Source: Carcharhinus longimanus
Taxonomy: Eukaryota
Reading direction: 5' to 3'
DNA: 63,520 bases
Assembly (NCBI GenBank): GCA_030264375.1
Contig: JASCQW010000027.1
Coordinates: forward strand, 56,731,487-56,795,006
The position numbers and the translations under genes are program-made. Under the pieces are notes generated by a model. It was not told the origin of the DNA. It saw only the letters and a list, made by a program, of their open reading frames with translations, and ran no database searches. Of this stretch, positions 1-63,520 are shown piece after piece; the first letter of the stretch is position 1; every line of letters begins with the position of its first letter.

Positions 1-737
1 CTCGTGAACTGTAGAAAAGCAATGGATTGACCAAGTAATTACTCTGCTGTCGCTTTTAGTAGAGTTGTGGATAGCTGAACGCTGTATTGATTTGAAAGAA
101 TTGGAGTAAGATAGAGATTTTATAACTACCTAATTCACGTGGAGATGAGCTAGAATGCAGATCAGGGAGATAGAAAAATGAAATCAGTTTGAAAATAGGA
201 GCCGAGATGACAACTATAGAGTAAAATGTCAGGCCACAAAACTTGGCATACCACTCACAATACATTCCAAGTGCACTATTTTCATGCAAATATTAGTCTG
301 TTTAAAATAACTAAGTAAACAACTACCTACAGACAACCGGCACGATTGTATTTAAGCAAATTAAATGTGAGCTTTGTTGATCTTTGTATTGATTACTATT
401 CTAGGTATGTATACACAGATTTCCATGGTAATTACTCAACTTTGACAATCTGATATTACTTGAGTGTCAATATGCCTATTTTCCTTCAGTAGTTACATAA
501 CTAGATCACATATAACTCAATAACAAGATTAGCAAACATGCCAGCATAAAAATTCTGGCATGGCAGTTCTGACATTTGAAATGAGGCTGGCAGGACTCCC
601 ACCAAGCAGTCTGTTCGAGGGATGACCATGGTTGGATTTTCAGAGACCGATGGAGACGGGAACTGTGGTTGGTGAGCACGAAATTCCCCATTGCTGATCG
701 GTACACTTATTCACTGCCACCATCTCGTTCAGGAATC

Positions 738-841
738 ATAGAACATAGAACATTACAGCGCAGCCCAGGCCCTTCGGCCCTCGATGTTGCGCCGACCAGT
801 GGAACCAATCTAATGACCCTCTAACCTAAACTATTCCAATG
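738..841 (-). mobile_element. CR1-type LINE 3' tail fragment, truncated by a gap
   Basis: Reverse of the (CATAGAA)n tail and the GGCCCTTCGGCCC...GTTGCGCCGA 3'UTR motif also seen at the end of the CR1 at 4960-5045. Confidence 0.65.
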
Positions 842-941
842 NNNNNNNNNNNNNNNNNNNNNNNNNNNNNNNNNNNNNNNNNNNNNNNNNNNNNNNNNNN
901 NNNNNNNNNNNNNNNNNNNNNNNNNNNNNNNNNNNNNNNNN
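842..941. other. Assembly gap (100 N)
   Basis: N run; other gaps at 12045-12061, 18155-18254, 37132-37134 and 49139-49238. Confidence 1.
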
Positions 942-1679
942 GAAGGAGAATAGAATTTGGGAGGCCAGCAGAGAATGTAATGAATAGTTAAGGCTGGAGG
1001 TAACAAAGATACAGAGCTGAGGCAAAGGCAATGACACAGTATTTTACAGATGTAAAATATGCAGTTTATGTGACGGCACAAACAAGCTCATCTGTTCTAG
1101 TTTATCCACATAACTAAAGTCCCTCACTCCAGAACAATTCTTGTCTGTGTTCTCTGCACCCTCTTTAAAACTTTCACATCCTTTCTAAAGTGCAGTGCCT
1201 AATATTTCAGATGAGGCCAAACTAATATTTTTAGTAACTTCCTTATTTTTATACTCAGTTTCAAAGCTCACTTGAGAACTAAATTCTGAGATATTCAACT
1301 ACCTTAAACCTTGCAACCTATGGTGAACCTTTTGCTTTATAAGACTTTCAGTTCAGCTTTAAATAATTAACTCCATTCAAGGAACCACAGGCCTACCACG
1401 TTAGAGACCAGAAATTGTAAATCAGAGATTGAATTAGCAGTAATTTGTAGAAGTGCACTATCTCTATCTGTATAAAATGTGTGTGCGTGCATGAAACTGA
1501 ACATGTGATGTTGCCTTAATTCAGGATGAGCATGCAAGAATAAATAATCTTTATTTTAAACTCACAAGAAACTTGCTACTGAACTTTTAAGTGGAATACA
1601 CATTCCAAGTGTAAAACAAAATACACTTCTTTCCATACAAACCATACTAATTATGAGCAATAAGAGAGCAAATACATTC

Positions 1680-1805
1680 TGGGTGGGATTTTCTGGTCGT
1701 GCTCATGCTCTGGCAAAAACTACCTGAGGTCAACGGACCTTTGAATGATTCGTCCTCCCACCTACTATGGTTCCGGTGGCAGACCGGACCAAAAAAATTC
1801 CCCCT
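1680..1805. mobile_element. MITE-like non-autonomous element
   Basis: Imperfect terminal inverted repeats GGGTGGGATTTT...AAAATTCCCC; related copies at about 10340-10463, 13701-13830, 28600-28720 and 34395-34517. Confidence 0.55.
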
Positions 1806-2260
1806 CTGTCCATGACAAGACTATTAACTTTTCAGAAATAAACTTAACATTAAAAAAAACTCCACAGTGACTCAATAGCAGCTTCCATTGTGCTGATGTC
1901 AGTGTAGAGTTTTTAAGATCTTGCTCCCTGATACTCATGGTCCTGTAGGTCCAGTGTTGGGTTTACTTTCTGTCTGTCCCTCTTGCATACCAGGAGGTCC
2001 ACTCTTGGGTTTAACTTTATCCCCAGTTGCCCCTTTTTTGCCCCTTTTTTTTCGGATCCCTTCTCAAAATTAAAAGATGCCAAAAAAATACTGTGTTCAA
2101 GAAGACCATGGACCATGCTGGATTACCTGATGTCCACTACGTCAGCAATAGGGGCTCTGCTGGAACTCCATCCTGGGTGCTCTTTATTCATTCAACTGAT
2201 GTGAGTGTAGTCGTTAAGCCAGGATTTGTTGTCTATCCCAAGTTTTTTTGTACCACACGT

Positions 2261-2576
2261 GGCGGCACAGTAGCACAGTGGTTAGCACTGCTGCTTCACA
2301 GCTCCAGGGTCCTGGGTTCGATTCCCAACTCGGGTCACTGTCTGTGTGGAGTTTGCACATTCTCCTCATGTCTGCGTGGGTTTCCTCGGGTACTCTGATT
2401 TCCTCCCACAGTCCAAAGAAGTGCGGGTTAGGTTGATTGGCCATGCTAAGAAATTGCCCCTTAGTGTGCAGGGATATGTAGGTTAGAGGGATTAGTGGGT
2501 ATAGTATATGGGGGTAGGGCCTGGGTGGGATTGTGTTCGGTGCAGACTCGATGGGCCGAAGGACCTGATTCTATGA
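2261..2576 (+). mobile_element. HE1-like tRNA-derived V-SINE, full length
   Basis: A/B-box tRNA head (GGCACAGTAGCACAGTGG...GGTTCGATTCC), V-domain TGTCTGTGTGGAGTTTGCACATTCTCC, CR1-like tail GATTCTATGA. Confidence 0.9.
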
Positions 2577-2700
2577 AACCGGAGGAAGCCCACGCAGACA
2601 TGGGGAGAATGTACAAACTTCACACAGACAGGCACTTTAGCCAGGAATCAAACCCGGATCCTTGGCACTGTGATGCAACAGTGCTAACCACCGTGCCGCC
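2577..2700 (-). mobile_element. HE1-like SINE 5' part, inverted against the preceding copy
   Basis: Reverse complement of the SINE head (..GTGCTAACCACCGTGCCGCC). Confidence 0.85.
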
Positions 2701-2809
2701 TCCTGGTCAATGAGATCTGGAATTCATTCCCTGACCTTCGAAAGCTCCTGTTCTCATTGTCCAATTTAAGACTCTCCTTAAAACACACCTCTTTGAAAAA
2801 GCTTTTCAT

Positions 2810-3600
2810 CGCCCATGCAAAGATATCTTTGTGCCGTCTGGGCTCCGACGTTGATATTGTTCTGCGTGTTCGTCATTGCAAGTAAATCGATGCAAATCTT
2901 CATCGTGGGACACAAGAAACCACCCGGGAGTTCTCCATCTGACGTTAGGATCCAAGAGCCAAAGAGTTGGGAGACAATGTGCTCTGGATAATCCTTAACT
3001 TTCATTTTAAAACAAACAATTGACCACCAGAAGTAGCTAAATAGCCTTTATTTTACACTCATCTTGAATAAGCGAAGTATGCCCAGTGCTATCAGAGCAA
3101 TCCCAATTATACTCACAGACGAAATGTTGCAATTAACAGAAACAGTATGATACTAACAGTCAGCACATTATTCGTTGGTAGAGTTAGCACACAAACAAAC
3201 ATCCTCCATCAACTCCCTCAAACGGCGATTTGAATATTTGAAAAGGATTTGACATCACGAATGAATGTCCCCGTTGCGGCCCACAGGGGCCTGACCGCGA
3301 TTTGACAAAGAGCAGCAGCCAGAGACCGAGCGGGCAAGAAGTGACTGCGGGTAGGGGAGACTTGCTGTAGAGTTAGAGCGGCACCGTGTGGCCAAGAGTG
3401 GGAGAGGCGGCAGTCCCAGTCTCTGTCACAGGGTCCATTCTGAACAAATTGTAATTCTTCTGGAAGTGTTGATCTCCTGTGAAAATAATATACAAAAATC
3501 TCTTTGGAACCAGACAATAGATGGCATTTCAAACGATTGTATCAATGCGGGCACAGTGTGTCTGCATAAGTCGCTCTTTTGAGAGTCGCTGCAGGTAAAC
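2810..3600. promoter_or_regulatory. CpG-retaining non-repetitive segment, candidate enhancer or promoter
   Basis: Many CpGs against a CpG-depleted background; paired-domain-like ATCACGAATGAAT (3254-3266); Sox-like ACAAAG near 3305; donor-like CAG/GTAAAC near 3595. Confidence 0.35.
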
Positions 3601-3603
3601 CAG

Positions 3604-4115
3604 CGCTGTGGCACAGTGTCTCACAATTCCAGGGATCTGGGTTGGATTCCTGGCTTGGATCACACTTTGTGTTGAGTTTGCACGTTCTCCCCGTTTTTCC
3701 TGGATTTCCTCTGGTTTCATCGCTTACTAAATTGATCCTTTGTGTCACAAGATATGCAACTAAGGAGAATTGGCCTTGCTAAATTGCCCCCTAGTGTCCA
3801 CAATGTGCAGGGCAGTAGAATCGGCATATGAAATTGCCCCTTATTGTCCCATGATATACAGTTTAGATCGATTGACAAAGCTAAACTAACCCTTAATCTT
3901 CCAAGATATGTAGGTTGGATGGATTGGCCATGTTAAATCGAACCCTGGTGTCCAAAGATGTGCAGTTTAGGTGGATTGGTCATGCTAAATTGCCAATTGT
4001 TATCTAGAGATGTGTTGGTTGGCTGGATTAGCTATAGTAATTGCTATGGGGGTAGATGCTTTTTCCAAGACCCGGTGCTGACTTGATTGGCCAATGGCCT
4101 CCTTCTGTACTGTGG
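3604..4115 (+). mobile_element. HE1-like SINE with an internally amplified unit
   Basis: SINE head and V-domain, then about 5 degenerate repeats of GGATTGGCCATGCTAAATTGCCCC..GTCCAAAGATGTG. Confidence 0.8.
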
Positions 4116-4566
4116 GGATACTTTGGCCTCCAGTCCATCCTCTGCACAAAAACCTGGTTGATCTTCTAGCTCTGCTTCACATTCTGCTAATTCTCAAAAA
4201 TGCATGGGCCTCTGTGTAGCGAATCCCAAAGTCCTCCAACTGATTTATCCAGTCTCAGTCTTCATTCAGAGACTATTAATCCGTGTTCCAGAATCTACAC
4301 AAAGGGGGAGAGAAAGCTTATCAACATTTACCCTGAACGCCCAGCCAGTATCTTGCATATTTTCATGAGATTACCACATACTATTCTGGACCCCAGGGAA
4401 TACACACTCAGCTCACTCAGCGACGTAGAAGCCTCAAAGACATAAACATTACTGTTAAAGTACAGCCACCTCACAATAACTCCTAACAATCTGATTCATC
4501 AAAAATACATTAACTTTGTCATTAGTTGCAAATGCATGAACACGGCACTGAAGTTACTGTGAAAAA

Positions 4567-5045
4567 CGCTATCGAAGGAGGTTTACAAGGGTGTTGCCTG
4601 GATGGGGAGGCATGCCTAATGAAGATAGGTTGAGGGAGATAGGCCTCTTCTCCCTGGAGAGACCAAGGTTGAGAGGCGACCTGATAGAGGTTTATAAAAT
4701 GTTGAGAGGTATAGGTAGGGTGGATTCTCGGAGGCTATTTCCGAGGGCTGAAATGGTCGCTATGAGAGGACACAGGTTTAAGGTGCTGTGGAACAGGTAC
4801 AGAGGAGATGTCAGGGGTAAGTTTTTCACTCAGAGGGTGGTGAGTGAATGGAATCGGCTGCCATCGGTGGTGGTAGAGGTGAATTCGCTGGGGTCTTTCA
4901 AGAGACTTCTGGATGAGTACATGGGATTTAATGGGATTGAGAGTTATAAATAGGCCTGGTAGGTATGGATATGATCGGCACAACTTGTGGGCCGAAGGGC
5001 CTGTTTGTGCTGAAGTGTTCTAAGTTCTGTGTACTATGTTCTATG
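4567..5045 (+). mobile_element. CR1 (HER1-like) LINE 3' end, 5'-truncated
   Basis: ORF 4591-4953 (GLFSLE.RLRGDLIEVYK...FFTQRVV.EWNRLP) is the CR1 ORF2 C-terminus; TTCTATG tail. Confidence 0.92.
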
Positions 5046-5089
5046 TGCACTTGTGATGTCAAAACATACACGGCTTTAGATCAAGTGAC

Positions 5090-5600
5090 TGCTCCTTCAC
5101 TGGCAGAGGAATAGAGTACAAAAGATGGGATAGAATGATGACCATGTACAAGACATTGGTGAGGCCACAAGTGGAACATTGTGTGTAGATCTGGTCATGA
5201 TGTTACAGGATGACATCTTTGCTCAGGAGAGAGTGCAGAACAGCGTGACAAGAATGCTTCCAGAGCTGGAGAATTGTAGCAATGAGGAGAGATTGGAGAG
5301 GTTGGGTTTGTTTTCCATCGGGAGAGGTTGGGTTTGTTATCCACTGAACAGAGAAGGATAAGGGGTGACAATATTGAGGTACACAAAATTCTGAGGGGTG
5401 GAGATGAAATGGAGAGGAATAACCTGTTTCCCTTGGCAGAGCGATCAAAAAACAGAGGTCACAGATTTAAGAGAAGTGGCATTATCTGTGGAGGCGATCT
5501 GAAAAGAAGTTTTATTTTATGAAGAGGACGGTGGGAGTGTAGAATTCGCTGCCCGAATTGTTGACGGAGGGAGAGACCCTAAACTCTGATTAGTAAAAAA
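5090..5600 (+). mobile_element. Degenerate CR1 LINE fragment
   Basis: Frameshifted ERVQ..VTRMLPEL...RGDNIEVHKIL...RGHRFK. Confidence 0.85.
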
Positions 5601-5616
5601 CAACTGGAGCTGCACC

Positions 5617-5945
5617 ATAAGATGTATGCCTCAATTAGGTCACCTCTCAACCTCCTTCTATCTAACAAAAACAACCTCAAGTCTCTCAAACTTTCCTCAT
5701 AAGACCTCCCCACCATACCAGGCAACATCCTGGTAAACCTCCTCTGCATCCTTTCCAATGCCTCCACATCTTTCTTATAATGCGGCGACCAGAACTGTAC
5801 GCAATACTCCAAGTGCGGCCGCAGCAGAGTTTTGTACAGTTGCAACATGACGTCACGGCTCCGAAATTCAATCCGTCTACCAATAAAAGCTAACACACCG
5901 TACGCCTTCTTAACAACCTTATCAACCTGGGTGCCAACTTTCAGG
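5617..5945 (-). mobile_element. CR1 LINE fragment
   Basis: LYKTLLRPHLEYCVQFWSPH...LERMQRRFTRMLPG. Confidence 0.92.
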
Positions 5946-6263
5946 GAGTCATTCTCAGCAAAGCTGGGTTGGGATGGAATGTTCAGTGGAGGGGTTGCCT
6001 TTCCATGATCGTGGCCAGATAGCTAAGGACTTTCCTTTTTTTTAAAGCCTTCTCTTCAGTGGGCACCTCCACTGTGCCATCTTGCTATCTCTCTATTAAT
6101 GCTGAAGATATCAGAAGCTCCCACCTTCGACATTGGGGCTGCCAATGTGTCACTGTGGGACGGCTTTCTATTGGTTCTCCAACCTCGTGAGCCCAACCCT
6201 CATTCTTAATTGGGTAGCAAGCATGCCATCTCACCACTAATTAGCCAATCCAGCTACAATTGA

Positions 6264-6395
6264 TAAAGGCAAAATACTGCAGATGCTGCAACCTGGAATA
6301 AAAACAGAAAATGCTGGAAAATCTCAGCAGGTCTGACAGCATCTGTGGCGAGAGAATGGAGCCAACGTTTCGAGTTTGAATGACCCTTCTTCAAA
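6264..6395 (-). mobile_element. Short Penelope-type element with a degenerate hammerhead motif
   Basis: ACAGAAAATGCTGGAAAATCTCAGCAGGTCTGACAGCATCTGTGG shared with about 30355-30454 and 53250-53376; minus strand reads TTGAAGAagggtc...ctcGAAAcgtt. Confidence 0.6.
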
Positions 6396-9300
6396 AATTG
6401 AGTCAGTTTACTGCTTTGGACATGGTACGGGATCAGGACTTGCATTTGACTCCAGTTCTCGAGGTTCCAACTCAAAAATGAAAAATTCTACCTCATGTCC
6501 AAAAACCCAGGGTCAAGCTTCTTTGCAAAAATAGTGGCAAACACCAATGTGAGTTATGGTGACATGAGGTGTCATCCCATGGTGACACCAGAATCTTGAA
6601 ACAAGCCCCACCTAGCGAGGGAAGCTAGATCAATGAAGAAGGGTTGTCAAGACAATTTGACCAAAGTGAGTGAAGAGATAAAGCCTAATCCTGTGTTGAT
6701 CCCTTGCTGTTGTGTTACAATACGAACAGTAATCAATTTCTCACGGATCATCTGAATTTCTGCTCCTGATTGTTAAACCAGAGATCCCTGCTACAAAATC
6801 AATGAGTGGAAGATATGATTGAGCTTGGATCTGATCCAGTCCAGTTGAATATCCTGTTGACATTCACAGTCTGGGCTCACACAATGAAAACTGGTCACAA
6901 GGTGAATGAGTGGAGAGCTGCCAGGAAAGGAATGACATCACAATAATTAGGCAGAGATTAAGGGGGGGAAATTAAATATGCTTGTGATTGTCTCCTGCAG
7001 GCAAATCCTGCTTTCTGAAGGAATACAGCATAAACATTGATTTCCAGAAATTCAAATGTAATTGCCACCATGGGGCAAGCAGGTTAGGGAGAGGGCTTCA
7101 ATATCAATGCAAAATAATCCCTTTGCACCATCTCAAGGGCAATCAGGGAGGACAACAAATGCTGGCCTCGCCAGTGACACTCACATGCCACAAAAGAATG
7201 TTTTAAAAGCCACATAGTTGGCAGAAGGAATTTTTGATCCAAATATAGAAGGGGAAAATCATTGTTATTTTCTTTAATATTTCAATAATCTAATGCCAAA
7301 GCAAACCAACCTCCATTTTTAAGATTTAGAATTGTATAAACAACACAATTCCCCAAAACAATGCCAGCTAAAGCCAGAGACTGGAAACATTACGTTGTGG
7401 TTTCTCTTTTCCTGTAACATGGATTGTACACACAGTAGCATACATTGTCACGCCAAATTTACAAAATTATGCAAAAGAATAATTCTGGCTTTCATTTAAA
7501 CTGAGATACTTGTGGAGAACTAAACTTTGTTTTGTAGCAGTGGAGGGGTAGTCAAGAGGCTAGGGAATGAGGTCGAAACAACAGCTGACTTTGACATTCT
7601 TTTGGTGCCCAAACCACAGCTGGGAGTAGACTTCTGAATTTAATCCAATGAGAACTGATGAATCAGTCTGTGAAAACACAAACCACACCTCTTCAAAGTT
7701 CAGCTTTTCCCCACCCACACTGTTCATTCCAATAAACTTCTTGGCCATTCAGAGGAAAACTGTACAGTATTCCAGAGCTCCCTGATCACAGCCATCCAGC
7801 AGTTCACATATCCCTAACTCACCGAGGTAAGAGACTGTCAAATTTTTATTTAGCATCTGTGGTTTTAAAATGACGATATCAGATTTCAAAATGGTTCTGT
7901 GTGGTTTTAATAATTTCTTTGCAAGTTTTCCTCTTTGGAGACCAGAATTGGTATTTCAAATTAAAACCATCACAGGAGTAAAGAAATAACATCTGAAAAG
8001 AATATCAACACTGTTGAAATACTGAATATTTTACAAAGTGATAATTGGCTATGATAAACCAAGAATGAAAAGAGCACAAATAATCCATTTGCCTACTTAA
8101 CATTTAGAGAGACTTGTCCTTGTCACTAGGGAGAGAGGAAGATATAAAAAATTGCAATTAATAAATATCAATGTTGCAACTACCTATTATGCAAAACTCC
8201 ACAAATATTTTGCAGGGGATAAAACTGATTTTGACAGAATAGCATTAAAAATGTAATTAAACTATTACTTTGTTCTACTGGAAAGAACAGACCCATTTCG
8301 TTGTCACAGTGGCATAATGAACAAATGAAGCAATGACACGGAGTGACAACTGTTGACAGGATTAAAACTGATCAATATTATTTCATCTATGTTTACCAAA
8401 GAATTTTCTTTAAAGATGCGCTTAACAATAGAAAGCTTGCTGTATTGCTGGCTTGGAGGCAATTATGACATATACATCTACCAAATTCTGAAATAGGAAC
8501 TTCCTATCCTCTAACATTATATGGCGGAACAGGTTCGAAGGGCTGAATGGCCTACACCTGCTTCTACTTTCTTTGTTTCTACTGCGACCATAAAACTCCT
8601 TCTATTCAGCCACCTAACTTTCTGAAGCAATGATATCTCTGTGCTGTAGAAATGACGAAAAGAAAAATGTTAATAATATATGAGAGCGAAGCACTGGGAG
8701 CAATTCTACCTTCAGGTCTCCCTGCACTCTGATCATCACTCATTTTCCCATGTTATAAAATGAGCTTAGCTACTAAAACTACTTTGCAACCATTTCCCTG
8801 AAACTAGAAATCTTCACTCATCAGATCAATGTTTTGTCATTTTAACAAAAAATATAAAGGACGAACTTGAATTTTGAAGAACAAGGGTTAAACCATCAAT
8901 TTATTCTGGGTTACTAGCCAAAAATGCCATTCTTTAATTGAAAAATATGTCACTGACATAACTTTTTACATGGTTGTTTCAGTCCACTGCAGATTCCAAT
9001 ATATATTTATGTTTTTAAACCATTCAGAAGCATGAAAAGAATGAGATTATACAGAGCACTTTCCAGTAAAACAATGTGATGGTTTAATTATGTTTTTAGT
9101 GCTATTCTGTTAGAATCAGTTTCATCCTCTGCAAAATATTTGTACATTTGCATAATAGGTATTTGCAACATTGATATTTATTAGTTGCAACTTTTCAAAT
9201 CTTCTATGTCTCTGCTGAATGTGATAAATGATGATCTGTTACAGCAGAAAAATATTTTTGAATTACCAATGAAATGGCTTGTGCAGGACATTCATTGGCA

Positions 9301-9531
9301 CATTATTCTCTCCAACCTTGAGACTTGCACTTGTAGGTGATATTGAATCAGCCATAGATCTTACAACCTCATTCAGCTGGCCTTTTCCATTGACATTGGA
9401 AGGAATATTGCACAGGGTGTATAATAGGTTACTGCTCCATTATCAGCCATATTATATAATTGCCAAAGGTTAAAAATAGACATCTCGTATCCACTCGGTT
9501 ACTTGACCAAGCTTACTCCTCCACCCTCTGT

Positions 9532-9553
9532 AACACACACACACACACACACA
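9532..9553. repeat. (AC)n microsatellite
   Basis: ACACACAC run. Confidence 0.95.
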
Positions 9554-9884
9554 GTGCCATCAAGTCATCAGTCATGGCTAGGTCATCTCACGTAACAGAG
9601 AGCAATAGGAAAAAAGCAAAGTCAAAGTAAGTTTTCCCTACAATAGCATAGCACCTCTGAACAGCTAAACCAGGTGAACCATTGGAAATCATACCACTAG
9701 AACACTCATCAGCTGTTGCAAAAAGCCCAAAGGCAAAATAGCAACTGAATTGAGAGAATCTACTGATGAGGGAGTAAAGAAAAGAAGGAGTGAATGGTGA
9801 AGGAGGATAATACTTGTAGTTTAAAGGTTGATCAATTTTGAACAGTGCAGAAAACAAGGCTGAAGCATTTGCATCCACTTCAGC

Positions 9885-10730
9885 CATAAGTGCCAGATGG
9901 ATGATCCATCTCGTCCTCTTCCTGTGGTCCCTGGCATCACAGACCAACAGTGCTCAGCCAATTTGATTCACTCCATGTGATATCAAGAAACAGCTGAAGG
10001 CATCAACTGCAGCCAAAGATGTGTACCCTGGCAAAGTCACATCAAGAGTACTGGAGACTTGTCCATGCCCAAACCCAGCTGTTTCAGTACAGCTACAACT
10101 GGCATCTACCCAACAATTTGGAAAATTGCCCAGGTATTTCCTGTCTACAAAAAGCATGACAGATCCAATTGTTGATTGTTACAAAATGTTCACCACCATC
10201 TGCAACTCCTCAGATGCTGAAGCAGTCTGTGTCCATATGTAGCAAGACCTGTACAACATTAAAGCTTGCGCTGTTAAGTGGCAAGTAACATTTATGTCAC
10301 AAGTGCCAAACAATGACCATCTCCAACCAGAGAGAATCTGGGTGGGATTTTATGGCTGCATTTGACCTGAGGCCAGAAAATCCTGCCCAAGGTCAACGGG
10401 CCTTCCCATTGTCTGCCCTTCGTCAGCTCCGATTCCCATGGCGGTGGGGCAGTAGAATTCCAGCACCTAATTATTTCTTCTTGGCATTCCGTGGCAGTGC
10501 CATCACTGAATCCTCCATTATCAACATCCTGGGGGTTATCATTGACCAGAAATGTAAATGAACTAGCCCTATAAATACTATGGCTACAAGAGTAGGGACT
10601 GGGAATTGGGCAAGAAGTAACTCACTTCCTGTCTCCCCAAAACCGGTCTAACATCTGCAAGGTACAAGGTACTCATCCAATTGCCTGGATGAGTTGCAGC
10701 AACACTCAGAAGGCAGCACCCAGGACAAAG
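9885..10730 (+). mobile_element. Degenerate CR1-clade LINE (second family) with a MITE insertion
   Basis: Colinear with the 58830-60775 element (GGATGATCCATCTC, CAGTACAGCTACAAC..GGCATCTACC, ATGACCATCTCCAAC). Confidence 0.8.
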
Positions 10731-13700
10731 CAACAAATGACTCTTACGTCCCATAAAAGAATGAAAACCAATTTGTTCCCCTTGGCTGTTGCAGGCTTTC
10801 AGCATGCAAATGCCATAATCAATGAAGTTAAAAATTTGGGATATGGAAGCCCTGTTTTTAGCTCAGGGCACATTCAAGGCAAGCTGAGAATGGATGAGGG
10901 AGACCCCTTCAAACCCCTTGGCATGAGACCCTGACCATTTTAGCTCCCATGTTTCATTCTGATAGTTTAAATGTGTCTCTCCACCTGGAACTAACAGATA
11001 TATCAGTTGTTATGAGTGAAAGTTGGATCTGGACACTGCTAGGGATGAAAGAAACTGCACCCAGCAAATTCAAACATGTAGTAATGGAGTTTTGAGTTGG
11101 TTGTAGCTGGAGGAGATTGGGGGAGAAAACAGAGAGCAAAGGAAGCCTTTTGGCATCTTGGACCACAAGAAGTCTTTCAAAAATTAAAACATTCTTACTT
11201 ACAGGGTATTTCTGGCCCAATGCTGCTTGTCAGCAGCTTTTAGTGAAATGAGAGAAGGAACAATACAGCAGTGTAGTGGGTTACTTCCTGGCTGCCATTT
11301 TAACCCATCCATCTGCAACACTACTGCTGAGTGAACGAGGTTAAAATTGAGGTCTATATTTTTCAAAAATGTGAGTCAAGTGGAATATTTGCCCAAAATA
11401 TTAATTAATTTGATTTGAATTAGAACTAAACAAATATCTTAACATATACCTACCAATTTTTATTTCATTCTGAAAATTATTCTGAGCTGTGTAAGTCAGC
11501 CAGGAGTTAAGAACTAGAATAGTTTGTCCCTGGTGTAAGAAGAAAGGTGGAGGACTGAGGCATTCCTGCTGATGAGCAAGTTTTCCAGAGGTGGGACTGG
11601 ATGTGAATCAGCAGCCCACCAAACAGAGGAGGGCAGCCAATTTAAGTGATCAAAGATCCTATTAAGGATGATTTTCCCAGGCTGCTGACATTTTACTGAT
11701 AGGTGAGTGGACCTCTGCCATGTGGGGTGACATCAAACTACTTGGAGGTGGCCTCCCTCTGGCTGTTCATGAGGTAATTGAAGCTAGAGGCCCCACACCT
11801 CAAAGATGGAGCTGTGGGAAAACAAAACAGGCCCCTTGGCCCGATGGGTTTTCTAGAGGGCCTGCTTTGGCCCCTCAAATTTTAATTTTATATTTACCTT
11901 TCTGAGGCAATCTCCACATTGATGCACTTAATCCTTGACCTGCCCCAACAGCACCCACCTCTCTCCACTGGCCCTGTGATTGGATTAACAGCATCAGGAG
12001 CCCTCCTGCCACCCTTAATTGGATGACAAGCCTGAAGGCCTCGTNNNNNNNNNNNNNNNNNCCTGCCCCACTACCCCCAAGTGTATGAATAGGATTCCCT
12101 TTTCATCCCAACATTGGGCCTCCAAAGCCAGTGATAAAATTCTAACCAAAGTATCAGGTTTGGCTCCATTTGAATCACAAGGGGTTAGAACAAAGCTGAA
12201 TAGTAATAGTTGCAAGGGAAATATGTTCAAGAATAGAGAATCGTGGAGTAAATTTTGAAATGCCGTGTTACGGATTGAAGATGGTCAAGGCATGTGATCT
12301 GCGTCACTCCTAATTTTCTGCCGATATTTATTTTCAGAAATTTTAGAAGGCCATAAATTGGGGTGAACAAATTTCAAGACTGGATTCTCTAGTATGCTCC
12401 CACAGAGTCGCAAACCATTTACCCTTACATTTGTGCAATGCTGATCTTTGCAATGTTGGAAAAAAATGACAGAAGCCATTGTTGCCCTGAAAGCTCCAAT
12501 TATTCAGTTCACCCAAAGAGTTTTGTCAAAATTTGTGTTCACTATGATTAAGGACAACATAAAGTTGTGATCAAGCAATTTCTTTTGATTAATTGTTCAA
12601 GTAAACTAACTATTTTATAAGCACTCTTGATACCAAACAAATAGGTAACAGTTATTAAGTAAGAGAATATAATTTTGCATAAAACAGCAATTTGGTTGAG
12701 AAGTAAGTTAGAATACAGAAATGAGCTATTTAATACTTCCTCTACTGAAACAACAGTCCCAATCCCAACAGTCTGCATATTCCAATATCCCAATATTCTC
12801 CTCTCTTTTCATTTTTTTTCTGGGAAATGCTTGATTTTAATTTTGTTCTGGTGAAGAATTGTACACTGCACAAATTAAATCAGTACCAAAGAATATTTAT
12901 GGATCATGAGTCCTTAAAAACTCCAACTAATGTTGACTTCCAAGAATTTTCCACTGATAGGTTACAAATCATATCTTGGTAATCTTACAGCAAGACACTG
13001 AAGTCATAGATTTATTAATATATATATTGATGTTCATTATTGGCAGCCATAGAAGACAGGCATGCTTTTCAGGTCTGTACTGGCTGCTGGCAGATACCAT
13101 ATCTTGTAAAATTAAGCAGTATTTCTCAGAAAAAGCAGAAATACCCTGGAGAAATTTTTGGATTATTTTACCCTTCAAGTTTTCTCTCCTCCTCAGTGTT
13201 ACTGTGTAGACCTTTTGGCTCCAGGTGCTCTCTGCTACCTCATCCAGGTGTGAATCTAGACATAAGGGGTTGAAAAACTTTGGCCTCCAATATTTGGATC
13301 CAAGTTGGAAAGCAGGCCTAATGAGGGAACGGGCTGATCTGAGTCCTGCTGGCTGCCATTTCTCTATAGTCATTACCCATGATGATGGAGGAGATGTGAG
13401 TAAGGGAGGGTTTACTCATACCCTTGAAGACCAGGTGAACCTGAAATATGATCCACCAATTAATATTAGTGGGACACACACTAAGCCTCAGTCCTCAACT
13501 GGCATCCACACATCTACAAGATTCATTGGCTAATGATCAGGATTGAGGACATTAGCCAGCTATTTGCCTCGCTAACTTCATGATGTTAAGGTACATAAGT
13601 TAAGGCTACACCACTAAAATCTGTCAAAAAAAACTACTCATTATTTGTATTCTACGAATGTAACGATGAATATTCAAATATCACCACTGCTATTCACACA

Positions 13701-13829
13701 GAGGACTGAATTACCCCGTCCCCTTCGTCACGGGAATCATAGTAGGTGAGGAATGGATCACGCAAAAGTCGGTTGATCTTGGGTGGGATTTTCCAGTCTT
13801 GGAGCGAGCGTGGCTGGAAAATCCCACCC

Positions 13830-14700
13830 AGAATCTTCGGCCAGAGTTCTTCCGTTTTGTGACATGAACTGTTTCCTGTTGTGGAGGCTGGCGGGTAAAC
13901 ATGCCAAATCCTTCAAATTACTTACGCAATTGGGAGTTTTATGCTGTATTCCGTGAATGGGCAGGCCTGGATGATGTGTATTCCGCTATCCTATCCAGGT
14001 GCCATATTGGAAAGATACCCAACATTGCAAACCCACTATTGAAGAAAGAAGACAGACCTCCTGAGTATGAAGATGGATCTCTGGGACTACTCTGAGGCCA
14101 GAGAATGGACCATCCTAGAAAGAAGATGCAATTCTGGGAACATCTTGAGGCTGGACCCCCCCCCCAGGACACCTAATCTGGGAGATCCACCTGCAGCTGT
14201 ACTCCCGATCCAATGCAGCAGTGTTTCAGGATGTGGGCATCTCCGCATCCTAAACTTGGGAGACAGCCCTAGGCATTGTTCAGCTGAGTCCTGGCATCAT
14301 TCCCCCAATTGTCCCAAACATGTTGCCCAATGGTCTGTTTTCCCACCAGCATTGTGGAGAATCTGGCGTGGAGGAAGTTGGGTCTTCATCACATGAGGTT
14401 CTGACAGATTTTCGGACTCGCTATGATGGGCACCAGCTGAAAATCCTGGCCGGAATTCTCAGATCTCGGACACCTTGCCATCGCTGCTAGTGAGAATAGA
14501 GAATTTGACCTTCAGCCAAATCTCCATTCACAGCAGCAGGACCAGATAATCCCAGCCCCAGGCAAGGTCAGAGAATTCTGGACCTGCTGCAAATTCATGC
14601 TGGCTTGAATCAGATTTCTGAGCCTCCTGCCATATTCTCCACCTCGCCCCCTCACTTACTTTCAAACCCACCAGCTACAGTTTGGGAGAATTCCACCCTT
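13830..14700. mobile_element. Cluster of GC-rich non-autonomous DNA-transposon-like elements
   Basis: Repeated GGCCGGAATTCT/AGAATTCCACCC-type termini; interior resembles about 17180-17900. Confidence 0.45.
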
Positions 14701-15419
14701 CTTTTATTGAAGAGACTAAAGGCTACAATAAATAAAATATACATGAAAATTATTAAGTAATAATAGACAAAAATTAATTGCAGTATCTAGTGCATATTTT
14801 TACATGGGTTAGTTCCCCCTTAAAATTTCACAGCTTTTTCTTATTGTTAAGACATATTTTTAGTCATCTCCAAGATATTGATGTTGGACAGGGCCACCTG
14901 TTTTCTATGTACTCAGCACAACAAGGATGTCTGGGTGCATCAAAGTTAAAGTTTATTTATAATTTATTAGTCACAAATAAGGCTTACATTAACATTGCAA
15001 TGAGGTTACTGTGAAATTCCCCTAGTCGTTACACTCCGGTGAATGTTCGGGTTGAAGTTCAGAGGAAATCTAAGTTCTAAGATGAGGATAAGAGTTGTTC
15101 TGGTGATAATATGCACTGGCAGCATTATGAAAGCAATCTGACCACAAAGCTGCACATGGTGACCCCTATTCAAATTCACCAGCACGAAACTTGTTCTTCT
15201 ATTGTCTATACATTTATCTCTTGCCTCCAAATACTTTTTACTGGATGCATTTGGTTTTTAATGTATATTTTGGGATCTGAAAAAACTGCAATAAAGCACG
15301 TTACAAAAGCCTATTGGTGAACTAGGTCATTTATAGTCAATAAAAAATCTTAAACTGATTTTTATTTCTCACATAATAACAGTCAGGCCAGTTTTGTCAA
15401 TTGATATATTTTCTACAAG

Positions 15420-16360
15420 CTATGCATTTAATGTATTTTGCACAAATTTAAAGGCAAGGAGATTATATATCAGTTATACAGGGAACTGATGAGACCACAC
15501 CAGGAAAACTATGTATAGCATTATCTTTTAGTTTAGTTTTTTTTATAGTTTATAGTTTATTTATTAGCATCACAAGTAGATTTACGTTAACACTGCAATG
15601 AAGTTACTGTGAAAATCCCCTAGTCACCACACTCCGGCTCCTGTTTGGGTACACTGAGGGAGATTTTAGCATGGCCAATGTACCTAACCAGCATGTCTCT
15701 TAGACTGTGGGAGAAAACTGGAGCACCCGAAGGAAACCTACGTAGACAGGGAGAGAACATGCAGGCTCCACACAGATAGTGACCCAAGACAGAAATCGAA
15801 CTCGGGTCCCTGGTGCTGTGAGGCAGCAGTGCCAGCCACTATGCCACCATGCCTCCTTAAATAAGGATAGATGTCAATATATTGGAAGCAGCTCAGAGAA
15901 GGTTTACTATACAAATCCTTGAATTGGGTTGTATGAGGAAAGGTTGAACAGGCTAAGCTACTATCCACGGGAGTTTAAGTCAGTAAAATGTAACTTGATT
16001 GAAATTTACAAGATTCTGAAGGGTCTTGGCAGAGTTGATATGGAGAGAATGTTTTCTTTTGTGAGAGAATCTAGCATGAGAGGACCACTGTTTAAAAATA
16101 AGGAGACACTTATTTCGGACAGAGATAGCTTTTTTCTCTCATGAGTTTGTGAGTCCTTGGAACTCTCTTCCTCAATGGATGGTGGAAGAAATGTCTTTGA
16201 ATATTCTTAAGGCAGACATAGCTGGATTCTTGATAAGCGTGGAGGGGGAAAGTTATCAGGGTAGATTGGATTGTAACCTCAACTTAACATTCCAATCAGC
16301 CATGATGTTAACAAATGGCAGAGAGCTCGATGACCAAGTATCCAACTCCTGTTCCTAATT
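15420..16360 (+). mobile_element. Degenerate CR1 3' fragment, interrupted by a SINE
   Basis: YEERLNRL...NLIEIYKILKGL.RVDMERMF and WNSLPQ motifs. Confidence 0.85.
15555..15856 (-). mobile_element. HE1-like SINE subfamily (TAATAAATAAAC tail)
   Basis: Reverse SINE head and V-domain; related pieces at 14950-15050, 16760-16925, 25045-25190 and 47590-47660. Confidence 0.88.
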
Positions 16361-18291
16361 CATATATTCATAAAATCGCGTATGGTCAGTTGTTCCAATC
16401 CCCAGCGGAAATCACACCCATTTCCGTGCCCAGCAACAACTTTAGATTCCAGGCTGGAAGATTCTGGCCAAGGTTTCATGTTGCTGACCATTCAATAGAG
16501 TTTGCAAGGAATGTCATTGACCTGAATAACCTATCTATTCAGCCATGATTGAATGGCAAAGCAAACTTGATGGGCCAAGTGGCCTAATTCTGCTCCTATG
16601 TTTTATGGTCTTATATATGGAAACTGTTTCTCTTTTCATTGATGCTCTTCATAGATTCACACTATTGAGTATGTCCTTCATTTTCTGTTTGAACTATGGC
16701 ATTCAACTTTGCTGCCAACATCTGTTCATTAATGAATTAAATTGCGCTGGCAACTTCAATGGGTTCCCTCTGGGTGCTCCAGTTTCCTTCCACAGTCTGA
16801 AAGACACGCTGGTTAGGTGCAATGATCCGAACAGGCACCGGGCTGTGGTGACTAGGGGAATTTCACAGCAACTTCATTACAGTGTTAATGTAAGCCTTAC
16901 TTATGACTAATGAATAGACTTTAATGAATCAAAGACAATAAAGGTTTTATAATCTATCTATGCTGGCAATGTATTTAAATAAAGTTCTTGACTTACCTGT
17001 TAATGATCGCAATGAATAATAAATCACTTTAATTTCACTGCAATAAACAGCCTCAAAGTAAAATAAATATTCAGCTCCTAAAACTTGAATCCTGCCAAGC
17101 CCTGTCAGTGGGTTCAATGGTGGTGGTGGTGGTTGGGAGTGGGGGTGGTTTGGGAGGTAGAATTGTTTTTATATTGCTGTGAATTTACATGGAATTCTGC
17201 TGGTGTCCATCATGACAGATGGGGAGGTTGATGGGAAATTTATTTGCATCCCACTAATTGAATGTAGCTGAAGGTCCAACCTTTCCCCCTCCCCACATAA
17301 TTGATTCTCCACGGCGCCGGCAGGAAAATACACCAGTGCAAAACAAGTCAGGAACAGCAAGATGTGCAGGTGTCAGGACTCACGTGAACAATGTCTGGAG
17401 CTGCCTCCAGAGTTCAGGATGGAAATCACCTGCACCCTGGACCCTGCAACAGCACAGCACCTGGAATGTCCAGATTCGGTGTCATCAAAGGAAGTCCATC
17501 TTTCCGCCTCAGAATGTCTCTGGAGGTCCATCTTTTTTCTTCCATAGTGTGTCAGTAACGTTGGGTGCCTTTTCAATACTATGCCCAGGTAAGGCAGTGG
17601 ACTTTGCGACATCAGGTCTCCTCCACCACAGAATACAGCATAAAGCACCCAGCCGCATAACTAATAAGGCCGGAGCCAGAAGATTTGGTGAGTTTTCCCA
17701 CTAGCCTCTGCAGCGGGAAACACTCCAGTTGGTATTTTCTGGCCATTCATGCCAATGGGACTGTCCGGTCCTGCTGCAGTGAACAAGGGTATGGCTGAGC
17801 GCCAAATTCTCTGTCCTCGCTTGCAATGGTGATGGGTCATGAATGGCTGGACGATTCCAACCATCACGTTCTCACCCCTGCCACTGGACTTTGTCCCTAG
17901 TTAGGAGAATTGCACCCTATTTTTCACTACCACAGCAGAAAATAAACAGTGGCCACTCCATTATTATCTGGTTAAATAAATCAGCCTGCTTTTGGTGGCT
18001 TGGCCTCATGTTTCAAATCAAAATGAAAGCTCCATTCTAATATATTCAGCAATGAAACTTCAATAATACTGTAATTTTTCTGAATCCTAATCTGTCATAA
18101 GGAATGAAAATATTGGCTTGCAGAATATTCGGAATAATTTCACTGGTAGATCATNNNNNNNNNNNNNNNNNNNNNNNNNNNNNNNNNNNNNNNNNNNNNN
18201 NNNNNNNNNNNNNNNNNNNNNNNNNNNNNNNNNNNNNNNNNNNNNNNNNNNNNNCCCCCCCCCCCCCCCCCCCACCCCCGGCTCTGACAGG

Positions 18292-18984
18292 ATGGCTCCC
18301 CAGTCTGATCGGTGTCCCTACAAAGAGCAGGGCAGCGGCAAGTACTTCCAGTGCCCGACCCCAGCCTCCACCCTCATCCCCCCGGGCGGCTTGTCCGTCC
18401 CTTCGGAGGAGGAGATGGAGGAGGAGGAGGAGGAGCCCTCGGCGGCCCGGAGCGAGTGCAAGCGGCGCCCCCGGGGCCGGGGCAAGCCCAGGAGCCCCAA
18501 GGTGGTGCAGAAGATCAAGAAGAGCCGGCGCATCAAGGCCAACAACCGCGAGAGGAACAGGATGCACAACCTGAACGGCGCCCTAGATGCCCTGCGGGAG
18601 GTGCTGCCCGCCTTCCCCGAGGACGCCAAGCTGACCAAGATCGAGACTCTCCGCTTCGCCCACAACTACATCTGGGCGCTGACCGAGGCTCTGCGACTGG
18701 CTGATCCCCTGGCGGGCGGCCCCGCCGGAGACCCCGGCTCGTACGAGGGGCCCGAGCAACAATACCTGGACTCGGGGCTGAGCAGCCCGAGCCCCGGGGC
18801 TTCAGGCAGCTCCTGGAACAGTTTCAGCTCGCCGTCCTCTTCCTCCTACACCTGCACTTTATCCCCGGGCAGCCCTGCTCCATCGGAAGACATGTACTTC
18901 GGGCAACCCGAGAGTATCTATGCACCCCCTAAACAGCAGTCTGACTTTCTGCAAAGCTCTTCCCCATTCCATGAATTTATTTAA
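18292..18984 (+). CDS. NEUROG2: Neurogenin bHLH transcription factor (NEUROG2-like), 230 aa, single coding exon
   Basis: b[63 protein letters not shown] with NEUROG2-type residues (KANNR, REVLP, PEDAK, VQKIKK); SP-rich C-terminus [11 protein letters not shown]; acceptor TGACAG|G just before the ATG (5'UTR intron); GC-rich codons. Family is certain, paralog assignment less so. Confidence 0.85.
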
Positions 18985-19865
18985 CCTCCCCCCAATCCCC
19001 AACACAGTTGAATATCGCGTAATATTTTTTGTATGCGATTATGAATTCTATCTTTTTATTGTATTGGAAAAATGTACCCATTATCCGGGGTAAAAAGTTG
19101 GACCAACATTGTTTACATTTCTTACTAGATATGTAGGATTGAGATTTGTCATGTATTTTTCAAGCAAATGTATTTTTCAGACTGACTCATAGGGACTGTT
19201 AATGTTCAATGTTGTACTCTTGGCATCTGCCTGTCTTCCCAGGGAGTTGAAGGCTGTGGGAATTTGAACTGTCAAACCAAACTCTCCTCAGTGCACTTTG
19301 CCCATTTTCCCAGGTTCTCCACAATGCCTTTTGTTCTCTGATTTCTTCTCCCTCCCTCTTTCTCTCTCTCTCTCCCTGGTTTCCCCCTTTATCATTCCAA
19401 GAATAAGACCGATTTTACCAGCTGTCTAATATGATTTACGGAAAAAAGATGTTGTGGTACGGAGCGAGGTTAGAAGTCATTGCATAATTTGTAGACTTTT
19501 TAAATGAATGAAAACGAGCGTGTAAATTTAGGTTGAGTGCTTTATCAAAGGCAGAGAGAGAGAGAGAAGAAGAACACAAGGAGGAAGGGTTCATGCATTA
19601 TTTATCTCGACCTCCGGGGATGAAGAATTGCCTTTTTTTCAGAACGAAAGAAATCAGCTGAATAAAACGAAGCGACACGGAGCATTAACGCGATCATCTA
19701 CACATGTGTTCACCTTTATTTATTATAAAAGAAAGATTTCATGCACAAAATGTATATTTTGTATATTTCAGAAGTTTATTGTCGCTATGTATTCGCCTGC
19801 AAGTCAAATGGAAAGTGTTTTCGATTCGTCTTTTTTTAAATAAAAAGTTTAGCTTTCATATAAGT
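18985..19865 (+). other. Neurogenin 3'UTR with polyA signal AATAAA at 19839-19844
   Basis: AU-rich, free of transposon-derived repeats, with TGTATATT and ATTTA motifs, ending at AATAAA. Confidence 0.6.
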
Positions 19866-20178
19866 AAACTGGCAAGTGTGTGGCTCGTTGATCAGTGTGG
19901 AAAAAAGAGCAGCTGGACATTCTAGTAACACAGACTACTTCTTATTAGGTTGTAACACGTCGGAACATGCATTTCATTTACCGAACCCATTCACCAAACT
20001 AGGGGACGTGGAAAAAAAGGCAGGGTGACAATGGCAACAAACAGAAGACAATATAAAACTGCAGTCTCTTGTCATCTGTTCCTTTGTTACCAGAAATTAA
20101 CTTTAAACCGTTTCTGCTTTGGAGGGGAACATATTGGGCTAAAAAAAAGTGAAACCCAGCGCTGGCGGTTGCTTTTAA

Positions 20179-20244
20179 GCTAGTGAATTTACTATCAAAT
20201 AAATCGGTTGGACTGAAACCTGGTGTTGTCAGACTTTTTACTGT
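20179..20244 (+). mobile_element. Penelope-derived short insertion with 12-bp TSD
   Basis: TSD GGTTGCTTTTAA at 20167-20178 and 20245-20256; body ..GTTGGACTGAAACCTGGTGTTGTCAGACTTTTTACTGT. Confidence 0.85.
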
Positions 20245-21403
20245 GGTTGCTTTTAAAACATCTAGTTAAAGAGGATCCTGTGGATTCAACTTTATAAATA
20301 AACCGAGAGAAAGTTGTGAAATGTTGGTGTCTGCACCACACAAATTAAACTTGTATTCTAGATAAGTACTTAAACTTTTTTTTGCAAATCACTTGACGAA
20401 TCTTTTCAGGCAACACACACATTCACACTTCTAAACTTTAATTCTACCAAAAAGATATCTTTCCACATGTAATCAAAATAGATGACACAAGGAAAGCATA
20501 GGGGCTTATTGACAAGGTTTGTCTTTCAGAGGAAAATAATATATAAGACAGGTTTTTTTTGTCTGAGTTTTTGCCAGACAGGCACGAGTTGCAACTCTCA
20601 GTGTTGTGTTGAACATAGATCATACGGATCTCCACCTCTTCATTCCACCCCTTGCTTATTAATTGGCACGTTCTGTTTGGATGTAAAACCCTCTCCCTTT
20701 TGGCGCTGATCTATAGGCTGTTCTCTAGATTATGGATGATCGCCCTGCATTTGCACGTGTCCGCGGATACCCAAGAGGGAAACGTTTCATTATTATCTGG
20801 TATCAATCTTTCTTGCTGCAGCCGGGGGTGAGCGCCGCAGCAACAGATCACGAGAGTTCAGCACATTATCTGTACCGAAACCTCGGGAGTTCAAAGCAAG
20901 TCGCATCTGCCTCTGTGGCAAGCCGTTTAAACTGTTTTCAGAATTAGAGTGGGCCGGGACTATTGAACTCGAATTAAGGGAGAAGACAGTGCAACCCAGC
21001 TGAAATATAAAAGAGATAACTAGTAAATCTAACAGATGGCATAGCTACATTGCAAGCTTGATTTTATTGTCAAACTATATAAATGGCTCTGAAGCTGAAT
21101 GGTGGATTAACTAAAACAATGGAATGTAGAATTAATAGTAAGCCCTAATAAGGTTCTCTAATAACCAAATAGAATTTGATTACAATGAGTAAATGCATAA
21201 TATAGAGCTATCGTTTGGGACAAGACGTTTAATCCTGTAACGCAGGAACGCGACGAGGCCAAAGTCCCGAAAACTATTAAAATAAGCCTGCATGCACTGA
21301 ATATAGCTTCGTAGTGGGATTTCAGGTGAACTGAATTTAAATAAACCTCGATTTGCTCATAAAACTTTCTCTCATCTAACGCTTTGCTGACCTGGGCTAT
21401 CAT

Positions 21404-21514
21404 AGTAAAAAGTCTGACAACACCAGGTTTTATAAATAAATAGGTTGGACTAAAACCTGGTGTTGTCAGACTTTTTACTGTGTTTACGCCAGTCCAACGC
21501 CGGCATACCCACAT
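21404..21514. mobile_element. Penelope-derived fold-back insertion with 12-bp TSD
   Basis: TSD CTGGGCTATCAT at 21392-21403 and 21515-21526; internal inverted repeat AGTAAAAAGTCTGACAACACCAGGTTTT / AAAACCTGGTGTTGTCAGACTTTTTACT. Confidence 0.9.
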
Positions 21515-24449
21515 CTGGGCTATCATGCCAAGAAAGCGATTGATGACAACCAAACAAGACGACACCACCTCACTCTTGAAACTCTTGTAACCAAACGCAT
21601 CGCATTCGCCCTTACATCATTAGATCTAATAACACCACTTTTCCGTAATGGGACAATTAGTCAAAGAACTAGAACCCTAAATAAATACCTATGTAAATAA
21701 ACACTACCAGACGCGCTTTCAACCTCACAATTAATAGCTTCATGTGCATATTCATTATCCTTAACATCCTCACATTTACTTGTTACAAACAATCGTTTAA
21801 GGTTAGCATTACAAATACATGCACATTCCTTTTTAATTGTAATCTACATTATTTATGATAAGTAATTGGCATGGTTAGTCTCTGGGCATATTACTGCTAT
21901 ATAAGCAACATTTATCAACACTCTCGGAAAAAATATAAAACAGTCTATGTAAGCGATTAATTCTAAAATCATTTCCAGTACGAACAACATTTGTTGCCAG
22001 AGAGATTTGAAGTCATAAATGTAAAAATATATAAAAACTATATATTTCAATAAAATATGTATTTTGGAGAAGGAGCAAGCTGCAGAGTTCTCATTTAGTA
22101 GTCGGTTCAAAGGTCTCCTAGGCCTATTTTCTAAAAACGATTTCCGTCACGAAGCGTGAAGACAAGTGGGGTAAAAACTGAGCAATAAGGTAAAATGTGT
22201 GAAAAAAGAATTAGTAAAATTAGGTTACGGAAATAAAACGTAAGGATTCCAGCCTTGGGCTAGTACTCCTAGATAGTCTGATCCATTGTTTTCCGGCTTG
22301 GCAGGAGGTTTATTATGTGCTAAATAATTCCCCAAAAGGTTTTGCATAATCACTTCTTTGATGTGACTTGAGTGTCAAAAATCAGCCATTACCCCGGAGT
22401 GTAAAATGTACCAAAGCTTTTACGAAATTGACAGTGTGTGGCAAACGTCATAAATAGATTTAACCCACGGCTTTCCGAAGTCCCTTTAATGATTAAACAT
22501 AAAGAATGACAAAAGATGGCCCTCTTCGTCTCGGCGTGATTGATCCGATTGTCCCTATTCTGATACTTTGTAGAGCACGTGCGTTTATCTGCGTAAAAAG
22601 ATATCCACAGGCTCAATTAGGAACTATGAAACCTTCCAGTCAATGCACAATGCTACCATTCTACTTACTCATATACAAGGAGGCAATATCATTTTTATCC
22701 TTTTATGTGTCAGGATCAACTCATTGTTCAAGTACATCTTGAAATAATTACAGGTTTTGTTTTCAATATCGATTGTATTTTTGTTTAGGTCAGGTCATTT
22801 TTTGGTGATGTGTGACCATTAAAATTTTATAGGTGCAAATGGAAGGGAAGTGATCGATGTTTTGAAAATGCCGAATACTCGAAATCTATTAAGTTGAAAG
22901 AATACAATGATACAATAAAAAAAATTAAAATCTATGGTATCCAGCAATGTGTGGTGACCAGTGAAACTGCAAACTTATTTTTTAAAACTTATATTCCAAA
23001 ACGCTCATGTTCAAACCAGTGTTCTGTGTGCACATTTAAAGTTGATTAAAGGTCTTCCAGTACAATTCGAGATCTGGCAGTTTAGTACTCTCCAAAACAT
23101 AAAATAAGCACATATAAATCAATGGAAAGTTATTGTCAAAACATTAATATTTTACTTGCGGTTGACACAGAACGATAGCTAAAAGTACTTTAGAGGGTGG
23201 AAAAAGAAAGTGACATAAAGAAAAAAGGAAAACGGGCAAGGCACAGAAGAATGAAAATGGTTCGGCTTAGTCATAGAAATGGAGGAAGAAGGCTAATTTA
23301 CCTCATCAAGGAGGAGAAGGAGCTGCCATGTCAGAGACATTCAAACAACAAAGACAGCGAAGTTAATAGTATAAGTAGAAGTTATAGTACAAGTGGAGGT
23401 TATAGTATAAATAACGAGTTCTATTGAGTCAAGTATCAGAATTTAAGTTTGGATCATTGAAGCAAGTATTTGAATATGACCATTTTGAGAACTATTTTAG
23501 CCACTGCTTACAACTGAAACCATTACTGGTGGGAAAGTGGCAGGTACAGAGACTGAAGAATAACCCAGAGGCTGGAAGGTGTATGTGGGAATAGAGGACT
23601 AAAGAAAATTGATGAGATTGGCTGGAAAAATATTTTGGAATGAAGGTGAAAGTGATGATGAAGATTCTGGAGTTGAAAATCCTAATAAATCAACTCATTG
23701 CTCTATATAGATGGTAAAATGTCAGACAAGATTCATGTTAAGCAAGAAATAATTCCATATTATTGTCATTTTACTAGTGGACAGACTTCTAAGGAGTCTA
23801 ACTGCATATCAATATAGGAATAGGAAAAAGCAGTTGGAAATAATGTTTACACGCAATTAATAACATTAACACTATCACATTGGCAGGAGCCAGTCATCAC
23901 TGCCAAAAGCATGTGGGCAATAATTCAAATAGGCACATTCCTTAATCATTCCCTACTACCCCCAACAGCTTTAGACATTTTTTTATTAGCTCGGCACTAA
24001 AACTTCAATACCATTGAGAGTCAACTTTGAACATTTGAGATTTAATGAAATAACAGCTTGTTCTGTACGATCAACGAAAATATTATTTTCAAGACAATAA
24101 ATCTTCTTGATCTAATCAAAAATTAATGGGTAGGATGGATTACATTCATTCTCTACCATATCATGGAAATAAGGCTGGTAGGATATTTGAATAATCAGAC
24201 ATAATTCTATGGAGCAGCACATCAGTATTACTTAACTAAGCCATTCATTCTTATGACCTAAGTCATATTAGCTATAAATCAATGACAATTATATGCTACA
24301 TTTGCCTAAATTCAATGTTTACAGTATAAATCACATCCAGTTACTTTCTATGAGGAAGTCTAATAGTGCCATTTCTACAAACTGTAAAAATCAATGATAC
24401 AAAGTAAATTAAAAAATAAAAATTCTTCCATGGCTATTAACTGAATCAT

Positions 24450-24790
24450 AGAATCATGGAATAGAGTCATAGAATCTCGACAGTGTAGAACAAGGCTACT
24501 CGGCCCATTGAATCTGTATTGACTCTCCAACAGAGGATCTCAACCAGGCCCTTTCCCATCACCCCATGTATTTACCCCACTAATTCCCTAACCTTCGTGT
24601 TTTGGGCACTAAGAGGCCATTTAGCAGGCCAATCCTCCTAACCTGCCCATCTTTGGACTGAGGGAGGAAACTGGTCCACCTGGAGGAAACTCATGCAGAC
24701 ATGGGCAAAATGTGCAAACTTCACACAAGACTGAAATTGAACACAGGTACCGCGCGCAGTGAGACAGCAGTGCTAACTACTCTGCTACTC
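24450..24790 (-). mobile_element. HE1-like SINE, diverged
   Basis: Reverse tail CATAGAATC, V-domain and head. Confidence 0.85.
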
Positions 24791-25659
24791 GGCTGTCCTG
24801 AAATAGTGAAATTTTCAGCAGAAAAAAATCTTCGTATTATCCGTTGGGCTCCTTGTTTTTCTGGAAAAGAGATTATTCACAAACAGTACACTGATAGAAC
24901 ATGTGAATGAAAACAAGTTAATCTTCATTGCATTATTTTCTGATGTAAGGTGATAGCAAAAAGTGAAATGCATATAGGGGATTGTTGGTGTTCCACACAG
25001 TTTTCCATAAATTTTACCTTCCAATGGTATAGCAATTTGTCCCTGCAGAGTTTGCATGTTATCCCTGTGTCCGCATGGGTTTCCCAAACAGGCATCGGAG
25101 TGTGGCGATTAGGGGATTTTCACAGTAACTTAATTGCAGTGTTAATGTAAACCTACTTGTAATGAATGAATAAACTTTAAATTTAAACTTTAGTCCCTTG
25201 GACCACTCATGATTCTTCTAATGTTGACTTTTTGATTGTATAATGTGACATCAATCTGGTGGAAAACATGAAAAAGTTTACCATTCATAATCAAAAAATC
25301 CATTTTTTACATTTGAATCTGCAAGAAGTTTCTCTGCAGCCAGTTTAATTATTGTATCAATAATAATTTGTATTCAGCAGTCCTTATATCCTAACTGACC
25401 ACCATGAGAAGTCTAGCTTCAACCCACTGCAAAACATTTTCTTGGATAGATTAATATCAGGCAGAGTACCCAACCATTTTAGATGCACATTTAATATAAT
25501 TTCTCTATGCCTGGCATATTGGCTCTTCTGAACATCTTAACGTTCAAAATCTCAAGCCACCAACAAACTTTCAAGATTGTTTTGAGGAAGTCCAGATGAA
25601 AGTGACAGTAAGTAATATAGTAATCATATATGTACAGTAAGAATGTTAAACTGTTGCCC

Positions 25660-26445
25660 TGTTGAGCTTCTATGAAAGCAACATATCAAGTGCTGCACTC
25701 CTAACTGATGAGTTGAACCACAGATTGCTAACTGGAAAGAAAAATTTGCATGTACATGGTATGTTTCACTATGACCTCAAAACATTTTACAGCCAATGAA
25801 GTACTTTAGAAATGTAGTCATTGTTGTAATATAGAAAATGTGACAGCCAATTTGTTGCCCTTTAGATGCTATTTTTTATATCAGTTTAGTTTATCCAATA
25901 GCACAAGGCATTTCAAAATTAATATTGCTATGGCCTCAATTGGTTACACTCTTACAAGTCATAAAGTTTTGTGTTAAATTCCCCAGTCCAGGGTGTGAGC
26001 ACACAAATCAAGGTTTACATTTGGTAGAGGTGCTGTCTTTCAGATGAAACAGTTTCCATAACTGCTGCTGTGGAAACCTGTCTACTTTAGCCTCATCTGC
26101 TTGTGTGAGTGGATATAAAATATCTCATGGCACTATTTTAAAGAAAAGCTGGGCTGGTATCTTGGCCAATATTCATCCCTAAATGAACACTGTAGAAAAC
26201 AGATTATCCGTGCCACTATCACATTGCTGTTTATGGGTGTTTGCTGTACACAATTTGGCTGTCACATTTTATATGTTACAACAATGACTACATTTCTAAA
26301 GTATTTCATTGGCTGTAAAATGTTTTGAGGTCATAGTGAAACATACTATGTACATGCAAATTTTTCTTTCTAGTTAGCAATCTGTGGTTCATCTCATCAG
26401 TTAGGGGTGCAGCACTTGATATGTTGCTTTCATAGAAGCTCAACA
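25660..26445. repeat. Long inverted repeat: arms 25660-25855 and 26250-26445 (196 bp), spacer about 394 bp
   Basis: The right arm is the reverse complement of the left with about 8 mismatches by manual alignment. Confidence 0.95.
25930..26340 (+). mobile_element. DeuSINE (SacSINE1-like) ancient SINE
   Basis: Deu-domain-like GGTGCTGTCTTTCAGATGA...GTGGATATAAAATATCTCATGGCACTATTT...TGGCCAATATT.ATCCCT; tail ..TTCATTGGCTGTAAAATG. Confidence 0.7.
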
Positions 26446-26449
26446 AAGC

Positions 26450-26707
26450 AGAAGGAGGCTACTTGGCTCATCGAGTCTGCACAGACCACAATCCCACCCA
26501 GGCCTTCTCCCCATAACCCCACTTATCCACCCTGCTAGTCCTCCTGACACTAAGGCACAATTTACTGTGGCCAATCAACCTAACTGGCACATCTTTGGAC
26601 TGTGGGGGGAAAACAGAGGAAGCTCACACAGACATAGGGAGAATGTACAAACTCCACACATACAGTCACCTGAGGCCAGGCTTGAACCCAGGTCCCTGGT
26701 GCTGTGT
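26450..26707 (-). mobile_element. HE1-like SINE, truncated
   Basis: Reverse V-domain and B box. Confidence 0.85.
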
Positions 26708-27264
26708 TTCTAGGTATGTCTGCCTATTCACTTCAGAAAGTGTGTGCTTTCTGATAACGTAAATAAGAAATGAGGAATACAAAAGAACTAAGGATAGGTC
26801 CTTGGCATCTCATAATACAGAAGTTTTTATTTTAAAAAATAATACAAATAACTCACATTCTTATACATTGTAACTTTATTAGTATTCTCTTTTCCACAAT
26901 GAGTTTGTAACTATACAAAACTGCATTTATTATTTCATAATTCTCAAGTTATTTGTGATTCTGTTTTAAGATAGAATCATAAAATTGCAATGTGAGAGGA
27001 TATTCATGGGACAGTTAAGTGTGAATGGATGCTCCTTGTATTTGAAAACAGTTATACTACTCTTAAAATGCCTATTATATAAGAGTTTGTTTCACTCTAA
27101 CTGCTGCTATGGAAACCTGTCTATTTTACTGCTTTCTTTCTCTCCCTCTGCCTTAGAAAGGAATGGAATTTATTCGTATTGCAGAATATTAGTAACCATG
27201 CATAACATTATGTTTGAAAATGTAGATAAGCCTGCATTCCATATTAATTTAAGACAAAGCGACT

Positions 27265-27530
27265 ACTGTCCTTTGCCATGAAATTTCAAGGATCTATTCT
27301 TGACACTCTTGTGTTTTTCAATGACATGCTGCCCCTCAGCAACATCATTCCAAAACACAGCATCAGTTTCCATATATATGCTGACAACACCCAGTTTAAC
27401 ACCACCTCACTCAAACTATCCACTGTTTCTAAACTGCCAGACTGCTTGTCCAACACTGGATAGCAGAATTTTTCTCCAATTAAATAATGGGAGGATCAAA
27501 GCCATTGTCCACAGTTCCCATTTCAAAGTC
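27265..27530 (+). mobile_element. L2-like LINE reverse transcriptase fragment
   Basis: QGSIL...MLPLSNIIPKHSISFHIYADNTQ (YADD-like motif); related piece at about 29080-29250. Confidence 0.75.
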
Positions 27531-27544
27531 TGTCCTGAAACTTC

Positions 27545-27706
27545 ACACAGTAAAAAGTCTGACAACACCAGGTTTTAGTCCAACCTATTTATTTGATAAT
27601 ATTCTCACAAGCTTTCGGGTTAGACCCTTCGTCAGGTGACTAAAACCTGGTGTTGTCAGACTTTTTACTGTGTTTACGCCAGTCCAACGCTGGCATACCC
27701 ACATCA
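27545..27706. mobile_element. Penelope-derived fold-back element containing a hammerhead motif
   Basis: About 36-bp inverted arms CACAGTAAAAAGTCTGACAACACCAGGTTTTAGTC / GACTAAAACCTGGTGTTGTCAGACTTTTTACTGTG around the hammerhead. Confidence 0.85.
27605..27639 (-). ncRNA. Minimal type I hammerhead ribozyme motif
   Basis: Minus strand ucac-CUGACGA-a-ggg-ucuaa-ccc-GAAA-GCUU-guga: core boxes, stem I (UCAC/GUGA), stem II, palindromic stem III (AAGCUU). Confidence 0.75.
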
Positions 27707-28085
27707 CACATACTGTTCAGCCAGGGGTCTGAAAAAAAATCACGTACTCAGGTAAGATAAAGCAAATGTGCCTCATTGCCAGATTCCTTTGGTCACAAAT
27801 TAAAAAGTAAGATATGTTATGTGTAAGAAGTCAGATGGAATCTTTCAGACAAAGATAAATGTTATTTTTCCACCCCGTTTTCAGTGGGGAAAGATGGAGG
27901 GGTAGAGAACCTGAAATGGTTTTTACGCTGGTAGGATTTCCCACTCAATTGTCCCAGCCCCATGCTGGTGACATGATGGAGTTTGTGCCATGCAATGCCC
28001 ATTGAGGACACAGTCAGCAGGTGACACACTGCTTTTCAATTCAAGTCAACATTTTGGACTAGTGGACAAAGTCAAGTTAACACCA

Positions 28086-28445
28086 GGGCGGCATGGTAGC
28101 ACAGTGGTTAGCACTGCTGCTTCACAGCTCAGGGACTTGGGTTTGATTCCTGGCTCTGGTCACTGTCTGTATGAAGTTTTCACATTCTCCTCATGTCTGC
28201 GTGGGTTTTCTCCAGGCGCTCTGGTTTCCTCCCACAGTCCAAAGATGTGTAGGTTAGGTTCATTGGCCATTGTAAAAAAAAATTGCCCCTTAGTGTCCTG
28301 AGATGCGTAGTTTAGAGGGATTAGACGGTAAAATGAGTAGGGATATGGGGATAGGGCCTGGGTGGATTGTGGTCCGTGCAGACTCAATGGGCCAAAGGGC
28401 CTCTTTCTGCACTGGAGGGTTCTATGATTGATTCTATTCTATGAT
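28086..28445 (+). mobile_element. HE1-like SINE, full length
   Basis: Head GGGCGGCATGGTAGCACAGTGG, V-domain, TTCTATGA tail. Confidence 0.9.
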
Positions 28446-28722
28446 TTTGAACAATATTAGAAAATTCCGCCCGTAGATTTGTGAAGTATCTAGGAGAGGT
28501 ATGTGAACCAAACGGCAAGATAATCCAGGACACAATAACATATATTTCCAATGAGAAATCAAATTTGAAGATATGGTCAGAATATAAGTTGCTGACACAG
28601 GGTGGGATTCACCGTACTTGTCCGTTACTGCCTGTTGCAAGTGAGAACGGAGAACTTGGCGTTCCAGCCAAAATTCCGTGCACTTTCAGCAGCACTGGAA
28701 AATCACAGCCACGGATGAGATT

Positions 28723-29030
28723 CATAGAATAGAATCCCTACAGTGCTGAAGAAGGCATTTGGCCCATCGAGTCTGCACCGATCACAATCTCACCCAGGCC
28801 TTACTCCCACATATTTACCCTCCAAATCCCCCAGACACCAGGGTCAATTTAGCATGGCCAATCAACTTAATTTGCACATGTTTGGAGTATGGGAGGAAAC
28901 CAAAGCACCTGGAGGAAACCCACGCAGACACAGGGAGAATGTGTAAACTCCACAGTGACCCGAAGACAGAACAGAACCCTGGTCCCTGCGCTGTGAGGCA
29001 GCAGTGTTAACCACTCTGTCACCATGCCAC
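28723..29030 (-). mobile_element. HE1-like SINE
   Basis: Reverse complement of the SINE copies seen elsewhere in the window. Confidence 0.88.
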
Positions 29031-29607
29031 CCCATAGATTTTCATATATTTTCAGTGATAACCTATGAAAAAAAACAGCAAAAGATCTTCACCACCTGTC
29101 CCTCAATTCTAATTTGCTGTCAGAGTGTTTATCTAACATCCAATCCTGGTTTAGTCCTAACTTTCTGCAGCTGCACGTTGGGAAGTGCAACCATAAATTT
29201 CACTTCCTTGTTCAGCCTCTTAGTCTTTTCCAACCGGTGTTTGAGGTTGAGCCACATGGGAGCAAAGTTTTAGGTCCTATATTAATTCCATTACAAAGGA
29301 GAAGATGCAGAATTAGAAGACATTATAAAGAGAGGGATATGTGAAGGCATGACGGAGTTCATGATAAGGATAAAATTTTGGAAGAGGAAACAAGACAAGA
29401 TCAGCAAGGACAGAGTGATGGGAGACTTAAATCTGATGTGGCATCGGATATGAATTGAAGAGCTTAGAAGGTTAAATGAATTGTTTGCAGAGTGGAGGAT
29501 GGGGGACCTGCCAGATGAGCAATGCAATAGTCAACCCTGGAGAATGCATGAAGAAAGGTGGAAGTGGACAGTCTTTGTGATGGGCAGGATATAGCCTCAG
29601 AGGCTTT

Positions 29608-29920
29608 TTTTAAATTCATTTGTGGGACATGGCTGTTGTTGGCTGGCCAGCATTTATTGCCCATCCCTAGTTGCCCTTGGAGGACAGTTGAGAGTCAACC
29701 ATATTGCTGTGGTTCTGGAGTCACATGTAGGCCAGACCAGGTAACAATAGCAGATTTCCTTCCCTAAAGGACATTATTGAACTAAATGGGTTTTTCTCAG
29801 TTTAACAATGGTTTCACAGTCATCAATAGATTCTTAATTCCAGACTTTTTTTTTACTAAATTCAAATTCCACCATCTGCCGTGGCAGGATTTGAACCTGG
29901 GTCCCCAGAATAAGCTAGAG
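29608..29920 (-). mobile_element. tRNA-derived SINE sharing its 3' tail with the second CR1-clade LINE family
   Basis: GCATTTATTGCCCATCCCTAGTTGCCCTT tail (cf. 60700-60750 and 7130-7200); similar copies at 56030-56680 and about 62330-62720. Confidence 0.75.
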
Positions 29921-32559
29921 TAAAGTAAGATGTCAAGTTTGCAAATGGCCTGGTTCCAGGCTGAGACAATGGTTAGGGAGTGGAAGACTGGTTGGAATAT
30001 GTATTAAAATAATGTCAGGAACCAAAGACTTTTCCTATTATTTAATTAGAAAAATTGCAGGTTACCCAAAACTGAATGTCAGAGAAACAGTCTGGCGATA
30101 CAGACAGAACAAGGGAGAAGGGAACTCTTTTGCCAGAACAATATGCTGGAAATAATCTAAATTGGTTAACAGACACAGTTACCTGAAAATTGATTCAGCG
30201 AGGCCAGATTTGGTAATGATGGGAAACGGCTTGAAACATTGTTATGAGGAGGAAAAGCAGATTGCCTGCTCCATCAAATGTGGCAATTGGCTACAGAGAC
30301 ATATCACATGAGTGCAAAAATCTAACAATGCAGACCCAACATGATAAATAAAGAAACAACAGAAAATGCTGGAAAATCTCAGCAGGTCTGACAGCATCTG
30401 TGGCGAGAGAATAGAACCGATGTTTTGAGTCAAGATGACCCTTCGTCAGAGCTCTTATGATAAATAAAAATGTGAGAAAATAAGAGAAAATTAGAGTTCT
30501 CCCTCACCATCACCAAAAAACCAGTTTGCACACACCATCATCCTGCTCTCTTCTACAATCCATGAAGAAATATCTTCATTCCTATTGTTATGTAGTATTG
30601 CTGTTTTATTTGAGGAGACAATGCTAAGCATGGGAAGGTGAATGAAACAATTAGGATTCCAATGATAATCTTCTCATTTGTGCACTCCCTAACCTGGAAG
30701 GTGCAGTTTTGTCTTCCAAATAGACATGATGTTCCTCTGCATAATTTCAGTAATATTGAATCAAAATATATGTTTCCGATCAATAAGCTAACAGTGGGAT
30801 CTTAATTCAAATCTTCTTACCCATTATTATTTTTTCACTTTAAACTTTCATTAAGCAGTCTAGTTGCTGGAAGTTAAAACAAATCTCTCCAAGGAGTATT
30901 TTTCCATTGCATGGCCACATAAAAAAGTTTGTTTGAAACTTGTGTTTTAAATTGACTATTAGATTAATTACCTTGGTAAGTGGGATGCAGATCAGTCATG
31001 CATTAACTGAAAGTACATTGCTAAAAATGGTTCCATGGTGCCATTTTGGAAAATGCAGATCTCCTACCTGCCAGTATCATAATGTAAAGTACACTCACAG
31101 ACCAAGACATCAAGTGCTGTTTGTTTCCTTTTAACATGATAGATTTGTTGCACTGCTGGTTACTGTACTATTGTATATATAAGCTTAAAACAAACTGGGC
31201 CAGTTTTCAAAGAACATACCTTATCTGAGGCCTTTAATAATAGTTCACAAATTATCCTCCTATGTATGGCTCACCTTTCAAATGATCACAATCTCAAAAT
31301 TAACTTTTAAAAGCCATTTGTCAACTCATCTAGCTGTAAGTAAAATTATAAGACACAACTATGAAACTTCACCTTACACTGAAAATGCTGCTCGTTGCAT
31401 CAATTCAATGAAAGACGATTAAAATTTGCTTTTTATTTGTTAAAGACCTTGAATAGCAGAAAAGGTTACTATCCACATAAGTTAATAAAAATGAATAATT
31501 TAATTTCTCATTATATAAACTATAAGACAAATAGCGTCTTTAGTCAACCCCATGTTGAACAACAGGAGAAATTATTCTAACATTATTCACTTGCAGAATG
31601 TCCTAATCAGAACAGCTGTGTATAGGGTCGATGGAACACAATAAAGTCAGTTTGATTCAATGATTGACCTTTTGTCACTTCTAATTTTCACAACTTTTAA
31701 ATGATCTAATGTTTGCCGAATGATAGTCATATACCTCCCTACAATCATCATGCTGTCTGAGGTTCCACATTAAATTAACAAATTACACAGCAGTTTTCCA
31801 TGTCCATTATTTTAAAATGCAATGCCATCAAATGCAATAGAATTTAATATATGTTTTGGATTTTTCATTGACATTGTGGAAGCACAAATATGAAACTGCA
31901 ATGAGCTTGCAAGTCAGCCAATGGGCCCTTCAAAGTCTCCTTCGCAAGTCAATAAGATCAAGACCTTCTACACCAACTCCACTTCCTATCCTGCTGTGCC
32001 TTGATTCCTACTCTGTCCATGCTGTGGGAATTAGGAAAACTCAGTTGGAAAGACTAGCCAGGTGAAAAGGGTTCACAGTGTTCGTTTGTATGTTTATGAA
32101 CCTTCTACATTAATATGGAGAATGGATGAGGCTCCAATAATGTCAATGGAGACTCAGCAAGACTTGGGGCTGAATTTTATCAGCCCTTTGGAGATGTGCA
32201 GGTGCGTGGAAAGATAGACATCTTCCCTCCACTGTACCATTTTGCAAATGGTGGGAAAAGTGCTAGATGGAAAGCTTGCCTGGAGCCCAATTGAGGCAAA
32301 TAAGTGCCAATAATGGGCTTTTCCTTCCTCTGCTGGCACTTTCCCAGCAGCTGGGTGTGTTGGACCCTGTGGAGGGTGAGGGGGAGGTGTTGCACTAAAT
32401 ACACTTTGGACCTGGAGGGGACCCGTGGGGCCTGTCCACCTTATTATCAATGGCTGTTTCCACTGCAATAGTTCAGTGAGGACCCCGCTATTTACCTAGA
32501 TCAAGAGCATTTGTTGGCTTAATTTAAAAGTAATATCTGGCATGTACACTCTAATGTCA

Positions 32560-32758
32560 TATCTAATAATAACTTCTATCACGTAACTGAAAAGTGCCAG
32601 ATAACTTCTGTCTACAGCTAATCAACTCACATACATATGTCTGTCACATAAGACATCACAAAGTGAATCCAATGTCACTGTGATATGTCCTTTAGATCTG
32701 GCTTTCCCAACTGCAGCTTATTCAAAAAGCCACAGGACAAATTACATTTACCATTCAG
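32560..32758 (+). promoter_or_regulatory. Candidate PLN promoter / non-coding exon 1
   Basis: Repeat-free; CCAAT near 32669, GATA motifs, donor TTCAG|GTAAAT at 32758/32759. PLN normally has a non-coding first exon. The position is only inferred. Confidence 0.25.
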
Positions 32759-35064
32759 GTAAATACAAAGTCAAGTAATGTGATTTTGACTGACCTTGAG
32801 ATGGAGTGACAAAGGTGAAAGGCCAAATATTCTGATTGTTAAACATAAATCACAGCCAAGAGCTTTCTCCAAACAATAAAAACAAGCCCTTCAAACAAAG
32901 CAGAAAGAATAGCCTGCGAAGTGAATGACAGGTAATGGGTACTATTCTTATCAACACTAATCCCTTCTATCTTCTCAGATAAATCTTTGTAAGTCAGGCT
33001 GCAGTTGAAAAAATGTACACCTGTTGGCTCACTGAATCGTGCTGTAACACAATTATTATTTATGCTAAAGAGTAGTTTTCTGCTCGGTAATGTTTATATA
33101 AAAGATATCATTTATGTAATTTAAGAAAATCATGCTATGTTGAATGTAATAGACTAGAAAAGGGAAAAAAATGTCATTTTTAACCAGAACACAATAAAAT
33201 GTTTATGCCAGTGGGAAATAATCCAGAGTAAAATATGAGATTGCTAACTAGATTAAGCTCCATACCAGAATTGCAATTTGCTTTGTATATGCTACACATG
33301 ATTTGTAATCTATTCCCTGACAGATTGGATTTAATTCTGACCTTTATATTTTCATAAGAGTCCAATAACCTTAGCAAAGAAAAACAAAGCTAAACCAAGC
33401 TGGACAACTCTCTTCCAACAGTAACTTTTTAAATCTTTGTTCATTACTTTTCAGAGCATTGTTTAATGCTTCAATAACAAAATTCCCAAACTCAGGAGAA
33501 TGTTTCTCAGAGTGAACTGACGTTGTATATCTATCGTCAATGTCAGCAATTAAATGCAAGTTTAAAGCCAGTTTGAAACATGCCGACTAATCGAATGACA
33601 GAATGGTTGACAAGATTTTTTTCTACATTAATAGCAATGTTGTTTTCATCAAGTTGAGACTAGATGCAAAGCAAATCATTAAGCGCAATGTGCGTTAACC
33701 CAAGCCTTTGACGTAGACCTTCAACTGCACCACTTAAATATTGGCCTTACTTTTGCAGTCAACAGTGTAGCAACAGTGCTCACTGTTGACCTTGAAGAAA
33801 GATGTTCACAAAGACCTACCATCTCTTTGATATATGGATTTCCCTTTTCCCAGTATCAGTCTTTGCCAAGTCAGGGGTATCTCTGGGTCTCCAGCAAAAG
33901 CAAGCAAGATAAGCAGTCAATAACATTGAAGTATTCTCACAGAAGCAAACCAGGAAGTGAAATGCAGTGAAACTTTTCACGATTAATTACAAATTTTCCA
34001 GAGATCGAAATAACTCTCCCCTGAGGAGTAATAGTGGTAGTTTGGTTGTTATAACTATTGCAAAATCCAGGCCATTATCATTTGGCCCATTTTGTATTGT
34101 TGCTCAATAGGGATTGAATCAACGCTGCCCAAACTTGCTCCATTTAGGATTCAGACAGCCAACAAACAAAGGAGACTCATGTCTAAAGTTAAATTAGCGG
34201 TGAAAAGTCAATTTTCATAAAAGAAATTGCTGCTTATTTTTGATTTAGAACATAATTTGGGATATCTTAAAGAAACCATAATAAGATTAGTTCATAATAT
34301 TGAGAATGAAAGATTGAACATATAATGATTCTGTAAGACTTAATATTTGCCATATCCGATCGTTACAGTTAAGGTTGGCAGGTAAAGAGAATGAGTTGGA
34401 TTTTACGGCCTTACTCATCCCGAAACTGTAAAATCCCACCCAAGGTCAATGAACCTTCCCATTGATCGCCCCCTCACCTGCTCAGATTCCTGTGGCGGGT
34501 AGGGCAGTAAAATTCTGTACAGATTATTTTCACTGAAATGGTGAACTGGAACTTTATCCTTCAGTTGTATGGCCTATTCTGAGATTGCACACATGTACCT
34601 TCATTACTTTTTCAACCTTGCATGGAAATTTCTCTCTCCCAGTCTGACAGTAAATAACCCTATTTGTAAATCTCCATCCACTGTCAAATCCAACTTGTAT
34701 GGAATGCAACCAGAAACTGTCATAACTATATTTGACTTTTATTCAATGCTGCTGGATACAGACGAGCCGAATAATTTTTATATGAAAATGACACAATTAA
34801 TTACATCACATGATAAAACTGCTGGCTTCCTTAGGATCCTCTAACTGCTGAGTTTACTGATAACGACAGGACAGCATTACACTGAATTAATATACCAGGT
34901 GTTGCAATGTGGTGGTATCCCACTTTAAATTCCCCAAAATAATTTTGTACCTCAACTAAGCTTTAAGGAGAAGGAATTGGTATGAGGAAACTTTACTAAG
35001 CATGAAGTGATCAGTTGCATGTTACTTGTTACCACATTCCTAGTCTGGGTACTGGACTAGAATA

Positions 35065-35240
35065 TCCAAAGATGTGCGGGTTATGTGAATTGGCCATGCT
35101 AAATTGCCTCAGTGTCAGGGGGACTAGCAGGGCAAATATGTGGGGCCAAGGAGATGGGTCCTGGGTAGAATTGTGGTCAGTGCAGGCTCAATGGGCTAGA
35201 TGGCCTCCTTCTGCACTGTAAAGATTCTATGATTCTATGA
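35065..35240 (+). mobile_element. HE1-like SINE 3' half
   Basis: TCCAAAGATGTGCGGGTT...GATTCTATGATTCTATGA. Confidence 0.8.
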
Positions 35241-35264
35241 CTGTAAACTACATACACTAATACA

Positions 35265-35620
35265 CAGAGCCCTTTCTTTGCAGGGAGAAATAACGTGTAC
35301 ACACTTGGAACCTGCTTCAGCTAAACAAAATAAATGATAGCCATTCACTCATTCACTCCTCAGGACAATGCCTTGACTAGTCAGAGTTAACGTGGCTGGT
35401 TTAAATTTTTAAACAATTCTTGGCAGTTATCTGGCAGCCACTATTAACTGGTGCATTCTCCATGGCAATGCTTCTACCAATAGGTGTCCACTTGCCAACC
35501 AATCTGCATTCTCCTCTCATACAGTTAAAGTATTTGCTTCTCATGACATTTGGTATATTTGTGATTATTCTGATGAGTGCAAGGTGAAAAGATTTGACAA
35601 AATGCCTTTTTTCAACAATA
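35265..35620 (+). mobile_element. Penelope-like element 3' remnant with a degenerate hammerhead
   Basis: CCAAT-rich pLTR-like segment ending in CTGATGAgtgcaaggtGAAAagatttgac (35570-35598). Confidence 0.5.
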
Positions 35621-35996
35621 CACAAAAGTTGTTTTATGGAATCACCTAAAATTTGTGAAGACATGTATAATGCCAGACATGCTGCAACTAATATCACTGC
35701 ATCCAAAATAATTTTTCAGTTATCTAAGCTATCCATTAACACAAAAGAATTGAATAAAATGTAAACACTCCTGAATTTGTTTGTTTAAATGAACATAGTT
35801 AAGGCTCCGTCCATCGTTGTGTTCAACTAATCCCTGTCATATTTGTGCACTGCACGTATTCTTTTCCTCAGTTGTTCACTTTTGCACATTTCCTCTGTCT
35901 GCTTCATTAGATCTTCTAGAGAACAAAAACAGCTTCTGCACTTTCTACAGCTTTCACACTTATCTTCACACCTCTCATAACCTCTGCTGAATCAGC

Positions 35997-36155
35997 ATGG
36001 ATAAGGTCCAGCAGATAACCCGCTCTGCCATGAGGAGAGCCTCTGCAATTGAAGTGACCCCAACAGCCCGTCGAAATCTTCAGGAACTGTTTGTCAATTT
36101 TACTCTGATACTTATATGCCTTCTTCTTATATACATCATAAGACTGCTGATGTAA
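35997..36155 (+). CDS. PLN: Cardiac phospholamban, 52 aa
   Basis: Translated by hand: [52 protein letters not shown]; exact PLN length, RRAS16 PKA site, L31/N34/F35/I38/L42; acceptor CTTTCTACAG at 35950; Kozak AGCATGG; AATAAA at 36605; antisense to CEP85L as in mammals. Confidence 0.97.
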
Positions 36156-37999
36156 TTTTCCCACATACTGTCTCTGAGATGATGGACACTTGTTTAACGG
36201 ACTATTCTCTCTATGAAACCTTGGCATGATATTGTGTATGTGCTGTTTTCAGGATGCTCATTCATGAGAAAATAAGCAATCAAAAATGAGTTTAAACACA
36301 TTTTGGTCTTTGTTTAAACATGTACTTATTTTTAACTTTGGATATTCCCGAATGGAATACACGCTACTTTAGAGCATCTAGAATATACAAGGAATGAATG
36401 CATGTTTCAATTTCAATTTTTTAAGACAGTCCTAGCCTGTAGCATAAATGAACTTTACAAAAAAGCTCTACAAGTTATTATTTGTATTGTCTGCTATCTA
36501 ATATTTATGACCTCAGCAAAAAATCCTCAACTATTGCAGGTGATATGCATAGATTGTCACCACAACTCTTGTGGGTATAAGATGCCAGATCAAAACTACT
36601 TTCAAATAAAGAACAGATGGTGAATAGACTAGGAATACCTGGACAACAATCTAGACATTCAGTATCCATCCTGAATTACAATATAGTTGTAAAATGATCA
36701 TGTCTGCTTTATTGTATTGATTTTCCATTATCAATTACACACATTTTCAATAAGATAGAGACTGAAAATAGAAAATATATTTGTTGATAAGGGAGAAACA
36801 ATGTCATCTTTGGTCCTGGCCTAAAACTATTTGCTGTCAGTACATCAGCAAGTTAGTTCTTCATATTTCACAAGCTGATATATTTAATGTCCTTTATTAC
36901 TCTGTTACAATGTACATTTTTCACATTATTTATCAATTGTTTATGTATCAGTATATGAATTATTAGAGTTGTCACAAAATGGGCTCAGATGAAGAAGATC
37001 ATGTCCCATTTAATTCATCTTTATAGAATACCAAAGCATGGCAGAAATAAGCTGTTTCTTAAATAAGTCTAGTGTTCTGGTCTTGACCACCCTCCCCGTG
37101 GCCCATCCTAACAGTTAACTACAGTCCCTATNNNAAATATTTGCTGGCAACTTGTCTTAAGCTCATCACATGTGTATAAATATCAGAAACCCTGTTATTT
37201 CTGCTGCATGTTCTTGAAATGCTATTATGTAAAAGAAAAAATGTAATAAAACCCCAAACAACCTTTTACTACCGTTATTCCTGGGTGCTCTCAATAATTC
37301 AACAAAATTCATTGGAGCACAACAATTGGATGAGAATGCTGAAGAAGAAAGCAAGTAGTCAGAACAATTCTTTGGCTACACCTTTCCACTTACATTCGCT
37401 GCTTGACCCCACCATTTGCTGAAACTGTCCTGACTCTTTCTATAACTATCTAAATGTTCAGCTTGGCCAAACTCTAACTCACCCAGAGTTTGAACTCTTC
37501 CACCAATTGACATTTACTAAATGATTTAATTGGCATTACTCCAACCTAGACACAGATATTTTTGAAACTCTTCCGCTAGCTCACAAATGTTTGTACATTT
37601 TTAGACTTCAAATGCTTTTGCCAGGATTCTTATATCCTGTCAGTAAGAAAGATACTCCTTCCTATGAACCTGAGAAGGACTAAAAAATGGGTTGGATTTA
37701 ATGAAAACAACAGGGGTCTCACTCATTGGCTGGACAGGAGCTTCGTGTCACCTCTTTCAGGGAAGGCCTACCAAATTAAATGGTATTCAAGTGGGAAGGG
37801 GGTTGAGGGACGGGGGTTGTGGGAGAGTTTAGTTGGCAGCAAGGGCAGAGGTGGCTCTTAATGGGCCTTTTCACCCCTCTATTCTGCCCCTCCTGCTCTC
37901 CCCAACCCCACTCCACCCCACCACCCCCTGGCCTGCCTTAACACCTCATGACGTTACTGCCTTGAACCCTGCAATTGCGTAGCCACAGAAATTTGGTGT

Positions 38000-38337
38000 C
38001 ATAGAATCCCTACAGTACAGAAGGAGGCTATTTGGCCAATCCAGTTTGCACTATCTCTCTTACAGAGCATCTTACCTAGGCCTTAACCCTGTATAACCAC
38101 ATATTTACCTTGCTAATTCCCCTAGCCTACATACTTGGGGCACCATAAGGGACAATTTAACGTGGCCAATCCACCCAACCTCCACATCTTTGGGCTGTGG
38201 GAGGAAACTGGAACTCCCAGAGGAAACCGATTTGGACACAGTGAGAATACATAAACTCCACAGCGACAGCCACCCAAGGCCAGAGTTGAACCCATGTCCC
38301 TGGCGCTGTGTGGCAGCAGTGCTAACCACCATGCCTC
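38000..38337 (-). mobile_element. HE1-like SINE
   Basis: Reverse tail, V-domain and head. Confidence 0.88.
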
Positions 38338-38839
38338 CCATATCCACACACCATTGAAAAATTGCTGCACGTGTCATCCAACAGTTTGACAATGTGCCAA
38401 TTAAAATAACTTTGTGCAATTAATTCATATTAAGGTTATGGGTTGCCTGGTAAATTTGTGAATGCATTCTGTGTCCTTACAGTTCCCTGCTCCTCTGACA
38501 TGAAAGCTCATTTTAGAACTTCAAATCACACAAATTCTTCATGGTGACTACTTGGGAATATTGCCATTGGCTCATGAAGACAACAGAATTCAATGATATT
38601 ATGTCATTAATATGCAATTGCCTCAGCTCACTAGTCTTTAGTAAACACATGATTGCACCTTGGAATTATGTTAGAATGACCAAATAATGTTACGAGTGAT
38701 TTCAACTGATTGTTAGGCTGCAAAAAGAAATTCCTGTCAGAGAGCTGTTAACAAAGCATAATTAGAATATGAATTGAATGGAAGGAGAGACTTTGACATT
38801 TTCTCGAAATTTATTTTAAAATTAACCAATAACATTTTT

Positions 38840-39105
38840 TAAAGTTTATGTATTAGTCACAAGTAAGGCTACATTAACACTGAAATGAAGTTACTGTGAA
38901 ATTCCCCTAGTCACCAAAATCCAGCACCTGTTCAGGTCAAAGCACCTAACCAGCACACCTTTCAGACCGTGGGAAGAAACTGGAGCATCCGGGGGAAACT
39001 CACGCAGATACAGGGAGAACGTACAGAAAGTGACCCAAGTTAGGAATCGAACCCAGATCCATGGCACTGTGAGGCAGCAGTGTTAACCTCTGTGCCACCA
39101 TGCCA
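38840..39105 (-). mobile_element. HE1-like SINE subfamily
   Basis: Same structure as 15555-15856. Confidence 0.85.
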
Positions 39106-39605
39106 TCCCCATTACAGTAGAGACCTTCTTTAAACCACACATCAGCACAAGAAGCAAACTAGTTTGGTTGATGAAGTGATGGAAAGGACATTTGAGAGTT
39201 ATTTTAATGTGCAACTTGAATCGACCTAGTATGAATTACAAAAACTGATGAACAGTTGACAAATGTAATCTACATTTGCTTCATGACTATGAGCATCAGA
39301 AACTCTTGGAGAGATAGTGCTCTTCTCAACCTGCTATTTATAACTCAGTCAATGTGCTAAACATAGAAATCACAGCATCGCTACAGACAGTGATTATAGA
39401 ATGACTAAATTCAACACAATATGGGATTCAAAACTGTCAAACACCAAAGACAGCTGAAAATAGTTAATTTCAAAGGAACAAAGAAAACTGATTGGGTGGG
39501 AAGGCTTTTTAACAACTTCAGTGGAGAATAACTTTAAATGTGTAGGACTGAAATTCCTAGATCTGGGATGGTGGAAATTGAACATTTTGTCTGTAAAGAA
39601 TGTAA

Positions 39606-39647
39606 AATTTTGTGCTCATATTAGGGAATTTTGTGCTCATATTAGGG
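39606..39647. repeat. Perfect 21-bp tandem duplication
   Basis: AATTTTGTGCTCATATTAGGG x2. Confidence 0.95.
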
Positions 39648-40819
39648 AGCATGTAGATAATCGCAAACTCGGGTACAGAATTTTGCCAAGATGGAGAACC
39701 GTTCCATCTTCGGAAAAATGCAGCAAATACCTACGTGTTCCAAGTTTCACCCCTGAACATTTCCCACCTTTATGGGAACAGGATTGGAATCAGTCAGGGT
39801 TCACAAGTGCACAATTTAAATTACCAGCCGTCTCCACAGAAATGGGATTTTGAAAGAACAGGAGTGTGGAACCCAGAGTGTACAGAATACAATAAGTAGG
39901 AGGAGGCTAAACTTGGTGGATGTGCTTGGATAACCAGGGTACCTCTTTGGAGAGTTGAGCTACTCCTTGGAAGGGTTTTGGCCTTTGGTAGAAGTATAGC
40001 ACCCTTTGGGATTGTTAAAAGTGAACATTATTAAAACTGTCAAGCTATCAAAGAGCTGTCTATCTGTCAAGGAACTGTCCAGCACTCAAGAAACTGTTAA
40101 AGGTCTGGCCAACTGTCAAACCTGTCTGGGAAATTTTAAACCTGACAAATCTGTCACCATCCAGAAAGTGTCAAATCTGTCCAATAAGTGTCAGTTAAGA
40201 GCTTTCAATCAGAGCTTTCAAAGCTATCCATGAAAAGGCAAACCTGTCAAAGCTATCCAGATAGCATCAAAGACATCAAGGAGCTGTCCAAGGATACTAG
40301 ACAAGTTGACATGGAGGGGGTAAGGGCAAAGGGTGGTGGGTGGGATGCATGGGTTAGCATTATTTGGCATTAAGCTCCCAAGCGGGTATGAATCATAGGG
40401 CATAGGTTGGGTAGAAGGCATTAAGTTAGCATAAGAGTGGATAGATGGACAATAAGTTGCTATAGGGAGCACATGGGTCATGGATGGTGGGTGATGGGCA
40501 TGGTTTGACATGGATAGGGCATGGGGAATGTATGAGAGTGAAATGTGGTGAGGGGTGAGGCTGGAAGAATGGTTTTGTTTATTTAAACACAATGCCAGAG
40601 CACCGAAGCAGGCCTTGGGCCCAGCCCACCTCTACACCCTGCAGCTTACGCATTTACTCCAGGTCCCAACTCCTGATTCAGTCCACCACCCCTCCCCTAC
40701 TTCCCAAACTGAAAATCCAACTTGCAGGTGGACATGTTTAATGGTCCAGTTCACCGAGCCAGGAAATCTCCTGACTCCACACACCCGACCAAGTGATAAA
40801 AATGTAGACCTAAATCTTT

Positions 40820-41400
40820 AACAACTACAAAACAAAGCAAGAGAAAATGACCTTTACAAATTCGACAGAAAAGGCTCAACGGGCTAAATATCAGACTATG
40901 CAAAAACAAGCCCAACAGGACAAGGAGAGGAGGGAAAAAAACGCCAGAATGGCAAAAAAAATTTAACAGTATGAAGGCAGTCAGAGATGAGAGTCATTAA
41001 AGATATATGCAGATTCAAAGCAGAGAATGAACACAGTAAATGTTCCCATTGATAGCTTCCTACATGTTTTCATAAGAGATAATGTGAGTACATACCTTTC
41101 CCAAAGGAATTAACCTAGGGAAATTCAGTATAAATGAAACAGAAGTCCTTGCAGGTTTAAATAGGACAGAAGCAATAAATCCACAGGAATAGACAGTATT
41201 TCTCACAGAATGATATAGGAGATTGGGACAGAGATTTGTAATACATTCATAATTATTCCAAGGAAGTCACTAACTGGACAGTGATGAGGTACCATTAGAT
41301 TAGAAAAAAGGCCATTATGATACCCACATCACAAAGGATGACAAATTGGATTCAAGCCATTAGTCTATGTCCCCTGCTGTCCTTCTGGGAGAGTGTGTAT
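40820..41400 (+). mobile_element. Highly degenerate CR1-like ORF2 fragment
   Basis: Remnants resembling the KS.G.D.I.PR and W...II.PI.K...D..NYRP.SL regions. Confidence 0.45.
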
Positions 41401-43091
41401 GGAAATTGGGTGAGGCCAGCAACAGTCTTGGCATGACAGTGATAAACATGATTTTTCCAGATTGATAAATCTGGGAAAGAAACCAAACAGTTATTGGCAC
41501 CCATAAAACTTGGAAAGACCATTAATGAGGAAGAAGGAAAATTTTGGGGATTATAAAGGAACAATGGATGTACTGCAATTTCTATTTTGAAAATTGCAAT
41601 ATAAAGACAGTGCTGATAATTACACCCAATGAACGATAATTTGTATTCAACCCACTTGATGTCAACAAAAATTGAATGTTACTTTATATGCAGCATTAAT
41701 AGAACAGTAAATATTAGTCTCTCCAATTTATAGTGTGTGACACATTGCCTGTTTTGCTCAAAAATCCTTTCTCATTAAACAACCAACTGTTAGAAAAACC
41801 TCGCTGGAATATAATAAAAGGGTTTGATGAAGTAAAATGCAGTTTTGATTTTTTTAAATCAAAGTTAATCTGCATCTAATATTTTCTATGAAAATATGAG
41901 GGAGATTTTGTGAGCCACTGCATTCAATATATTGCAGGAGAAACAGAATGTTATGGCTAGTGCATCATTTGTCCTCAAGCTGTGACTAAGAAACATTGCA
42001 GAGTCTTGCACGTAACCCTGAAAAATTCATAACTGCAGGAAAACATATCCATTCATTACCTGGGAGAACAGAAATGAAATCATACACAACACCATATTTG
42101 CATATAAATCCTAAGTAATGCTATGCTATATTATTATTGGAAAACAGACATACAATGAATGTTTTACATGTTATGGCATGTTTCATATTTACTCAACTAC
42201 AAGAATGCTTTACACTTTACCCTAAATGGTCAAAGTCTTCATCCGCATTTAAAAATAAAGTATAAAATTGTTTTTTGGACGACTCCCCATGAAGAGTAAA
42301 AGTACCTCCACTCTGAGCAGCAGCCCTTCCAAATTACTTTATATGGTAGCAAGCAAAACGGTGTCTGGAAAGCATTAACCTTTCCCTCTCAGTAAGATTT
42401 CTCCACCAAAGTAAAAGCAACTCAAGTGGAGGCTTAGCCTACAAATAGTTAAATTCATATCAATGTTCTCAGATATGTTGTTTAGTGAGTTGTGTTGGGC
42501 AGAGGGAGGAGGGAGAAAGAGAGAAAGAGAGAGAGCAAGAAAAACATTTCGTGTAAGAAGATTAGTCAGTAGATCTGGGGTTAAATTTAAATAGGGCTTC
42601 CAATTCATAAGCACATTTGACCCAGGAGAAAGATTGTCATTAATAAATGTTTAACAAAGTGTAACTGATATAAACAACAACAGTAACTCATATTTATTAG
42701 CATTTTTAACATAACAAAAGTCATTTAATAAGAGTGATACACTGAGCCACAGAAGGAAATAACAGGACAGATGACCCAAAGTTTTAAAACCATAAGCAAC
42801 ACAATTCCATTTTGATGTGCAGTTATTAGTTATAAATAAATCTAATGTCCTTCTCTGATATCAGGTGATAGTAGAATTTTAGTAATACACCCTCTGTGCT
42901 TGTGTAGAAATCCTCACGAAATATTTATTTATTCAACAGGGAAGTGGATAAGTAAAAGATGATGGAAAGTTGAAATGCTGAACATAGATGCGTCAGGCAA
43001 CAAAAATAAAGAGGCATCAATAGTTTCTACAAGGCGTACAACTTAATTCACAGCATACTATCAACGTCAACTGTGCAGAGCAAAAGACGGA

Positions 43092-43193
43092 ATGGATTAT
43101 CTGGCAAACAACCGAGGTTTCAGCCTGATCCTGAATTTCCTTCTAATTATCATTGTGTTGTTATTAATGTTTATTATTGTTAAACTGATGTGA
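43092..43193 (+). CDS. Sarcolipin/phospholamban-like SERCA-regulatory micropeptide (regulin), 33 aa
   Basis: MDYLANNRGFSLILNFLLIIIVLLLMFIIVKLM*; 13 of the last 22 residues identical, without gaps, to the PLN TM in this window, with the stop at the same position; strong Kozak GGAATGG; acceptor TTAATTCACAG at 43053. Confidence 0.82.
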   Translation: MDYLANNRGFSLILNFLLIIIVLLLMFIIVKLM

Positions 43194-45600
43194 TTTTTTT
43201 TCTTCTGCTGAATTCTGTATATTCTTGCTATGTCCTGAAGACTTTGTGCAGCTACTATTGCTTTCAGATCTGGGAAGAAAAAATCCAATCAAAATGCGAC
43301 CACTAATTCGAGACTTACTGTGCTACATATCTGAGAACACGACATTCAATGTCTACAAGGACCTTTGCAATAACTGCTGTGTTTCAAATGTACCAATTGC
43401 AGTCAGGACAAAACACTTAAGAGATTCAAAAGTTGTTCTGAATGTATGATTATTTTCATGGTACATCCTCAATATTTCCAAAATCACATGTAGTTATTTT
43501 CTTTTGCAACGCCACCAAAAATAGATGCAACCAGAGAATTTATGGACATCAGCTAATCAATAATTAGCAGGATTTCATTTCTAAGGTGAATCATTCAGAT
43601 ACGTGTGTTTACCCAGGTGTATCAATGAAATGTTTAAGAAAGGCATTAGTGAGGTACAGCACTTATTACACATCTAAAAGCAGTAAACACTGTCTGATAT
43701 CAGACTCTACTGACATTTCTAAACTTGGTGTCCAGAAAATCAGTATTAAATTCAAGCAGCCAAGGCGGAAGAAAATTTCCAGACTTAATCTGATGGTCAC
43801 CTCTCTAAATTTTTCCCTACACTAATTAATGTCCACTCTTGGGGCATATTTTTCCTCATTTGTGAAATAACCTTGGGACAAAGATGATGGTAGATTTATT
43901 CCTGTGCAGATTTCATACCACATCTGTAATTCAGAATAGCGTATATAATGGAGACAATGCCTTCCACTCTGTATTCAGTCTGGAGTAAATGGCAGCCAGA
44001 AAATAAACTCCAATTGTAACATTAGTCCATGATGCCACAAAATAATAAGATGGAGGTAGAATTATGTCAACCCTTTGATATAAAAGCTGTGAATTCAACT
44101 GTAGTGATAATCTGAAGCCAGGGCTCCCCCAACAGTGCCACAATAAGACAATTCAAACATATAGCAAAGCGTATTGGGGTCTGTACTGATTGTCTCAGCT
44201 GAACAGATTAAAAAGGCACAAGAATATCACATTCAGGAAAACTCGAGCTTTGTGCCTGCTTCACTAAATTTAGTGCACTGCACACTAACACGTGCTGAAC
44301 AATCCCGCTTGGCATGCAATGAAAATGACACTTCTATGAGGAAACTGTTTCGCTGATGTGATACCTTCAAAAATAAACTCAAGATTTTAACCCTTGAACT
44401 CCTTATCAAACTCACAGTGTAGTACAATGAGGTTTATTTTATCTATTCATAGAGGGGGGGATTTTCTGTATGACCCTCCCAACAAAACAATGTTTTCAGG
44501 GGATGGGAGCGATAGAAGAGGCAAGATAATTGAGCGGAAGTCCGAAAATAACCTTTACACCATCAGGATTTCCCCCCTCAATTGTCCTCCACCTCCCTCC
44601 AATGATGTAATGGGGATCATGACTTTAAAAGCTGGCATTTCCATTTGCATTAATTAAAATATGATTATTGTTCCACACATGACATGGTCCATTCACATTT
44701 TAGTACCACGTGACACATTTCCTGCACCATGCACCTGGAGAACAGAACCCATTTGAGGCACACAGCTGAGTACAGCCCCTCTGGGGGAGGAGGGTCATGC
44801 CCAGGGAGTACCCGGGCACTGCTCCTCCCCCCAGCATTGCCCTTTCAAAAGCCTAAGTTGCTGGCGGGGCAGAGTCAATCAGAGCCCCTTCTGCCAGGAT
44901 GATGCCTAGGGACCTGACCCTTACATTCTTTTTCACAAAGTGTTTGAAAATATGGTGGGTCAACCCAGTTGATGGGCTCCCTCTACTATCCCCACCTCAA
45001 AATTATACTCTGGAAAAAAAAATCAGAAAATTCTGGCCAATGTTTGTATTGCTTTCCGAGGTCATGAATGAAGGAATGCTACCTTGGCCTGAATTTCTCA
45101 CCTGTGGGCGTGCACCCTTGGTGGACCCAGGCGTGAAACACATTCACAGATGTGGTTGGTCCCAGAGTGCAATTTCATTCTGCATGGCCATTAATGTAAA
45201 AAAGCTCTGTGAAAAGCTGAGTGCTACTGGAGAGGGCTGGGGAAGATGGCATATGCCAAGAAAAGGGAGGGTGCAGGCTGGCACTTTTAATGTGCTCCCT
45301 CAGCAGATACAGCTGGTGCAGAACTATCTCAGGGAGCTGTAAAAAAATAAATATTGATGCTAAAACTATGCCATGAGTGTCTGGAAAGCATAACCATACA
45401 CACACCTTAGTCCTGGCACATTTGTCAATTTTATTTTAGTCCTGACCTGGAATGGCACGGTGGCACAATAGTTAGCACTGCTGCCTCACAGCTCCAGGGA
45501 TTCGGGTTCAATTCCAGCCTCAGGTCACAGTCTGTGTGGAGTTTGCACATTCTTCCTGTGTCTGCGTGGGTCCCCTCCAGGTGCTCCAATTTCCTCTCAT

Positions 45601-47375
45601 AAGACCATAATCCAGAGCAAGATTAGGGCAGTCAGCCCATTCAGTCTGCTCCGCCATTCAATCATGGCTGATTTCTTTTCTCATCCCCATTCTCCTGCCT
45701 TTTCCCCATAACTCCTGATCCCCTTATTAATCAAGAACCTATGTATCTCTGTCTTAAAAACACTCAATGACCTAGCCTCCACAGCCTTCTGCAGCAAAAA
45801 GTTCCAAAGATTCACCATTCTGGCTGAAGAAATTCTTCCTCATCTCTGTTTTAAAGGACCATCCCTTTAGCCTGAGGTTGTGCCCTCTGGTTCTAGATTT
45901 TCCTATTGGTGGAAACATCCTCTCCATGTCCACTCTATCCAGGCCTCACAGTATCCTGTAAGTTTCAATAAGATCTCCCCTCCAACGAGTACAGAACCAG
46001 AGTCCTCAACTGTTCCTTATATGATAAGCTCTTCATTCCAGGTATCATTCATGTGAACCTCCTCTGGACCCTTTCCAAGGCCAGCACATCCTTTCTGAGA
46101 TATAGGGCCCAGAAATGACTCACAGTACTCCAAATGGGGTCTGACCAGAGCCTTATACAGCTTCAAAAGTACATCTTGCTCTTGTATTCAAGCCCTTTCG
46201 ACATGAATGCTGACATTGCATTTGCCTTCCTAACTGCCGACTGAACCTGCACATTAACCTTAAGAGAGTCTTGAACAATGACTCCCAAGCCCCTTAGTGT
46301 TTCTGATTTCCTAAGCATTTTCCCATTTAGAAAATAGTCTATGCCTCCATTCCTGCTTCCAAAGTGCATAATCTCGCACTTTTCCACATTGTATTCCATC
46401 TGCCACTTCTTTGCCCATTCTCCTAACCTGTCCAAGTCATTCTGCAGACCCCCTGTTTCCTTAATACTACCTGTCCCTCTACATATCTTTATATCATCTG
46501 CAAACTTGGTAACAGTGTCTTCAGTTCCTTCCTCCAAATCATTAATATATACTGTGAAAAGTTGTTGTCCCAGCCCTGACCCCTGAGGCACACCACTAAG
46601 TCACCGGCTTCCATCTTGAGAAAGACCCCTTTATCCCCACTCTCTGCCTACTGCCAATCAGCCAATCCTCTATCCATGCCAGGACCTTACCCATGAGCAC
46701 TTAACTTATTTAACAGTCTCCTTTGTGGCACCTTGTCAAAGGCCTTCTGGGAATCTAAATAAATCATGTCCACTGCTTCTCCTTTATCTAATTTCCTTAT
46801 TACCTCCTCAAAGAACTCTAACAGATTTTTTCAGACATGACCTCCCCTTGACAAAGCCACCCTCAGTCCTATTTTATCATGCACTCCCAAGTATTCTGCA
46901 ATCTCATCTTTAATAATGGACTCTAAAATCTTGCTAATGACCAAAGTTAGGCTAACCAGCCTATAATTTCCCTTCTGCTGCCTCCCTGCCTTCTTAAACA
47001 GTGGTGTCACATTCGCTACATTCCAGTCCTCTGGTACCCTCCCTGCCATGATGTGGAGATGCGTTGTGAGACTTCTTGATGTGTTTACCGTCCCTGCCTC
47101 CAGTGATTCCTGAAAGATCACCACCAATGCCTCTACAATTTCCTCAGCAATCGCTTTTAGAATCCTGGAATGTAGTCCATCTGGTCCAGGTAATTTATCT
47201 ACCTTCAGACCTTTCCGTTTCCCCACAACCTTCTCCTTAGTGATGGCCCCTACACTCACCTGTGCCCCCTGATTCTCCTGGAGCTCTGGCATCCCACTGG
47301 TGTCTTCCACCATGAAAACCGATGCAAAGTGACTATTCAGTTCCTCTGCCATTGCTTTGATTCCTATTATTACTC
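45601..47375 (-). mobile_element. CR1 LINE, about 1.8 kb 3' portion with RT domain, frameshifted
   Basis: PGPDGLHSRILK, WNVANVTPLFKK..NYR.VSLT, PQGSGLG..LF..YINDL, KFADD, W.MEYNVEKC. Confidence 0.95.
47048..47090. mobile_element. Tiny Penelope-derived insertion inside the CR1 RT region
   Basis: ATGATGTGGAGATGCGTTGTGAGACTTCTT.. flanked by direct repeat TCCCTGCC; adds 17 codons to ORF 46831-47379. Confidence 0.65.
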
Positions 47376-49059
47376 CCACAGTCCAATGATGTGCAGATTA
47401 GGTTGATTGGCCATGCTAAATTGACCCTAGTATCAGGTGATTTACAAGAAAATATGTGGGGTTATGGGAATAGGGCCTAGGTGGGATTATGGTTGGTGCA
47501 GACTTTATGGTCAAAATGGCCTCCTTCTGTATTGTAGGGATTCTATGATTCTTTCATCCCACACAGAATCAAAGTTGCAGCTAAAATGTTTAAAGTTTAT
47601 TTATTAAGCTTACATTAATTCTGCAACGAAGTTACAGTGAAAATCCCCAAGTCGCCACACTCATTTGGTGTTTCATTAATTTAAATTAGCTTCTTGATTG
47701 TCAGCAGGTGCGCTTTCAACTAAAATATTGCAGTAGGGTGCGTTAGCAGCTGCCACCTTCTCATGCATTTTTACACACTCCCAGTTGAGTTTGCGCCCAA
47801 ATTTTACACATCAAATTTTGGTCCTTGTGTTCTATATTGCAGAATTACTACACAAAGTGAATACCAAAAATGCTGTGGAGTTCTGGGGGTGTTGTGAAAT
47901 CACCCCCTTTTACATTGTGGGGTAAATTCCTTAGCACCAGAGAAACAAAGAAATAACAGTTGCACAATTGTGAACTCGTGAACTTACTTAAAACTTGCAT
48001 TTTGTTAATTTTTTTTCTGGCTAGCAGACTTTTGTTGATAAGGCACAGCATCTGGCGGATTATAGCCTATGTAGGCAAGCATCATTTATGTTTGCTCTTT
48101 ATTGTTGCTATCTTTGGAGGAGATTTTGATACGTCATTTATTTTAGAGCATTATTGCCAAAGTCTGGTCTTCCATAACTGGTGGCACTGCTGATAGGGGA
48201 GCGGAAAGTCTCTGTATCAACACTGGAGGGTGCAGGTTAAGACTTTACGTTTTGGATTAACAAGAATAGATTTTGGAGTCCTCATCCGTGGCAAGATGAT
48301 TTACATGCTACAAATGAGTGTTGGGGAAAACATGGAAAGTAAACCTGTTATTCTCCAATGCAGAAATAACCAATGCTCTCCATATGCAAGCTGTACCTCC
48401 AAATTTGAGGGCTGGAAGCTGTTGAGAGGTTATCCTATTTAAATTTGTAACAGGTAGTAGTGTCAGTATAATGTTTTCCAAGGTCTGTCAACACTGGTCA
48501 TGTGCGTCTATATGATATCATCACTTCACACTTCATCAACAAACTTAGATATACTACTCTCTGTCTCCTCATCTAAGTCGTTAATATAGACTGTAAATAT
48601 CAGAGAATCCAGCAATGATCCTTGCGGGCACACCACAATTTATTGCTTGCCAACTTGAAAAAGCCCCATTTATGCCCAGACTCTGCTTTCTATCCATTAA
48701 CCAATCTACTGTCTATTTTATTACCCCCAACTTATTAAGCTCATATCTTGTCTATTAACCTTTTATGTAGCACCTTATCGAATACCTTCAGCAAATCTGC
48801 TCTGCTTTATATACCCTCCTCATTACATCCTCAAAAACAAGTAATAAATTTGTCAAACTGGATTTCCATTTCCCAGCTTCTAAATATACTATGCTCTTCT
48901 AAGTGCATTGTTAAGGCTTCCTTAATAATTGATGTCAGCATTTTCCCAACAACTAATTTTAGGTTAACTGATCCATAGTTTATGATTTTCTCTCCTCCTC
49001 CTTTCTTAAAAAGCAGCTTAATAGTTGTCAACTTCCAATCTCATGGGACTCTTTCCAAA

Positions 49060-49332
49060 GTAGTCATGATGTGGATATGCCGGTGTTGGACTGGGGTAAA
49101 CACAGTAAAAAGTCTGACAACACCAGGTTTAAGTCCAANNNNNNNNNNNNNNNNNNNNNNNNNNNNNNNNNNNNNNNNNNNNNNNNNNNNNNNNNNNNNN
49201 NNNNNNNNNNNNNNNNNNNNNNNNNNNNNNNNNNNNNNACTAGCTTTCGAGGTTACCCCCTTCGTCAGGTGAGTGAGTTTACTATCAAATAAATCAGTTG
49301 GACTTAAACCTGGTGTTGTCAGACTTTTTACT
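49060..49332. mobile_element. Penelope-derived fold-back element with hammerhead, spanning a gap
   Basis: TSD-like ACTCTTTCCAAA at 49048-49059 and 49330-49341; same inverted arms as the 21404 and 27545 copies. Confidence 0.85.
49239..49272 (-). ncRNA. Minimal hammerhead ribozyme motif, 3' side cut by the gap
   Basis: ucac-CUGACGA-aggggguaaccuc-GAAA-GCUA-gu. Confidence 0.65.
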
Positions 49333-49544
49333 CTTTCCAAATCCAAGGAATTTTTGGAGAGTCATAGCTAAACCATCTCTGCAGTACCTTAGTGTGTGGC
49401 ATGGATTTGTCAGATTATATTCTTTCAGTATTTTTTCTCTGCAGATATTAATTTCCTTAATTTTCTCTCTTAAGCCCCTGATTTGGGCACCCTTGTGGGT
49501 TCCTATGTGCCCTAATGGCTCCCTTTTCTCCCAGTCGGGGCTAC

Positions 49545-49855
49545 CATAAAATCCCTAGTGCAGAAGGAGGCCATTCATCCCATTGAGCCTGCACTGACAA
49601 CAATCCCATCCAGGCCCTATCTCTGTTTCCCCATGCATTTACCTTGCTAATTCCCCTGACACAAAGAGGCAATTTATCATGGCCAATCAACCTAACCTGC
49701 ACATCTTTAGGCTGTGGGAAGAAACCATAGCACCATGAGGAAACCCATACAGACACGAGAGAAGTGTGTAAACCCCTCACAGACAGTAATCAGAGGTCGG
49801 AATTGAACCTGGGTCCCTGGCACTTTGAGCCAACAATGCTAACCACTGTGCCGCC
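49545..49855 (-). mobile_element. HE1-like SINE
   Basis: Reverse complement of the SINE copies seen elsewhere in the window. Confidence 0.88.
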
Positions 49856-52449
49856 ACTCCTTTTATTGAGCCTTCTGCCTACCTAGTCTGTACACATGGA
49901 ATATTGGGCAGGGGTCACAGAGATGACTTTGTAATCAACTGCCCCCAGGAAGTTTGCAACTGACACAACTTCATAGCCAATTCCAAGTTCCCAACCTGGA
50001 ATTCAGGCCAAAATCGAGATGGTGACACAATGCAGTAAGTTCAATCTATGTTAATTCAATCTATCATCCATGTTCAAGATGATGTAGCAATGATTGAGAG
50101 GTAACTGCAGAGATTTATGTTTATTCCTTGAGTTATTCCCTGTTGAGAAATATGGCAGCACTTTGTACATTAACAGAATAAAATCATACCAAAATTGTTT
50201 GCATGTCATTTTCAATGTGTCCTATTTCTACAATCGGAAACAAAGCAAAATATTATAAAGGACGGTTTACTGGATTGTAATTATACATGCTTAAATCAAC
50301 AATAAGCTCGACAATATTTGTTATACCCAGAAATTTGCCAAATATATCAACATAATAAAATTGCCATTAAATACTGAGTTTCATATGCAGATTAATATGT
50401 TCATTACTGACACTCAACAGTATTCCATATGAACTTTTGGTATTTTTAATTTTTATGGAGTGCCCTCTTGTTTCTCTCTTCCCTTCCACCTCCTCAGCCC
50501 ACAGGCCAGCCCAGTGTGGGAGGCAGGCAGGTTCTAGCTATCCCGCAGCCAGCAGACTGCGGCAAGGTACCATCCTGGCACCTCTCAGCCCTCCGATGCA
50601 GGTGGGCAGTGTGCCTGCTCTGTCAAACCAACCATCCATTTCAGATAGAAGCGAAAGCTGAAAACGACCTTTGTTCGCTCCAGTTGGAGAGCTGGCACCA
50701 GAAGTGGCTACAATAAGTTAATTGCGTCGTTCAGTCCCGGAATGATTCACTTTGCCTGCCTCTGTCTATTTCTGTGAATATTTTTACTGAGCCTGCAGTT
50801 GCTGGTGAGATCATTGAAAACACTAAGTTTGAACAGTGACTGAGGCTGTGGTGTGTTCTTCCGACAAAACATATTTGATAAATGGATCACATTGTCCTTT
50901 CATTATGACAGCTATTTTATGTGCGAGAAGTTGATATTTATTTAATAAGCAGATACGCTGAACAAGAGAATTCTCACTGCCCACCGCACTGAACAATTTG
51001 TATGTGTTCCTTTTTATCTTTTAAATGATTGCTGTGGTTTCTATGACAATGTTATTTATATCATACTACATAGCTTTTTTACATTTCACAGAAATAATGT
51101 CACGATTAGGAACAGATGGCGATGTGCTTTCACATGGATGTCACCTGATCCGCTCTGGAATACTTTGTAGCAATCTCATTCCTGCTCAACGTTAAAATTT
51201 GCATCATTCATCATTCTAATTTTAGTAAGTATTCTTAGATCTGCTCTCTTCATCATCCTGCTTGTTGCTCATCTGTGTGATATAAACAAGCGGGAAGATG
51301 AAGAGTACTGAGAGCAGATTCACCCTGCACTAGTGGTGCTGACAATAATTCACTTTGTTGCCTGTGGGTCCGGCCACTGGGAGATCCAATTTTAAATTGT
51401 TTTCTCCCCGTTTTTTGTAGAACTAATATATCAGATTTTTTTTCAGATTTAATGTTTTAGAGCCCTTGAACAGTTGAGCACAGAACCCCTATGACAAGAA
51501 TAGCGCCTTTAACTAATGTCTACATCATTTGTCGCAAGTCCAGGAATTGAACATTCTTAACCGGATGTAGCATTATGGTTACATTACAGGTACTTGAGGG
51601 TTCTGTCTGAACCAAGAATGCAGTAAAAAAAGTACTATGCTTAAGCTACTATCTGGCAAATGGATTTATTAATCACTTAATAGATAAATGTGCAATAGCA
51701 GGTTTCCCTGTAGTTTTACAATGGTTGCACCTTCATTGACTACCTTTGGAGGACAGGTAATAATGATTGCTTCTGCCACGCTAAACTGTAATGCAAACTA
51801 GACCAGACACATGAGGTAGAATTTACAGACGAGGGACAACTCCAGAGTCATTTAAAAATGGCAGGTGGGGCCTGATTCCAGGATTCTCACTGCCTTCCTG
51901 GCAGCAGTCATTTTCACCGACGCAGGATAAGGCTGTGGATAGTGAGGTCACATCCTGCAATCCCAACCTGACTGGCTCCATTGTACGGGTAAGCATCTGC
52001 CAGCTCCACTCAATTTTCATGGAGTCAGGCCAATTCCTCCATGACCCATAATTCACAGGCCCTCAAATCCCCACCTGGATTCTGAAATCTTTTGAAATGC
52101 AACTCCAAAAAATTTTACCCATGTCCCCATCTGCTCCCCATGCTCCCTCAAATCATCCAGGCCAGCTAAATGCCAATTTCTGACTCTCAGCCAGTCACTA
52201 TGGCTCTTCATACTCCGAAATGCCAACTCAAGATCAACTCAAATCCTACAGCCCATCCCCATGGCCTCTCATACTCCTGTACCAACTCAATGCCAACTCA
52301 TGTCTCCACCCATAGGCCTTCATACTCTCTCTTTACGCTAACTCACGCACCTTCCATGCCCATTCAACCAGTAGGCACTATGTATATAACTAATGAACCA
52401 TATAATCACAACGGCAAGTATGAAAACACTGATGGGAAAAAACATCATG

Positions 52450-52832
52450 CAAACAAACTTCCCATCCATTGACTCCTTCTAACTTCCCATTGCCTCGGAA
52501 ACACAGCCAGCATAATCAAGGCCAACACGCACCCTGGACGTACTCTCTTCCACTTTCTTCCATCAGGAAAAAGATACAAGAGTCTGAAAACACATACCAA
52601 CAGACTCAAGAACAGCTTCTTCCCTACTGTCATCAGACTTTTAAATATTCCTACTATATATTAAGCTAGTCTTTCTCTTCACCCTATCTGTAACTGCAAC
52701 ACTATATCCCGTAACCTATTCTTTCTTTCTCCCTTTGTAATCTATGAACAGTATGTTTTGATTGTGCAGTGTTCCAGAAACAACACTTTTCACTATAACC
52801 CAAAACATGTGACAATAAAAATCAAATCAAAA
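52450..52832 (+). mobile_element. Rex1/Babar-like LINE 3' end
   Basis: Encodes HPG..LFHFLPSGKRYKSLKTHTNRLKNSFFPTVIRLLN; ATCAAATCAAA tail; related tails at 57345-57541 (+) and 59103-59290 (-). Confidence 0.75.
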
Positions 52833-54939
52833 TGTTCTTCGAAAACCCCATAAAAGTGTCAATCAGACAGGACATCATAAAATATCAATAGCAGACAACT
52901 CAAATATTTCACATTTCTTAACCGTTTTCAAATAAACTCTAAGAAATTGTCAAAACAGATCACAGAAAAAAAACAACTGGTTATAACCACTTCAAAATGT
53001 CAATAAAGCAAAGTCAACAATTCATTTGTTCAAACAGAATCCCAAATATGTTCAGGCTTTTATTGGTATGGGTTCTGAACTAAGCATGTCTTATAAGGAG
53101 AGATGGAAATCTAGGCATTATTATGATATAACTCATTAGCATGGAGATGATGAGGGGTTATGGAGAGTGGCTTGGAGGCAGGGATTGGCATTGATATGAC
53201 ATCAAGGTTTTGAGGGGTTATGGGGAGTGGCTGAGGGCTAGAGAGCCAAAAACAGAAAGTGCGAGAAAATCTCAGCAGGTTTAACAGCATCTGTGGGGAG
53301 AGAGTAAAGCTAATGTTTCAAGTCTGTGGGGAGAGAGTAGAGCTAACATTTCAAGTCTGGATGACTCCATCAGAGCAAGCTAACTGCTTTCATTACAACT
53401 GAGTGCCAGAAAACTAAAGAGGGCCTTGTAATCAGCTGGCCTCAGCACTTGCCCATCCCCGTGGCCACCTCAGATCTGCTACTGGGGTCAGTGGGCCTGA
53501 CTCTATCCCACACACACTTCCCTGAAGTGAAAATTGCACAATTTGGGTATTTTAACCCAAGGTGAGTCTGCCAAGTTGGAAAATTCCCTGACTTGAGCTG
53601 CCACCTCCATAGCTACAATCTGGCCCAAATTCTTCAAATCTCTACACTGTAGAATAGATTATTGCTGATCAACCATGGACTCTCTCTCTCGTCCATCTAT
53701 TAGTTGCTGATAGCTTTAGGTGTAATTTTCAATTTGAATAAAATACTCAGGTTTTGTTTTTGATTTCTGATTTAACCTAAGCAGGTTACAGATTCCCATT
53801 GTTGTTATATATTGTACTTTAGTAAAGCTCATTAATAAAGTAAGATCCAGTCGCAAAACATAAACCAAAATTAAATGATATTAAGATGATGTTTGCTATT
53901 CTTAGAAGGATCAGACGCTGGAACAACCATTCATCAGTTGTTTTAAACACCATACAGTTTTTTTCAAACAAATGTGTAGCTCCCCAGTGTGTCTGTGCAT
54001 AAATGCATCACATGGTGAGGTTACTGAACCGTACAGATTCTTAAATGTTTCTGGATAGATGCCGGGCATTAGCTCACTGAACTGAAGCTGATCTCAAGCT
54101 GTGGTAAGGGCAGTATACTTGGCTTCAGGGCCTTGGGCAACAGAAGGAACTCAGCCAAGATTCCCAATCCTGAGCGACCTCAGTTCAAAGCTACATTCAA
54201 GTGAGGGCAGGAACAATCTATCTTGAGATGCTCTTCACAGATGAATAGCTTGTGAACACTCACTGGACAGTCTCAACCTCATCAATCAAACCATGTGGAC
54301 AAGTTACCTGAGAGCTGGGTTTTCACCAATAGGACTGTATGTCAGTGTATATTGACCTCTATGAAAGGAGTGGTGAAAACTGAAAACACTTTTGGCACCA
54401 ATTAGTGATGAAATGACTGTTTTACTGAAGCTCATCACCCAACAACCTCTGCACGCAAAAATGCTAAAGTGGCTTGCAGAATAGTTTCCTTGGTTTCACT
54501 TCCCTTTTGTATTCCCAATAGCAAAATATCCCAAATCAAGGTCCTCCCTGCCCCTGGAGCAGCTTATCCATAATACCAAGTAAAAGAGTGATCATTAGTC
54601 ACCTAGTCAAAGGCTAACAAGATTGCTTTGATTTGTTTTCAGTGTGCAATTACTGGAAGAACTTATAAAAATATTCTACTGTGTCTGGCCCACAAATGAG
54701 TAATAGCAAAGTTGTCAAAGGGAGTTTTGACAAACTGCTTCTATTTGCTGCCACCTTTACAATTACTGAACTGTGTACTCTGTGAACAGATGGGCCACTG
54801 CATTATGAATCCTTTTTTAGCACAAGAAACACCTCTGACACATAAATTCCTGATGATGAGTGTTTAATCATTAGGATGGTTTGAATATAGCCCTGACCTA
54901 TTGTTAGGATAAAGGAGGTACATTCTTTCTCATGCTTAC

Positions 54940-55748
54940 CTCTGTTTGGTTGGTTTCCTGTCTCAGCTGTTGTTTGTGTTGACAATCACATAATTTTTCA
55001 GCCGGTCTGAAGTCAAGAGAATTGGTTTGCACCAGGTCACTCAGCCACGGTTGAGTCCGCAAGGACAATGGTACTGTTGCCCCACCAACAGGCTGATGGT
55101 CCATCACCATAAAACTATGTCTTTGTCCAGAAGTGTCCCAGTCAGCAGAGGTTGGTTTGGTGAGGCCTAAGGCACTGAATGTTAAATCTGCGTGATTTTT
55201 GCTGGGTAGAGTGGTTGGAAAAGAAGAGTCCCCAGCACCTTTATAAAAATTCTCAAATTTGTATTGCCCAGCAGAAATTGGAGATTGGTTCTGGGTGGAC
55301 TCTTTGGTACATGTGCCCCAACGCTTTGTGTCGTCAGCTCTCAAGTGTTTCATACTGTGACATGTAAAACTGTGCGGCTCATTTACTCCACAAGTACATG
55401 GCTCCATTTTACAGTTCGAAAGATCTGTCGTACTGTTTACAGAATCCGCATTCCCAGTGGCCCCACACTCAGGGTTACACTTTACTGCGTCGGTGAGTCT
55501 GGAGAGGGATGACCACTTCCTGATGGGTCTGGGGTCCTTCATGTCTAAAGAGGTTTTTGGTGTAAAAAAGGTTTTTGACTTGCTGGGCAGTGTCAGGGTC
55601 ATATTACATTTACCAGAGCTGGCTCCATCCTGTTGTTCTGGTTTACATGGTGAGGAGTTGGAGGTGGAAGGCATGACATGGGCTGTGGGGATTGTGATCT
55701 GAGATCTGTTTGGTTTGAAGCACGAGATGCCACTTGAGTTTGAGTGAT
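54940..55748 (-). CDS. CEP85L: CEP85L (centrosomal protein 85-like) large internal coding exon, exon-3 equivalent, 809 nt
   Basis: DHSNSSGISCFKP..ITIPTAHVMPS, SLDMKDPRPIRKWSSLSRLT, YKFE, QPVGG...SLRTQPWL match human CEP85L as recalled; polypyrimidine acceptor TTTCTCTCTATAG (phase 1) and donor GAG|GTAAGC (phase 0); PLN lies antisense downstream. Confidence 0.92.
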
Positions 55749-56289
55749 CTATAGAGAGAAAGAGAGAAAAACATTTAATTTGAAAAACAGGGGAAGCTTT
55801 GCTACCACTGAAAAACAGGACACTTTGAAGGGTCACAACTTAGAAAAAGAAGTTCTTTATAGGAATATATGCGTTATAAACATAGCATTGTGAAAGGCTA
55901 ATTAGCTGAATAAATCAAAATTATTTCCAGTAACTTCATACACTATTGGAAATAATTAATAACTAAGTTAATATGGAAAGACACAAGCTACAGTCGCTGC
56001 TTTCAACATTTCTCCAAATGGGATTTTTTTATTATTCATTCAAGGACATGAGCGTCAGTGGTTGGCCTGCATTTATTGCCCATCCCTAGTTGCCTTTCTA
56101 GGCAGTTGAGAAGTCAACCACATTGCTGTGGTTCTGGAGTCATATGTAGGCCAGACGGGTAAGAGTGGCAGATTTCCTTCCCTAAAGAACATTAGTGAAC
56201 CAGATGAGTTTTTCCGACAACCAAAAATGGTTTCATGGTTATCATTAGATTCTTAATTAAAGACTTTTTTTTACATTGAATTCAAATTC

Positions 56290-56577
56290 AGTGCATGGTG
56301 GCACTTTGGTTAGCAGGGACCCGGGTTTGATTCCCGGCTTAAGTCACTGTCTGTGCAGAGTCCACACATTCTTCCCGTGTCTGCGTGCGTTTCCTTCGGG
56401 TGCTCCAGTTTCCTCCCACAGTTTGAAAGACGTGCTGGTTGGGTGAATTGGCCATGCTAAATTTTCCCTTAGTGTACCTGTCTAGGCGCCGGAGTGTGGC
56501 GACTGGGGATTTGCACAGTAGCTTCATTGCAGTGTTAATGTAACCCTATTTGTGACTCTAATAAATAAAGCTTAAAC
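56290..56577 (+). mobile_element. HE1-like SINE inserted in an older SINE (56030-56680), 9-bp TSD
   Basis: TSD TTCAAATTC at 56281-56289 and 56578-56586. Confidence 0.88.
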
Positions 56578-56904
56578 TTCAAATTCCACCATCTGACATG
56601 GTGGTATTTGAATCTGTGCCCCTGAAGCATTAGCTGAGTTTCTGAATTAATAGTCAAGCCCACCATCAGACCTCAGCTCCCTGCTGTTAATCATACCTTG
56701 AATACTCTGTTCATTCTGAGCACTACACATTATGAAGGATTATTAATCTTTGAAGAGGTGCAGCATTGATCTACTCATTTGATATGTGGACTCCAAGTCT
56801 TAAACTACAAGGAGAAAATACACAAACCAAGATGATAAATCCTAGAATTGAGAAGGTTAAGAGGTGAATTGGTCAAAAGTTTACATGACCGTAAGGGGAG
56901 GTAA

Positions 56905-57136
56905 TGAAATGAAAGTCGCCAAAGTCCCAGAGGACCATAAGCTGATCTCCCCTTTGAGGATGAGAGGTGATTGGTGATGATTTAACCTGAGCATCACCAC
57001 ACCTGACGCAAGGGGTAAAGTTGAGAAGGTCGGGCCTTCATGGATAATCTCAGCCAAAACAGGAATTGAACCCGTGCTGTTGGCATCGCTCTGCATCACG
57101 AACCACCCATCCAGCCAACTGAGCTAACTGACTCCC
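56905..57136 (-). mobile_element. tRNA-derived SINE (distinct family) inserted in a CR1 remnant (about 56690-57350)
   Basis: Minus strand TAGCTCAGTTGG (A box) ...GGGTTCAATTCC (B box); (CATTT) tail. Confidence 0.75.
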
Positions 57137-58829
57137 AAAGGGATGTCATAGGATAGATAGAGAGGAACTATTTCCACTGGTTGAGAAATTTAGGACACAG
57201 CCTAAAAATTAGAGACATCCTTTCAGGAGTGAGGATAGGAAAGACTTCCTGATGAAAAGGGTAAATGTCTGGTATTCTCTTCCACAAATGAGAGGTGATA
57301 CCAGGTTCAGTTTAAATCTGAGTGATAGATTTCTGATATAAAGTCTGAGGATACATACTAACCGACTCAAGAACATCATTGTCCCTGCTGCCAACAGACT
57401 TTTGAATGGACCTACCTCTTCTCTGCACTACATTCTGCATCCTCTCCTTTCTTTCTCTATGAATGGTATGCTTTGTCTATATCGTGTGCAGGAGACAATA
57501 CTTTTCACTGTATACATGTGACAATAATAAATCAAATCAAATTATTAAGGGATCTGAGGAAAGAGTGGGTGTATGGAGTTAGGTCACTAATCAGCCATGA
57601 TCTCTGTGAAAGGTAGAATATTCTCTAGTGACTAAATAGTCTATGTGTAACTGGCTTACACCGTGATCCCCACAGGCAGAACAGGCCTGAAGGGTTGAAT
57701 GGTATATTCCTAATTATATGTTCCATACGGTGAGCTTCTACTTTTGGTTAAGGGTATTAAAAAAAAGGGCTCAATAAGGCCTCCAACCCTACTCCTCCAG
57801 TCAAAAAAAATCATCGTTGATCTTCCACTCCACCTTCTCACATTAACCCCATATTCTTTAATTCCCTTATTACTTAAAAACTTATTCACTCTATAAGAAC
57901 CTAAGAACATGGCTGTTTGGTGAAAAGAAATGAAACCATGACAATTGCCAAGTGTGAAATACAGGAAAAAGAATCAGAGGGAAAACCAGATCAGAATATT
58001 GACTTCCCTGTCAACATTTGTGAGCAGGAGATAGTTAAATGTGGAGAGAGTGAGAGATTTAAAGATTAAAAGGCTGTAGGAAGGAAATGAGTGACAACAT
58101 GCTTAGAGCATACTGGTTAAAATGTATTTTCTATTATCCTTTTTTAAGACATATATAAATTGCACTATGACAACCAGTATAATATTTAGAAATTGTAGGC
58201 TGGGCTGAGTTAATCCTGCAGCATTGCTGGTGAAGATCGCCCTCTGGTGTTAATGATGAGGAGCTGTTGCTTTGTCCAACCATAAAACCATCAACATAAA
58301 AGCTGCTTGCAGTTCCAATTAGTTCTGTTCTTTTGGCAATATTCAACATATCCGAGAAAAGTTGGGAGCTTTTTTTGATATTTTAGTAAAAGAAAACATG
58401 TATAAAAATAGATTCTTAAAAATGTACAACATACAAGAAATAAAAGCATGATCAATATTTTCTCAGCATATATATCCTATAACTTATGCTGGATAAATTA
58501 TTTCCAAGACGGAAAAATCATTTAATAGTATTCCATTCCTTCCAACAAAATAATAAATGGATCATATGTCACAGCCTACAATATGGTTTTTGATTAGACA
58601 GTCCTATTGTTTGCTGGGCCTGATCTTTAATTGGTGGGGTAGATTTCTGCTGGAAACAGGAGAGATGTAAAACAGGCTATCGACTCATTATCTCTCGTTT
58701 CACACGATAGCACAAAGTCTGGATCTGCCTCTAGCATGTACACTGGATGCCAGGCTTTTATAAATTTCTGGCAGTGCACTGTTCAACACGTCTCTGTGCA
58801 ATTTTCATAGTCATTAGTTAGTGGAAGCA

Positions 58830-60775
58830 GCATGCAATTGACGGAGCTAAGCAATCTCACATCAATGAAACAAATCTAAACTCTGTGGATCTGTCACAAC
58901 CAGTTGTGAATGGTGACGGACAATTAAACAAATAACAGGGGGTGACGGTTCCACAAATATCCCCATTCTCAACAATGGCGCAGTCCTGCACATCAGTGCA
59001 AAAGATAAGGTTGAAGTATATGCAGCCAGAGATGCCAAATGGATGATCCATCTCAGCCTCCTCTTCAGGTCTTCAGGCAATTCAATTCACTCCAGGTGAT
59101 ATTTGATTTGATTTATTATTATTGTCACATGTATTGGTAGACAGTGAAAAGTATTGTTTCTTGCACGCTATACAGACAAAGCATAACATTCATAGAGTAC
59201 CTAGGGGAGAAGGAAAGGAGAGGGTGCAGAATATAGTGTTACAGTCATAGCTAGGATGTAGAGAAAGATCAGCTTAATATATGGTAGGATAAGCAATAGC
59301 TGAATACAATGGACCTGCAATGGCTGTTTGCCATGACAACATTTTGATGACCGTACTGATGACTTGTTCTCCACAACTTGCCACACCCCTAGCCAAGCTG
59401 TTCCAGTATAGCTACAACACTGGCATCTACCTGCCAATGAGGAAAGTCGCCCAGATATGTCCTGTACACAAAAGGCAGCGCAAATCCAACCTGGCCAATT
59501 ACTACCCAGAGTACTTTCGATCATCAGCAAAATGATGGAAAGAGTCATCAGCAGAGCTATCAAGCTACACTTACTGATCAGTGATGATCGGTTTTGATTC
59601 TGCCAGGGCCACTCAGTTCATGATTTCATTACAATCTTCATCCAAACCTGAACAAGGTGAGCCAAACTCAAGAGATGAGGGGAGATTGATTGCCTTTGAC
59701 ATCAAGGCAGCATTCAACAGAGTATGGCATCAAGGAGCCCTTGTAAAACTGGAGTAATGGAAATCAGAGGGAAATCTCTCCACTAGTTGGAGACATACCA
59801 GCACAAAAGAAGATGGTTGTTGAAAGTCAAACATCTCGGTCCCAGGACATTACTGCAGGGTAGTGTTATTCAGCTGCTTCATCAATGAACTTCACTCCAT
59901 CATAAGGTCAGAAGTGTGGATGTTTGCTGCTGAGCACCAGTTGCAACTCCTTACACTGAATCAGTCCATGTCTACATGCAGCCAGACCTGCAACTAATAA
60001 GTGGCAAGGAACATTTGTGCCACATAGGTGCCAGTCAATGACCATCTCCAACAAGACAGAATCCAACCGTTTCCTCTTGGCATTCAACAGCATTACCATC
60101 GCTAAATCCCCCACCATCAACATCTGCGGGATTACCATTGACCAGAAACTGAACTGGACTAGGCATATAAATACTGTGGCTGCAAGAGCAGATCAAAGTT
60201 TGGGAATTCTGTGGATAGTTACTCACCTCCTGACTTCCCAAAGCTTGGTCATCATCTATAAGGCTCGAGTTAGGAGTGTAAAGAAATACTTTCCACATGC
60301 CTGAATGAGTGCAGCTACAACAGTACTCTAGAAGCTAGACACCATCTAGAACAAAGCAACTTGCTTGTTTGGTAGCCCATTCATCACCTTAAACATTCAG
60401 TCCCTCCAGAATCAATGCACAGTGGTAACAGGGTGCAACATCTAAAAGGTGCACTGCAGCAACTCACCAATGCTCTTTCCACAGCATCTTCCAAACCTCC
60501 CAACTTGGGCAAGGGCAGCAGATGCATGGGAAGATCATATGCAAGTTCACCTTCAAGCCAGACACCTTCCTGATATATCACCATTCCTTCACTGTTGCGG
60601 GTTCAAAGTCCTGGAATTCCTTCCTAACAGCACTGCGGTTGTAGCTACACCACAGGGATTTCAGCTGTTCAAGAAGGTAACTCACGACCATACTCTCAAG
60701 AGCAATTAGGAGAGGGAAATAAATGCTGGTATAACCAGCAATGCCCACAACACTTCAAAGAATTTTTAAAAAGTT
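58830..60775 (+). mobile_element. CR1-clade LINE (second family), about 1.9 kb, degenerate RT plus 3'UTR
   Basis: LATPLAKLFQYSYNTGIY...VAQICPVHK...NLANY; DIKAAF.RVWHQG; INICGITIDQKLNWT.HIN; Rex1 tail nested at 59103-59290. Confidence 0.9.
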
Positions 60776-61779
60776 AATTGGAGGAAAATAAAACACAAGT
60801 AAATGAATGCGAACTCATTGCACAGTGCTCTATCAGGGAAAATTAAACTCTGAAATCTAATTTCTCTGAACTTTAAAAAGAAAATTCTGTGCCATATGGG
60901 ATTAATTATTCTGGTTACTAAGAGTTTGGATGAATTTTTATCAGGAGGAAAGTAAAATGCAGAACTCTGGCCCTAGCTCTGACCCTACTCCTCATTTATA
61001 CTTCTCACCATTTCGATGCTGTAACTTAATCAAGGGAAAAAAACTTGCATTTATGTAGCATATTTTACCTTCTTGGGATGCCCCAAGGCTCTTTACAGCC
61101 AATTAAGTATTTTTGAAGCACAATTATAGCGATAATGTGGGAAAATGCAGTAACCAATTTGCTATTATGACATCAGGCAATTGGTTAAGTGTCATAATGA
61201 GTCCTGGACGATGAAATGTAAAAAACACCCAATAAGTGGCAGACTTAATGAGCAGTCTGTAATGCACTGATGTGTTGCTTCTTCCATTGTGATTTACTGG
61301 TACAGCGAAGAGCTGTGCTTCCTTTGTTTCAGATAAGATGGTGTAGCAATGCAAAGGCACATTGTGTATTATAGTACATAGGAAAAGCCCCCATTATAGA
61401 ATTGCTGTGGTCTAAAACATTTGCCGCATTTCTAAGAGGGGGATTGCTTTCATTGCCTCACACACCTCACTGTTTCAATGTTATACCTGCAACTTGTGTC
61501 ATTTATAGAATCAATTTCAATACTGCTTGTGAGAAAACATGTTACAATCTTTGTTCTGAATCATAAATGCACTGAGAATAAAACACAAACAGCCTCTATT
61601 TACCATTCAGTTGTCACACTGGATTTGCTACAAAGCAATTCTGAAGCCAATGACAGAAAGACAAGGTCAGTCACAAAGTTGTCATTTAAATTTTTGCTGT
61701 GTTTCCTTTTGGGACATTAATGACACAAACAAGGTTATAATCATTGCCCCTCTGTAATTACTCTGACAAGGAAATAGTG

Positions 61780-62330
61780 GGCCTTGTTCAAACGCTACAA
61801 TCCTTGTCGTGACCCCTTGGCAGGACATTGGACCATAACCATGAAGGAATGGCAGTAAATGGTCAAGATAGGATAGAGGGAAACTTGGAGGTGATGTTTT
61901 TCCCATGACACTGCTGTCATTTGCGCATAGTGAGAGAGGTTACACATGAGGAAGGTCCTATACATCCTGTATATCCTACAAATTACATCCACAGTGCATA
62001 CCACAGTGATGGAAAGGTTGGATATTGAGTTCAGTGATTGTAAAGCAGGCTGCTTTGCTTTGGATGATATCAATTTTCTTGAGTATTGTTGCAGCTTCAC
62101 CATCCCAGATTGGTATTCTGCTTTGGACTTTGTAGGAAGAGGAAAGGCTGAAAGGGGTCAGGAAGTGAGTACTCAGCCTTTCCCTGCCACATTGATATGA
62201 CTGGCCCAGTAAAACTTCGTAACGGGATCGCCAATGACCAGATGCAAATGGGAAACTCAGTTATGGTGGTGCCACTGGAGGTTGGGTGGAGACGTCTGGG
62301 CTTTCTATTGACCTGGTCTATTTTAAAATT
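61780..62330 (-). mobile_element. Degenerate copy of the second CR1-clade family
   Basis: Reverse similarity to 60050-60600 (WDGEAATILKKIDIIQSKAACF-like). Confidence 0.6.
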
Positions 62331-63520
62331 AATTTTTGAGATGATAGCATTGCTCACAAAGCTGGCATTTATTGTATAACTCTAATTGCCCCATAACTGA
62401 TTTGATGAGCTCTTTTGGTGTAAATTGTGTCAAGGTCGATAAGCCACTTCAGAGGCCACTAATGTGTCAATCATGGTGATGATGTAGGAGTGGAGTCACA
62501 GGTGGGGTAAGGAAGTGTTTCTTTTGTAACACCAGTTGGATCATTATGACAGTTGGACAGCTTCAGAGCCACTTTTATACTGATATCAACATTTTAAAAT
62601 TTCCATGTTATTTTTTAAACTGAATTCAAACTCTCAAATTGCCATAGTGGGATTTCAGAGGGGTCTAAGGCACTGAATTACTCGATCCAGTCACATAATT
62701 ATTTTACCACCATGCCTGGACTGAAGCAGAACAATAGAATTATTGGCAAACAGTCCTGACCTATTGATAATTCAACATGCCATCATTTGAAACTCTCACC
62801 ATTATAGATTCCAGTGGTCGGGCATCTCAGTTCACTCCATATGGCATTCGCAGGACAGAGAAAAAAACTAGATCTTGACAACAAGATCTTCAAACCAGAA
62901 GTCTACTAGTAAACTCTAGGAATCAACTGGACATTGAGGAGGATTGTTCAGTTTATCACATGCACAAGAAACAAGATAAAGTAGACACCAAGTTACAGCT
63001 ACAGTTTGGCTTCTGTCAGAATCATTTGCTCCAAGTTTTCTCACTGTCTTGGTCCAGCCCTGAACACAAGTGCTGAATGCCAAACTTGCCTTCCACAGCT
63101 AGGCAGCTGTCATAGCACCAAGGAACTTCAGCAAAACCGAAGTCAGTGGTGATCAAAGGGAAGTCTCTCCAGTGGATGGGATCATTACAGATACAACCGG
63201 TTGGATTTAATGCAGCCCATAGCAGCAGGAAAGATGGTGGCCAGGCTCATTCATTCATTCAAGAGTCTCCATGTCAGCCTCGTGGGGACAGGAAAACCTT
63301 CCCAGTAAAGTCAGAGAGAGGAAGGGGCCGATCTAGGATTTCTGGCCACTAATGGCAGAATGTCAATTCATGTCAGTGTCACTAAATGAGCCAATTGATA
63401 GTCATTATCCTTGAGCTCGCTGCAAAATTTAGTGGTGGACTGGTGGTGGTGAAGGTGGTGGGGTGGGGGAGGGTAGGGGGGTAGGTATGGAGGGGGGAAC
63501 AGGCACACAACTGTCCCGCA

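What the first reader, a model, noticed from the sequence alone, without database searches (positions are those of the whole stretch)
43054..43193. Unrecognised 33-aa sarcolipin-like regulin in tandem with phospholamban
Seen: a small ORF below the ORF-track cutoff, MDYLANNRGFSLILNFLLIIIVLLLMFIIVKLM*, on the same strand and about 7 kb downstream of PLN, with an upstream splice acceptor and strong Kozak context. Its last 22 residues align without gaps to this window's PLN ([22 protein letters not shown]): 13 identities, including the SERCA-contact positions L31, N34, F35, I38 and L42, and the same stop position. Many shared residues use different codons, which suggests purifying selection rather than a decayed copy. 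Established: human sarcolipin is 31 aa (LFLNF...LMWLLVRSYQY). The new peptide matches its size and LxLNF...LM[W/F]xxV[R/K] pattern (K31 aligns with SLN R27) but lacks the RSYQY tail and the PLN RRAS phospho-domain. Inference: a SERCA regulator not controlled by PKA, possibly a relic of an ancestral PLN+SLN tandem pair that was split later (in human, PLN neighbours SLC35F1 and SLN neighbours SLC35F2).
Basis: partly seen in the sequence, partly recalled or inferred. Interest (0 to 1): 0.92.

Follow-up and report, generated by a model that had tools for sequence, protein, structure and literature searches.

The report
New phospholamban-like micropeptide beside phospholamban
A 33-residue membrane peptide gene sits 7 kb downstream of the heart calcium-pump regulator phospholamban in a shark, is also present next to phospholamban in eel-like bony fishes, and looks like an undescribed relative of the small proteins that control the muscle calcium pump.

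Summary
The ORF is real: 43092..43193 (+), 33 aa. Its last 22 residues match this window's phospholamban (PLN) at 13 positions. No other stretch of the window comes close, and 0 of 300 shuffles reach that score.

It lies in a roughly 1.45 kb block (42938/42940 to about 44393) that is the only non-repeat part of 5.9 kb covered by contigs in three small runs of three organisms. The block's left edge is an acceptor-consensus site. Its right edge is 16 nt after an AATAAA.

Orthologues exist. Two unnamed transcript-derived proteins are 91% identical. Gene models of three elopomorph teleosts (Aldrovandia, Conger, Albula) join PLN to a 32-aa version of the same peptide. Of 33 columns, 21 are invariant, including a polar N-terminal motif that PLN lacks. 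Eight of PLN's 9 invariant transmembrane positions are identical, including the essential Asn.

Profile-profile comparison with PLN gives 93% probability (E 2.6e-7). Pfam Phospholamban scores stay below the family cut-off. There is no sarcolipin tail and no PKA site.

Best reading: an unannotated third PLN/SLN-family regulin, at least as old as jawed vertebrates, probably a SERCA binder not controlled by phosphorylation. Translation, tissue, first exon and function remain untested.

The parts
43092..43193 (+). 33-aa ORF (ATG..TGA) of the PLN-like micropeptide: polar N-terminus of about 9-11 residues followed by one transmembrane helix that runs to the C-terminus
   Evidence: sequence and ORF; 19-residue Kyte-Doolittle windows reach 3.47, against 2.56 for PLN. 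(PLN similarity). (orthologues).
42940..44393 (+). Transcribed block, read as the terminal exon: 152-nt leader, the ORF, then about 1.2 kb of 3' UTR
   Evidence: contigs X5 42938-44380, X10 42938-44458 and X1 43006-44393, with no depth between 39192 and 42737 in X1 and X10 and only a trace in X5 (mean depth up to 2.32 at 40177-40570). X13 is covered throughout. The strand is inferred from the acceptor and poly(A) signals, not shown directly.
42924..42939 (+). Splice-acceptor consensus (T-rich tract followed by CAG before G at 42940)
   Evidence: sequence. table 8: contigs of X5 and X10 both stop fitting the genome at 42938 and carry 50 and 28 further letters that fit nothing there. Those letters were not displayed.
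44372..44377 (+). AATAAA poly(A) signal; the X1 contig ends 16 nt after it
   Evidence: signal positions. (X1 contig ends at 44393, X5 at 44380). The X13 contig runs on past 44500, so this site is not the only 3' end.
43194..43302 (+). Block just after the stop codon that is almost unchanged in the relatives laid (conserved start of the 3' UTR)
   Evidence: table 3: no substitution is listed between 43107 and 43302 in any run, only a 1-nt shorter T run at 43194 in X5 and X10. The list is truncated, so this holds only as far as it was shown. Downstream translations in P0001 also resemble the window here.
42959..43046 (+). Upstream ATGs and short uORFs in the leader (42959, 42962, 42975, 42988), present only if the exon starts at 42940
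   Evidence: The 42988 ATG is changed (A>G) in X5, X10 and X13. No ATG lies between about 43005 and 43092.
35997..36155 (+). Phospholamban ORF (52 aa), the upstream tandem partner
   Evidence: Pfam PF04272 at 96.4 bits. 98% identical to Scyliorhinus torazame PLN.

Best explanation
The ORF at 43092..43193 is the coding part of an unannotated micropeptide gene, a third member of the phospholamban/sarcolipin branch of the regulins. It lies in tandem downstream of PLN and is at least as old as the split between cartilaginous and bony fishes.

Shown:
- The ORF exists and resembles the PLN transmembrane domain far beyond chance.
- It lies in a discrete block that is the only non-repeat part of the laid region present in small, transcriptome-sized runs.
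- Near-identical or similar peptides, with the same start and the same end, occur in other sources, three times directly behind PLN.

Inferred:
- The peptide is translated and inserts as a tail-anchored single helix into the sarcoplasmic or endoplasmic reticulum membrane.
- It sits in the SERCA inhibitory groove (M2/M6/M9), with its invariant Asn15 taking the role of PLN Asn34 / SLN Asn11 against SERCA Thr805.
- It thereby lowers the pump's apparent calcium affinity, or competes with PLN for the groove.
- It lacks the PLN cytoplasmic helix and has no conserved Ser/Thr, so this action would not be switched off by PKA or CaMKII.
- It keeps residues at the PLN positions I recall as the Leu/Ile zipper, so it may also form oligomers with itself or with PLN.
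For: Similarity to PLN:
- ORF and 13 of 22 identities; window-wide score 57 against a next best of 31; 0 of 300 shuffles reach it.
- Pfam Phospholamban is the top hit for 6 of 6 family members, aligned end to end with profile positions 30-52 of 52.
- In the PDB sequence search, 3 of 4 hits with the single peptide and 6 of 6 with the family profile are PLN or SLN, out of 177,635 distinct sequences.
- hhalign of the family against 24 PLNs: probability 93.3%, E 2.6e-7, 23 columns, 57% identity.
- All 9 PLN-invariant transmembrane positions (L31 N34 F35 L37 I38 C41 L42 L43 L51) fall on invariant columns of the new family, and 8 of 9 carry the same residue; the exception is C41>V.
- Asn34 (PLN) and Asn11 (SLN) are the residues described as critical for inhibition through Thr805 (PMC8396278, passages read).

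Conservation:
- phmmer over 1.84 billion representatives gives exactly 2 hits at E<=0.001. One is 91% identical. The other is an Aldrovandia affinis 'phospholamban' model whose C-terminus is the peptide.
- A further search adds Conger conger, Albula goreensis and one unnamed protein.
- 21 of 33 columns are invariant, including M1, D2 and N6-N7-R8-G9, which PLN does not have.
- All three named models end exactly where the window ORF ends. The three unnamed ones continue with W, which I read as TGA translated under another genetic code.
- The linkers in front of the conserved Met are poorly conserved.

Transcription:
- Contig islands at 42938-44458, bounded by an acceptor consensus and an AATAAA, in X1, X5 and X10 (three organisms, three studies). 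The 3.5 kb upstream is silent in X1 and X10 and has only a trace (mean depth up to 2.32 at 40177-40570) in X5.
- The only change listed inside the ORF in four runs is 43106 A>G (GCA>GCG, synonymous), in a contig with 72 differences over 1,521 nt. About 4.8 changes would be expected in 102 nt; Poisson P(<=1)=0.047.
Against: - There is no direct evidence of translation.
- None of the 20 runs is on record as RNA. The tool labels them 'RNA?' as a guess, and contigs cannot show strand.
- The 28 and 50 letters beyond 42938 were not displayed, so splicing and the first exon are inferred.
- If the exon starts at 42940, four upstream ATGs precede the ORF.
- Among the close relatives, conservation continues about 110 nt past the stop, so it is not specific to the ORF at that distance.
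- Pfam scores (18.7 bits for the window peptide, 6 of 6 members below cut-off) are under the 25-bit cut-off. The pairwise BLASTP is E=2.3 and the PDB E-values are 0.2-0.3.
- Leu/Ile-rich helices are easy to match.
- Named orthologues come from one teleost clade only, probably annotated by one pipeline.
- The Atlas look-up was weak (0.76-0.77).
- SERCA binding is inference by homology only.
Confidence: 0.7

Rival explanations
1. The block is a non-coding exon (a lncRNA, or an alternative 3' exon of the PLN unit). It carries a PLN-derived ORF that is conserved as RNA or by linkage but is not translated into a working peptide.
For: Conservation among close relatives runs about 110 nt beyond the stop. 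Upstream ATGs are present in the longer leader. There is no translation evidence. The peptide is not annotated in the close relative with a RefSeq annotation: a 48-aa query found no candidate in the 26-84 aa range.
Against: Shark and teleost versions share start, stop and 21 of 33 residues, while the flanking translations do not align. The invariant residues are the PLN-invariant ones, 8 of 9. The only listed ORF change is synonymous. RNA-level constraint would not preserve a reading frame and a polar N-terminal motif over that distance.
Confidence: 0.12
2. The ORF is not a separate gene but the last coding exon of a longer PLN isoform, as the three teleost gene models have it (a PLN-linker-peptide protein with two membrane helices).
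For: P0002, P0004 and P0005 are deposited as single proteins of 107-172 aa that begin with PLN and end with the peptide. PLN's last codon and stop together give a GT-containing donor-like site (my reading of the sequence).
Against: In the window an in-frame stop (43044-43046) lies 15 codons upstream of the ATG. My own reading by hand of the sequence is that joining the donor-like site at the end of PLN to 42940 is out of frame with the ORF and meets a stop after a few codons. I did not submit that joined sequence to any tool. The Met is invariant in 6 of 6 sequences while the linkers vary. The unnamed transcript-derived proteins carry no PLN part in front of the peptide.
Confidence: 0.05
3. 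It is simply the shark orthologue of sarcolipin.
For: Similar size (33 against 31 aa, PDB 1jdm_A), a short N-terminus, the LNF motif, and a basic residue aligned with SLN R27.
Against: 0 of 6 members match Pfam Sarcolipin at E<=10, whereas the window's PLN itself does (E 1.5e-5). The luminal Arg-Ser-Tyr-Gln-Tyr tail that SLN needs for inhibition (PMC8396278) is absent. It sits beside PLN. SLN is reported in fishes as a separate gene (PMC5684175 passage). I could not look at the shark SLN locus.
Confidence: 0.05
4. It is a chance hydrophobic ORF in T-rich DNA, or a recent decaying partial copy of PLN.
For: The composition is rich in Leu, Ile and Phe. Pairwise BLASTP gives E=2.3.
Against: 0 of 300 shuffles reach the score. 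Orthologues exist in distant taxa. Synonymous sites are saturated relative to PLN, with only 4 of 13 identical residues sharing a codon, so the copy is old yet intact.
Confidence: 0.02

Closest known systems
Phospholamban (PLN, Pfam PF04272)
   Same: It is PLN's tandem neighbour on the same strand. The transmembrane half aligns without gaps to PLN residues 30-52 and ends at the same position. Eight of 9 PLN-invariant transmembrane residues are identical, including Asn34, Phe35 and Leu31. The layout is tail-anchored.
   Different: 33 aa instead of 52. There is no cytoplasmic helix, no RRAS(S/T) kinase site and no Cys36/41/46. It has its own conserved N-terminus (MD..NNRG). The Pfam score is below the family cut-off (18.7 against 25 bits).
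Sarcolipin (SLN, Pfam PF05366)
   Same: Size class (31 against 33 aa), a very short cytoplasmic end, LNF with the critical Asn, an LLM-aromatic stretch, and a basic residue four positions later (HMMER alignment to 1jdm_A).
   Different: No luminal RSYQY tail, which SLN needs to inhibit SERCA (PMC8396278). No Thr5 equivalent is conserved. There is no Pfam Sarcolipin match in 0 of 6 members. It sits at the PLN locus.
DWORF, myoregulin, endoregulin, another-regulin, sarcolambans (other regulins)
   Same: All are micropeptides with a single tail-anchored helix, encoded by short ORFs in transcripts often annotated as non-coding, and they act on SERCA (PMC8396278).
   Different: No sequence match to any of them appeared in any search here. 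Those peptides carry Pro, Lys or Asp at the position of PLN Asn34 (PMC8396278), whereas this one keeps the Asn. Direct comparison with their sequences was not run, because none was fetched by a tool.

Membership tests
Phospholamban (PF04272) | Score at or above Pfam's gathering cut-off (25 bits) | tested here: not met
   The window peptide scores 18.7 bits, E 0.0012. 6 of 6 family members match the model but all fall below the cut-off, best E 7.2e-4.
Phospholamban (PF04272) | Homology of the transmembrane domain (PLN residues about 30-52), including Asn34 | tested here: met
   hhalign probability 93.3%, E 2.6e-7, 23 columns. 8 of 9 PLN-invariant transmembrane residues are identical.
Phospholamban (PF04272) | Cytoplasmic helix with the PKA/CaMKII sites (R13 R14 A15 S16, invariant in 24 of 24 PLNs) | tested here: not met
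   It is absent. The N-terminus is 9-11 residues with no Ser or Thr conserved across the 6 sequences.
Sarcolipin (PF05366) | Match to the Pfam Sarcolipin model | tested here: not met
   0 of 6 members match at E<=10. HMMER's filters may hide very weak matches.
Sarcolipin (PF05366) | Conserved luminal tail Arg-Ser-Tyr-Gln-Tyr | tested here: not met
   The peptide ends V-K-L-M or V-K-L-L in 6 of 6 sequences. The requirement for the tail comes from PMC8396278.
Sarcolipin (PF05366) | Asn in the LNF motif near the cytoplasmic end of the helix (SLN Asn11) | tested here: met
   L14-N15-F16 is invariant and aligned to SLN L-N-F in 1jdm_A.
Regulins (SERCA-regulating micropeptides, functional class) | Short single-pass tail-anchored membrane peptide | tested here: met
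   33 aa. Hydropathy windows reach 3.47 from residue 10 to the C-terminus. No structure was predicted.
Regulins (SERCA-regulating micropeptides, functional class) | Binds SERCA and changes its calcium affinity or turnover | not testable with these tools
   This needs co-reconstitution, FRET or a calcium-uptake assay.
Regulins (SERCA-regulating micropeptides, functional class) | Expressed and translated in muscle or another SERCA-rich tissue | tested here: inconclusive
   Contig islands appear in 4 runs of 4 organisms, but the runs are only guessed to be RNA, tissues are not given, and translation was not tested.

The most novel reading that the evidence does not exclude
PLN and this peptide are an ancient two-gene cassette that predates jawed vertebrates. 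They are possibly driven by one promoter through alternative terminal exons, so that one locus makes both a kinase-controlled and a constitutive SERCA regulator. Sarcolipin would then be the whole-genome-duplication sister of this peptide rather than of PLN. The gene may also persist unannotated next to PLN in many more vertebrates than the sharks and elopomorphs seen here.
Probability: 0.2. Interest if true: 0.9.

Novelty: new member of a known kind. Interest (0 to 1): 0.78.

Why it matters
Phospholamban and sarcolipin are the textbook regulators of the muscle calcium pump. The recent discoveries of DWORF, myoregulin and others showed that the family had been under-counted because short ORFs escape annotation.

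A further member that keeps PLN's pump-contact residues but lacks its kinase switch, and that has sat directly beside PLN since before sharks and bony fishes split, would change the picture of how the PLN/SLN pair arose. It would add a natural 'PLN without the switch' for structure-function work. It would also give a concrete place, downstream of PLN, to look for the same gene in other vertebrates.

It also flags an annotation error. Three deposited teleost 'phospholamban' proteins appear to be fusions of two genes.

Tried and rejected
Searches for relatives:
The same ORF extended upstream in frame to 48 aa by reference found no candidate in the 26-84 aa range.
- Exact look-ups of the window peptide and of five orthologue peptides as stand-alone proteins found 0 of 6 in the 15-billion collection. 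The window's PLN was also absent.
- A metagenome-contig scan with the family alignment gave 433 pattern matches, none confirmed by tblastn.
- The PLN search gave 34 PLNs. I read 32 of them, leaving P0016 and P0030 unread. None carries the peptide, and the longer ones are N-terminal extensions translated from the 5' UTR.

Other look-ups:
- The Atlas look-up gave only weak leads, best 0.77, with cardiac PLN at rank 4.
- Rfam at gathering thresholds found nothing in the window.

Other ORFs in the exon: the remaining ATG ORFs on the + strand (23, 23, 41, 34 and 28 aa) lie where relatives differ most, or have no relatives, so I rejected them as the coding part.

Not run:
- Structure prediction, because a 33-residue helix would match any membrane helix.

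Literature:
- Seven searches were run. Six of them looked for a regulin next to PLN, or a fish or shark PLN-like/SLN-like peptide. They found none in the Creative Commons part of PubMed Central or in bioRxiv. Subscription papers were not covered.
- The seventh search looked for the annotation method behind the three teleost genomes and found nothing useful.
- I read passages of PMC8396278, PMC5684175 and PMC4568590. All other papers were seen as search listings only.
- Supplements are closed and I did not ask for them. The lists of conserved zebrafish small ORFs in the supplements of PMC4568590 could contain an orthologue.

Recalled and not tested: the PLN Leu/Ile-zipper positions, human gene neighbourhoods, and the reading that W after the peptide in the unnamed proteins is TGA.
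Full report
THE OBSERVATION

Phospholamban (PLN) is at 35997..36155 on the same strand. It is 52 aa and scores 96.4 bits on Pfam Phospholamban.

Aligned from their C-termini without gaps, the last 22 residues share 13 identities, and both ORFs stop at the same position. Only 4 of the 13 identical residues use the same codon, and nucleotide identity is 36 of 69. The start context has G at -3 and G at +4.

I scored all 40,025 stop-free 22-mers of the six frames against the PLN C-terminus. The ORF scores 57, PLN itself 105, and the next best 31. Among the 1,890 22-mers that end at a stop, the next best is 25. None of 300 shuffles that keep local composition reaches 57; the null maxima average 30.5, SD 4.4, highest 46. 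The similarity is not chance.

IS IT TRANSCRIBED

The run search listed 20 runs from 8 studies that hold part of 42800-44300. None is on record as RNA. Fourteen are labelled 'RNA?' as a guess. Two large ones (about 2,000 million letters) look like genome data.

I laid four small runs of four coded organisms on 38601-44500. Apart from a repeat at about 38840-39105 that collects thousands of contigs, coverage was as follows:
- X1, X5 and X10 cover one island only: 43006-44393, 42938-44380 and 42938-44458.
- X1 and X10 have zero depth between 39192 and 42737. X5 has only a trace there, a mean depth of up to 2.32 at 40177-40570.
- X13 covers everything, with separate contigs at 41440-43033, 43017-43509 and 43665 to beyond 44500.

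The tool warns that contig depth is not a measure of expression, so I draw nothing from the depth figures.

The shared left edge at 42938 sits on a T-rich tract followed by CAG before G at 42940. The two contigs that reach it carry 50 and 28 more letters that do not fit the genome there. Those letters were among the rows not displayed. On the minus strand this position has no GT donor.

On the right, the X1 contig ends 16 nt after an AATAAA at 44372-44377.

I read this as a + strand terminal exon of about 1.45 kb, entered by splicing. That layout matches the PLN and SLN genes, where the whole ORF lies in the last exon (recalled). The strand, the RNA nature of the runs and the upstream exon are inferences.

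A second AG at 43077-43078 is changed in two runs.

If the exon starts at 42940, four upstream ATGs precede the ORF, and one of them is changed in three runs. A transcript starting near 43005, where the contigs of X1 and X13 begin, would have none.

No other ATG ORF in the exon is conserved or has relatives.

CONSERVATION AMONG CLOSE RELATIVES

X1 and X5 differ from the window at 11 and 13 places over about 1.4 kb, and none is in the ORF.

X10 differs at 72 places over 1,521 nt. The only change listed in the ORF is 43106 A>G, which turns GCA into GCG and is silent. With 4.8 changes expected, P(<=1)=0.047.

The difference table was truncated (363 rows hidden), so this holds as far as it was shown. 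The quiet stretch also continues about 110 nt past the stop. At this distance the conservation is therefore not specific to the ORF.

DISTANT RELATIVES

These settle the question. The exact peptide is in no collection, and a 48-aa in-frame extension found nothing in the 26-84 aa range.

HMMER over 1.84 billion representative proteins gave exactly two hits at E<=0.001:
- P0001 comes from an unnamed assembly. It contains a 33-residue stretch 91% identical to the ORF, followed by W. I take that W for the TGA stop read under another genetic code. P0003 is a second copy.
- P0002 is KAJ8396234.1 of Aldrovandia affinis, which UniRef names Phospholamban. It consists of PLN residues 1-48, a 27-residue linker, and then a 32-residue version of the peptide that ends the protein.

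Searching with that end found the same construction in Conger conger (a complete 52-aa PLN, a linker, then the peptide) and in Albula goreensis. It also found one more unnamed protein. The three named fishes belong to three orders of Elopomorpha.

The window itself is from a shark. Its PLN is 98% identical to that of Scyliorhinus torazame, followed by Cetorhinus at 96%, Heterodontus at 90% and Stegostoma at 88% (full-length identities from the alignment; hits; taxonomy).

The same order, PLN then peptide on one strand, therefore exists on both sides of the split between cartilaginous and bony fishes.

In the six-sequence alignment, 21 of 33 columns are invariant: M1 D2 L4 N6 N7 R8 G9 L12 L14 N15 F16 L18 I19 V22 L23 L24 L25 I28 V30 K31 L32. 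The polar N-terminal motif is not found in PLN and cannot be put down to hydrophobic composition. The linkers in front of the invariant Met are poorly conserved.

In the shark, an in-frame stop lies 15 codons upstream of the Met. The fused teleost models are therefore most simply two genes merged by annotation.

WHAT FAMILY

- Pfam Phospholamban is the best match for 6 of 6 members (best E 7.2e-4). It is aligned to profile positions 30-52 of 52 but falls below the 25-bit cut-off.
- Pfam Sarcolipin matches 0 of 6 members, although it does match the window's own PLN.
- Against the 177,635 distinct PDB sequences, the peptide's four hits at E<=10 are PLN, SLN, PLN and one unrelated membrane subunit.
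- The family profile's six hits are one SLN and five PLNs, at E 0.23-2.5.
- A profile-profile comparison with 24 PLNs gives probability 93.3%, E 2.6e-7, pairing peptide residue i with PLN residue i+19.
- Under that pairing, all nine transmembrane positions that are invariant in the 24 PLNs fall on invariant columns of the new family. Eight carry the same residue; C41 becomes Val.

The R-R-A-S site, invariant in PLN, and the whole cytoplasmic helix are missing. So is sarcolipin's luminal Arg-Ser-Tyr-Gln-Tyr tail.

The peptide is thus a PLN-type transmembrane domain under a short N-terminus of its own, in a sarcolipin-sized package.

HOW IT MOST LIKELY WORKS (INFERENCE)

According to the passages I read in PMC8396278:
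- PLN inhibits SERCA through its transmembrane domain, in the groove formed by M2, M6 and M9.
- Asn34 (Asn11 in SLN) contacts Thr805, and its replacement abolishes inhibition.
- Relief of inhibition comes from phosphorylation of Ser16 or Thr17.
- SLN additionally depends on its luminal tail.

The new peptide keeps the Asn and its neighbours, has no conserved phospho-acceptor and has no SLN tail. I therefore expect a tail-anchored helix (hydropathy up to 3.47) that occupies the same groove and lowers apparent calcium affinity, or displaces PLN, without kinase control.

It also keeps Leu or Ile at the positions I recall as PLN's zipper, so mixed oligomers with PLN are possible.

My estimates are about 0.9 that this is a genuine conserved coding gene and about 0.65-0.7 that it acts on SERCA.

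KNOWN OR NEW

- Six literature searches found no description of such a gene. The seventh search, for the teleost annotation method, found nothing useful.
- No database entry holds the peptide on its own.
- The only named records are the three fused 'phospholamban' models.
- Closed supplements, for instance the small-ORF lists of PMC4568590, and subscription journals were not covered.

I file it as a new member of a known kind.

LIMITS

There are no raw reads, no strand information, no tissue and no orthologue DNA. The earlier-findings tool never opened.

Noticed in passing
window 18118..18984 (+): Intronless ORF with a helix-loop-helix domain (Pfam HLH, E 1.5e-17). Its basic and HLH region reads like a neurogenin-type factor. 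It lies about 17 kb upstream of PLN on the same strand, and its 5' part is interrupted by an N run, which I left alone. From memory only: human neurogenin genes lie in the same chromosome regions as two other regulin genes, which may hint at an old paralogy block.
   Followed up: partly
window 38840..39105: Short interspersed repeat. Hundreds to thousands of contigs from all four runs pile up here, with many internal joints and loose ends.
   Followed up: no
window 46163..46591 (-): Fragment of a reverse transcriptase ORF (Pfam RVT_1, E 6.1e-10), probably a decayed LINE.
   Followed up: no
P0002 (KAJ8396234.1), P0004, P0005: Three deposited elopomorph 'phospholamban' proteins of 107-172 aa appear to be annotation fusions of PLN with the downstream micropeptide gene. 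P0004 also has a 60-residue N-terminal extension.
   Followed up: partly
P0008 and window 35817..35990 (+): The 84-aa 'isoform X1' of Scyliorhinus torazame PLN is PLN with 32 residues translated from the 5' leader. In the window the same frame is closed by a stop two codons before the PLN ATG.
   Followed up: partly
window 43194..43302 (+): The first 110 nt or so after the stop codon are as unchanged among the laid relatives as the ORF itself. They are also still recognisable in the downstream translation of P0001, which suggests a conserved 3' UTR element.
   Followed up: no
window 43568..43665, run X13: The contig of organism D skips 96 nt here (ends AG..TT, not intron-like). This is probably an insertion or deletion difference between species within the 3' UTR.
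   Followed up: no
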